Source: Flectonema sp. DT1601 (Eukaryota). Taken from it: a stretch of 64,000 nucleotides of DNA. The translations under genes and the position numbers were made by a program. Each line of letters opens with the position of its first letter. Positions within the stretch are counted from its first letter, which is position 1. The stretch spans positions 558,001 to 622,000 of the forward strand of contig OZ025789.1 of NCBI GenBank assembly GCA_964019425.1, given 5' to 3'. The notes under the pieces were generated by a model. The model saw nothing but the letters and a program-made list of their open reading frames with translations, ran no database searches and was not told the DNA's origin. Shown one piece after another: positions 1 through 64,000 of this stretch.

Positions 1-1537
1 CTTGTTTACTTGTTACGACAACTGTTTTCCCCCAATAGTTTCTGTACAGATAGTATGATCGAGAACCCTATGAACCCTTTTTTTTTTTTTTTTTTTTTTT
101 TGGTGAAAGAAAAAAATAAAAAAGAAATAATTTTTTTTGTCACCTTTTTTATTATTGTTTCTGAGACGATGCGAAATATACGTGTTGCTTTTAGTCAAAA
201 AAAGTGAGACTTTCTTTGCTTGAGACTGACACCCCCCCCTCGTTCTCCACTTCTTTATTTCAATTACAATTCTTTTTGTTGAATTTCAACTATGTGTACA
301 ACTTTCTAGAATAAGAATAGCAAAATGCTATTCCGACCTTCATTGCAGCCATTACACTCCCTTTTACCAATTCACAAGTTTAATTTACTGTCAACTACCG
401 AAGGTTAGTTGCTTATAAATTTTCGGGCAATTCCACGCAAATTGTATTCGGAACCTTTTTGCGTTGAGATCCGTCATGTCACAAACTGTTATGTAGAATT
501 TATAATTTTTTTTCCCTGATTTCCTTTCCTCCTTTTTACTGTAAAATCGTAAATAACACGAATTCAAAAAAAAAAAAAAAAAAAAAAAAAAAGTATAAAC
601 CATATTTTTTTTAAATATCGAACGACATTTCTACCTTAGCAAGATTACCGCGAACCCTAATGATAAAAGAGGAAATAATATCTGGAGATGATCTCTGGCG
701 TGTTTTGTGTGTTTTGTTTCTTCTTTTTTTTCCCCTTCCGAGAGTATTACAGGCCAAGGGAGTACGCGAAACACGCAGAAGCCTTTCTACTGAAAGAGGA
801 TCGTTTTTCTGTTCAGCCAAGGCTTTAAAGTTTTACTTTCTCTGGCGTCAAAAACTTCAGTCCGTCATCGGGGTCAACCCCGATCAAAATAAATTATCAA
901 AACAGCAATTTGTTGCCACCAAAAGGTACAAACCAGCGTGATTGTTGTGAAGTTGGAGTGATTGTCTCTTCTCTCTAACATTCCTTTCCAAAAAAAAAAA
1001 AAAAAAATTGCGTACGCTCACGTTACGTTATTTTTTTTTCCATTTTTATTTTTCCCGTTTTTTTTAAAAAAAGTAGAGTCTTGTTATATTTTGGAGCGCA
1101 ACGTTTTCGAACTACCCACAATATACCCGTCAGGAGGCAACTTGTACTTGGCTTACAATTTTAAAGACTACCGGTTTTCTCAGATAGAATTCCAGCAGAC
1201 AAAGAAAAGTAAAAGAACTGTACTAGCATGTGGTTTCTTCCCGGCATCTTCGCTTCGGCGAAAAAAAAAAAAAAAAGAAACATCTGTGTTCTCTTCCGGC
1301 ATTAAAAAAAAAAAAAGAAAATATAATAATGTGGTGATAACTATCTATCGCACGGCTTCTCTATAAAACAAATAACCGCATTTTTCTGAATTGGTGTACG
1401 ATTTCATACTCATATTCTTTTCTCTGCATGCAATCTCGATGGCAAACGTCAACTGTTTCCTGTGAGATGGATCACAAAATTTCCTTTGTAAATAGCAATT
1501 AATTACAACTCATGTCTGAACAGAATTATTAAAGAAA

Positions 1538-2446
1538 ATGTCATCACTCGCTGAGAGATATGCGAAGTGGGATCAGTTTGAAGAACTGGATGATGATAAT
1601 AATAAAATTCACGACCTGAATGCAATTACAGGACCACCCGAAGAAGTTGCAGCAATTCGAAAAAATTGGGGATTGACTAGTGAAACAAAAACAGTAAGAA
1701 ACACTACTAAGGCAACACCACAACCTGAAGTTGTAAACAAACCCTTACAGCTGGAGGACAATGAAGCACCGGCAGAGGTAATTGAAGGAGGAACAAAGAA
1801 ACAGCCAAACACATACTTCGACAGATGGAACAACTACGACGCTGAAGCTGAATGCCTGTCCCTTGACAATGATGGTAAAGCAGAACCTGATGAAGCACCT
1901 CAACTATTGAAAGCTTCAAACGGTAGAATTGACGTCGAAGCCGTCAATTACAAACAAGATCGAGACGAATGGGAGATCGATCAAGATTTCGAAAAAGCAT
2001 CCTCAGACCTAAAAATCCGCATGTCCCGTTGTTTTCGTGGTGCCTTCTCAATGAAGGAAGAGGGAAATACTGCCTTAAAGTTAGGAAATATTAAAACTGC
2101 CGGTAACAAATACACCGAAGGGATCTCTCTCATTCAGTCATGTCTTAATGCTATTACACTAATGTCATCATCGATGGCTGATAAAATAAAAGATTTGGCC
2201 GCTAATCTGCACGCCAACTATTCGTTAGTTCAAATTAAACTACAAAACTACCCTTCTGCTCTGTCTCACGCGGATTCTGCTTTAGAACAGATTCCATCCC
2301 ATGAAAAAGCACTTTACCGCAGAGGGCTTGCAGCGTATCACACTGCTGACTATAAGACGGCTCTTGATTCGTTGAAAAGATGCTCTGCTGGTAACACTGC
2401 TGCGGAAAAACTTCGGAAGGATGTTATGGTAAAGTGTGCTGCGTGA
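1538..2446 (+). CDS. TPR-domain protein, probable co-chaperone (302 aa)
   Basis: C-terminal three-TPR pattern (KEEGNTALKLG...YTEGI; LHANYSLVQIKLQNYPSALSHADSAL; HEKALYRRGLAAYH). Two N-terminal Y-x-(K/R)-W-(D/N)-like motifs (YAKWDQF, YFDRWNNYD). CAG at 1521-1523 just upstream of the ATG. Confidence 0.8.
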   Translation: MSSLAERYAKWDQFEELDDDNNKIHDLNAITGPPEEVAAIRKNWGLTSETKTVRNTTKATPQPEVVNKPLQLEDNEAPAEVIEGGTKKQPNTYFDRWNNYDAEAECLSLDNDGKAEPDEAPQLLKASNGRIDVEAVNYKQDRDEWEIDQDFEKASSDLKIRMSRCFRGAFSMKEEGNTALKLGNIKTAGNKYTEGISLIQSCLNAITLMSSSMADKIKDLAANLHANYSLVQIKLQNYPSALSHADSALEQIPSHEKALYRRGLAAYHTADYKTALDSLKRCSAGNTAAEKLRKDVMVKCAA

Positions 2447-2735
2447 TTGACGCACACCTGGTTTAACAAACAGACAAAAAAAAACAAAACAAAAAAAACG
2501 TCAAACATCTTCCCTAACCTTCCTGACGTTCCTTCGGGTCGCTAATAGCCTTTTTTATGATGAGTATTCGACCTAGTTGAGTGAAATATTCTTATGATAG
2601 TTGAATTTACTTTATTCTAAATTACAGATTCGTTTGTTTACATCAAAAGACCGAGTGGGGAGTACTTACACTCTCCCCTCATACTGGCGATAGCAGGCGA
2701 GGTAATTATATTTTCACAGGGAAGTATTTTGTTCA

Positions 2736-3434
2736 ATGAAAACAATAGGACTTCTGGGAGGCATGAGTTGGGAATCAACAGCCAGCTACTATAACGTTAT
2801 AAATGAAGAAATAAAGTCAAAATTAGGAGGTTTTCACTCAGCTAAGATTATAATGGTTAGTGTTAACTTCGCGGAGATTGAGGAGCTTCAAAGGGAAGGT
2901 CGTTGGGATCAAATTAGTAAAATTTTGGGAAAAGCGGTGAAAAATTTAGAAAATGGTGGAGCTGATTTCTTTTTAATTTGTTCGAATACTATTCATATCA
3001 TCGCAGAAGAACTTCAAATCCAAGTAACCATTCCACTCATTCACATCGTTGATGCTGTTGGTGACATGCTATCAAGGCATTGCATTACAACAGTTGGTCT
3101 TCTAGGAACCATATTCACAATCGATAATCCTTTTTACAAAAACATCCTAAAAACAAAATACAACATCAACGTTGAAATCCCTTCTGAATCTGATTGTAAA
3201 ATTATTAATAAAATTATTTATGAAGAGCTTTGTCTTGGAACTATAAACAACGAATCACTTTCCGAGTGTAAGAGAATAATTGAATTGCTCGCGAGTAAAG
3301 GAGCTGAAGGAGTCGTATTGGGATGTACCGAGTTAGGTCTTCTCATAAATTCTTATGAGATATCAATACCACTATTTGATACGTTACAAATCCACGCTAA
3401 GTATGCAGTTGGAAAGTCTCTCAGTACAGAGTGA
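2736..3434 (+). CDS. PLP-independent aspartate/glutamate racemase family protein, bacterial YgeA/RacX-like (232 aa)
   Basis: N-terminus MKTIGLLGGMSWESTASYY and motifs GADFFLICSNTIH, IPLIHI, VGLLGT, IIYEELCLG, GVVLGCTEL, PLFDT. Full length for the family, intronless. Confidence 0.92.
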   Translation: MKTIGLLGGMSWESTASYYNVINEEIKSKLGGFHSAKIIMVSVNFAEIEELQREGRWDQISKILGKAVKNLENGGADFFLICSNTIHIIAEELQIQVTIPLIHIVDAVGDMLSRHCITTVGLLGTIFTIDNPFYKNILKTKYNINVEIPSESDCKIINKIIYEELCLGTINNESLSECKRIIELLASKGAEGVVLGCTELGLLINSYEISIPLFDTLQIHAKYAVGKSLSTE

Positions 3435-3517
3435 TTTCATGTTTTGTTTTTGAATATACCGAGCGATAACCTTTTTCATTATTTATTTACAATAAACCAG
3501 GCGTTGCAGTAGTCAAT

Positions 3518-6337
3518 ATGGACAGCACACCTGCCCCGTTAGCGTACGCAGAGGGATTTCATGAAGGGATTGGATCATCAGCTCACTTAGCAGTCCTACT
3601 AATTTGGTGTATTATTAGTGGAGCGATATTACTGTGTTCTGTGATATGGCTTAGTGTTGGGAGGAGGATGAAGATGTCTTCAATAATGTTCGTGATGGCT
3701 TGGACTAGTGTGACAAGTGTTTCTATTATAACATGGTTGGTCACTCACAATACTGTTAAAGAAGGAATGGAACAGGAAATGCGTCGATCGATGACTGCTA
3801 CCGCAAACGAAGTAGAAATCTTAGTGAGAAAAGACTTAACTGTTGGCACACAACTAACAGTTCTCGTTGCAGAGCTTCAAGGTCACTCTTTCGATATGTA
3901 TGCACCATTTCCTGCTCCACAACAGTTTCTCGCTAAACTAGTTCACTCACTTGGTGCTGCATCAAGTTCGATGGGTCTACTGTACTACGCTACTTCAAAT
4001 GGAACTGTAAATGGAGTCTTGTATCGTCAACAAGATGGTACTTATTCATTACTAGTTGGATTTCCAACTGTTGATTCAGATATTAAATGCATACCAAGTA
4101 TTTGTACTTCTTCAAGCTTTTCAAGTGGATCAGCTGGATGTACTTGTCCTTGTGGTGAACCATGTAGTGGTGGTGGTGGTATTAAACTAACCAGATCACT
4201 GTGTCCGTCATCTTGTAATAAAGGATGTAGTACTGCTTGTCCAACAACTCCTGCATTCGGAGTTATCCCGACTGATAGAAAACTTGGAGAGTTTCATCTT
4301 GGTCTCGAAGCACCTGTCACAACAGTTCCGTTTGAACCAAAAAACACTGGCTGGTACACAATTGCTGATAGAGGCATATCTTGGGGTCCACCTCAGTGGT
4401 TATTGGGTTTGTTTCTTCTTTTTTTATTCACAGTTTGTCTTCTGATACAGTAATAGATTAGTAAAAAAAATAACAAAACAGAGGGATCTCTTTTCATAAC
4501 CGCCTCACACGGACTGTACGTCGGAGACGAGAAAGTGGGTGCAGTTGCTGTGGATCTTATAATGGAATGGGTGAGTACGGAAATGATACGCATCAAGCCA
4601 ACACCTAATAGTGCTATGTTATTAGTACAACTTCCTGGTTATGTATTGGCTGGTAGTTTTAGTCAGGATGTATTAGTGCAAAATGAAAATGGAAGACCTG
4701 TAATGTACGACGCCTTAAATCACAATCACGCAGAGGTACGTGATATTGTTCAATCCGTGGCGAACACATTTGGATCTCTCGAAGCTGCATTTAAACAATC
4801 AGCAATTACTCAACGAGATGATGAAGATCAGGTACTGTTGTCAAGACCATTGACATTAGAAGGAAATCTTCAACTATTAATAATCATTGCGATCCCGCAT
4901 GATGATATATTAGGAAAGATTGATGATGCTTGGGAAGAAGCATTCGTTACAGCTGCAAGCATCAGCATGCTTGTAGCGATATTATTTTACTTGTTCTGCA
5001 AGACTATAACTCGTCCACTCAAGAATCTCGCACAAGACATGAACGATGCTGCCTGGATGCGTATTGATGCTGTTCCTGTAAGAAATTCTGGCATCGTTTA
5101 TGAAGTCGCTTGGATGATTGCGAGTTTCCATCTGATGGTCAATACGTTGTCTAATTTCAAACCATACTTGTCTCAGGCGGTGTTGCATGCACAGGCGAAT
5201 GCTTTGCAAGAAAATCGACAGCTGACGGAAGAAGAAATGAATGAAATTACGAATACTGCCAATGCCACTAACGCCACGACTGAAGACGTTCCGAGTGCCA
5301 CAGTCGATGTCGATGATGAAATAGCTGCTGCGGCACAACGTGACGTGAGACCTATCTTAAGACGTGCTTCCTTACACAGACATCACAGTAATCAATTAGC
5401 TCCTCAAAACGCTCCAACAGTCACGTCTTTGTTAGCATTTTCAGTTGATCATTTGCTACCAAAGAACCTTGCGATTGTTTATTTTAATTATCTTCAATTT
5501 CACACTCGTCTTGCTGAGGAGATGGCGACGGTTGCGTCAGCACCAGTTGGGAATAGTACTTATACTGTGACACAAAATGATCAACAGACTACCCCAGCTG
5601 GACCTGCTGTGACCAACCGGGATCAGATAGGAAAGAAGTTAGTGATCGCTCATCAAGAATACCTCCAACTTTGTATGGATGAAGCGAGTAAGGCTGATGG
5701 TATAGTTGAAAAACTTTTGGGTGATAAAATAATCGCATCGTTCAACGCAAGTAAGCAGTGTAGTCAACACACAGCTCACGCGTTGCATTGCGCTACTGCA
5801 GTGTGCACTGACATGGAGAAAATAGTAAATTGCGGTGTTGCTTCTGGTAAGGGTTTCATTGGAAACTTAGGGACGTCATCTCTAAGAGAAAGATCATTAA
5901 TTTCACAGGCTGTGACAACGGCAGCTACGCTTGAGAGGATTGGTTCACGTGACGGTATTGCTGTTCTTGGTGACGAAAATTCATGCCGATCGAATGGTCT
6001 GGATTTTAATATTAAAATTCACAAGAGAGTAATTCTAAATCCCCTTTCATCTCCAATTATTGTTTTACAAGTATTCTCAGAGATTAATCACATTCAAAAC
6101 CCTTCTTCTTGGATGTACTCTTCTCCACCTGATTCAGCTGATCAGCAAATTATCACATCTGGGAAATACCAAGCATACAACAATGCTTTGCAACATCTGT
6201 GGGCAGGGAAATACCAAAACGCTATTAACCAGTTGAAAGAAAAGGATGATTCTGAGCACAAAGCTCTTCTCGATGGAGTGAGAGAATCTCAAAAAAGCGA
6301 TTCCCGTGACTTCCTAACAACGTTACTTACGCACTAG
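3518..6337 (+). CDS. Membrane receptor-like protein: TM helices, Cache-like extracellular region with Cys-rich insert, TM/HAMP-like linker, degenerate class III nucleotide cyclase-like domain; join(3518..4406,4482..6337), ~914 aa
   Basis: Two same-frame ORFs are joined by a 75-nt GT-AG intron (gtttgt at 4407, taacaaaacag ending 4481), giving WGPPQWLLEGSLFITASH...VGAVAVDL, a Cache-like motif. ITRPLKNLA follows the TM helix. Cyclase-like motifs GIVEKLLGDKIIASFN and CGVASGKGFIGNLG. Confidence 0.75.
4407..4481 (+). other. Spliceosomal GT-AG intron (75 nt)
   Basis: Removes the in-frame stops at 4451-4456 and restores a continuous protein. The 3' end taacaaaacag resembles the other introns in the window. 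Confidence 0.75.
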
Positions 6338-6510
6338 TATCACGCTCTTTGCTCCTGCTTAACTGATTTCTGTCAACAAAAGCAGAGTTGAGTTTTCGCA
6401 TTTATTCTATTTTTTTTTCTTTTTTCGAAGGATCGAAATCAAGTCCAACCTTGTTTACACGGAGGGAAATTACCTTCTAAAGTATTTATTAAGGGGGGAA
6501 AGAAGAAGGG

Positions 6511-6541
<31 letters not shown>

Positions 6542-6848
6542 TTTGTAGTAATTTAGTTGAAAGGGGCTTCTCTCCTTCAAAAGAAGAGGATAGCATTTTT
6601 TTTTTTTTTTTTTTTAGTTGTAGCCCTTTTCCAAGGCACTTTTTTGGTAAGAGAAAGTAAGTTTGAAAAAAATAAATATCTGCTTACGACTATTTTAGTT
6701 ATCTCTCTTTGAATCAACAGATCTATATTTTATAAATCTGCTCGATGAGAAGTGTCCCTACGAGATAAGAGCCAACTCAATATCCGAAACGGAAAAAAAA
6801 AAAAAAAAAAAAAAAATTATTTTTTCTTCTTCTCACTTCTTATTCGAC

Positions 6849-7137
6849 AGAGAATAGTCTCTATACGAAAAAAAAAAATCGGAAGTTAATTAGGCTGCTG
6901 AGATCTAAGCAAGTAATAGGCCAACTTCATACATATCAACTGCTCACGTAATTAGCTGAGGGGTTGAATGACGCCTACCTGATTCGGTAGAGAACAGTCT
7001 CTGCGAAAAATCGGAGGTTATTAGGCTGCTGAGATCTAAGCAAGTAATAGGCCAACTTCTTATTTATCAACTGCTCACGTAATTAGTTGAGCGGTTGAAC
7101 GACACCTACCTGACTCGGTAGAGAACAGTCTCTGCGC
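6849..7137. repeat. Imperfect tandem repeat, ~131-140 bp unit, about 2.1 copies
   Basis: agagaa(t/c)agtctct starts at 6849, 6989 and 7120. The internal block ttaggctgctgagatctaagcaagtaataggccaacttc is identical in both full units. Confidence 0.9.
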
Positions 7138-8805
7138 AAAAATTTACTACCAGATTTAATTTTCCCCCCGCCCTAGTTTTATGTTGTCAGAGTTTTTTTA
7201 CTCCCCTTCACTCTGAGTATCAATTTCCATCCACGAACCGACTCACGAAAAAAAAAAAAAAAAAAAAAAAAATACTTTTTGCTTGTGATTGAAGGTAATT
7301 AAAAAAAAAAAAAAAAAAAACGAAACGAAAAAAGAAAAAAACATAAAAATATTCTAGTTGACAGTTGTTGTTCTCAATTTTTGAAGGCGCCACTTGAATG
7401 TGTTTCGTACCTTACTCACTTCTGTGGTTGGGTGGCGTTGCTTGCGAAGGTACACCAGATGCGGACATTAAAAAAGTCTTCCCTTTTAAATAGGAATACG
7501 ACGTTAGCTGCATTCAGCCTTAGTTAGGTACATTTGTTGAAGAGGTGTGGTGGGCTGTTGTAAGGGCTTTCCCCCGAGTTTTTCGCCTCCCGATTTTTTT
7601 TTTTTTTTTTTTTTTGTGGAGAACTGATTCATTCACAAGAACCCTATCCTGTTTTCATTGCGATTCTTATTACTATTAATTTACGATTCTTCTCAATTAT
7701 TTATTTTTTTTTCTCTCTCCCCTTTCTTTTAATTTAGGGTACCAGTTATTCCTTAGTTATTTTTTTTTTACTTTTTTTTTTTTCTACCTGCTTACCAAAA
7801 AGATAGAGTTCTTGTGACTTTGTGGAAGCAACTTTTTTAAGACAAAAAGATCGTTACTGGCATTTATTGTGTGCAGCATCGATCATTTTGCTTATTTTTC
7901 TACCACATCCCTCCTACGTGTAATTCAACCCCCCTCAGATTTATCATTTGCTCAAATTCAGTGGTACATTTGGGGATTTTTTATTTTTATTTTAAAAAAT
8001 TACTTCTAAAGTGTGTGTGTGTGCTATACCACAATAGACACGGACTTAAGGAGGGTGATGGTTGAGTTTACTGAAATTAAAAAAAAAAAAGCATTCGACC
8101 CTTTTATCAGCCTCCTGGATTTGTCAAGAGATTGATCTGTTTTTAGTACTTACCCCCTCCTTAGATTGACCGTAAGGCGATCACTATTAGTTGTAACTTA
8201 TTCCGTTTTTTTTTTTTCTCTTTTTTTTTCATTTGCATTATCCCTGTTTAAAGTACTGAAACTCGGCTCACTCGCGATAAAAACTCCTCCTCTGTTTTTC
8301 CTAGTTTTTTTTTTTTTTAAAAATGCACTTGATATCAAAAAAAAAAAGGATTTGTTTTGGTTTTTCCCCAGTTGTTCAAGCAACCGCTGCTTGTTTGGAA
8401 GTCAACCTGTCCAGGTCTGGCCATTCAAAAAAAAAGAATTTCTTTTTTTTTCCGTTTCTCGCATAGTCAAGATTGGGTTGTTCTCCTTTTTTTTTTTCCT
8501 TCTTCTTTTTTTTCTTCCCCACGAAATAATAAGTCTGGCCACCCGAGGATATATATAGTACAAAAAAAAAAAAAAAAAAAAAAAAACCCTTTTTCTTACT
8601 TGTTGTGTCAAAAGTACAATAATACGTTTCTTGACTGTTTGCTCTACCTGTGTGTTTTGTTAAGACATAATTAAAAATCTCATTTTCTCTTATTCATATC
8701 CAAAACATAAAAATAAACTTGTTGGCATTATCCTATACATGTACTAATATTAATGAAGTTGTATTTTATACTATAGTCATCACACAGTACACAAAAAAAG
8801 ACCTT

Positions 8806-9459
8806 ATGGGTCAGGGGTTGGGAACCTGCTTGGAAAAGACTAAAGAGGAAACAACAGTGTGTGTTGTTGGTTTAAGTGGAGTCGGTAAAACAACAGCTTG
8901 TCTTAGGATCCTTCAACGAGAGGATTCTGTGAGACCGACTGGAGTAGAAGAATGTATGAAAGGAAATCATCAAAGCGCTTTACGACTAAATAGATGGAAG
9001 GCAAAGTACTCTCACGAGAGTGGTCACGAGATCAATATGCAGTTAATCGACCTCGGAGGTAAAGTTGATCACCAAGTCGTTTGGAGTAAATATTACGCCA
9101 ATGTGAGAGCGATGATTTATGTTTTTGACGCCAGTTCTTCTCAGGCTTTTGAAGATGCAGTTACTACTTTTAGAAATCACGTACTCCCACATACACTCGG
9201 AGCTTGCATTCCTCTTCTTATTCTTGGGAATATCAAAGATGACATCGTAGCTGTGTCTCAGAGTACGGCAATCGCTTCATTCGGACTTTATGAAGATGAC
9301 TCTTCCAACTGGCATTACCAACAGTGTAGTGCTCTTACTGGAGAAGGTCTGGATGATGGTATTGCTGCTCTCTCAAGGATGGCAGAGAGAAATACTCAAC
9401 AACACCTTGAGAGTGGTTTTCATAAAGGTTGGTTCTTTGATTTTCGTAATTTCTGGTAA
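8806..9459 (+). CDS. Arf/Arl-family small GTPase with atypical motifs (217 aa)
   Basis: ATG at 8806 gives MGQGLG (Gly2, possible myristoylation). P-loop GLSGVGKTT, PTG, DLGG, W-x-x-YY, IYVFDAS, PLLILGNIKD, CSALTGEGL. Confidence 0.85.
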   Translation: MGQGLGTCLEKTKEETTVCVVGLSGVGKTTACLRILQREDSVRPTGVEECMKGNHQSALRLNRWKAKYSHESGHEINMQLIDLGGKVDHQVVWSKYYANVRAMIYVFDASSSQAFEDAVTTFRNHVLPHTLGACIPLLILGNIKDDIVAVSQSTAIASFGLYEDDSSNWHYQQCSALTGEGLDDGIAALSRMAERNTQQHLESGFHKGWFFDFRNFW

Positions 9460-9699
9460 ACAGCTATCCACAATCTCGTCAAATTTTCTGATTTATTGTA
9501 AACCTTTTAATAGAATGTATGAAGGTAGACATCGATATGGATTGTAAACCTGAGTACACAATCCTATGTTACACGGTGTCTGTTTCAGTTATGATAGTAC
9601 GTATCGGTTGTTTGATTATTGTTTGTTTGTGTCGGGAGGGGTACTTTAATTTATTTATTCCTCCGGTTCAGAAAGTTTTTTTCTAATTCCTCCTAAATA

Positions 9700-10122
9700 A
9701 TGTCAAATTTTAAATCCGTCTTGTTAGTTGTCATAGCCGCAGTGCTTTTGTTAGTAGTGACTCCTGTAAACGCTGCACCGAAGAGGAAGACACTCGAGAA
9801 GAAGAGTATACGTGAATTGAAAGAATTCGTAAACGAACGAGGTGGTGCCTGTGTTGGATGCATTGAAAAACGTCACCTGGTAGATGAAGCAATGGCCGTA
9901 AGAAAGCGAAAAACTAGTGAAGAACAGCTAATCTCAGAATTAGCTTCTACCCCAGGAATGTACCTCCACCCGACTTACGTGACTACCTTCGATATTGATG
10001 AAGAACGGAAAAGGAAACAAAATAAAGAAGAAAAACCGACTGAAGAAGACCCCTGTATTCGATGCTATGTAATCCACAATAACGGAACACAGTCGTGTGT
10101 TGATATGTGTGCGAGAAGTTGA
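9700..10122 (+). CDS. Small secreted/ER protein with ARMET/MANF C-terminal SAP-like domain (140 aa)
   Basis: Signal peptide (LLVVIAAVLLLVVTPVNA) followed by LEKKSIRELKEFVNERGGACVGCIEKRHLV, matching the L-x-K...ELK...C-x-G-C-x-EK pattern of ARMET_C. Confidence 0.7.
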   Translation: MSNFKSVLLVVIAAVLLLVVTPVNAAPKRKTLEKKSIRELKEFVNERGGACVGCIEKRHLVDEAMAVRKRKTSEEQLISELASTPGMYLHPTYVTTFDIDEERKRKQNKEEKPTEEDPCIRCYVIHNNGTQSCVDMCARS

Positions 10123-10266
10123 ACTCTTAAACAACAAGAGAAGTGACCAGGTGTTATGTTTGACCAAAACGACTGTCTTGCGATTGCCATCATCGTATTT
10201 ATCGAAACCTAACGACTACTATGGTAGTCAATTATTAGCGGATGTGAATTAATGATTTCATTTTTG

Positions 10267-10269
10267 TTA

Positions 10270-10334
<65 letters not shown>
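10267..10334. repeat. (TTA)n microsatellite
   Basis: About 20 tandem tta units, visible directly. The poly-Leu ORF over it is spurious. Confidence 0.95.
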
Positions 10335-10952
10335 TTATATTGCCCGCTCCTCTCTTTTATTATTATTTCTTGCTAACAACTTATCCTTGTCTTCCTCTCT
10401 CTCTCCTAACCAAATTAATATAATGAAGCCCTCCTGTCCCGAACTGTTAGAGTTAACAGCTGTAAAGTTAGTGTTGATGGGGATCTTCATTCATATATAT
10501 TTGAAAAAAAATAAAAGTATGTTTTATCGTTATTCCTCTCTCTTTTTTTTTTCTCTTTTTTTTTGATCGGTGAATATCGAGTCGCCTTACTGTTTGTTGT
10601 TGTTCTTGGTTTTCTTTTTTAGTTATCCTGCTTTCTGAGCCTCGTTATTGTCCTCAGTTATTCGTTTTGAAAAAACTTAGTAGCCGATTTGCTGGTTTTT
10701 TGTGTTTTTCTTTTTGGATACAAAGCAGACAAATTTCGTGTTTCCGTAGTGGAAATTCATTCACTTTTATTATTATTTTCCTCTCTTTTCATTGTACCCC
10801 CCCCCGCAGTCTTGTTGCGTACCAACCTGCGTACACGAGAAACTGCTTTGACAGGTTCTTTGATATTATTCTTTTTTTTTTATTTATCATTTATGTTGTG
10901 TGGATTATTTTTTTTGTTAACTTCGCAGACCCCCCCTTAAAATACACGATAT

Positions 10953-13331
10953 ATGTTTATAATCCGAAATCTGCTGGTGTTTGATGGGGTAGTCCTAATA
11001 TTATATGGAATTCTTTTGATTATAATGCCTCACGTGATACTGAAGGGATACTATAAGAAATCCGATGACGTTGGAGACGTTGAAAAATTATTAATGCGAT
11101 TGGTCGGTTGTTCGTTATCAGCTGGAGGATTCCTAAGTATAATCGCAAGTCAAATATTCGGAATAGTTGAAAAGAAGTGTTGTGTTATATTTATATCGAT
11201 AATGAGTTTAGGATGGACTCTTGTTCACGGTGTTGAGGGTGTTTATATATCAGCTGACGAATTTGATAAAACTACGACAATAACAAATTGTGGAATTGGA
11301 GTTGCGATGTTGTTATTGAACTCGTTATCGATGACCGCAGCAATTTGGTTTGAGATTCCCGAACCACAACCAAATTCAGTCAACCTTCAAACAGAAATCC
11401 CTCAACAACAACACACCAGAATATTCACAATCAATGAAGACCCTACTAACAACGACATATCTGAATCAGCAAGAGTTCCTTTCATCAGAGAATTAGAACA
11501 ACCAAAAAAAAAGAGCAGCAGAGTACGACTGCTTTCACTCGCAAAACCAGAATATAAAATAATAATAGCTGGTTGTGTTGCGTTATGTATAAGACTACCT
11601 TTCTCTTTATCAATTCCTCATTTTGTATCTGAATGTATTGGTGCCCTCATTAAAAACGATCAAGATGAAGCTGTTCGTAATGTCGTGTTATTATTAATCG
11701 CTGGAACAGTGGATGCGATGCTCGATTTTTGGAATTTTTTTCTATTTGGATTTGCTCAGCAGAGGCTTATTCGCCGATTGAGAACGAGGGTCTTTTCGAC
11801 TTTTTTATCTCAAGAAATTGGATTTTTCGATTCATCTCCAACGGGAGACATGTTGTCAAGACTGCAGTCAGACACGTCAGAGATGGGGAACGACCTCACT
11901 TGGGTGTTTCGGTGGACCATTGAAGCAGCAGTTAGGATAATGGGAATAATAGCCTACATGTTCATCAGAGACTATCGTCTTGCCTGGGTGACAGTCGCAG
12001 TTATCCCAGTCTGCGCCGTGATCAATCGTTTTTACGGTGCTTGGTTAGAAAAAAATGCCGTAAAAGTACAAAAATCTCTCGCCGAAGCAAATTCCGTCGC
12101 CCAAGAAGTCCTCGCATCCGTCAGAACAGTCTTCTCATTTAATACGCAACGTTTTGAAAGTGATCGCTATGAAACACAGATCGAATCTTGGTATCAATTA
12201 AATGTAAAACAAGTAGCAATGCAAGCAGTCTACTACATGGTTATCAGTACCTTTCTTGTTAATACTGTAGTTCAAGCATCAATTTTATTCTATGGAGTCC
12301 ATTTAGTTATTCATGAAGGCATGCAGCCATCAGTCTTGTTAGCATTTATGTTGTATCAGGGAGACTTGCAAAACTGGGTAACGAATCTTTTGAATTCATT
12401 TACGAATTTGATTAAGAGTAGTGGAGCAGGTGAAAAGGTGTTTGAACTTCTTGATAGGAAGAACCGATTACAATCATCGGAGGGAATTAGACCAGAATTC
12501 TCGTGTGGTTATGTTTCTGATAGCGATGAACGGTCAGCTGTTGTTGAGTTGCACAGCGTTCATTTTAAATACGAAACACGTGAACATCCTGTCCTCCGAG
12601 GCATTAATCTCTCAGTATACCCAGGCAACGTTGTAGCACTCGTTGGGCAAAGCGGAGCTGGAAAATCAACGATATTTCATCTTCTTGAACACTTCTACGA
12701 TCCGTCAATGGGTCAAGTTCTCATAAACGGCGAAGCAGTATCACGAATTGATCCTCAATGGTTACACAGTAATGTTGCTATTGTTGGTCAAGAGCCTGTT
12801 TTATTTTCAGGTTCTATTTTGAGAAATATTTTATATGCGTTGTTGGATCAGCAACCAACTCTGATGGAAGACATAGAAGCCGATTCAGTGCTGTATGACA
12901 ATGTTATGTCTAAAGTACACAGGGCAGCTGAAATAGCTAATGCCAAAGTATTTATTGAAGATTTACCTGATAGATATCTAACAGAAGTTGGTGAAAAGGG
13001 AGTTCAGCTATCCGGAGGACAAAAACAAAGAATTGCTATAGCTAGAGCTCTGGTTCAAGATCCTAAAATCGTACTTCTTGATGAGGCGACATCGGCACTT
13101 GATGCAACTTCCGAACAGCATGTTCAACAAGCTCTTGAAGCAGCAACCAAAGACAGAACTACTATCGTTATTGCTCATCGATTGTCGACCGTTGCCAGAG
13201 CAGACTGCATCTGTGTAATGGATGGTGGCGTCATAGTCGAAATGGGTACCCATGAAGAACTAATGAACAGACCAGACAACCCTGACAGTATGTCTTATAA
13301 AAAACTGGTTCAACGACAAATGGAACCTTAA
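10953..13331 (+). CDS. ABC half-transporter, ABCB subfamily, TAP/ABCB9-like with extra N-terminal TM domain (792 aa)
   Basis: TMD motifs (QEIGFFDSSPTGDMLSRL, EVLASVRTVFSF), Walker A GQSGAGKS, Q-loop VGQEPVLF, signature LSGGQKQR, Walker B IVLLDEATSALD, H-loop IAHR. About 4 extra hydrophobic helices at the N-terminus. Confidence 0.93.
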   Translation: MFIIRNLLVFDGVVLILYGILLIIMPHVILKGYYKKSDDVGDVEKLLMRLVGCSLSAGGFLSIIASQIFGIVEKKCCVIFISIMSLGWTLVHGVEGVYISADEFDKTTTITNCGIGVAMLLLNSLSMTAAIWFEIPEPQPNSVNLQTEIPQQQHTRIFTINEDPTNNDISESARVPFIRELEQPKKKSSRVRLLSLAKPEYKIIIAGCVALCIRLPFSLSIPHFVSECIGALIKNDQDEAVRNVVLLLIAGTVDAMLDFWNFFLFGFAQQRLIRRLRTRVFSTFLSQEIGFFDSSPTGDMLSRLQSDTSEMGNDLTWVFRWTIEAAVRIMGIIAYMFIRDYRLAWVTVAVIPVCAVINRFYGAWLEKNAVKVQKSLAEANSVAQEVLASVRTVFSFNTQRFESDRYETQIESWYQLNVKQVAMQAVYYMVISTFLVNTVVQASILFYGVHLVIHEGMQPSVLLAFMLYQGDLQNWVTNLLNSFTNLIKSSGAGEKVFELLDRKNRLQSSEGIRPEFSCGYVSDSDERSAVVELHSVHFKYETREHPVLRGINLSVYPGNVVALVGQSGAGKSTIFHLLEHFYDPSMGQVLINGEAVSRIDPQWLHSNVAIVGQEPVLFSGSILRNILYALLDQQPTLMEDIEADSVLYDNVMSKVHRAAEIANAKVFIEDLPDRYLTEVGEKGVQLSGGQKQRIAIARALVQDPKIVLLDEATSALDATSEQHVQQALEAATKDRTTIVIAHRLSTVARADCICVMDGGVIVEMGTHEELMNRPDNPDSMSYKKLVQRQMEP

Positions 13332-13601
13332 CTCTTTGATGTATAATTATCTATTGTTTTTATGATTTTTATTTTGCACCATTCTTTTTTTTTTTTTTTT
13401 TTTTTTTGTCGGAGTTGGTCAATTTTTGTTTGCGTTTTTTTTTTTTTTCGTAAAAGTTAAATTTTTCCACAGGAGCGTTTCACAAAAAAAAAAAAAAACT
13501 TAATTAATGTTTTGATCCATCGTTCGATGAGATTTTTTTTTGGTACGCAAAAAAAAAAAAAAAAATTAAAAAATATTCCTTCACCCCTTAGCCCCTCCAC
13601 A

Positions 13602-14330
13602 ATGCGGAGATCTGTCAAGTTGTTTTGTAATGTTTTTGTGGACGCAGATATTTGTCGATTGCGTGGTGAGAAAGTTTTCAATGGAATTTCTGTATGTAAG
13701 GAATTTATAACAAGAGGAGAAGCCGATAAAATATCGGAAGAGTCACTGTACTGGATGGAACATAAAACCGCAACTGAATGGGGATCCTACCGAAGTAAAA
13801 ACAGAGGTCCTCTACGCTATGAAATGACATTTCATGGTATTGGAATGAAGCAAAATATGAACGTGATAAAATCAATATCTAGTAACGACGAGAAATACGT
13901 CCGATCAGTCTTCCATGCTCCTCGTTGTTTGCAAATAGCTGATAAAATTCAGGGATTGGGATTAACAGCGGAGGGTTGTTTCATAAATTCATTTCGAATG
14001 AATGAATATTTATATCCTGACAGCGGTTCTCTGGCACATAGAGATCATTCGTTGGAGGGAACGATGTTTTTCATATTATCAATTCACGATGGAGTTATTC
14101 ATTTTGATGATCCCAGCAGTGATTCCCTGGTATCGGTTATGCTACCCGCGCGTTCTCTTCTTCAGGTGGGTAGCCCTGCTTCAACTTCTTGGAGGCATTT
14201 TATCCCGACTGAAGCTGTCGTAACACATAATGGTCGGAAAATAAAAAAAGATTATCGCCAAAGTATTGCGTTCTTCTCTATTGATAAAGAAGCAGTCCAT
14301 CTTTTAGACGATATGCGTGTTGGGTATTAA
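13602..14330 (+). CDS. AlkB-like 2-oxoglutarate/Fe(II) dioxygenase, possibly mitochondrial (242 aa)
   Basis: First ATG at 13602 (MRRSVKLF, presequence-like). Motifs EFITRGEA, NEY...AHRD (HxD), LPARSLL, WRHFI (distal His), RQSIAF. Confidence 0.7.
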   Translation: MRRSVKLFCNVFVDADICRLRGEKVFNGISVCKEFITRGEADKISEESLYWMEHKTATEWGSYRSKNRGPLRYEMTFHGIGMKQNMNVIKSISSNDEKYVRSVFHAPRCLQIADKIQGLGLTAEGCFINSFRMNEYLYPDSGSLAHRDHSLEGTMFFILSIHDGVIHFDDPSSDSLVSVMLPARSLLQVGSPASTSWRHFIPTEAVVTHNGRKIKKDYRQSIAFFSIDKEAVHLLDDMRVGY

Positions 14331-14744
14331 CATTACTGTAAGTAATTAATGAATCACTCACAAGAATGTATCTTATGATATGAGAAAATCAGATTCATTT
14401 GTTAGCAGTTATTCGTTTTCACGTTGCATCTATGGATCGAGTTTTAGAAGGCTTTGGATAGAAAGAGAGAAAACAGTTAGCTAGTTAAAAAGAAGTCACA
14501 GGTCAGCTGTGATCACAATCGATGTTTTTATCTCGTGGTTTGAAGCTAACCGAATCAATATAATATTGTTGAGATGTACTTCATTGTGACTTTATATTCA
14601 TCACAAAGGTTTTTAACGTATTCCCCACGAAGATGTAAAGGTCCTGCTGAATGTTTTTTGTCGTTTAATAATTGTTTGTTTTATTTTCTTTAATAATTCA
14701 TCTCGGCAGATAAAATAGTAAAACAACAACAACAACAACCGAAT

Positions 14745-15200
14745 ATGAAGACTTGTCTAATTCTCTCGATGTTGGTTTCCACTTTGGGAATGCAACTGAA
14801 AGTAGACGCGACGAATCCTTGCATTGCTACTGGAAACGGAACAAAATTCGACATCAGCAATCTGTTTGAGTATCCAATCAAAGCCACTAACAAGTACGAG
14901 TACACCTTCAATCCTTGTCGCCCTGTTCCATGTAATGGAGAAAGTAATGATGCGGCTTTTTGTCAGGCGGCAGACTTTCCGAGAGTGGGAGGAGAGGTTC
15001 ACGGTGCGATCTGGTTTTTAGACAGCTTCAGTCCATGTCAATTCAGAGTGTTGTTCCCAAATGGGTTGTACTGGAGAGCTTCATGGGTCACCTTCACTGA
15101 AGACCCAAAACAAGAAAATGGAAAGTTTGAAGCCCTCGGAGAATACCCTTCTGAGATCTATAACTTCAAGGTTACACACAAGAACGTAGGACCAGTCTGA
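14745..15200 (+). CDS. Secreted MRH-like (mannose-6-phosphate receptor homology) domain protein, copy 1 (151 aa)
   Basis: Signal peptide, then C...FDISNL...YEYTFNPC...C...AAFCQ...NG..WRAS.VTF...GEYP..IYNF. This matches the CIMR/ATG27-type MRH pattern by eye. Confidence 0.72.
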   Translation: MKTCLILSMLVSTLGMQLKVDATNPCIATGNGTKFDISNLFEYPIKATNKYEYTFNPCRPVPCNGESNDAAFCQAADFPRVGGEVHGAIWFLDSFSPCQFRVLFPNGLYWRASWVTFTEDPKQENGKFEALGEYPSEIYNFKVTHKNVGPV

Positions 15201-16063
15201 GCTGCTGACTGGGTTCTTGTGATGCGCAAGTAGGTTGTCTCTTTTTTGATGTTCCTCTTGTTTTGTGTAAATCGTATTATAACTGAAAACAATTTGTTTC
15301 CCAACGTTTCATTATTTTCACAACTCGAGTGATTTATGGAAACCTATTCCTTGTTCGCAATAATTAAAATTGTATCTTGTTTTCTGATAAAATAACTTTT
15401 TTTTAGTTTATTTGGTTTTCATTAAAAATATCACTTTCTGAGCAAATAGACTGAACCAGTAGAGTTATTTCTTTATTGATTCTTCCTTTTCGTGTTTTTT
15501 TTGTGTTTTACATTTATTACTATTCTCCCTTAGGGATGTAATCTGTAATTTGTTTTGTTCAATTTGCCCTACACTTTTTCTAACTAACTAGTTTCTGATA
15601 ACAATCAGTCAACTCTTCCTGTTTTTATAAATCAAGAAATCTTGTTTCATGCAATCTAGTTGCATGGCAGTCTGTTTCCACACCAATGGGGAAGTCAAAA
15701 AAAGGGATCTTTGATAACTCCCCGAATGAAATATAAAACTTTTTGTTAAAACAAAAGTTCCTCCTTGTGAAAAAGAAAATAAAGACCTGTGTTAATATAA
15801 CACTCGTTGAACTCTTTACGTACTTTGCACCTCTTACTCTCGGAGGGCCGTAATACAAAATACAAAAAATGATTTTCGTCTTTTAAGGAAAGTTAATTCT
15901 TATTACAGGTTCAGATTGCCAATACAAACGATGTGTGTGATTTTATTCTGAGTGTTGGTATCAAAGTAGATTACACAGGCAAAACATTAATATGTTCACT
16001 CTTTGTTTTCTTTAATAATTCATCTCGGCAGATAAAATAGTAAAACAACAACAACAACCGAAT

Positions 16064-16519
16064 ATGAAGACTTGTCTAATTCTCTCGATGTTGGTTTCCA
16101 CTTTGGGAATGCAACTGAAAGTAGACGCGACGAATCCTTGCATTGCTACTGGAAACGGAACAAAATTCGACATCAGCAATCTGTTTGAGTATCCAATCAA
16201 AGCCACTAACAAGTACGAGTACACCTTCAATCCTTGTCGCCCTGTTCCATGTAATGGAGAAAGTAATGATGCGGCTTTTTGTCAGGCGGCAGACTTTCCG
16301 AGAGTGGGAGGAGAGGTTCACGGTGCGATCTGGTTTTTAGACAGCTTCAGTCCATGTCAATTCAGAGTGTTGTTCCCAAATGGGTTGTACTGGAGAGCTT
16401 CATGGGTCACCTTCACTGAAGACCCAAAACAAGAAAATGGAAAGTTTGAAGCCCTCGGAGAATACCCTTCTGAGATCTATAACTTCAAGGTTACACACAA
16501 GAACGTAGGACCAGTCTGA
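16064..16519 (+). CDS. Secreted MRH-like protein, copy 2 (151 aa, same protein as copy 1)
   Basis: Identical translation to copy 1, 1319 bp downstream. Confidence 0.72.
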   Translation: MKTCLILSMLVSTLGMQLKVDATNPCIATGNGTKFDISNLFEYPIKATNKYEYTFNPCRPVPCNGESNDAAFCQAADFPRVGGEVHGAIWFLDSFSPCQFRVLFPNGLYWRASWVTFTEDPKQENGKFEALGEYPSEIYNFKVTHKNVGPV

Positions 16520-17382
16520 GCTGCTGACTGGGTTCTTGTGATGCGCAAGTAGGTTGTCTCTTTTTTGATGTTCCTCTTGTTTTGTGTAAATCGTATTATA
16601 ACTGAAAACAATTTGTTTCCCAACGTTTCATTATTTTCACAACTCGAGTGATTTATGGAAACCTATTCCTTGTTCGCAATAATTAAAATTGTATCTTGTT
16701 TTCTGATAAAATAACTTTTTTTTAGTTTATTTGGTTTTCATTAAAAATATCACTTTCTGAGCAAATAGACTGAACCAGTAGAGTTATTTCTTTATTGATT
16801 CTTCCTTTTCGTGTTTTTTTTGTGTTTTACATTTATTACTATTCTCCCTTAGGGATGTAATCTGTAATTTGTTTTGTTCAATTTGCCCTACACTTTTTCT
16901 AACTAACTAGTTTCTGATAACAATCAGTCAACTCTTCCTGTTTTTATAAATCAAGAAATCTTGTTTCATGCAATCTAGTTGCATGGCAGTCTGTTTCCAC
17001 ACCAATGGGGAAGTCAAAAAAAGGGATCTTTGATAACTCCCCGAATGAAATATAAAACTTTTTGTTAAAACAAAAGTTCCTCCTTGTGAAAAAGAAAATA
17101 AAGACCTGTGTTAATATAACACTCGTTGAACTCTTTACGTACTTTGCACCTCTTACTCTCGGAGGGCCGTAATACAAAATACAAAAAATGATTTTCGTCT
17201 TTTAAGGAAAGTTAATTCTTATTACAGGTTCAGATTGCCAATACAAACGATGTGTGTGATTTTATTCTGAGTGTTGGTATCAAAGTAGATTACACAGGCA
17301 AAACATTAATATGTTCACTCTTTGTTTTCTTTAATAATTCATCTCGGCAGATAAAATAGTAAAACAACAACAACAACCGAAT

Positions 17383-17838
17383 ATGAAGACTTGTCTAATT
17401 CTCTCGATGTTGGTTTCCACTTTGGGAATGCAACTGAAAGTAGACGCGACGAATCCTTGCATTGCTACTGGAAACGGAACAAAATTCGACATCAGCAATC
17501 TGTTTGAGTATCCAATCAAAGCCACTAACAAGTACGAGTACACCTTCAATCCTTGTCGCCCTGTTCCATGTAATGGAGAAAGTAATGATGCGGCTTTTTG
17601 TCAGGCGGCAGACTTTCCAAGAGTGGGAGGAGAGGTTCACAGTGCGATCTGGTTTTTAGAAAATATGAAGCCATGTAAATTCAGAGTGTTGTTCCTGAAT
17701 GGGTACAAGTGGAGAGCTTCATGGGTCACCTTCACTGAAGACCCAACCCAAGAAAATGGAAAGTTTGAAGCCCTCGGAGAATACCCTTCTGAGATCTATA
17801 ACTTCAAGGTTACACACAAGAACGTAGGACCAGTCTGA
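17383..17838 (+). CDS. Secreted MRH-like protein, copy 3 (151 aa, divergent central loops)
   Basis: HSAIWFLENMKPCKFRVLFLNGYKW variant. Confidence 0.72.
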   Translation: MKTCLILSMLVSTLGMQLKVDATNPCIATGNGTKFDISNLFEYPIKATNKYEYTFNPCRPVPCNGESNDAAFCQAADFPRVGGEVHSAIWFLENMKPCKFRVLFLNGYKWRASWVTFTEDPTQENGKFEALGEYPSEIYNFKVTHKNVGPV

Positions 17839-19104
17839 GCTGCTGACTGGGTTCTTGCGATGCGCAAGTAGGGCTCTCTCTCCTTTTGTTTTCTTATTTT
17901 TTTTGTAAGTAAACGCTTCCAAAGATTGAATACTTCTTTGGTGGAAAAATAAAAAGAAAAAATCACTTTCTAACTGCGCACCTTTAATAAATAATGTCAT
18001 GTACGTCAACTATGTGATGTTGCTTCCGGCGCCATGTGTGTCCTGTGAACTATGCGGCTAAAAATGATTTCCAAAACGTTTTTTTTCTGATAAATTTTTT
18101 TCGTAGCTCACATGAAGAATATTAACAGTGTTCTTCATTGAGTATAGGGTTATGATTATTATTATAACTTTTTTAATTTCCAACTACTATCTTGAATCAA
18201 GAACCTCTACGTTGTTGACCGTCTACAAGAGTGATGAAAACCTGTTTTTTGATTTGGATTTCACATTCTCTGGAGCAATGGACTAAACCATAAGAGATCT
18301 TTTTTTTTGAATGTGTTATTGGAATATTTTAATTAAACAAAATACTGGGATTCCTGTGTGGAGTATTTCTTGTTGTGATTCTTCCCTTTTGTGTTAAAAG
18401 TTTTTTTTTCATTTTCTGTTATTTATTTTTATTTTTTTCTTTCAAGTTTATAGATCTAATCTGTAACCTTTGATTTTCCCGGTGGGTGTGGGTAGTCACT
18501 TGCTTCTGGTTAATTCACGTCTCTTCTCTTGTGTATTGATCTCATGACTGGTACCTCATCTTTGGAAAGTTTTAACTTCGATAAATAATTTATGATGTGT
18601 ATTTGACTCATATTAAAGGTGCGTTTTTTTTTTGGAGGTTGTAAAAAATCTTCTGCACTTTTTCTAACTAACTTCAAAGTTTTTTGTGAAATGAAATTCC
18701 TCTCAAACTTCTGCTATCTATGAAGGTCTTCAATTGATGTGAAAAAAAAAGAATTATTCTTTTGGAAAAAGGGAAGTGAAAATTAAAAAAAGAAAATAGA
18801 GACCTGTGTTAATATAACACTCGTTGAACTATTAGTTCATAGGCGGCAGCTCTGCTTTGCACCTCTTACTCTCAGAGGGCCGTTTTACGAACGAAAAATG
18901 ATTATTGTCTTTTAAGGAAAGTTAATTCTTATTACAGGTTCAGATTGCCAATACAAACGATGTGTGTGATTTTATTATGAGTGTTGGTATCAAAGTAGAT
19001 TACACAGGCAAAACGTTAATATGTTCACTCTTTATTTTCTTTAATAATTCATCTCGGCAGATAAAATAGTAAAACAACAACAACAACAACAACAACAACC
19101 GAAT

Positions 19105-19566
19105 ATGAAGACTTGTCTAATTCTCTCGATGTTGGTTTCCACTTTGGGAATGCAACTAAAAGTAGACGCGACGAATCCTTGCATTGCTACTGGAAACAAC
19201 ACAAAATTCGACATCAGCAATCTGTTTGAGTATCCAATCAAAGCTACTAACAAGTACGAGTACACCTTCAATCCTTGTCGCCCTGTTCCATGTGCTGGAG
19301 AAAGTAATGACGCGGCTTTTTGTCAGGCGGCAGACTTTCCGAGAGTGGGAGGAGAGGTTCACGGTGCGATCTGGTTTTTAGACAGCTTCAGTCCATGTAA
19401 ATTCAGAGTGTTGTTCCCGAATGGGTTGTACTGGAGAGCTTCATGGGTCACCTTCGTTGAAGACCCAAAACAAGAAAATGGAAAGTTTGAAGCCCTCGGA
19501 GAATACCCTTATGAGATCTATAACTTCAAGGTTACCCACAAGGACATAAAACCAATCTGGGGCTGA
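19105..19566 (+). CDS. Secreted MRH-like protein, copy 4 (153 aa)
   Basis: GNNT, PCAGES and DIKPIWG C-terminal variant. Confidence 0.72.
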   Translation: MKTCLILSMLVSTLGMQLKVDATNPCIATGNNTKFDISNLFEYPIKATNKYEYTFNPCRPVPCAGESNDAAFCQAADFPRVGGEVHGAIWFLDSFSPCKFRVLFPNGLYWRASWVTFVEDPKQENGKFEALGEYPYEIYNFKVTHKDIKPIWG

Positions 19567-20783
19567 ATGGGTTCTTGTGATGAGCAAGTAGGGCTCTCTC
19601 TCGTTTTTTTTGTTTTCTTGTTTTTTTTTGTGAAATAAATGCTTCCAAAGATTGAATACTTCTTTGGTGGAAAAAAAAAAAAAAGAAAAAATCATTTTCT
19701 AACTGCGCACCTTTAATCAATAATGTCATGTACGTCAACTATGTGATGTTGCTTCCGGCGCCATGTGTGTCCTGTGAACTTTGCGGCTAAAAATGATTTC
19801 CAAAACGTTTTTTTTCTGATAAATCTTTTTCGTAGCTCACATGAAGAATATTAACAGTGTTCTTCATTGAGTATAGGGTTATGATTATTATTGTAACTTT
19901 TTTTAATTTCCAACTACTATCTTGAATCAAGAACCTCTACGTTGTTGACCGTCTACAAGAGTGATGAAAACCTGTTTTTTGATTTGGATTTCACATTCTC
20001 TGGAGCAATGGACTAAACCATAAGAGATCTTTTTTTTTTGAATGTGTTATTGGAATATTTTAAATAAACAAAATACTGGGATTCCTGTGTGGAGTATTTC
20101 TTGTTGTGATTCTTCCCTTTTGTGTTTAAAATTTTTTTTTTCATTTTCTGTTATTTATTTCTATTTTTTTCTTTCAAGTTTATAGATCTTCGATGGGTGT
20201 GGGTAGTCACTTGCTTCTGGTTAATTCACGTCTCTTCTCTTGTGTATTGATCCCATGACTGGCACCTCATCTTTGGAAAGTTTTAATTTCGATAAATAAT
20301 TTATGATGTGTATGTGACTCATAATGTTATAAAATATCTTCTGCACTTTTTCTAACTAACTTCAAAGTTTTTTGTGAAATGAAATTCCTCTCAAACTTCT
20401 GCTATCTATGATGGTCTTCAATTGATGTAAAAAAAAGAATTTTTCTTTTGGAAAAAGAGAAAAGAAAATTAAAAAAAGAAAATAGAGACCTGTGTTAATA
20501 TAACACTCGTTGAACTATTAGTTCATAAGCGGCAGCTCTGCTTTGCATCTTACTCTCAGAGGGCCGTATTACAAAATACAAAAAATGATTTTTGTTTTTA
20601 TTTTAGGGAAAGTTAATTCTTATTACAGGTTCAGATTGCCAATACAAACGATGTGTGTGATTTTATTCTGAGTGTTGGTATCAAAGTAGATTACACAGGC
20701 AAAACATTAATATTTTAACTCTTTATTTTCTTTAATAATTCATCTCGGCAGATAAAATAGTAAAACAACAACAACAACCGAAT

Positions 20784-21239
20784 ATGAAGACTTGTCTAAT
20801 TCTCTCGATGTTGGTTTCCACTTTGGGAATGCAACTGAAAGTAGACGCGACGAATCCTTGCATTGCTACTGGAAACGGAACAAAATTCGACATCAGCAAT
20901 CTGTTTGAGTATCCAATCAAAGCCACTAACAAGTACGAGTACACCTTCAATCCTTGTCGCCCTGTTCCATGTAATGGAGAAAGTAATGATGCGGCTTTTT
21001 GTCAGGCGGCAGACTTTCCAAGAGTGGGAGGAGAGGTTCACAGTGCGATCTGGTTTTTAGACAGCTTCAGTCCATGTCAATTCAGAGTGCTGTTCCCAAA
21101 TGGGTTGTACTGGAGAGCTTCATGGGTCACCTTCACTGAAGACCCAAACCAAGAAAATGGAAAGTTTGAAGCCCTCGGAGAATACCCTTCTGAGATCTAT
21201 AACTTCAAGGTTACACACAAGAACGTAGGACCAGTCTGA
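20784..21239 (+). CDS. Secreted MRH-like protein, copy 5 (151 aa)
   Basis: HSAIWFLDSFSPCQ and DPNQ variant. Confidence 0.72.
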   Translation: MKTCLILSMLVSTLGMQLKVDATNPCIATGNGTKFDISNLFEYPIKATNKYEYTFNPCRPVPCNGESNDAAFCQAADFPRVGGEVHSAIWFLDSFSPCQFRVLFPNGLYWRASWVTFTEDPNQENGKFEALGEYPSEIYNFKVTHKNVGPV

Positions 21240-22115
21240 GCTGCTGACTGGGTTCTTGTGATGCGCAAGTAGGTTGTCTCTTTTTTGATGTTCCTCTTGT
21301 TTTGTGTAAATCGTATTATAACTGAAAACAATTTGTTTCCCAACGTTTCATTATTTTCACAACTCGAGTGATTTATGGAAACCTATTCCTTGTTCGCAAT
21401 AATTAAAATTGTATCTTGTTTTCTGATAAAATAACTTTTTTTTACGGATTTCGTAGTTTATTTGGTTTTCATTAAAAATAGACTGAATCAGTAGAGTTAT
21501 TTCTTTATTGATTCTTCCTTTTCGTGTTTTTTTTGTGTTTTACATTTATTACTATTCTCCCTTAGGGATGTAATCTGTAATTTGTTTTGTTCAATTTGCC
21601 CTACACTTTTTCTAACTAACTAGTTTCTGATAACAATCAGTCAACTCTTCCTGTTTTTATAAATCAAGAAATCTTGTTTCATGCAATCTAGTTGCATGGC
21701 AGTCTGTTTCCATACCAATGGGGAAGTCAAAAAAAGGGATCTTTGATAACTCCCCGAATGAAATATAAAACTTTTTGTTAAAACAAAAGTTCCTCCTTGT
21801 GAAAAAGAAAATAAAGACCTGCGTTAATATAACACTCGTTGAACTCTTTACGTACGGCGGCTCTGCTTTGCACCTCTTACTCTCAGAGGGCCGTATTACA
21901 AAATACAAAAAATGATTTTCGTCTTTTAAGGAAAGTTAATTCTTATTACAGGTTCAGATTGCCAATACAAACGATGTGTGTGATTTTATTCTGAGTGTTG
22001 GTATCAAAGTAGATTACACAGGCAAAACATTAATATTTTAACTCTTTATTTTCTTTAATAATTCATCTCGGCAGATAAAATAGTAAAACAACAACAACAA
22101 CAACAACAACCGAAT

Positions 22116-22577
22116 ATGAAGACTTGTCTAATTCTCTCGATGTTGGTTTCCACTTTGGGAATGCAACTGAAAGTAGACGCGACGAATCCTTGCATTGCTA
22201 CTGGAAACAACACAAAATTCGACATCAGCAATCTGTTTGAGTATCCAATCAAAGCCACTAACAAGTACGAGTACACCTTCAATCCTTGTCGCCCTGTTCC
22301 ATGTAATGGAGAAAGTAATGATGCGGCTTTTTGTCAGGCGGCAGACTTTCCGAGAGTGGGAGGAGAGGTTCACGGTGCGATCTGGTTTTTAGACAGCTTC
22401 AGTCCATGTAAATTCAGAGTGTTGTTCCCAAATGGGTTGTACTGGAGAGCTTCATGGGTCACCTTCGTTGAAGACCCAAAACAAGAAAATGGAAAGTTTG
22501 AAGCCCTCGGAGAATACCCTTATGAGATCTATAACTTCAAGGTTACCCACAAGGACATAAAACCAATCTGGGGCTAA
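22116..22577 (+). CDS. Secreted MRH-like protein, copy 6 (153 aa)
   Basis: GNNT and DIKPIWG as in copy 4, but PCNGES as in copy 1. Confidence 0.72.
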   Translation: MKTCLILSMLVSTLGMQLKVDATNPCIATGNNTKFDISNLFEYPIKATNKYEYTFNPCRPVPCNGESNDAAFCQAADFPRVGGEVHGAIWFLDSFSPCKFRVLFPNGLYWRASWVTFVEDPKQENGKFEALGEYPYEIYNFKVTHKDIKPIWG

Positions 22578-23678
22578 ATGGGTTCTTGTGATGCGCAAGT
22601 AGGGCTCTCTCTCGTTTTTTGTTTTCTTGTTTTTTTTTGTGAAATAAATGCTTCCAAAGATTGAATACTTCTTTGGTGGAAAAAAAAAAAAAAGAAAAAA
22701 TCATTTTCTAACTGCGCACCTTTAATCAATAATGTCATGTACGTCAACTATGTGATGTTGCTTCCGGCGCCATGTGTGTCCTGTGAACTTTGCGGCTAAA
22801 AATGATTTCCAAAACGTTTCTTTTCTGATAAATCTTTTTCGTAACTCACATGAAGAATATTAACAGTGTTCTTCATTGAGTATAGGGTTATGATTATTAT
22901 TGTAACTTTTTTTAATTTCCAACTACTATCTTGAATCAAGAACCTCTACGTTGTTGACCGTCTACAAGAGTGATGAAAACCTGTTTTTTGATTTGGATTT
23001 CACATTCTCTGGAGCAATGGACTAAACCATAAGAGATCTTTTTTTTTTGAATGTGTTATTGGAATATTTTAAATAAACAAAATACTGGGATTCCTGTGTG
23101 GAGTATTTCTTGTTGTGATTCTTCCCTTTTGTGTTTAAAAGTTTTTTTTAATTTTCTGTTATTTATTTCTATTTTTCTTTAAAGGATTAACGATGTAATC
23201 TGTAATCTGTTGATTTTCCCTTTTGTTCTTTTCGTTGTTGAATTTGGCTTTCTGAGGCTCTGCACTTTTTTTCTAACTAACTTTAGAGTTTTGCGAAAAG
23301 AAATTCCTCTCACACTTCTGGCATCCATGAGGATCTTTATTTAATGTGAAAAAAGTATTCCTCGTTGGGAAAAAAAGAAAATAGAGACCTGTGTTAATAA
23401 GACACTCGTTGAACTCTTTACATACGGCGGCTCTGCTTTGCACCTCTACTCTCAGAGGGCCGTATTACAAAATACAAAAAATGATTTTTGTTTTTATTTT
23501 AGGGAAAGTTAATTCTTATTACAGGTTCAGATTGCCAATACAAACGATGTGTGTGATTTTATTCTGAGTGTTGGTATCAAAGTAGATTACACAGGCAAAA
23601 CATTAATATGTTCACTCTTTATTTTCTTTAATAATTCATCTCGGCAATAAAATAGTAAAACAACAACAACAACCGAAT

Positions 23679-32683: not shown

Positions 32684-34524
32684 CTTAATTTATAACTAGA
32701 AGGAAGGAAAGGTATTCGAAAAGCAAAAAAAAAAAAGAAACCCATTTTTCTAAACTAGCCATTTTTAAATTAGGAGAATCATTGCAGCAATTTTAGGTTT
32801 CCTTCCCCCTTTTTTTTTTTTTTTTTTTAAAAAAGGTTTTTTAGATTTGTGACGAGCAAGGGGAAAAAAAAAAAAAAAAAAAAATTCTAATGATGTGTGT
32901 CCATACTGCTCCCTTTTCTCCAATTCCCCTATTTTCCTTATATTATATTATGTTTTCTTCCACAGTTGTTGCGGTTTTGGTCGACTCTTCCCCCGCTCGT
33001 TCTTGTGTCCTAATCTTAAATAATATCCCTTCACTTGGGTATGGCATCTGACAAAAGAAATGCTTGTCCCACAGATACAGATAATTATTGTTTTCTTTTT
33101 TATTTTTTAAGTTTCTTTTCCCTCAACGCAATCAATAATGTCACGGGCAGCGTTGACCGAAGCCGATGATTTGACTATCTGTTTGCGTGCAAAAAAAAAG
33201 ATATTGATTTGGTGCTTTTCTTTTCCCTTTTCTATTGTTCCTTGTTTTTAAATTGTTTCTCCAATGTAGTAATTGCACTGTGTGTATCTTGTTCAAAAAA
33301 AATAGCTGGTCAAAAGTGTGGAGCAAAAAATATTTTTGCTCCATATATTCCATGAGAGTCATGCTGTTAATATTGTTTTAGCTAATGGAAATCAATTTAA
33401 AAATCAAAAAAAAAAAAAAAAACCTCAAACAATCGTTTACAAGTAAAATGCTTTTTTTCCTCAGCTTATTCTTTTCTTTCTCCCAACTTATTATTATCAT
33501 TCTTTTTCTTTCTCTTTTCTTTCTCTTGTTTACAGCAAGACTTCCACGACTCATGACAAAGTGTGCGTGAGGAATACAATAGAGTGTCGCTACAATAGCT
33601 TTAATGCTAAGGCTCACATGACTGGTGCCCCATACTCTGAAATCTATTCTCGATTTGTGCGGTAAGAGTAGTTGTTTCCCCTTTTTTTGCACATGGCTGA
33701 TATTTTTGCTCGAGTTAATAAAAAAAAAAAAAAAAAAAAGGAATGCTAATTTGCACACGTCAAACCCTTGGATCTATGTCTGAGTCGGCGTTTCTTTTTT
33801 TTCGTGAACAGTAGCACCACGAATTTTCTGACCACTAATTCTGTAGTTTATTTAGAGGCAAAACAAAAAAAAAAAAAGAAATGAATTGAAATAGAAGAAA
33901 GAATAAAAAACACAAAAAAATAATTATTTGGATTCTCTTGTTGTCTTTCTTAGTTTTCTCGGAGATTTCTCTACCTTATCAATTCCTGTCCAATAATAAT
34001 AATAAAAAAAAAATAAAAGTTGTCGAAAACCCAGATTTTTGGATTTTTGGTATTCATGATGAATACCTAACAGAAATCGCGCGCTCGGTTAATAAAAAAA
34101 GAAAAGAAAAACGAATCTTTTCCCCCCTTTTTTTTCTCCCCTTAAAAACACTTCTTATCACACTTCCTGAACGAACTTGGAGGATTCTTCTGTTTCCTAG
34201 TTCGTTTAAGCCACCAGGCACTCTGTCTTCTAGAAGGCAGATCAGCAAGTACCAAAACAGTGAATTCAGTTCCTGGGTTTCTCCTTACCTCTAAAACCAT
34301 TCATTATGCGATAAAGAAGGGTCGAGGTAGTATAGCGGGTGGGGGGAATATGACTTATTATGCCTTGTTTCAGAGGGAGCCATAATACTTTTTTTTTTTC
34401 ATAACTACCTGTGCACTGTACGGGAGCAATGCTTCTGATAGTGCTTATTTGTTTTCGTAATGTTGCACTGTGTGGTAAATGAGGTAAGTAGTAATAACAT
34501 GGAAAAATTGTTTCTTCTTTTTTT

Positions 34525-34555
<31 letters not shown>

Positions 34556-36627
34556 GGATTCATGGTTGTAGTGATTATAACACACGTGGGGTGTATGGGC
34601 TCTTTTCTTTTTTTTCTTTCAAAAAAGTGCCCTTTTTGCATTAAGAGAGCCTATATATATAAATATATTTTCTTTTGTACCGAACATACCCTCTGTTGTT
34701 TATAATGTATATCCCATACGTAACGATAACAGGATGGGGGGAATAAAAGAGTAGGGGCAATGCGCGATTTTTTTTTTTTGATGAGCCCATGGTCAAAGGA
34801 CTGTTACTGTGTTTCAATCTTTAGCTGTTTATTTCGCCGCAACCATGATTTATTATTGTTATTGTTATTGTTTTTTTTTTTTTTTTTTTTTTTGGTTTTT
34901 TTTAAATCTGAAAAAACATGTTTGTCTCTTTCCAACAGAACGTTTGAATGCAGACTCGGCACTCTCTCAGAATAGCTCGCCCGCCATCCGTAGTTTTTGG
35001 TTTTTCTGGACTAAATATCAGCAGACAGTGAGGGGATTCCTTTTGTTATTGCGAGAGGCGTTTCTTTTTTTACTTTTTTTTGTTTGAGTAAGTTTATCGG
35101 TGATTCGCACACGGCAATCCCTTTCCCCGTTTATCTTTTTGCCTATGTGAGCAGTACCCCTTTAGTTCGACTGCATCGTTAATTCTAGTATTCAAAATTA
35201 GTTAACATTTTGATACAGTACAATATATTTATATCTTTATAAATATGCTCAAAAAACCCCCGTATTTTTTTTCCAAATTTCTAGCAACGATTTTTGGATA
35301 GTTAATACGAGCATTCTTTTTATGGTATTGAAAAAAAAAAAATGAGTATATTTTTTTTGCCTTTAGAATTTTAGCTACCTACTTCACACGGAAACTAACC
35401 GAAAACACCTCTATTACGTTATTTCTAAAGTATTTTTAACTTTTAGCTTATTACTGTTTTTCTACATTGCCAACAGTTTCATTCCCAGTCCCTACTGTCT
35501 CAAATGCTGTCTGAAGCCACCTGTTTTCATTTCCCCCGTTCCTTTCTTTTTATTTTTTAAATTTATTTATTTACTTATTTTTTGTGTTCGTTTTGTGTTC
35601 TTTTTTTTATTTTATCTTTTCAAAAATTCTTTTTTTTAGGAAAATCTTTTTCCTGCTTTGGACGGGAACTCTCTTTTATTAACGGAAAAGAGATGGAACG
35701 GGTTTTCAAAAATAATGATTAATTATATGCTAGGAGCATCTTACCACATCTAAGGATGGCAACAGGCGTGCAAATTGCCCAATAGCTACGAATTTAGCTG
35801 AGGCAGCGAAAGAAGAATAGGTAACTTCAAGTGCTTTTGCATTATGAAGATTACAAATAGATGGTTTTTTTTAGTTTATGTTAAACATAAATTTAAAAAA
35901 AAAAGGGAAGGAAAACGAGGTGTCTGGTAAGTGTTTTGTGAGTCTTTAAGAATTAAATATATCAAGGGAGGGTTGATAATGGAGATTAATGGGGGGTGAG
36001 GCCCCTCATTCCCTCTATCGTGTGTTTTTTATTTTTATTTTTATTTTATATTTTATGTTCTCCTCTTTTTTCTTCGTTTCCCGCTATTTTTATCGCGAGC
36101 AATAAAAAATAAAATAAAAAAAACTTTGCATTCTTTGTTAAGTATTACTGTCAACTGAATTCCTGCTCCCAATCAAATCAAAGGAGTGGAACCCCACAAG
36201 ACTAGTATTACGGAATACTTGCGAAGTATAGTTGTTGTAGTACCGCAGCACACATTTGCACACGAACGATATTATCTTTATAACACTGGGTTTCCCGTTC
36301 CCTCTTCCCCTTCCCCATCGCTTTCTGTTTGAGTGCCCATTTCCCTCCAGCTTCTTATTCTCATCCGTTATGCTTGAAAAAACACGTTGGGAATGAAAGT
36401 TGCAAAAGTAAATTATACTCTCTTATTCATCTGCAGGTATTAACTTATTGTGTTTGACATACACGTTAGATACTATAGAGCGATATGACACGGATTGAAG
36501 ATAACGTCCCAGAGCAACACCACGGGAATACAAAGTACGAGAAAAAAAAACCTACCATTCTTTGTGTTATTAATTTAAACATTTTTTATTTTTTTTTAAA
36601 TTTTTTTAAAAAGGTATTAAACAAAAT

Positions 36628-38592
36628 ATGTTACTAAGAGGGAGAAGTCTTATAAAAAATGTACGATTTATCAGAAACTTTGACAAAGATGTGGCAGAAG
36701 AAGCGTTGGTACTGAGGAAAGAAATTCACGAGATCATTGACGAAGCTGAGTCGCTTGGGTCAGAACAGCGTGATGAAATACTTCTATATGAACCAAAACC
36801 TTTATGGATTCTACGGGATGGTGAAAAGGATCATCGAGATGGAATGTCAATGAGAAATTATTGGCAAGCCCAAATGTGGGGAATTCCAAACGAGATGAGA
36901 CCAAAACTTGGATTCCTTCAAAGAGGAAGATTAACTTTATTAAATAACCTCCTCGACACAATTTATGACACTGACTACACCGGTATGTCTGGAACACAAT
37001 ACACTGATGAACTTTTTAAATTGAAATCAGAACCGATGCTTAGACCAAGAATCCCATCGTTTCTAAACCCACAATTCGGCAGATGCGTATTAAACTATAT
37101 GTTAACTCAAATGAGAAAACTTGGAACAACCAGACTAATCATTTATGAACTATCTGGACATAACGGACAAACCGCTCTAGCAATACTAGACATTTTGGAA
37201 GAAGAATATCCTGAACTCTACGAAACGTGTGAATACCATATGATTGACGTTCTTGGCATCTGGATGACCCACAGAGATGCCCACATAAAAGCACATCACT
37301 TTGATCATTATTTCGAACATCACATCTCTTTCTTTGATTGGGACGTTTTAGTCAGTGATAGAGTCTTCTTTCTAATGCTTGAGATTGCTTCTTATTTACC
37401 ACAAGACAGAATTGATCTCAGACCGAAAAGTCGTGTTGAAGAAATGCCTTTAATATACCAATCAGGAATAGTAGAACGCTACCAGTGGGATGATCGATTT
37501 CACTCTGATCCTAATTGCAGTAGGCTTGATGAGGACCTAACAGTTCATAAGTTACTCGACGATGAGCTCATTCTTGAATTTTTAAAACACGTTGATCATG
37601 ATGGACTTTTCACCCAAGACAGACTCCAGCAACATCTCTATGAAAACATTTCTGAAAAAAGAAATGTTCCTTCTCATGAAAAGACATTCATGGACTGCAA
37701 TGAAGACTGTTGGTTTACAGGTCCGGACAGATACAGAGCTAGGTTGGGTTTTTTAAATCACAGATTCTGGATTCCTTCCTCATTAGTATCAGTTTTTCAT
37801 AAATTAAGAGACTATTTCCCAAGACACAACCTAGTAATGCTTGACCAATCAGGTAGACACACGTATATTCAAGGCATTAGCGCACCATCATATGCGCAGT
37901 ACGCATTCGGTAAAATTTGGGATGTGGACTGCATCAATCCATTAGACACCTCATTTGGTACGAATGAGATGAGGGGAAATTTACAATTTGATCATGTGCG
38001 TAAAACTTATTATGGAATGATGGAGTTACCTCCTGAGCATCCTTTGCATTTGTCTTGTCGTAGGTTGGAAGATTTCTTTATAAAGTATGGATCTGATGAG
38101 TTGAGAGATAGTCTGACAGTTCCTGGCATTTCTGGTGATCAACCACTTCATCAATTTACAGGAGCACGTCTGCTATGCGCAGAGTACGGTGGTAACATAA
38201 ATGACATTCAAGACTCTCCATTAAACGCAGCTAGTTATCAATTACATGGAAGACATACTGCAATGAAATACATGACACGAGTATTCAACATGTTTGGTAC
38301 TGGACGATATGAAGATGCTCCTTATTCGTTTGCTCCTCTTTCTGATTGTGAAACAGTCAATGAACAACTTGTAGATCCAACTCCTGTCTTGTCAGCCATA
38401 GGAACAGATCCAACCCCAGCACAGCTTGATGTTCCGACTGGGTATAAAGTTCGTATTGAAAGACAAAAACAAGCGGCAATCGATTTTAGAAAAGCACAAA
38501 ACGCACCAAAGCTCCAAGACCAAACTAATTCTGATCAAAAAGAATACCTAACAGTGGAAGGAGGAGTACCGATTGTTGAAAAGATTCTGTGA
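36628..38592 (+). CDS. Probable mitochondrial MidA/NDUFAF7-like SAM-methyltransferase-fold protein, degenerate (654 aa)
   Basis: Presequence-like MLLRGRSLIKNVRF. The segment PSFLNPQFGRCVLNY...LIIYELSGHNGQTALAILD...PELYETCEYHMIDV...SFFDW...FFLMLEIASYLPQD parallels MidA-family motifs. Confidence 0.62.
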   Translation: MLLRGRSLIKNVRFIRNFDKDVAEEALVLRKEIHEIIDEAESLGSEQRDEILLYEPKPLWILRDGEKDHRDGMSMRNYWQAQMWGIPNEMRPKLGFLQRGRLTLLNNLLDTIYDTDYTGMSGTQYTDELFKLKSEPMLRPRIPSFLNPQFGRCVLNYMLTQMRKLGTTRLIIYELSGHNGQTALAILDILEEEYPELYETCEYHMIDVLGIWMTHRDAHIKAHHFDHYFEHHISFFDWDVLVSDRVFFLMLEIASYLPQDRIDLRPKSRVEEMPLIYQSGIVERYQWDDRFHSDPNCSRLDEDLTVHKLLDDELILEFLKHVDHDGLFTQDRLQQHLYENISEKRNVPSHEKTFMDCNEDCWFTGPDRYRARLGFLNHRFWIPSSLVSVFHKLRDYFPRHNLVMLDQSGRHTYIQGISAPSYAQYAFGKIWDVDCINPLDTSFGTNEMRGNLQFDHVRKTYYGMMELPPEHPLHLSCRRLEDFFIKYGSDELRDSLTVPGISGDQPLHQFTGARLLCAEYGGNINDIQDSPLNAASYQLHGRHTAMKYMTRVFNMFGTGRYEDAPYSFAPLSDCETVNEQLVDPTPVLSAIGTDPTPAQLDVPTGYKVRIERQKQAAIDFRKAQNAPKLQDQTNSDQKEYLTVEGGVPIVEKIL

Positions 38593-38681
38593 AATATCTG
38601 AGCTTTTGTATTTCTCAACAAGGTGTTAACTGTGTTCCTTCATGTGTTTAAATTATCTAATTTCCTCAACAGAATACTTAA

Positions 38682-39242
38682 ATGTCATCCTTCAATAAGC
38701 AATGGACTATCGAAGAAGTAAAGGACGCCTGCGTCGATAAACAAATTTGGATGGTGATCCGAGGTCTTGTGTACGACTTAACAGATTTTAAACACCCAGG
38801 AGGACGAGGAATCCTACGAAAATACCGCGGAAAGGACGCTACTGCCGCTTTTAATGCTTATCATAAATATATAAATTTAGATATGGTTAATAATCTTGTA
38901 AGGGGAAAACTTAAAACTGAAGTTGTAAAGTTGAAGGGTGGCATAGCGGATGAAACGGCGGAAATCAGATCGTCGCTCTCAAAGATGGGAATCACTGCGG
39001 ATGAGTTATCAGATCAAGAAATTATTACTCAACAAAAACAACAACAGACTGACACATCAGATGACGAGTACATTGCTGAAGTGTTTAATAGCATTGCCGA
39101 TCCCGCAACACAAACTATTCTTCCACCAGCACTTCGTTCTTTCTTAGAGGAATTGGGAGCTAAACTTTCAACCATAGACTTGCTAGTGTCTGATACACCA
39201 ATTAAGCAAAGTGAGTTTAGAGTTCTGGTTGAGAATTTGTAA
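38682..39242 (+). CDS. Cytochrome b5-like heme-binding domain protein (186 aa)
   Basis: WTIEEV, WMVIRGLVYDLTDFKHPGG, GKDATAAFNAYH (both heme-ligand His present). Confidence 0.9.
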   Translation: MSSFNKQWTIEEVKDACVDKQIWMVIRGLVYDLTDFKHPGGRGILRKYRGKDATAAFNAYHKYINLDMVNNLVRGKLKTEVVKLKGGIADETAEIRSSLSKMGITADELSDQEIITQQKQQQTDTSDDEYIAEVFNSIADPATQTILPPALRSFLEELGAKLSTIDLLVSDTPIKQSEFRVLVENL

Positions 39243-39515
39243 TACATTTTTTTTTTCAGAATCTTTGTTTCGTGAATTAGACAACAAGGTGTCTCTCACA
39301 GATACCAACCCTTGTCGATAGCAGTCGTTAATCGTTTGTGGGTTATAATTTCCCTTCTTTTTCAGGTGTTGAATTTATGGTCCGATTTCTGTTTTAATTA
39401 GCACTACTTGAGGGTGATTTTTTTTTTCGTTTCTTTTTTTTTTTTTTTTTGTTCTCCATAAAAAAGAACAACCATTCAAACCACAACTAATTTTAGTAAA
39501 AGAAGTTGGTAAATA

Positions 39516-41255
39516 ATGAGCGGCCGTGCCGCGCGAGAAAAAGAGCGAAAGTCTAGACAAGAACGTGTGGAAAAGCGTCAGAGAGAAGAACTTCACAGAA
39601 TTGTGCTCAGATGGTGGAAGGGAAGGAATATTATAAAAAAAGTATGGAACGACCTGGTAGGTCGAGTAAACATGAAAAAGGTACTCCTCGGTCAGGGAAT
39701 GGACCTATCTGGGAGAGAAGTCCTAAACTTATGTACCGCCTACAAAATACTTCAATACAATAAAAGAAGTGATAAGAGCGACGACTTGATGAAAATATTA
39801 AATTGTTCAATTCAAAAGCAAGAAACAGATTCTTTTCTTCACTATCACAACATCAGCGAGCAATGGCTTCCCAGTTGCACCAATGCTTTAAATGGTATAC
39901 TTGGCTCATTGTTGGAAAAGAAGAGAAATGCAACTGAAATCGATTTCACGTTAGCATTCGCAACTAAGTTGTTATCACCACTTCCCTGGAAGAAAGCGGG
40001 TGTTACTTCAAATAAACAGTTTTTAGATTCCCTCTCGTATGAGTTGCTGCTGCTGTCTGCTGATGTTAATTCGGGAGCACCTGTTTCGCTAATCACGTGT
40101 AAGGCTGCTGTGTTCTCATCGTTGTATAAACCTGCAGTCTTCTTGGCAGAATTCTTGTCTCGACCACCTGTTGAATTGGAAATGCTGAAACAGCATATCG
40201 TTACTTCAAAAATAACATTCTCACATCCGTTTTGGATAAAACTGCTCTCTTGCTCATCTGACTTAGATTCAGGGATAGATGACGATGATGGTGAGGCATA
40301 TATCAACCCAGAGTGTGCAATATTCACGGTATGCTCGTTGTACAAGTTAGCAGTTGCTACGTTGGTTATGACTCGTCTTGTCTTAAAGTCTGAAGAAACA
40401 TCGTTTCCAGAAAGCTTTTATGAACTTTTGAACATCTTTTTCTCTCGTTTTCCCCCTCGTTCGATTTTGAATAAGTTGTTTACGGAGCATCCTGATGTTG
40501 AAAAAGCTCTTCTTGAGATGAGAGGAAATCCAAAAGTAAAGTCAAAGTATGATTTATTTTACGCAAAAACCTTAGAAGAGAATCCTCCACCACTGTCAAA
40601 GGCTGAGCGAAGAAGACGTCAGAAAAAACGACGAGAACAGAGAGAACGACAAAACGTCAAAGACCGTCAACAAGCTAAAGAAGTTATGCAGCGACAGCAA
40701 AAACAAGAAAGTGTTGAAGCAAAGGCTAAAGAAGTAATAAGGAAACAACGTATCGAGCAAATAGCTGAGTTCTGGTCAATAGCTGTAGTCGAGCGTGACG
40801 AGATAGAAGCCGAGGAAAATGAATTATTTCGAAAAATAAATGAAAGCGCTTCGGGATTAAAATCTGAAATAAATCGAATAAGAAAAGCCGACAATGATAG
40901 ACGAATGCAGCGTCTTAATTGTATGGAGTTGGAATATCGTAAAAGAATAAAATTTCTCGATCATCAAGATGCTGTTTGGGAATCAATTTTAACTTCTCAT
41001 GTAAAAAACACAACTAAAATCTATCGAAATCGATCGAAGCTTCAAAAGATTGAACCGGCTGAATCCTCAACCCGTTTGATGATAATTTCCTCACAAACTG
41101 ATGAAGTAGAACACCTCATTCTACAACAACAACTTACCTGTCGTAGAATTATTATTATGAACGAGATGCGAGTTCGTGCAATGCTCCTAACTGAAATAAT
41201 AGACACCTACTTCTGGTTGCCTTTCAGTAACTTGTTGATCAAGGAAGTTATATAG
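39516..41255 (+). CDS. Hypothetical protein with IQ-like N-terminal motif and coiled-coil C-terminal half (579 aa)
   Basis: Long open frame on the coding strand. RQER...IVLRWWKGR is IQ-like; R/E/Q-rich helical region. No confident family. Confidence 0.7.
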   Translation: MSGRAAREKERKSRQERVEKRQREELHRIVLRWWKGRNIIKKVWNDLVGRVNMKKVLLGQGMDLSGREVLNLCTAYKILQYNKRSDKSDDLMKILNCSIQKQETDSFLHYHNISEQWLPSCTNALNGILGSLLEKKRNATEIDFTLAFATKLLSPLPWKKAGVTSNKQFLDSLSYELLLLSADVNSGAPVSLITCKAAVFSSLYKPAVFLAEFLSRPPVELEMLKQHIVTSKITFSHPFWIKLLSCSSDLDSGIDDDDGEAYINPECAIFTVCSLYKLAVATLVMTRLVLKSEETSFPESFYELLNIFFSRFPPRSILNKLFTEHPDVEKALLEMRGNPKVKSKYDLFYAKTLEENPPPLSKAERRRRQKKRREQRERQNVKDRQQAKEVMQRQQKQESVEAKAKEVIRKQRIEQIAEFWSIAVVERDEIEAEENELFRKINESASGLKSEINRIRKADNDRRMQRLNCMELEYRKRIKFLDHQDAVWESILTSHVKNTTKIYRNRSKLQKIEPAESSTRLMIISSQTDEVEHLILQQQLTCRRIIIMNEMRVRAMLLTEIIDTYFWLPFSNLLIKEVI

Positions 41256-41373
41256 CAATGCATCGCCTTAATACCAACTTACTGAGGTAGGTAATCCTAC
41301 CCTTATAGTGTGTTTGTGGAGTTGGGATTTCTTAATTCTTTTTTATTATTTTCAAACAGTTGTTTTCTCTATA

Positions 41374-41704
41374 ATGCCTGCTACGGAACATCAATTTCAC
41401 AGTGGACTTGGACACAAGTTTGACATGGCGTGTACAAAAGGATTTGAATACAGGTATGTAGATTCTATTTTTATGCCGACGAAGTCGGAGATGAAACTAT
41501 TCAGATTGATAGTCACTAGTAGCGTACTTATCAAAACACAGACTCTACCCAAGTGGAAGTCTTTGGGTTGACTGTGTAGAAGCTGGATCAGAAGGTCGTC
41601 ACCACTACGGTAAAGCAGCGAGCAACATCAACTACGATGATGAGACTGCAGCTAAAAGAACAGCAAATTCGTATTGTAAATCAAAAATGAAAGGATGGTC
41701 TTGA
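41374..41704 (+). CDS. Putative small spliced gene, join(41374..41453,41542..41704), 80 aa, unknown function
   Basis: Upstream tcaaacag ends at 41359. Donor AG|gtatgt at 41454 is the same hexamer as both CPT1 introns; acceptor aaaacacag ends at 41541. The spliced frame stays open to TGA at 41702-41704. Confidence 0.55.
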
Positions 41705-41948
41705 AAGTACCCCCTCCTCCCAACCTGTAACAGAATCTAGTTAGAATCCAGCTGTCCGACATCTGTGTAACACAAAAAAGTATTTTACACGACAACAACA
41801 ACACACTTTGTGATCGTAACGTTGATATTTACACAAATCGATTTTAATAAACGAGATTGACAGCTGAACAATATGTTTTATGTTGAAGTTTTTGACATTC
41901 ATGAATCACTTAATTGTTATCTCCCCTCCCTTACTCAGATCCCACACA

Positions 41949-44252
41949 ATGAACCCTGCTATATATGTGGTACTGGGATTAATCCCATCGGTGATAGCAG
42001 CAGCTGTCGTGATATATTTAATAAATAGAAGGTGGTTAAAGCGATATGAGAATAGTATAAACCAAGTAATCAAAGTTATTGATTGCACTGCGAAGCTGTT
42101 GTTTGATGAGGCGGAATCTGAAGTAATTAAAATAAGTGATTACAAACACCAGAATAAACTATCCATAGCTATTGAGTTGATAAAAGATCGAATGGCTTTC
42201 CTACCTGAAGTGGTGTTGGAACCGAATTCAGATCTTATTCTTGGTTATCGTGATAATCCGCTGGATACGCAATCTCAAGCAGGAGACCACCTGGGTGTTC
42301 ATCGAAGCAACGGTTTAGTTAGTAAAGATGTGCTTTCACTTTGTATCAGGTTAATTGATACGACTTCTTACGATGAAACCGAATCATCGGATTTCATAAA
42401 AACGATATTTCAACATGTTAGATCAGCAGGTGGATCTATTCAGCACTATGAACCTGGAGTCGTACTCATCACGTTTGGAGCGACTGCTTGGTTGTCCAAT
42501 CCAGTTGAAGCTGCTTTGCAATTATCAAAAAATATCATCTCAAGCATGGGTAAGAAATACCAACTACAATGTTTAATCACGAGTGGTATTTGTCTAGTTG
42601 GAGTACTGTATATTACTGATGAGGGAAATCCTCGAAAAACTTTCAGCGTGTCAGGACAATCCATCGAATCTGCTCGCAGTATAATATATCAAAAACCCTG
42701 TTCTATAACTGTACTCAGTCATGAAGCATCTGTTCATAAATTTAAGCAAGCAGCTCAACTAAAACTTGTTGAACATTGGGAATCAACAAGCGGAGAAAGA
42801 CTCTACGAAGTAATCATTGGTGGTAACGTAGCCGGTAATGAATCCGGTATTAGTAGTTTTAGAATATCAATGAGTGGTGCTCACAGTCATATCAGTTTGA
42901 ATCCTGAAGAAGGATATCACGCAGCAGCAGACGTTGACAGTGAACTGCCAGCCAATGAAGAAAACAGACTGCTATCAGCAGCAGTTGCTGGAAGTGTTAC
43001 CAGCAAACAGTCGATTTCAAAGGTTCCAAGCTCATCGATTGATAGCGAACAACCCCCTGAAGAAGGTCAAAATCGACGTAGCCTTACCAGCTACACCGGA
43101 GTCACTAGACTAGAACCACAGAGAATGAGACCTTGTAATGATGTTGCTATACCACTTCCTCCTGAGGGTGGGAAAGGTGACTTGGTAGAACAGGCATCTC
43201 AACACTTTCAAATGGGTGATTGGACCACGTCGGAGATTCTACTACAACAAGCAATTCAAAACCTTGGCTCTGGAGCACGTGAAACAGGCTCTTTAAGAGT
43301 AAGAGACATTCTTCATGGACTGGCCATGATTCATGAGTCGCAAGGTGATTGGGGAGCATCACATCCAATAAGAGAAGAACTACTAACTCTTGAAAAAAAA
43401 AGACATCCAAGAAAGTCGACAAACTCTCATGCGTATGCATACCTTCAAGCTGGTGTTGCTTGTGAAAAACTATTCAAGTTAACACAATCAGTCAAACATC
43501 ACCAAGACGCAATGGATATATACGAATCCCTCGGTAACATAAAGGGAAACGTCTCTGCTAAAATAAATCAAGGAGCAGCGTTTGTTAAAATGGGAATGTT
43601 GAACAAAGCCTATCCACAGTTAGTAAACGCGTTGGAATTATTAAAGAATACACCAGATAATACACAGCTTGCGGAGGTATTACGATTAATGCATTTGGTA
43701 AGTGTAAGACGTGGTGATGGAATTAGAGCAAGACAGTACATGGAAGAAAGCTTAGCAACATGCTGCATCATCCTGCCAGACCAACCTAATGAAATAAGTA
43801 GGGCGATTTCACAGGCTCAGACGATGGCGAACTTTTGTGGTGATTTTAATAAAGCTGCTTCGATTCTAAGATCTATTCGTGTTGACAGTAACTTGGAAGA
43901 TCACATTACTGCTTATCTTATTTGTCTTGAGGCATCGTATTTCGTGTCATCAAATCGACTTCGAGAAGCCCTCAACCTCTACATGGAAGCCTTACCCATC
44001 CGACGTCGGTCAATTCAAGCTACCAACCATCCTCTCATTATTCAGGTACTTATTAGTATTTCTCATGTTTTCTTGGCACTCGGAGACCTGCATTCCGCTG
44101 AAGTGCAGTTGAATGATATTCTTGGTTGTCCTCCGTATCCAAAAATTACAGAACAAACCGCAACAGAGCAAACAACTTCAATAAATCAGCTACAGGCACT
44201 TATTAGAATAGCAAAAGGATCAGTGACAGCATTACCTGCTGTGGCTCCGTGA
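41949..44252 (+). CDS. Single-TM protein with highly degenerate cyclase-like domain and C-terminal TPR repeats (~767 aa)
   Basis: ATG at 41949 after ttactcag. N-terminal TM (IYVVLGLIPSVIAAAVVIYLI), FLPEVV linker, weakly cyclase-like GGSIQHYEPGVVLITFGA...ITSGICLVG...FSVSG, and TPR-like ILHGLAMIHESQGDW and EALNLYMEALPIRRR. Confidence 0.7.
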   Translation: MNPAIYVVLGLIPSVIAAAVVIYLINRRWLKRYENSINQVIKVIDCTAKLLFDEAESEVIKISDYKHQNKLSIAIELIKDRMAFLPEVVLEPNSDLILGYRDNPLDTQSQAGDHLGVHRSNGLVSKDVLSLCIRLIDTTSYDETESSDFIKTIFQHVRSAGGSIQHYEPGVVLITFGATAWLSNPVEAALQLSKNIISSMGKKYQLQCLITSGICLVGVLYITDEGNPRKTFSVSGQSIESARSIIYQKPCSITVLSHEASVHKFKQAAQLKLVEHWESTSGERLYEVIIGGNVAGNESGISSFRISMSGAHSHISLNPEEGYHAAADVDSELPANEENRLLSAAVAGSVTSKQSISKVPSSSIDSEQPPEEGQNRRSLTSYTGVTRLEPQRMRPCNDVAIPLPPEGGKGDLVEQASQHFQMGDWTTSEILLQQAIQNLGSGARETGSLRVRDILHGLAMIHESQGDWGASHPIREELLTLEKKRHPRKSTNSHAYAYLQAGVACEKLFKLTQSVKHHQDAMDIYESLGNIKGNVSAKINQGAAFVKMGMLNKAYPQLVNALELLKNTPDNTQLAEVLRLMHLVSVRRGDGIRARQYMEESLATCCIILPDQPNEISRAISQAQTMANFCGDFNKAASILRSIRVDSNLEDHITAYLICLEASYFVSSNRLREALNLYMEALPIRRRSIQATNHPLIIQVLISISHVFLALGDLHSAEVQLNDILGCPPYPKITEQTATEQTTSINQLQALIRIAKGSVTALPAVAP

Positions 44253-44844
44253 AAATGATTTTTTTTTTTAATTTGTGATCTTTGTAAAGGAAGACACTTT
44301 CTGATAACAGTCATCATCTTCTACGGATGAAAAGAGATTAGTGTTCGGGAAAATGTCTGTCGTTATTGATCATTTCTTTCTTTTTTTTTTTTTTTTTTTT
44401 TTTTTTTTGTATTTAATTTTTTTGTAAAGAAAACTTTTTTTCGCGATTATTCCCTCAACGAACTACCTTCAGGGTGAGAACCTTTGTCGGAGATTGTGGC
44501 TGATTTTTTTTTTTTTTTTTTTTTTTCCCCCCTTTTTTTCCCCATGCGACGGCACGTGGCCCGCAATCAGTTTGTGGTTTATGTGTGATTAAGGGGTTTT
44601 ATTTGTTTTACCGTCGTGTTAGTGATTGTTAAAAACTGCTTGTTCCCTTTCCACGTGACTCAGAGTCAGTAGAATGGGTTCACTCGTTTCTAATTTCTAA
44701 TCCGATGATACGTTTTTTTTGTTGATGTATTGTTTTTCTTACAATACTTCGACGAGATATTTTTAATGCAAGCAAACTTGCAGAGAAGCAATCCCGAGAT
44801 TCTCTCTTGTTTTTTTTTTACCTTTACTCAGAATTACTCGGGGG

Positions 44845-44877
<33 letters not shown>

Positions 44878-45311
44878 CTTATATCGATCGTTCTTCCTAT
44901 ATCTGCATGCGAACCAAGCAGCTGGGTACCTGAAACCTGTTTGTTTAGGAAAAAGGAATAGCCGACTGTGAACATTTTGTATAAATCTTTCCCCCATCAA
45001 TTATCTCTGTTTGTTACCAGAGAAGCTATGAACATAATCGGAGCCATCTCATCTGAGCTTCTGTTTGATTTCATTTCTTACAAACTGGTGGTATATTGTT
45101 TGTTACCCTTCCCCATTGTTGTCGAATCCCCTTGCTGGAGAATTTAATCTTTTCTGCCGAAGTTATTAAAAAAAACACAAACACAAGTTTTTTAAACTAA
45201 AATCGTTAATTTGTTTAATGTCTTTACGATTTGATTTGATTAATGACCAGCTTTATAGAATAATACAATCATAAAACCTATTTGCGATTAAGCTGAGTAA
45301 CCATTAGACAA

Positions 45312-45461
45312 CCGTAGTGTCCCCCTTGCTTTCTTCGCTGAAGAAGGCTGGGTAAGGGGAATGGTCCGAAGAAAGATTGTTTTTCATCTTAGCCCGAAAC
45401 CAACTTGTTTGTTGTCCTACGAAAATTTGCCTTTTTTTTGATTGAACTGATAATTATTAAT
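45312..45461 (+). mobile_element. Short dispersed SINE/retrozyme-like element, copy 2, with degenerate 16-bp target-site duplication
   Basis: Near-identical to copy 1 over the first ~110 nt. Flanks are agtaaccattagacaa (45296-45311) and agtaactattggacaa (45462-45477), 14/16 identical. Confidence 0.75.
45322..45402 (+). ncRNA. Candidate permuted hammerhead ribozyme, copy 2 (first stem II pair is an A-C mismatch)
   Basis: CTGAAGA 45338-45344, GTC 45364-45366, GAAA 45396-45399. Same stems as copy 1 except G to A at 45345. Confidence 0.6.
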
Positions 45462-45889
45462 AGTAACTATTGGACAATTCACACCGGCCACCTGGTAGTC
45501 AACTACAGGGGGTGCGCTATCGCTTGGTACCCTACGCGCTTAGATATTTATGTTTTCCGTGTTTTCCCGTTTTTTTTTTTTTTGTTTGGGAAAAGTCTGC
45601 CTGGTGCACGACTTCCCATTTTAGTTAGTATTTGTTACCCCCTTTTTTTGAAATTCTTTGACAAACTGAACCTTCTTACTTTTCTATTCGTTTGTATGTT
45701 TCGTGTTTTGGTTCTTTTCAAGTTGCGGCACAGTCCGCGATCCTCGTTGTTTCCCAGTTGTTATAGTTACACCTAAATCAACTACTGATGTATTGTCCAA
45801 CAAACAGTACGTGGGAATACTTTATAACATGGTCTCACTGTTTAATAATATTTTAATTTTTTCTTTCAGAAAAAGTGCTGAAGATATTC

Positions 45890-46975
45890 ATGATGAAGTT
45901 GACAACGGAATTTGTATTATTGTTATTGTTAGTTGTTGTGATGGATGTCGGTGCGTCACCAGCACCAACAACTTTACCCGGTCTTGCGAATTGGACTTGG
46001 CCGCCACATTATTTAAATGAGACCAGTAATTCTGGTAGCGGTAGTGGTAGTGGAGATGGAGAGAAAGTAAAACCATTTTGGATGATTTTCTTTGGAATGG
46101 TTGTGGGACTGACTGCTGTTGGATCTGTTTGGATATTGAAACGAAGAGAAGAGACTAAACGGAAACGAATGCATCAAGGAGGTAGTCACGATGCTCTTCT
46201 TAATAAACAAGAAGATCACCACCTACATGAACACGATCACGTCGTAACATGTTGTCATCACGCATATGAAAAGTCAAGTGATTCAAGACGCTCATCAATC
46301 AGCAGTAATCCTGACAAAACTCTAGACAAGGTAATTGAAATAGTAAAAGCACCTGCTTATGATTCACCTAAGCATAATGACGTCCCAAAACAACAAACTC
46401 TTTCACTCGATATTGATACTGATGATAAAGTATCCAGAATGAGTACTCCTCCAAATATTAATATCTTAGCACCTGCTGGTAGGGGTGCGCCGATGTCAGA
46501 GTTGGAGTCACAGTCAGGAGTTTCTACTGCAGTTCCTTTTGTTGTTTCTGATTCTGTGAGTGTTGTACCTTCTGTGTCAGCTGTTACTGCAGCAATGAAG
46601 AAAAGTCCATCCACTGTTGGAAGAAGAGGTCCTCCAACAGCATCATCAGTAGTGTCAGCTTACCGACCAACACCTTCAGAGCTTCCTGCAGCATCTTCGG
46701 TGAGTGCTGCTTTGAGTAGACGAGGTCGTACTTCTTCAATTGCAACAACACAGAACACTCCTGCGTTATCTTCAGTTGTCGCTCCTTCAGAACCTCCAAG
46801 TGCTTCTAATATCAGTCATGCGATGCATAGAAGACCTCCGAAGATGCCGACTCGGTCTCCAGCACTTTCTACAGCTGCTCCTCCATCGTCGGTTAGCGGG
46901 CTTGCAATTAGTGTTGTTGAAACCTCAGTAATGTCAACTCCGAGTCATGTTCCTCAGGCAGCAATGCATTACTAG
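45890..46975 (+). CDS. Type I membrane protein with Ser/Pro/Ala-rich cytoplasmic tail (~361 aa)
   Basis: ATG at 45890 after ttctttcag. Signal peptide, short ectodomain with NWT and NET sequons, TM (FWMIFFGMVVGLTAVGSVWIL) followed by KRR. Confidence 0.75.
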   Translation: MMKLTTEFVLLLLLVVVMDVGASPAPTTLPGLANWTWPPHYLNETSNSGSGSGSGDGEKVKPFWMIFFGMVVGLTAVGSVWILKRREETKRKRMHQGGSHDALLNKQEDHHLHEHDHVVTCCHHAYEKSSDSRRSSISSNPDKTLDKVIEIVKAPAYDSPKHNDVPKQQTLSLDIDTDDKVSRMSTPPNINILAPAGRGAPMSELESQSGVSTAVPFVVSDSVSVVPSVSAVTAAMKKSPSTVGRRGPPTASSVVSAYRPTPSELPAASSVSAALSRRGRTSSIATTQNTPALSSVVAPSEPPSASNISHAMHRRPPKMPTRSPALSTAAPPSSVSGLAISVVETSVMSTPSHVPQAAMHY

Positions 46976-47710
46976 AATTCCATAAGGATCCGTGAACAAG
47001 GATTGAGAATAAGACTGGAGATTAATTTTCTTCTTTCTCACTCTCTCCGAATTTGTTTTATTTGTGTTGTATTAGTATCTATTGTGAGAAAAAAAAAACT
47101 ACGCGCGGGAAGTTGTCTTTTTTTCTTTTTTTCCCTTGAGAGCAGTCTTTCTCATGACAGTTCCCCGCGTTCTTTTTACTTTTTTTTTTTTGTCTTTTTC
47201 ATAAGTTTTTGTTTTATTTTATTTTTTAATACAAAGTTTTTTTTTTTTTTCTTTCCTAAAGCTGGTTGAGGTAAACAGTGCTTATAATAAAAACAACACT
47301 TTAATCAAAAAAAAAAAAAAAAAACCTCAGCAGATATAATTTCATTTCACACTTGTACCCCTTAAAAGGGATACTGGCGTTGATTACGTTTTGTTGTTTT
47401 TAACAGTACTAATTCATTGTGGCAATTGGAAAAAAAAAAAAAAAAAAAAAAAAAGAAATCTTAGTCTGGCCTTTACTTTTTGTATGTTTCGTATAATCGT
47501 TTTCTGTCTTTGGTAATCATTCGAAGATCCTTAAGTGTGATTTTTAGAGAGTATTTGTCAAAATTATTTCGTTCTTCATAAAAACACTTTTTTTTTATTA
47601 TTTTTCAGCAGCAAGACTGATAGCTTTATCTGTAAACAACATAAGTGATTTTCAAGTGGTGTAATTGTTATTTTCGATTAAAGTACCGACACAAAAAAAG
47701 AAAAAAAGAG

Positions 47711-49486
47711 ATGTCGCTATCATCAATGGCCAATGAGGAGGTCGGTCAAAAATGGACTGATTTTGGTATTGACCGAAAACTATTGCAGGGAATAAAGAAG
47801 ATGAAATTTGCAGAGCCGACACTGATTCAATCTTCAGTGATTCCACTCGCTTTGAACGGTAAAGATATATTAGCCAGAGCTTCTACGGGAAGTGGAAAAA
47901 CCGCAGCATACAGCATACCCACTTGTCATAAACTATTATCAACTTTGACTGGTAAAATGGGAAAAGGAAGTGTCGTCAGTGCTCTTATTATGGTTCCTAG
48001 CAGAGAACTTTGTCACCAAGTGGCATCTCATTTTGTTAACATTTTAAGAAGTTGTGAAGGAAGGCTTCAGGTTATGAATCTTGCAGCGATAGAACCAAAC
48101 GAATGGTCAGGAGGACGATGTGAGATTGCTGTTGGAACACCAACAGTAACATTGTCACACGTGAAGTCTGGTAATATTAAGTTATCTGAATTACAAGTGT
48201 CGGTGATTGACGAGGCAGATTGCTTATTGTCTCATCCAACTGTCAGACGACTTAGAAGTTTATACCCAACATCAACACAGTCATTCTTAATGTCTGCAAC
48301 GTTATCACCTGGTGTGTTGGAGCTTAAGCGTTTACTTCTAAATAAACCTGTTGTTGTGAAATTAGAAGAAGAAGATGAGGATGACTCCAACGATGATCAA
48401 CCTGTTCCATCAGTCGCAGACATGAAAGGGAAATATAATCCAAAGATCAGTCAGTACTATGTCCCTTGTTACAATGAGTCTGAGAAATTTTGTTTTTTAT
48501 ATTCCCTAGTCCGTCTTCAACATGTTAAGGGTAAGATTCTTATCTTCGTAGACCATATTGATAAGGCTTACAGATTGAAATTATTTTTAGATAAATTTGG
48601 TCTTCACGGAGCTGTCTTAAACAAAGACGTTCCAATGAACAGCAGAAATCATATTGTAGCGCAATACAACAGCGGTGAATACAATATCTTAATAGCTACT
48701 GAAGAGTCTGTCAAGTATACTACAAGTGAGTACTCAGTTAGCAGAGGTGTTGACTTTAGAGAAGTCAGCGCAGTAATTAATTTCGATCTCCCGCTGGATT
48801 TAACAGAAGACTCCGCCAAGGCTTACATACACAGGATTGGTAGAACTGGTAGGGCAGGTAAAGAAGGTACTGCAATCACATTTATGTCAAGAAAGTCATT
48901 GAGAGAAACAGATTCTCCGACTTGGTTATCATACATGAATGCTTACTTAGAATCAGCGGGACAGCAAATCCTCCCTCACGAATTCGCCACCAAAACTGAG
49001 GAAGCACTGAGGCTTCAGTACAGAACTGATGACGCTCTTCAGAGTATTAAAAAGAAAACAATCAAAGAAGAAAAGGTTAGAGAGCTGGTATCTGAAGCCA
49101 TGGCAAGCGAAGCCTTAAAAGAGCATTTTTCTGAAAACCCAAGAGACTTGGCTGCCTTACAACACATCGCTCCACAGAAGCCTGCAGAGCAACTAGCAGC
49201 AGCATCTCGCTCATTCGTACCGTCATATATGGGTAGCTCAGTGTCTGGTCATTTGGTTGTCGAGTCCTGCAAACACACAGACAGCGAAGACTCAGACGAA
49301 GTAACTGCTACAACTAAAAAGAATAAAGGAAAAGCAATAAAGAGAAAGAGAAAGGATCCTCTTCGAACCCTTAAAATCTCCAAGGAAGCAGAGCCTACTT
49401 CAACCGGAGGAGAGGTAGTTCGTGAAAAAAGACGCATCGTAAAGCGTATTGTCAGGAAGAAGAAGCCAGCCGTAGCCGCATCGTAG
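47711..49486 (+). CDS. DDX56: DEAD-box RNA helicase DDX56/Dbp9 (591 aa)
   Basis: PTLIQ, ASTGSGKTAAY, PSRELC, DEAD, SAT, YIHRIGRTGR. Dbp9-like EYSVSRGVDF and HFSENPRDL...VPSY; basic C-terminus. Confidence 0.88.
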   Translation: MSLSSMANEEVGQKWTDFGIDRKLLQGIKKMKFAEPTLIQSSVIPLALNGKDILARASTGSGKTAAYSIPTCHKLLSTLTGKMGKGSVVSALIMVPSRELCHQVASHFVNILRSCEGRLQVMNLAAIEPNEWSGGRCEIAVGTPTVTLSHVKSGNIKLSELQVSVIDEADCLLSHPTVRRLRSLYPTSTQSFLMSATLSPGVLELKRLLLNKPVVVKLEEEDEDDSNDDQPVPSVADMKGKYNPKISQYYVPCYNESEKFCFLYSLVRLQHVKGKILIFVDHIDKAYRLKLFLDKFGLHGAVLNKDVPMNSRNHIVAQYNSGEYNILIATEESVKYTTSEYSVSRGVDFREVSAVINFDLPLDLTEDSAKAYIHRIGRTGRAGKEGTAITFMSRKSLRETDSPTWLSYMNAYLESAGQQILPHEFATKTEEALRLQYRTDDALQSIKKKTIKEEKVRELVSEAMASEALKEHFSENPRDLAALQHIAPQKPAEQLAAASRSFVPSYMGSSVSGHLVVESCKHTDSEDSDEVTATTKKNKGKAIKRKRKDPLRTLKISKEAEPTSTGGEVVREKRRIVKRIVRKKKPAVAAS

Positions 49487-49900
49487 TCACATTGACTGAG
49501 AAACCAGTCGCTTCAAGAAAGGAAAAGTGAGACTACTGCGATGTCAGTCAATGACGTACAGCTGTTAGAGGCAGGGCTTTATTAAAAAAAATTCTGTTTG
49601 TTGAATTATCACCTGGACATTACTGCCTTGTAGTGGATTAGTAACAATTGTCAGGTTTCGTTCTATTTTCATCAGTCTCCCCCCCTCCTGAAAAACTTTT
49701 TATCTTCTGTTTTCTTCTTTTTCTATTTTTTATCCGTTGTATTTGATTGGAGTGGTTTGCCACTCTCTACGATGTTTCATCAGCTTCCCTCCAGTGACCC
49801 CGTTCCATCAGCCATTTCGTTATCATATTGTGAAGCATTAGTTTTATCACAGTAGTGAAGGTAACATGATTCATTCACTAACAGGTACTTTTTAAGAAAC

Positions 49901-52646
49901 ATGGCTGAAGCCCGTGCTGCGTGCCACCCGGTACCTGCCATAGGGCTGCATTCATTCAGAGTCGACCCTTCACTTCATAGTACGCAGGTTGCCGTGTCGA
50001 ACGATGGATTTGTGTTATACATTCCTCATCCTCGCTTTATATGGAAAAGTTTAAAGAGAGCTGTTCATTCAACCAGAACACAAGTTCAAACTTTATTGTG
50101 GCCATTACGACCTAGGTTTGTAGTTACATTCATAAGCGGGTTTGTCGCTTATGTCTGCTTGCGACCTAGAGATCATTGGTTGCGTAGTGGTCGAGTTGCT
50201 GAATTAATTTGGAAATTTGACAGTTGTCTCCCAGGCACGCATTACATACCAAATTCTTTACGTGTTGCGTATCTTTCTCTGAATACCGCGATCACAGTGA
50301 TATTGGTAACAGTGTTTAGTCAAAAGAGCTTTCTCAGATGGTTGCTATCATACCACGGATGGCTTTTCGAAGGAAGAACAAAAAGTGGATTCACAAAGTT
50401 CTGGGGAGCTTGTCTGAAATATGGATACCTCAACAGAGGTCTACTAGCAGGAAAACCACTGCTGTACAGTTTCCAACATGCTCTTCCAAGTCTTAAGCCA
50501 CCACGTGTAGAAGATACTGTATCCAGATGGCTTGAGACAGTGAGGCCCGTGATGAATGATGAAAAGTATCAGCAGGCAGAAGAAGAGGCAAACCAATTTT
50601 TAAAAAGTGGTGTCGCATCGCAATTGCAATCATTCTTGTGGAGGAAGAGTTTAATATCTAGAAACTATGTGACTGACTGGTGGATTCAATTTGTGTATCT
50701 TCGCGGAAGAAGTCCTCTATTCATTAACAGCAACTTCTACGGTATTGGTGATGGTGCTGATGAGGAGATTCCAACATCGAAACAGCTTCCGAGAGCAGCT
50801 GTTCTTGTGTATCACTGGTTACTAGCAAGGCAACTGATTGATAGAGAAAGACTTCCTCCATTGTGTATAAATGATTTGGTACCACTATGCATGGATCAGT
50901 ATCGACGTGCTTTTAATGCTTCGAGGATACCTGGAAGGGATGCTGATAGAATTCGTTCATGGGATATGGATGAATCAAGGCACTTGGTAGTAATTTATAA
51001 AGGGATTTATTATACGATGTCACCATACACTCAGGATACGGGTAGACTTCTTCAACCAACGGAGCTACTGAGATTACTTCAGGGAATTGTTGATGCTCAT
51101 GTTCCATCAGAAACTGTTACTCGAATTGGAGCCCTCACCACGATGGATCGAACAAAATGGGCCACCGTCAGAGAAGAGTTCCTCGTAGATGGAAGACTTC
51201 ACAACAGACAGACTCTGGATCAAATCGAACGCGCCATGTTCATCGTCAACCTCGATGATGATGAACCTGAAGACTTAACTACCACCAGTATGTATATTTT
51301 ATTGTGTGGTATTCTCTTACTGATGTGATTAAGCTAATACACTATAGAGTATATATCCTTACAGGTCAACTCTTGTATGGATCTCCATAATGGCTTTCAA
51401 AAGAATATCTGATTTTTAGTTTATCATTAAACTGACTTACAAACAAACAAACCAAAAATAGGTAACCTTCTCTTCTGTGGTGATGGTACCAACAGATGGT
51501 GCGATAAGAGTTTCTCTTTCGTAATCTTCAAGTATGTTATTGTTTCTTTTTTTTATTATAAATTTAATATATAAGCATCATAAAGTATACACAAAAAAAG
51601 GTCTTTTCTTTCAACACTAATTGTAATAAAACAGAAATGGTCGTGTTGGTATCCACACAGAGCACACCTGGGCTGACGCTCCAGTCATCGCTCACTTATT
51701 TGAGTGGATTCTCGCAATGGAACAGCGTAATAAGGATATTATGTACACAAAGGATGGTGATCTTTGTGAAAATATTGAACCAAAGGGAGCTGTGAAGTGG
51801 AGTGACATTGCATGGCAGACTAGAGAAGAAGGAGCTGTTGGGAGCAGTTCGTCACCAAGACCTCTTCGTATGACTCAAAGACTTCACTGGAGGATTCCAA
51901 AGGCGTTGGAACAAGAAATTGATTCAGCTGTTGAGGGAGCTCATTCCGCAATGAAAGATCTTGATTTAGAAGTATCAATGCATGATGCTTACGGAAAGGG
52001 ACTCGTTAAGAAAGCAGGCGTCTCCCCTGATGGATGGATTCAAATGGCACTCCAACTAGCATACTACCGAGACCAAGGTAAGTTTGAACTCACATATGAA
52101 AGTAGTATGACTAGATTATACCATGATGGACGTACTGAAACTATTAGATCTTGCAGTGAACAGAGTTGTGAGTTTGTTCTCGCACTGGAAAAGGGAGAGC
52201 TACCAAAAAGTGACGTCTTAGCATTGCTGAGAAAAGCTGGAGAGCATCACGTATTAAATAGCAGAAAGGCAATGGTTGGGCAAGGTGTCGACAGACATTT
52301 ATTTGCATTATACGTTGTATCAGCAGGGAAGGGTATTGACGCTCCATTCTTACAGTCAGTGATATCGAGTCCGTGGAAGTTGTCAACGTCACAGGTACCA
52401 CAGAGACAGCTTCCAAGAGGGACCTGGCCACAGAATGACGCAGGCGACCGCTACTACACTCCAAGTGGTGGTTTTGGTCCAGTTGCTGATGATGGATATG
52501 GTATTTCTTATTGTCTTTGTGGTGATTCGAGATTCTTCTTCCATGTTTCGTCAAAGAAAACCTTCCCAACTACTGACTCTGCTCGCATGCAGAAGCAGAT
52601 CCACAGAGCACTCAAGGACATGGCAAGTCTTGTTGAAGATAATTAG
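49901..52646 (+). CDS. CPT1: Carnitine O-palmitoyltransferase 1; join(49901..51287,51462..51531,51635..52646), ~822 aa
   Basis: MAEARAA start, N-terminal TM segments, PLLYSFQHALPSL, NYVTDWW..FVYLRGRSPL.INSNFY. Splicing yields NRWCDKSFSFVIFKNG...EHTWADAP (catalytic His). Also SPDGWIQMALQLA, TYESSMTRL, GRTETIRS, GVDRHL, LSTSQ, GGFGPVADDGYG. Confidence 0.93.
51288..51461 (+). other. CPT1 intron 1 (174 nt, GT-AG)
   Basis: gtatgt...ctgacttacaaacaaacaaaccaaaaatag; removal restores the conserved frame. Confidence 0.85.
51532..51634 (+). other. CPT1 intron 2 (103 nt, GT-AG)
   Basis: gtatgt...taataaaacag; removal gives FK-NGRVGIHTEHTWAD. Confidence 0.88.
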
Positions 52647-54606
52647 TAACTTCAACTCGATTGGGAGGTGTTTGTCATTTGATCGCCATGTTACAGATCC
52701 GTTTTTCCATCTTTGTTTCTTTTAGGCTTCTTTCAGCCGTTTTCCTCTTATCTTTATGCCTTTTCAATTGTTATGAACCCTTTTTAAAAAAAAAAAAAAA
52801 AAAAAAAGAAAAGGATCGGTGATGAATGTTGAGGGTAGAAATCTTGTTACAAAAAAAAAAAAATGAAAATAAAATAAAATAAAAAAAAAAAAAGGAAAAA
52901 TTTCCCTCCCCGTTCTTCGTTTTCTTTTTTTTTATTTTGAGAAATAAATAAAAAGCTGTGTAATGCGAGTGATTGTTATGATTACATCCCCTGAAAAATT
53001 CATCAAAATGGGGTGGTCAGTTTTGATAGAAGCAGAGTACTAATCATATTCCTTTCTTGATGGACTAGAACGAAAAAAAAAAAAACCAAAAAAAAAAAAC
53101 AACACAACTGAAAAAAAAAAAAAAATCATAAACTACCCTTTTCTCTAAGAACTGACATCCACTTGTCGAGACGCATATACTGTTTTTAAAAATAAAAAAC
53201 AACATAACAAAGTGCGAAAACTTTCGCAATTAACCATTTTTCAATTTCTTTTTTTTTCTTTCTTTTTCCCCTCTACCTTTTTCGACCATATAATTTCGCG
53301 AGTGTTCTTTGTTGTTGTTGGTGATTAAGATTTTGCTCTTTATATTATTATTATTTCTTTTTTTTTTTTTTTTCAATTGATGAGGTTTTATCAAAAAATT
53401 CATAGAAATTCTTCCAAAGGCAACGAAAGCATTAAAAGTATTAGCATTTCGTTATTATTTTATTGCCCTTTACTTTTTTTTTTTTTTGAATTCTTAAAGT
53501 TGTTTTTTTACTATGACAGCAGTCTTGTAGTTTTCGCGAGTGTTTTTTGTGGACAATGCGGTCTCTTCCCTTCCGGAACTTTTCGCGGCGAGTTGGTTTT
53601 TTGTGTGAGTAACAGATGGTCAGTCAGTTGTTTTTATAGAAATACTGAAATTAAGAATAAAATATTTCACCTCACGACAACTTGTTTTCGTGTGGCAATG
53701 GGTCAGAAAAACAGAACGGAGTGTTGACGATGGGTTCGTCAACACCCAAAAGAGTATCCGGAGAATGACCGGTCAGGTGGAGGCTACCTTCGCTATTCAA
53801 TCAAAAAAAAAAAAATAAAAAAAGTTATTATTTTATTCAGAAGACCCCCTGCTCTCAATGAGTGTAATCTTTTTATCTTATCGTTTGTCTTCTTACGTAA
53901 GACTTGCGAACAGAAATGACAAGTGTCGATCTGTCAGCCTTTTTTGTTTAAGTCTACGGATGTGCACAACAAGAACCATAATGTGCTGCCTTAGGCTTAT
54001 CCACTATATAAAGCGAGTGTGTGAAGCTATGTCGATGAGCGATCCTTGCTTGTTTTGATATACAAAAATACAGTTTTTTTTGGCTGTAAATTCTTTTTTT
54101 TCCCTCTCGTTGGAGAATTACATTAAGAGTCTTCTTCACAGCATTACCGCAAAGTGATGGGTGAGGCCAATTGAGACTTTTTTTTTTGTCATTCAAAAAA
54201 AAAAAATGAGAGTTATATCTCAAAACATAACACTTAGCAAGCTACTTCTATTCTACCCCCTTTTTATTTTTTTTTCCATTTTCGAAAAAAAAACAAAAAA
54301 GAAGGAATTGAGGGTGCTGAAGCTTCGACAAGAGGAGGAACGTTCCCAAAGCCCCGTCCTCCTGTTGTCCCCCTCTTAATCTATAAATAGGACGTTATCC
54401 CGTTATAAAGGGGTACTTCCATTACGTATTCAGAGTATATATAGCTGCTGCGAAATAAACACAGACAATGACATACATTTCTAAACAGATGTGCATATTA
54501 TGGAGCAAGAATTGGTTGAGTGTTTTGTGCGACGATTCTTTTATTTTTTTTTTATTTTCCCACAGATTTCACAGTTAATCCGAAAGTTATTAAAATCTCA
54601 CATAAA

Positions 54607-56733
54607 ATGGCCATCAGACGTTCAACTAGAATTGCCTCGACTACCGTCCAGAGAAGATTCTCATGCGGGTTTGGTGATGCTGACTACCAGAAGGCATTCG
54701 GAAACATTCCGGGAACACCAGACAAGGCTCCATACAAGACAGCAGTGTTAGAATACTTAGACAACTTTGACGCCAACACCTGGACTACTGATCCAGTTCA
54801 GAGTATGATCAACGGAAAGGTTGTAGGTCAGGGAAACACCGTCGACACCATCGACGCCTTCGCCGCAAAGAACGGAAAGATGGTTCACGGTGATGCCGAA
54901 ACTATTGCTGCTCTTAAGAACCATCTTCACAATGTTGAGACTCCTGTTAAAGACTACAGAAAGGCTGCTCGTGAAATTGAAGATAAGTTCATTGGAGTTG
55001 AGTACGCCACTCCACTTATTGGAAACCAGGCAATGGACTTCAAGAAGCAGGATGGATTCACAGAGATCGAGGAGTGGGTTCAGGCTGCCACTGTTGAGCG
55101 TCGCCTTAACGACACCCTTCTCGCGAAGGAAGCCGCTGATGAAGTTCGCATTGGAAGAAACATCGCCTTCGTTGGGTGTGTTTCCAACTTCTCTAACTTC
55201 CTGGACCTTTCTCGTAAGGTACTTCGTAACATTGAGCTTGGTGTTCCTGTTTGTGTGTTGTCTCGTAGCAATACCACCCAGCACATGTACAGATGGTTTC
55301 AGATTCTTTCTACCCTTATGAAGGAACACGGAATCCCTCAGTCAATGGCCACCTACGCCTCGTTGGACGTTCAGGGACAGCGTGATTTGATTGCTTCATG
55401 TGAGAACAGCTCGATGTACTTCACTGGATCTCGTCAGGTAGCTGAAGCATTGAAGGAAGTCTGCCCTAACTTAATGTCTGCCACTGTTGGACCAAACACT
55501 TTAGTTGCCACAGAGTTGACCAAGGAGAACAAAGACGCCATCAGAATCTCCAGCACCATTGAGAACGCAGGACAGTGCACTCACGTTAGACATTTGGTAG
55601 CTCCATCAGTTAGTGAGAGTGATGTTCAGGAAATCTATGACGGAACTAACGTAGTCGACAGCATTACCGACGCTATCAAGAATGACTTCAGACCAGATGG
55701 TATGCTTGCTGGTCACCCAACCACTGCGACATCAGAGCCTTCATACACAGCTCACCCTTCAGGTATTGCTGCTTACAAAATCCGTGACTCTGAATTCCCA
55801 CCAGACCAAATGGACGAGAAGTGGAGACAGGCCTTCCTTGACGTCACCAGCGTAAAATCCGCTGACACCCTCAAGGAGAAGGGATTCCTTGACAACCTCG
55901 GCAGATGGTTAGTTCGTAACGGTCCAATCACTCTCGCTGTTAACGGATCAAATGATATCGCAAAGGAGTTATTTGAGAGATCATCAATGACTACTTACAC
56001 AATCGGTGATAACGATGCTCCAGCTCTTACCGTCTCCGCTCGTCCACAGGAGGGAGAGGCATTTGGAGAGTTTCCAGCCAGATCCACTCTTACTAGATTC
56101 ACCAAGTTCCCTGTCTTGGTTCCTTCATCTACTCCTTCATACCACACTGAGTACACTCCGAAATTCCTTGAGAGTATGGCCCAGGAGAAGGTAAGTGAAG
56201 GAGCTGGAAGAAAGCTTCAGGAAGCTGCTACTAGTGATGCCACAAAGGGATACCTCTCTGTGTTGAAGAACTTCATGTCTGAGGCTGCTGGAGTCAGGTC
56301 AAACACTAACCACAGACATGCTCGTACTGCTATTGCTGGATGGCAGAGACCACCACTCACTGACGCCAAGTCATGGGTTCGTGTTGAGAAGGACACCTCA
56401 GTTGATGCTGCAATTGTTGCTTGCTTCCCATACGTTGTAACAAACGCAGCTGAATGTCTTGCTGTTTCAGTTCACCCAGAAAACAAGGAAGTTATCAAGG
56501 CTCTAGGAGATCTTGTTACTTCCACTGAGGAGTCATTCGAGACACCAGTTGACTGCTACAACGTCACCAAGCCATCATACGATGGTGTTCCTTGTGCTGG
56601 TGGTGCTCCTCTTGCCGGTGCATTCCTCGCTCTTCACTTCCCAGTAGGTCACGTGAAGTGTTTGATTAAAGACAACCAGGAGTTTATTAACAAGTTCTCT
56701 GACTCCAGAAAGTGGTTGACTGTCTCTGCTTAA
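54607..56733 (+). CDS. Atypical aldehyde-dehydrogenase-fold protein, probably mitochondrial (708 aa)
   Basis: ATG at 54607 (MAIRRSTRIASTTVQRRFS, presequence-like). ALDH-like motifs SMING, VSNF, YFTGS, VGPN, ENAGQCT. C-ending codon bias suggests high expression. Confidence 0.72.
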   Translation: MAIRRSTRIASTTVQRRFSCGFGDADYQKAFGNIPGTPDKAPYKTAVLEYLDNFDANTWTTDPVQSMINGKVVGQGNTVDTIDAFAAKNGKMVHGDAETIAALKNHLHNVETPVKDYRKAAREIEDKFIGVEYATPLIGNQAMDFKKQDGFTEIEEWVQAATVERRLNDTLLAKEAADEVRIGRNIAFVGCVSNFSNFLDLSRKVLRNIELGVPVCVLSRSNTTQHMYRWFQILSTLMKEHGIPQSMATYASLDVQGQRDLIASCENSSMYFTGSRQVAEALKEVCPNLMSATVGPNTLVATELTKENKDAIRISSTIENAGQCTHVRHLVAPSVSESDVQEIYDGTNVVDSITDAIKNDFRPDGMLAGHPTTATSEPSYTAHPSGIAAYKIRDSEFPPDQMDEKWRQAFLDVTSVKSADTLKEKGFLDNLGRWLVRNGPITLAVNGSNDIAKELFERSSMTTYTIGDNDAPALTVSARPQEGEAFGEFPARSTLTRFTKFPVLVPSSTPSYHTEYTPKFLESMAQEKVSEGAGRKLQEAATSDATKGYLSVLKNFMSEAAGVRSNTNHRHARTAIAGWQRPPLTDAKSWVRVEKDTSVDAAIVACFPYVVTNAAECLAVSVHPENKEVIKALGDLVTSTEESFETPVDCYNVTKPSYDGVPCAGGAPLAGAFLALHFPVGHVKCLIKDNQEFINKFSDSRKWLTVSA

Positions 56734-58534
56734 ATGGGTCTGTAGGTCACGTTTGTTTGAGTCCCTCCCTAAAAAGCGCTTGCCATGAAAAAAAACCAAC
56801 AATTTTTTTTTTTAAAAAAATAATATGAAATCATTACGAGAAAAAAAATACCACGAGGTGTTGATCAACCTTTAAGAGAAAAAAAACAAGGAAAAAAAAA
56901 AAAAAAAAAAAAAAAAAACGTTATCGTCGTTCTCGAGCCACCTTTCTATTAATGAAAACGATTCCCCGGACGATCCCCGGCACAGGAGGGCAGCATGTTT
57001 ATGTCAATTTAACAGTATTCTAAATGCTTGTATCAGCTTCCCGTTTTCCCTGTTTTTTTTTTTTTTTTTTTTTTTTTTTTCCTCCTCCATTTTTTGCAAA
57101 TCGAAAAGCAAGCGCAGTGGCGTTATATAAGAAAAAGAAGAAAAAGAGAAAAATGAAAACCTGATTTATTGTGTGCAATGATTAAAAAAAAAAAAAATAA
57201 AAAAAAAATAACAATCTTCGAGTGTGTAGTCTACAATGGTCCTTTAGTGATTGTGCCTCATGGTAATTGCTGAGGAACCGGCTGTTGCTCAATTACCTTT
57301 TAACTTCAACGTGCTGTTGCCTGCTGCCAAAAAACTTGCTGTTCGTTTTCCAGTTCCCCCTGCGAGCATTGCAAAGAAAACGTCTCCTCCCACATCGCTG
57401 TTTGACGGCAGTTCTCTAATTCTTCTTCTCTTTTTGAGTAATAATCGTTGAGTGCATTCTGTTGATTAGAAATAAGAGGATCGCCTCGGTGGTGGTCAGT
57501 GTGCATATCCTCAACGATTCCATTCTCGGTATTCCTCTCTCAAATCTCTTTTCCCCCCGCAACTATATAGTTCCACACTCGAAAGTTCGGGAAGCCACCG
57601 CGCTTTGCGATAATATGGACGTGTATTGTCCCGTTTTCCCTTTTTTTAATTTTTTATATTTATTCTTTCCAGTTGATCCCTCAGAAGCAGTGCAATGCTC
57701 GTTTTCTTTTGAGGCTGTTGATTTGGGTGAACAAATGGAAATCGAAAAAAAACAAAAAGAAATAAGAAAAAGAGAATTCAGATGGTTCTATTTTCGAACT
57801 TATTTCATTTTTCTAACATTGACAAAAGTCAAGATTAAAAAAAAAAAAAAAAAAAAAAAGCAATACAAGACAAAAATTTATTCACCGTGCGGAAACTACG
57901 GTTGAAATGGTTGACTTCAACGCGGAAGCATCCTCGAAATGTGTTTTATACCTGACGTTGACTGTCATTAAATACAACGAGGAAAAAAGGAAAAAGAAAA
58001 AGAAGAAAAAAAAAAAAAAATATTTATAACAACGGAAGGATTGCTCCAATATTGTTTTTTAATTATCTAATTTTTTTCTTCTTTTTTTTTTTCTTTCCCC
58101 CCTCAATCGTTGAAGATGAACGATCCTTGTAGTAAGGGAAAACAAAACGAAACAAAAAAAAATTTGAAAGACTTAAAAAAAGAAACAACCAAGAGAAAAA
58201 AAAAGGATTTTATACTTCGATTAGTCTGTTTTTTTCTGAGCGATTGTTCGTTTTTTTTTTTTTTTTTTTTTAAACCTTATTAATCATTCAACAGGGCAAA
58301 ACCAAATGGCGTAAACAAGATTAACAGAACAGATGGGTGGATGAAACAGGTCAACCGATCGATATGTGCGCTATTGCATTGAGGTGGTGCAAGCCCGCAA
58401 CAAGAGTATTATTTGCCCTATTTAGTCGCGATTCAATTATGTAGTACAGTTAGTGATTATTTTTAGATATGTAAACTTGGTTTTCACTTCATTAAAATTT
58501 TAGTATTCATTTACACCAACAGGATGACGGGTAA

Positions 58535-61126
58535 ATGTCAAGCACGCGAAGCTTGTCCATTGAAAGCGACAGCAGTTTGGAAATCGACCCGTCGAGAACT
58601 GCGACTGAAATCTCGAATTCTATAATTGATAGTTCACGTGATGATGACAGCATAACATTTTGTCAACGAAGTGGTACATCGAAGCATTCAGAACCAACAC
58701 ATGAAACAGAAAGCACTACAAGTTCTGAGGTTTGGAGAAGGAAAAAGGCCGTCGAAGATGACTCCGACTCCTCCTTAAGTATAAGATCAGCACCGCTAAC
58801 AGACACTGGGTCATCTAGAGTATCACCACATGCTCGTGGAAGAGCAACATTTTCAAGTCGAAGAAGTCATGATTCACTCGATGATTTAAAAAATAATTCA
58901 GTTTCTGACAAAGATGGAACAGAGAATAGTCCTACACATGACACTTTAAAAGTAAAGAAGGTCACAAGCAGCATGAGTGGAGAGAGTGACTACAGTGACA
59001 CGCACCTGACTACTCCGGGAATACGAAAATCAAACAACAGAAAAATTAAAAAACTAAACAAAAAAACCCAACCCACAGTAGAATACGAACTAAGCACCGA
59101 CGACGGTGAAGCTGTTGGATGTACTCCTACAACGGAAAGAAATAAAATAATAGAAAACAGTACCACAACAAGTATCAATGGAGCCTTCAGTAAAGAAGTG
59201 GAGTCTGATATCCCGATTATTACTGTTACGGAAAATGGTACTGTTAGTTCACCATTTCGCCTGACACCTCCTGAGGAAAACATCAATAATGTTGATAGTA
59301 ATACATCGATGGAGTGGTTTCGGGACTCGTCTAATCATATTAATCAGAGTATGGTAAGTCCTCCTCCTCGTAACTCAAAACAGTTAGATTACGTCTCAGG
59401 TAGAATGAGAAGGAATTTCACAAAGAAATATAGAGCATACTCAGCCAAGGATAATGGTAAATATTCGAATCGACAATATCAGCCATCACCACAACTACGA
59501 AGAGCAGCATCAGCCCCTCCCAGACCTCGTAGAGTAAAGTCATCTACTCCAGAAAAAGAAAGTAGTGAACAGTCATCATCAGTTCACACTGTACCACCAA
59601 GCAAGGGAAGAATGTACAACGGTAATGGAGATTTTAGAGAACGAGTTTGCTTTAGAAATGATAAGAGGTATCCTCCAACGTCGAACTCTTCTCTTGCATG
59701 GTCACCCCAACCCCACAAGAGTGTCAACGGTAATGGTCGGAATGCTCCACTTGTGTGGGAGGAATCATCTTTCAACAGCATTGGTTATAATAACAGTGAT
59801 TCTCATGGAACTAATAATAACATAACATCTTTTACTACTCTTCTTCACTCGGTCACATCTATAACGCAAGCCAATCAACTTGAACATCGTTTAGCATCTA
59901 AGCTGCTTGGTGGCTTTGATCACCAAAATTCTGATAAACACGTTCTCCAATTGGAAGGTCTTTGTGCTAATATGTTGGCTTCGAATATGCGTGAAAAACA
60001 TCGAAGAATGACTCAACTAGCTCATAGCATATCAATTTTAGAACAAGCGAATTTCATAAAATTAGTTGGCAGGTACTACCTTCGTTTGATAACAGTTCTA
60101 CAACGAGGTGTTGAATTCCCTCACAGAGAGTTGAGTAATGATAACTCAATCAGGTATAAGGTACTATCAATAAAAGGAAATATGTTGGAAGATGAGGTTG
60201 TTCGATTGATCGCCACACAACTGGCAACAATTGACGCTCATTGCAATACAAGTAGAAAGAATGTTATCGCTGATGAGATGGTTTCTAGAATATACATTCG
60301 ATCACTTAGAACAACAATTGACATGTACTATTATCGATATAATGAAATATTAACAGATGAGACTGTTGAGAGACGCGGTTTATTTAAGAAATCAGTTTTT
60401 GTACAGCGACACAGCAATAGAGATCACACAACTAACGATGCTGTCCGTCCCTACCTCGGAATTGAAATTTCTAACGGAATTAGTTACGCAGGTAACAGAT
60501 TTACTGAAACGGGAGCTTTACTGACTGGCACTGATGGTGTTGTTGTCGTTGCTGTGGATCTGAAGGGTCCATCTGCACGTTGTTTAAGGCAGTCGGATAT
60601 CATCACACATGTTAATGGTGAATATATTGTGGATGCTCAATCATTTAAAAGGGTTGTTTCGCTTCTTACTTCGGATACTTGGAAACGTATTACCGTTGAA
60701 TTTCTCCGAGCCACTGAACACAGCGATGATTTCACGTACTTCACTGAGTGTGTTGGAACTATAGGAGCGACAGCAACTACTAAACCTCTTCAACAGAAGA
60801 AAGCAACTTGTCAGTTTGGTAGAAAACCGAATCTTTGGACTGCAAGGAGGTCACCAACAAGAGGAAAGAGTTGTCCAACACACTCTCGATCACCACCAGC
60901 TGTTAGAAGACCGTCCCCGAGTAGGATTTCTCCAATTGCTGGTCGACTGTCTCCAGGTCGAATCAACAGATCTCCTGTTCGAGTCAGTCGATCGCCAATC
61001 CGACGTAATTCTGTTGAGCTACGAACTCCACCATCCCCATGGGCTGTTGGTTCCGTACTCAAATCTCGATCACCTTCACCCCGAAAACTGTATACAAACA
61101 GTCCCGGTAGTCTTGTTGAGTACTAA
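58535..61126 (+). CDS. Ser-rich protein with C-terminal PDZ-like domain and RSP-rich tail (863 aa)
   Basis: PYLGIEIS...GVVVVAVDLKGPSARCLRQSDIITHVNG is PDZ-like. Low-complexity N-terminus and repeated R-S-P motifs at the end. Confidence 0.75.
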   Translation: MSSTRSLSIESDSSLEIDPSRTATEISNSIIDSSRDDDSITFCQRSGTSKHSEPTHETESTTSSEVWRRKKAVEDDSDSSLSIRSAPLTDTGSSRVSPHARGRATFSSRRSHDSLDDLKNNSVSDKDGTENSPTHDTLKVKKVTSSMSGESDYSDTHLTTPGIRKSNNRKIKKLNKKTQPTVEYELSTDDGEAVGCTPTTERNKIIENSTTTSINGAFSKEVESDIPIITVTENGTVSSPFRLTPPEENINNVDSNTSMEWFRDSSNHINQSMVSPPPRNSKQLDYVSGRMRRNFTKKYRAYSAKDNGKYSNRQYQPSPQLRRAASAPPRPRRVKSSTPEKESSEQSSSVHTVPPSKGRMYNGNGDFRERVCFRNDKRYPPTSNSSLAWSPQPHKSVNGNGRNAPLVWEESSFNSIGYNNSDSHGTNNNITSFTTLLHSVTSITQANQLEHRLASKLLGGFDHQNSDKHVLQLEGLCANMLASNMREKHRRMTQLAHSISILEQANFIKLVGRYYLRLITVLQRGVEFPHRELSNDNSIRYKVLSIKGNMLEDEVVRLIATQLATIDAHCNTSRKNVIADEMVSRIYIRSLRTTIDMYYYRYNEILTDETVERRGLFKKSVFVQRHSNRDHTTNDAVRPYLGIEISNGISYAGNRFTETGALLTGTDGVVVVAVDLKGPSARCLRQSDIITHVNGEYIVDAQSFKRVVSLLTSDTWKRITVEFLRATEHSDDFTYFTECVGTIGATATTKPLQQKKATCQFGRKPNLWTARRSPTRGKSCPTHSRSPPAVRRPSPSRISPIAGRLSPGRINRSPVRVSRSPIRRNSVELRTPPSPWAVGSVLKSRSPSPRKLYTNSPGSLVEY

Positions 61127-61598
61127 GCCGATTTACGCTAACTGTGGCGTATATTGCTGGATTCATTTTCTTGTTCTGCCGCTTCAATTGTGGTATATAT
61201 TTTTTGTACACATAATCCCCATTTTTTTTGTAATTCCGTTTTCGACTAAACGCATTTACTTGTACGAATTAACCGTCTGTTTTTGTATAAGTATTTTGAA
61301 AATTTTTTAAAGTTTCAAAAATAAAAATAAAAAAGATTAATTTTTCCTTTAAATTAGTCCCTTGACCTTTAGTTACTGCTGAAGGCGGAGGAACGACTGT
61401 TTTTTTTTTTTTTTTTTTTTTTGCTTGTGATGTTCAATAGAGAAAAAATGATTTTTTTTTTCTTCTTTTTCCCACCCTGCAGGATTCAAGAACTGCCTTC
61501 TTGTCTGTTTCAGTTGTAGCATTTCAAAAATTGACTTTGTTAATTAAAGTGAATAAAATTATTTCTTCAGACTACTAGGTTTCTGTAAATACGAAAAA

Positions 61599-62489
61599 AT
61601 GTTGAGAAACAGAAAAGCTGCAAAAGACACTTCACAGGTTTCACAACCGTTATTAGGTGCGGGTGCGCCTGCTGGACCACATCCAGCATTTGTGCAACTA
61701 CCGAAACAGGGGAGTGGTAGTTGTTCAGGCCCTAAGAAAAATGGAGGATTATCTAAGGCTGGTAGGATGCTTATTGACTTATTTTATGCAATCACTGACG
61801 TTATACCTGGAATGTCATTAGTACCAGAGGTTACAGACTACGAGTTAGGGCTGCTTGAGCCATTTAAAATTAATGTTGCTTTTCCATACGATTCTTCTGA
61901 CGAATCTCACTCATCGAAACTACATCTCCTTTGGCAAGCATGCAGCTCTGAACCAGCTCCTGAGCAATTAGTTTCTGAAACATGGAAGGACTTTGGGTTT
62001 CAGGGAATTGATCCTGCGACAGACTTTCGTGGAGGAGGTATTTTTTCACTTACAAACTTATTAGTGCTGAATGCAATTAACAGAACGTTGTTTGTTAAAG
62101 TGCTGCAGTCTGAGATGCCGTTAGCGATTGCAGGAATTAACGTAACTATGATGTTGTTGCACTTATTGCAACTAACGAAACACAAAACTTGTTTTAGTAC
62201 TTCTCACAACCCAAACACTGTCGCGGCACGGACGGCTAGGAAGAATTTTGTGAGGATACTACTGTCAGAATCATACAGCTCTTCGACGTCTGAGGAACGC
62301 ATCAAAGAAATGGGTCGCGCTTTTGGAGAAGTATACTGTATTGCTTTTGAAAATTTATTTAATATTTGGAAAGAGGAAAACGGAAACATAATGAACTTTA
62401 ATTCTATGCTTTTGAAGTGTAGGAACGCGATGGAAATAAAACTCCGGGTCTGTGTTTCAATTGATGAGCTAATGAGTATGGAAATGTGA
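61599..62489 (+). CDS. ELMO/CED-12 domain protein, ELMOD-like Arf/Arl GAP (296 aa)
   Basis: PYDSSDESH...LW, WKDFGFQGIDPATDFRGGGIFSLTNL, PLAIAGINVT, W...IMNFN. Confidence 0.9.
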   Translation: MLRNRKAAKDTSQVSQPLLGAGAPAGPHPAFVQLPKQGSGSCSGPKKNGGLSKAGRMLIDLFYAITDVIPGMSLVPEVTDYELGLLEPFKINVAFPYDSSDESHSSKLHLLWQACSSEPAPEQLVSETWKDFGFQGIDPATDFRGGGIFSLTNLLVLNAINRTLFVKVLQSEMPLAIAGINVTMMLLHLLQLTKHKTCFSTSHNPNTVAARTARKNFVRILLSESYSSSTSEERIKEMGRAFGEVYCIAFENLFNIWKEENGNIMNFNSMLLKCRNAMEIKLRVCVSIDELMSMEM

Positions 62490-63472
62490 ACAATTCCGCG
62501 ACCACAGCGGACTTCTTTACGATTACATAGGACCGGTTGACGAGAATCAGACCTCCGATTGCCACTACTGTGGATAGTGTCATATTTAAATGACAATTTG
62601 TTCACCAAGTCCCTATTTTCTGTGTGATGTTTTTTTTTTATCTTTACAATATCCAAAGCTTCTTTTTTTTTTTTCCCCCCTATCGCTTTTTTTTCTTTCT
62701 TCACCCTGCCCCTGTCTGCTTTTCTTTCCATTCTAGCCAGGTTAGTTTTATTTTCATTTTTTTTTTTTCCTTTCTTTCTTCTTTTCCGAATCTTCTTAGA
62801 AAGAAGGCAACAGGAGAACACAGAATTGTTAGATAGAGTATTGTTATGTCGTTTTTTTTTTTTTTTTTAAACCCGTTCCCATTTCCCCCTCCTGCCCTCC
62901 ATTTCTTTTTCAGCCATTGCGATAGTTGTTCAGATGTTGTCTAATACCTATTCTATCTATTTGTGAGTGTGGTTACTCTTTTTTAACATACTACGCCAAG
63001 GCGGACAGTAAGCTGTTTATACCATAATTTCGTCCCATGTAATTGCCTCAGTATTTACTTTCCTAATAAAAGAGGAGTAAATCGGTTTTATGTAAAATCA
63101 TTAGTGGCAACTTCGAAAAAAAAAAAAAAAAAAACAACAAACAACAACCCACTTGAGTTGCCGAAAAAAAAAAAAAAAAAAAAAAACTGATAGAAAAAAA
63201 TAGAGGTAACGGGGGACAAAAAAAAAACACACTACCACCCAGCCTTGCAATCTTGAGGCATTCAGGGTGCTATAATAGACAACAGAATTATCGCCTTTTT
63301 TAGTGAGTGAGAGAAGCTTTTGCTTAGCCTCTCGAAGTTTAATACAATAACAAAAAGGCAAAACCCCGACAGGGCGGATTATTACACTAAAAACAGATGA
63401 TTGAAAAAAAAATTATGATTTTTTTTTTTAAATTCACAGCATCTGTACACACACACTGACACATGTTATATA

Positions 63473-64000
63473 ATGCCTAAGAGAACGCGACGTTCTCAAC
63501 CAACCAATGAAGAGTTGAAGACTTGGGGAGCTGATAAGCAAATCGACTTCGATGAAACGGAGAAATTAACTTCCAGTAGGATCGCAACGTTTACGATAGC
63601 TGTTTATGTTTTTGGTCAGGCTATTGGTGTGTGGGTTGTTATTACGAGGCAGAATTCGTTGTCTTTGTCTGCGAAGAAAGGTGACTATCAACTATCAGTT
63701 TTATTTACTGCCCTGACAATCTTGACTGACTCGGTGTACTACTCCATGATTAATGGTGATCCTGGAAGATTACTGCGAGAGGACCAAATGAGTCTCGAAA
63801 TTAATTCCGAAGTCGCTTCATTAATGAATAACGCAGAACAACACTTATCTGATGACCTACGAGATGCTCAAAACTGTAAATATTGTCGCACAACTAGATT
63901 ACTACGAGCCAAACACTGCCACCAATGTGGATGTTGCGTAGCAAGGTTCGACCATCATTGCTATTGGATATATAATTGTGTTGGAGCAAAGAATCATTGT
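63473..64000 (+). CDS. DHHC palmitoyltransferase (3'-truncated by window end; not in the ORF track)
   Basis: Open from ATG 63473 (MPKRTRRS) to the window end. Two TM segments, DPG motif, and CKYCRTTRLLRAKHCHQCGCCVARFDHHCYWIYNCVGAKNH. Confidence 0.93.
   Translation, partial: MPKRTRRSQPTNEELKTWGADKQIDFDETEKLTSSRIATFTIAVYVFGQAIGVWVVITRQNSLSLSAKKGDYQLSVLFTALTILTDSVYYSMINGDPGRLLREDQMSLEINSEVASLMNNAEQHLSDDLRDAQNCKYCRTTRLLRAKHCHQCGCCVARFDHHCYWIYNCVGAKNHC

Follow-up and report, generated by a model that had tools for sequence, protein, structure and literature searches.

A non-coding insertion of ~150 bp, with a putative self-cleaving ribozyme inside it, raises a double question about this diplonemid locus: which kind of ribozyme is encoded, and how could an element whose own RNA would be cut have been copied into the genome? 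Both parts of the question are addressed here within the window, the whole stretch of 64 kb that was analysed. The reading favoured, to which we give a probability of roughly 0.6, is that of a duplication-flanked non-coding element that carries a predicted type-CSG hammerhead and was copied in trans from uncut RNA, probably by a Penelope-like retroelement.

The window has a GC content of 37%, long T runs and 27 long open reading frames (ORFs), all on the + strand. The closest named relatives of its DEAD-box helicase (47711–49486) are from Flectonema neradi (86%), Rhynchopus (54%) and Diplonema papillatum (49%). Seven near-identical genes, each for a predicted secreted protein of 150 aa with no Pfam match, form a tandem array from 14560 to 25900, with units of two types (~1.3 and 1.7 kb) and mosaic coding ends. 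Local tandem duplications are found at 6839–7141 (a 140-nt unit, 86% identity) and 32569–32683 (a short unit present three times), and ~8.5 kb within the otherwise dense one-strand cluster (28120–36600) is homopolymer-rich and holds no convincing gene. The gene at 2706–3434 belongs by Pfam to the aspartate/glutamate racemase family, a mostly bacterial family, and was possibly acquired by horizontal transfer.

Two copies of the insertion and their host sites

The element body at 45312–45461 (+ strand, 5′ boundary ±1 nt) is framed by target-site duplications of 16 nt, at 45296–45311 on the left and 45462–45477 on the right, which are identical at 14 of 16 positions. BLAST finds a single other copy in the 64-kb window, with 88% identity over 25321–25447 (E 7e-42). 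This other copy, referred to as copy 1 (the former being copy 2), is a non-coding element of 179 bp on the + strand (25319–25497) between duplications of 18 nt, at 25301–25318 and 25498–25515, which agree at all 18 positions; together with the three preceding nucleotides (25298–25300), the left duplication reads CTRAY-N6-CAG. The terminal 16 nt at the 3′ end of copy 2 (45446–45461), with a CTRAY-like 5-mer at their start, match 25482–25497 of copy 1 at 14 of 16 positions, and the two copies start at a near-identical 5′ base. The preliminary description had presented the insertion as a second copy in an unrelated context with its own imperfect duplication, and every detail of that account is confirmed in the sequence.

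Copy 1 lies after the last unit of the seven-gene array, and the paralogous units show what its target looks like when empty: the target sequence occurs once per unit, with at most three mismatches, at 18667, 20355 and 23276 (the last spanning 23276–23293 on the + strand), and shorter matches are found at 15583, 16902 and 21615. Since these paralogous units carry a single target copy, they are direct evidence that copy 1 was inserted and that host DNA was duplicated in the process. For copy 2, the 64-kb window contains no empty site. The combination of duplications of variable length (18 and 16 bp) with empty paralogues, the latter for copy 1 only, is that of a target-primed retroposon. The element has internal T runs and no poly(A) tail; tandem copies are absent from the 64-kb window, and neither a tandem nor an inverted arrangement is seen near either copy in it. 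No tRNA gene is present at the element and no Rfam family reaches its gathering score there, so that the tRNA-, 5S- or 7SL-derived head of a Pol III SINE is missing.

Predicted hammerhead and its variation

A hammerhead descriptor that allows all six block orders was applied to both strands of the 64 kb. It matches the two copies only, with three-stem scores of 20 and 19, compared with a best score of 15 in 25 Markov-simulated windows, and the hammerhead matches are therefore not attributable to chance. Both copies contain the core letters CUGAAGA, GAAA and GUC, in agreement with the CUGANGA/GAAA/NUH pattern, and in both the blocks follow one another from 5′ to 3′ in the order C, S, G (core, cleavage site, GAAA), alongside stems I to III.

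In copy 2, all parts of the predicted fold being on the + strand, the core CUGAAGA (block C) is found at 45338–45344, between the 5′ strands of stem I (9 bp, 45329–45337 with 45367–45375) and stem II (45345–45352 with 45388–45395), the latter with an A45345/C45395 mismatch at 10.1/11.1. Block S (45362–45366) comprises the 3′ strand of stem III and the GUC triplet, with a cut predicted after C45366 by analogy with the published CSG ribozymes (PMC10085705), and block G (45396–45402) comprises GAAA and the 5′ strand of stem III. The extra helix expected of type CSG is predicted in both copies (45322–45359 in copy 2) with 7 bp, and zero-nt links join it to stems I and II, as in the published CSG consensus (PMC10085705). 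A predicted outer helix brings together 45313–45317 and 45417–45421; it is fully paired in copy 2 (5/5) and has 4/5 pairs in copy 1, with the mismatch at C25325. In the copy 1 ribozyme, also on the + strand, the core is at 25348–25354, the predicted cut follows C25376, GAAA is at 25404–25407 and G10.1–C11.1 is intact. In total, 97% of 66 cells are paired, against 36–55% when the pairing is slid. For the element RNA, the predicted fold is thus a hammerhead of type CSG (non-circularly permuted), which supports the earlier proposal of a ribozyme-bearing insertion and makes it more specific. Against this fold, nested folding favours a competing hairpin in which the core is buried, by a method that cannot score pseudoknots. 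At gathering score Rfam finds 0 families in the window and misses both copies, which suggests that hammerheads in retroelements are overlooked by standard descriptors and Rfam.

Within the ribozyme, the copies differ by four substitutions and one 2-nt indel. The core, stem I (9/9 pairs) and stem III (4/4) are invariant, as had been described, and three of the substitutions fall in helices. Two of these keep pairing by a one-sided change, namely A25338>G45328 in the extra helix (A-U to G·U, as previously noted) and T25396>C45388 in distal stem II (G·U to G-C); the third, G25355>A45345, does disrupt the first pair of stem II, 10.1–11.1. Divergence of the linker, also claimed earlier, comes down to one substitution and the 2-nt indel, the change at 45388 belonging to distal stem II. 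Two-sided pair changes are absent (0/33). The bulk of the divergence is in the 3′ tail, with one indel of 6 nt and a longer one of ~22–27 nt, depending on the alignment; comparison of ribozyme and tail variation gives p=0.07. The contention that variation is consistent with structure points in the right direction without reaching significance (paired or core positions, 3 events in 67; linker, 2 events in 12 positions; p=0.16). Copy 2 had further been considered apparently older, a claim that is not sustained by the mismatches in the duplications (2/16 versus 0/18, Fisher p=0.21) or by the helices, each copy having one helix-breaking change of its own; a greater age of copy 2 is possible.

The pair G10.1–C11.1 is highly conserved in hammerheads (PMC4209133), and the stem II duplex is computed at −10.0 kcal/mol in copy 1 (G-C) versus −9.3 kcal/mol in copy 2 (A·C mismatch). 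Because A45345 creates a mismatch at this conserved pair, copy 2 is predicted to cut more slowly than copy 1, which we regard as likely. Alternatively, A45345 could, by inspection, be bulged between positions 9 and 10.1 in the style of Penelope hammerheads, at the cost of one bulged C. For assays, the two copies constitute a natural variant pair.

Searches for further CSG hammerheads yielded one candidate, a metagenome locus (L121, 896–986), the only one of 41 metagenome matches; the other 40 were rejected, the next best score being 20. It has a joining helix of 10 bp, 5 bp in stem II, 7 bp in stem III and an outer helix of 9 bp, accompanied by a weak stem I (3 pairs, a mismatch and 2 pairs). 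In a helix-by-helix comparison with the two copies, distinct from a statistical alignment, all helices are kept and the paired stems differ in sequence; full scores for the three range from 26 to 30. Among 21 prokaryote-genome matches none qualified (best full score 18). Viral contigs gave 0 matches to the strict pattern, at least 120 loci with a loose pattern and 29 with two further patterns, and none with a convincing CSG fold among the matches listed. These search patterns fix the letters of stem II, so that other CSG families would be missed, and the metagenome scan did not recover the two CSG contigs already published. A palindrome is visible by eye upstream of the L121 hammerhead (~863–896), which is antisense to an A-rich, stop-riddled strand. 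The neighbouring frames have no Pfam match (0 of 6 frames) and no protein match (0 of 592 candidates), and Rfam gives only three weak matches. For a decayed Penelope ORF at this locus, an N-terminal GxK-like motif and the palindrome are no more than leads.

Target sites and their likeness to splice acceptors

Both duplications begin, as the preliminary description had stated, with A(C/G)TAAC, and the likeness goes on to the left of the duplication: CTA-ACTAAC in copy 1 and CTG-AGTAAC in copy 2 have 7 of 9 letters in common (CT.A.TAAC). The 9-mer of copy 1 is matched as well by 0.12–0.15% of window positions, and 0.8% of random non-coding pairs agree to this degree. The idea of a shared target motif is thereby extended beyond ANTAAC, at a chance level of ~0.001–0.01, which is a post hoc estimate with n=2. 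The accompanying idea, that the motif steers insertions into intergenic DNA, runs counter to the window counts. On the + strand of non-coding DNA, ANTAAC is seen 41 times versus 42.8 expected, and A(C/G)TAAC reaches 0.70/kb in coding sequence against 0.46/kb outside, so that the short motif would not direct insertions between genes; on these counts, a role of ANTAAC as a signal for intergenic DNA or for one strand was rejected.

Resemblance of the target to a branch point, another earlier suggestion, holds for copy 1, whose site has the form CTRAY-N6-YAG, and only in part for copy 2, whose site has 4 of 5 consensus letters. A local standard is provided by a carnitine acyltransferase gene with three probable GTATG...AG introns in 51288–51634 (~60, 87 and 103 nt, the boundary of the first being uncertain). 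Removal of these introns restores one reading frame, and their ends consist of CTRAY, 6–22 nt and YAG. The copy 1 target, CTAAC-N6-CAG, has the same spacing as the first of them, and to judge from sequence it appears to possess the branch-point-to-AG layout of these probable intron ends. Within 26 kb of non-coding DNA, the + strand contains only two sites of the same type (CTRAY-N6-YAG), and all seven array units retain the 18-nt block around the copy 1 target, between flanks that diverge. As a class, CTRAY-N-YAG shows no enrichment on the + strand (3 seen versus 5.0 expected for N5–8). The AG spacing among array units varies from +12 to +16, and the next start codon after the copy 1 target is 400–500 nt away. 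In diplonemids, YTRAY is found in only 2–16% of introns (PMC12621601).

Several local similarities accompany these sites. The last 16 nt of copy 1 match the left flank of copy 2 (45293–45311) at 13 of 14 positions with one gap, a score reached by 4 of 4216 background windows; when the alignment of tail and flank is lengthened, it is not significant. The 9 nt directly upstream of the left duplication of copy 2 (45284–45292) are identical to 51327–51335, which lead into the branch point of the first acyltransferase intron. In the short array units, 15595–15607, 16914–16926 and 21627–21639 match the element tail at 11 of 13 positions, 12 nt past the homologous target (as high a score is reached in 34 of 6298 background windows), and may represent an old insertion that has been heavily truncated, or else a second splice acceptor (CTGAT-N6-CAG).

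A more specific reading would have the CSG-hammerhead retroposon home on the splice acceptors, each a branch point plus AG, of a genome that uses trans-splicing. The would-be branch adenosine is where both duplications begin, with an ambiguity of 1–2 nt, and both cover an AG; in the tail of the element itself, a branch-point 5-mer precedes an AG that is dead or rebuilt. We judge this homing rather unlikely. If it did occur, the acceptor would be duplicated, the host signal would stay intact downstream and the element would be processed into a small RNA of its own, and targeting of this kind would amount to a safe-harbour strategy fitting polycistronic genomes.

Routes of mobilization and comparison with known systems

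Both copies are in sense orientation relative to the genes of the cluster, and read-through would provide their transcription. The predicted fold would place the cut behind the GUC triplet, ~55 nt into the element, and since the sequence upstream of this cut is retained in both insertions, the template would have been either uncut or re-joined. Two staggered nicks 16–18 nt apart would generate the duplications. Because the target resembles the 3′ end of the element itself, either an endonuclease preference or priming assisted by RNA–DNA pairing may be envisaged; for the anole Penelope element, priming takes place at a site without homology to the cut DNA, which counts against pairing (PMC11167929). 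In that system, mainly unprocessed RNA is inserted regardless of the hammerhead, which needs protein (PMC11167929). Furthermore, Penelope pLTRs carry hammerheads (PMC4209133) and suffice for mobilization in trans in a rotifer Penelope-like element (PLE), with duplications of 8–10 bp (PMC3846280), short non-autonomous PLE insertions exist in a protist (PMC9977147), and some Naiads have core halves 35–50 nt apart (PMC8557442), the gap here being 49–51 nt. Insertion of unprocessed RNA, trans-mobilized pLTR hammerheads and the Naiad core spacing favour a Penelope-like enzyme, with the element as its non-autonomous derivative, and for this attribution the odds are about even. Against it stand the duplications of 16–18 bp, longer than those of the rotifer PLE (PMC3846280), and the near-fixed 5′ start of both copies, which is unlike random 5′ truncation. 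By Pfam, the 21 window ORFs searched (one array copy standing for seven) include no reverse transcriptase (RT) or endonuclease family, and no autonomous partner with RT and GIY-YIG that has the pLTR in common with the element. In Penelope-like elements the pLTRs may be partly in tandem or inverted, with an optional tail of 30–40 bp; the only trace of this here is the 14-nt tail match at the left junction of copy 2, and the name 'Penelope' is absent from the portions of the D. papillatum genome supplements covered here (PMC10161547).

An enzyme of LINE type (RTE, CRE/SLACS, R2-like or ingi) might instead mobilize the same ribozyme as a SINE-like passenger, the target motif reflecting its endonuclease preference. 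Ordinary target-primed insertion suits duplications of 16–18 bp and fixed ends, and LINE-1, SLACS, R2 and jockey-like ORFs are reported in D. papillatum (PMC10161547). This route is nevertheless improbable in view of the missing poly(A) tail and tRNA head, of the kinetoplastid ingi/L1Tc ribozyme, an HDV-like one that cuts immediately before +1 and goes with L1Tc duplications of 11–12 nt (PMC3383444), and of the internal cut, which would leave a LINE template without a clean 5′ end.

Lower still do we place a retrozyme-like cycle, in which a tandem master would be cut to monomers and circularized, and the reverse-transcribed circle would insert a permuted monomer; the left 'duplication' of copy 2 would then be partly the terminal redundancy of the element. 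Such a cycle accounts for sequence kept on both sides of the predicted cut and for the tail-to-flank match at copy 2, and type SGC, the circular permutation of CSG, has been found in RNA-only contigs (PMC10085705). It conflicts with the lack of tandem copies in the window, with the nearly identical ends of the two copies, with the host origin of the copy 1 duplication and with the loss of significance in longer tail-to-flank alignments.

That the insertion is a dead relic or a retrocopy of an H/ACA snoRNA, the hammerhead having no biological role, is very improbable. In its favour are a weak Rfam match to the trypanosomatid snoRNA TB9Cs4H1 (45306–45371, 16.3 bits, E 1.7) and the lowest-energy nested fold, one long hairpin. 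The match was rejected against a gathering score of 40 bits, no family passes at gathering score in the window, and the core and four helices lie far outside the simulated null and recur in L121 with a different sequence.

The favoured reading, a hammerhead element copied in trans from uncut RNA, can be placed among known systems from three sides. NARTc, RIME and SIDER of the ingi/L1Tc clade are likewise short ribozyme retroposons, and they occupy the spacers of a sister lineage's polycistronic clusters (PMC3383444). Their ribozyme is HDV-like and cuts before +1, with duplications of 11–12 nt, whereas the present element combines an internal hammerhead cut with duplications of 16–18 nt (PMC3383444) and so shows neither trait of that clade.

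With Penelope pLTRs and non-LTR retrozymes, the element shares its organization as short, low-GC, non-coding hammerhead units dispersed as monomers, as well as intergenic location and duplications of >4 bp (PMC4209133, PMC7229834, PMC3846280, PMC8557442, PMC11167929, bioRxiv 10.64898/2026.07.22.740005). The hammerheads of those systems are of type I and usually lie in tandem; here, single units in CSG order are found and no tandem repeats in the window. The host, moreover, is a euglenozoan, and no partner ORF is present among the 21 window ORFs.

Among the literature matches listed, mainly from outside subscription journals, there was neither a hammerhead retroposon in diplonemids nor a type-CSG hammerhead beyond those of Eckert et al. 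2023, who described two unique sequences in soil metagenome DNA, CSG-1 and CSG-2, both of which cleave, and rated the evidence for type CSG as weaker than that for type SGC (PMC10085705). Cleavage of the present ribozyme is predicted; its stem I has 9 bp instead of the 6 bp of CSG-1 and CSG-2, its U-rich linker is longer and an outer helix is added (PMC10085705). For CSG-1 and CSG-2, the parts of the published account considered here give no known organism and no mobile-element context (PMC10085705), whereas the copies described here are flanked by duplications in a eukaryotic nuclear genome. Type-CSG hammerheads had had no known host or role, and the duplication-flanked pair in a diplonemid, a lineage of the cultured type, provides them with a setting, namely the mobile DNA of a eukaryote.
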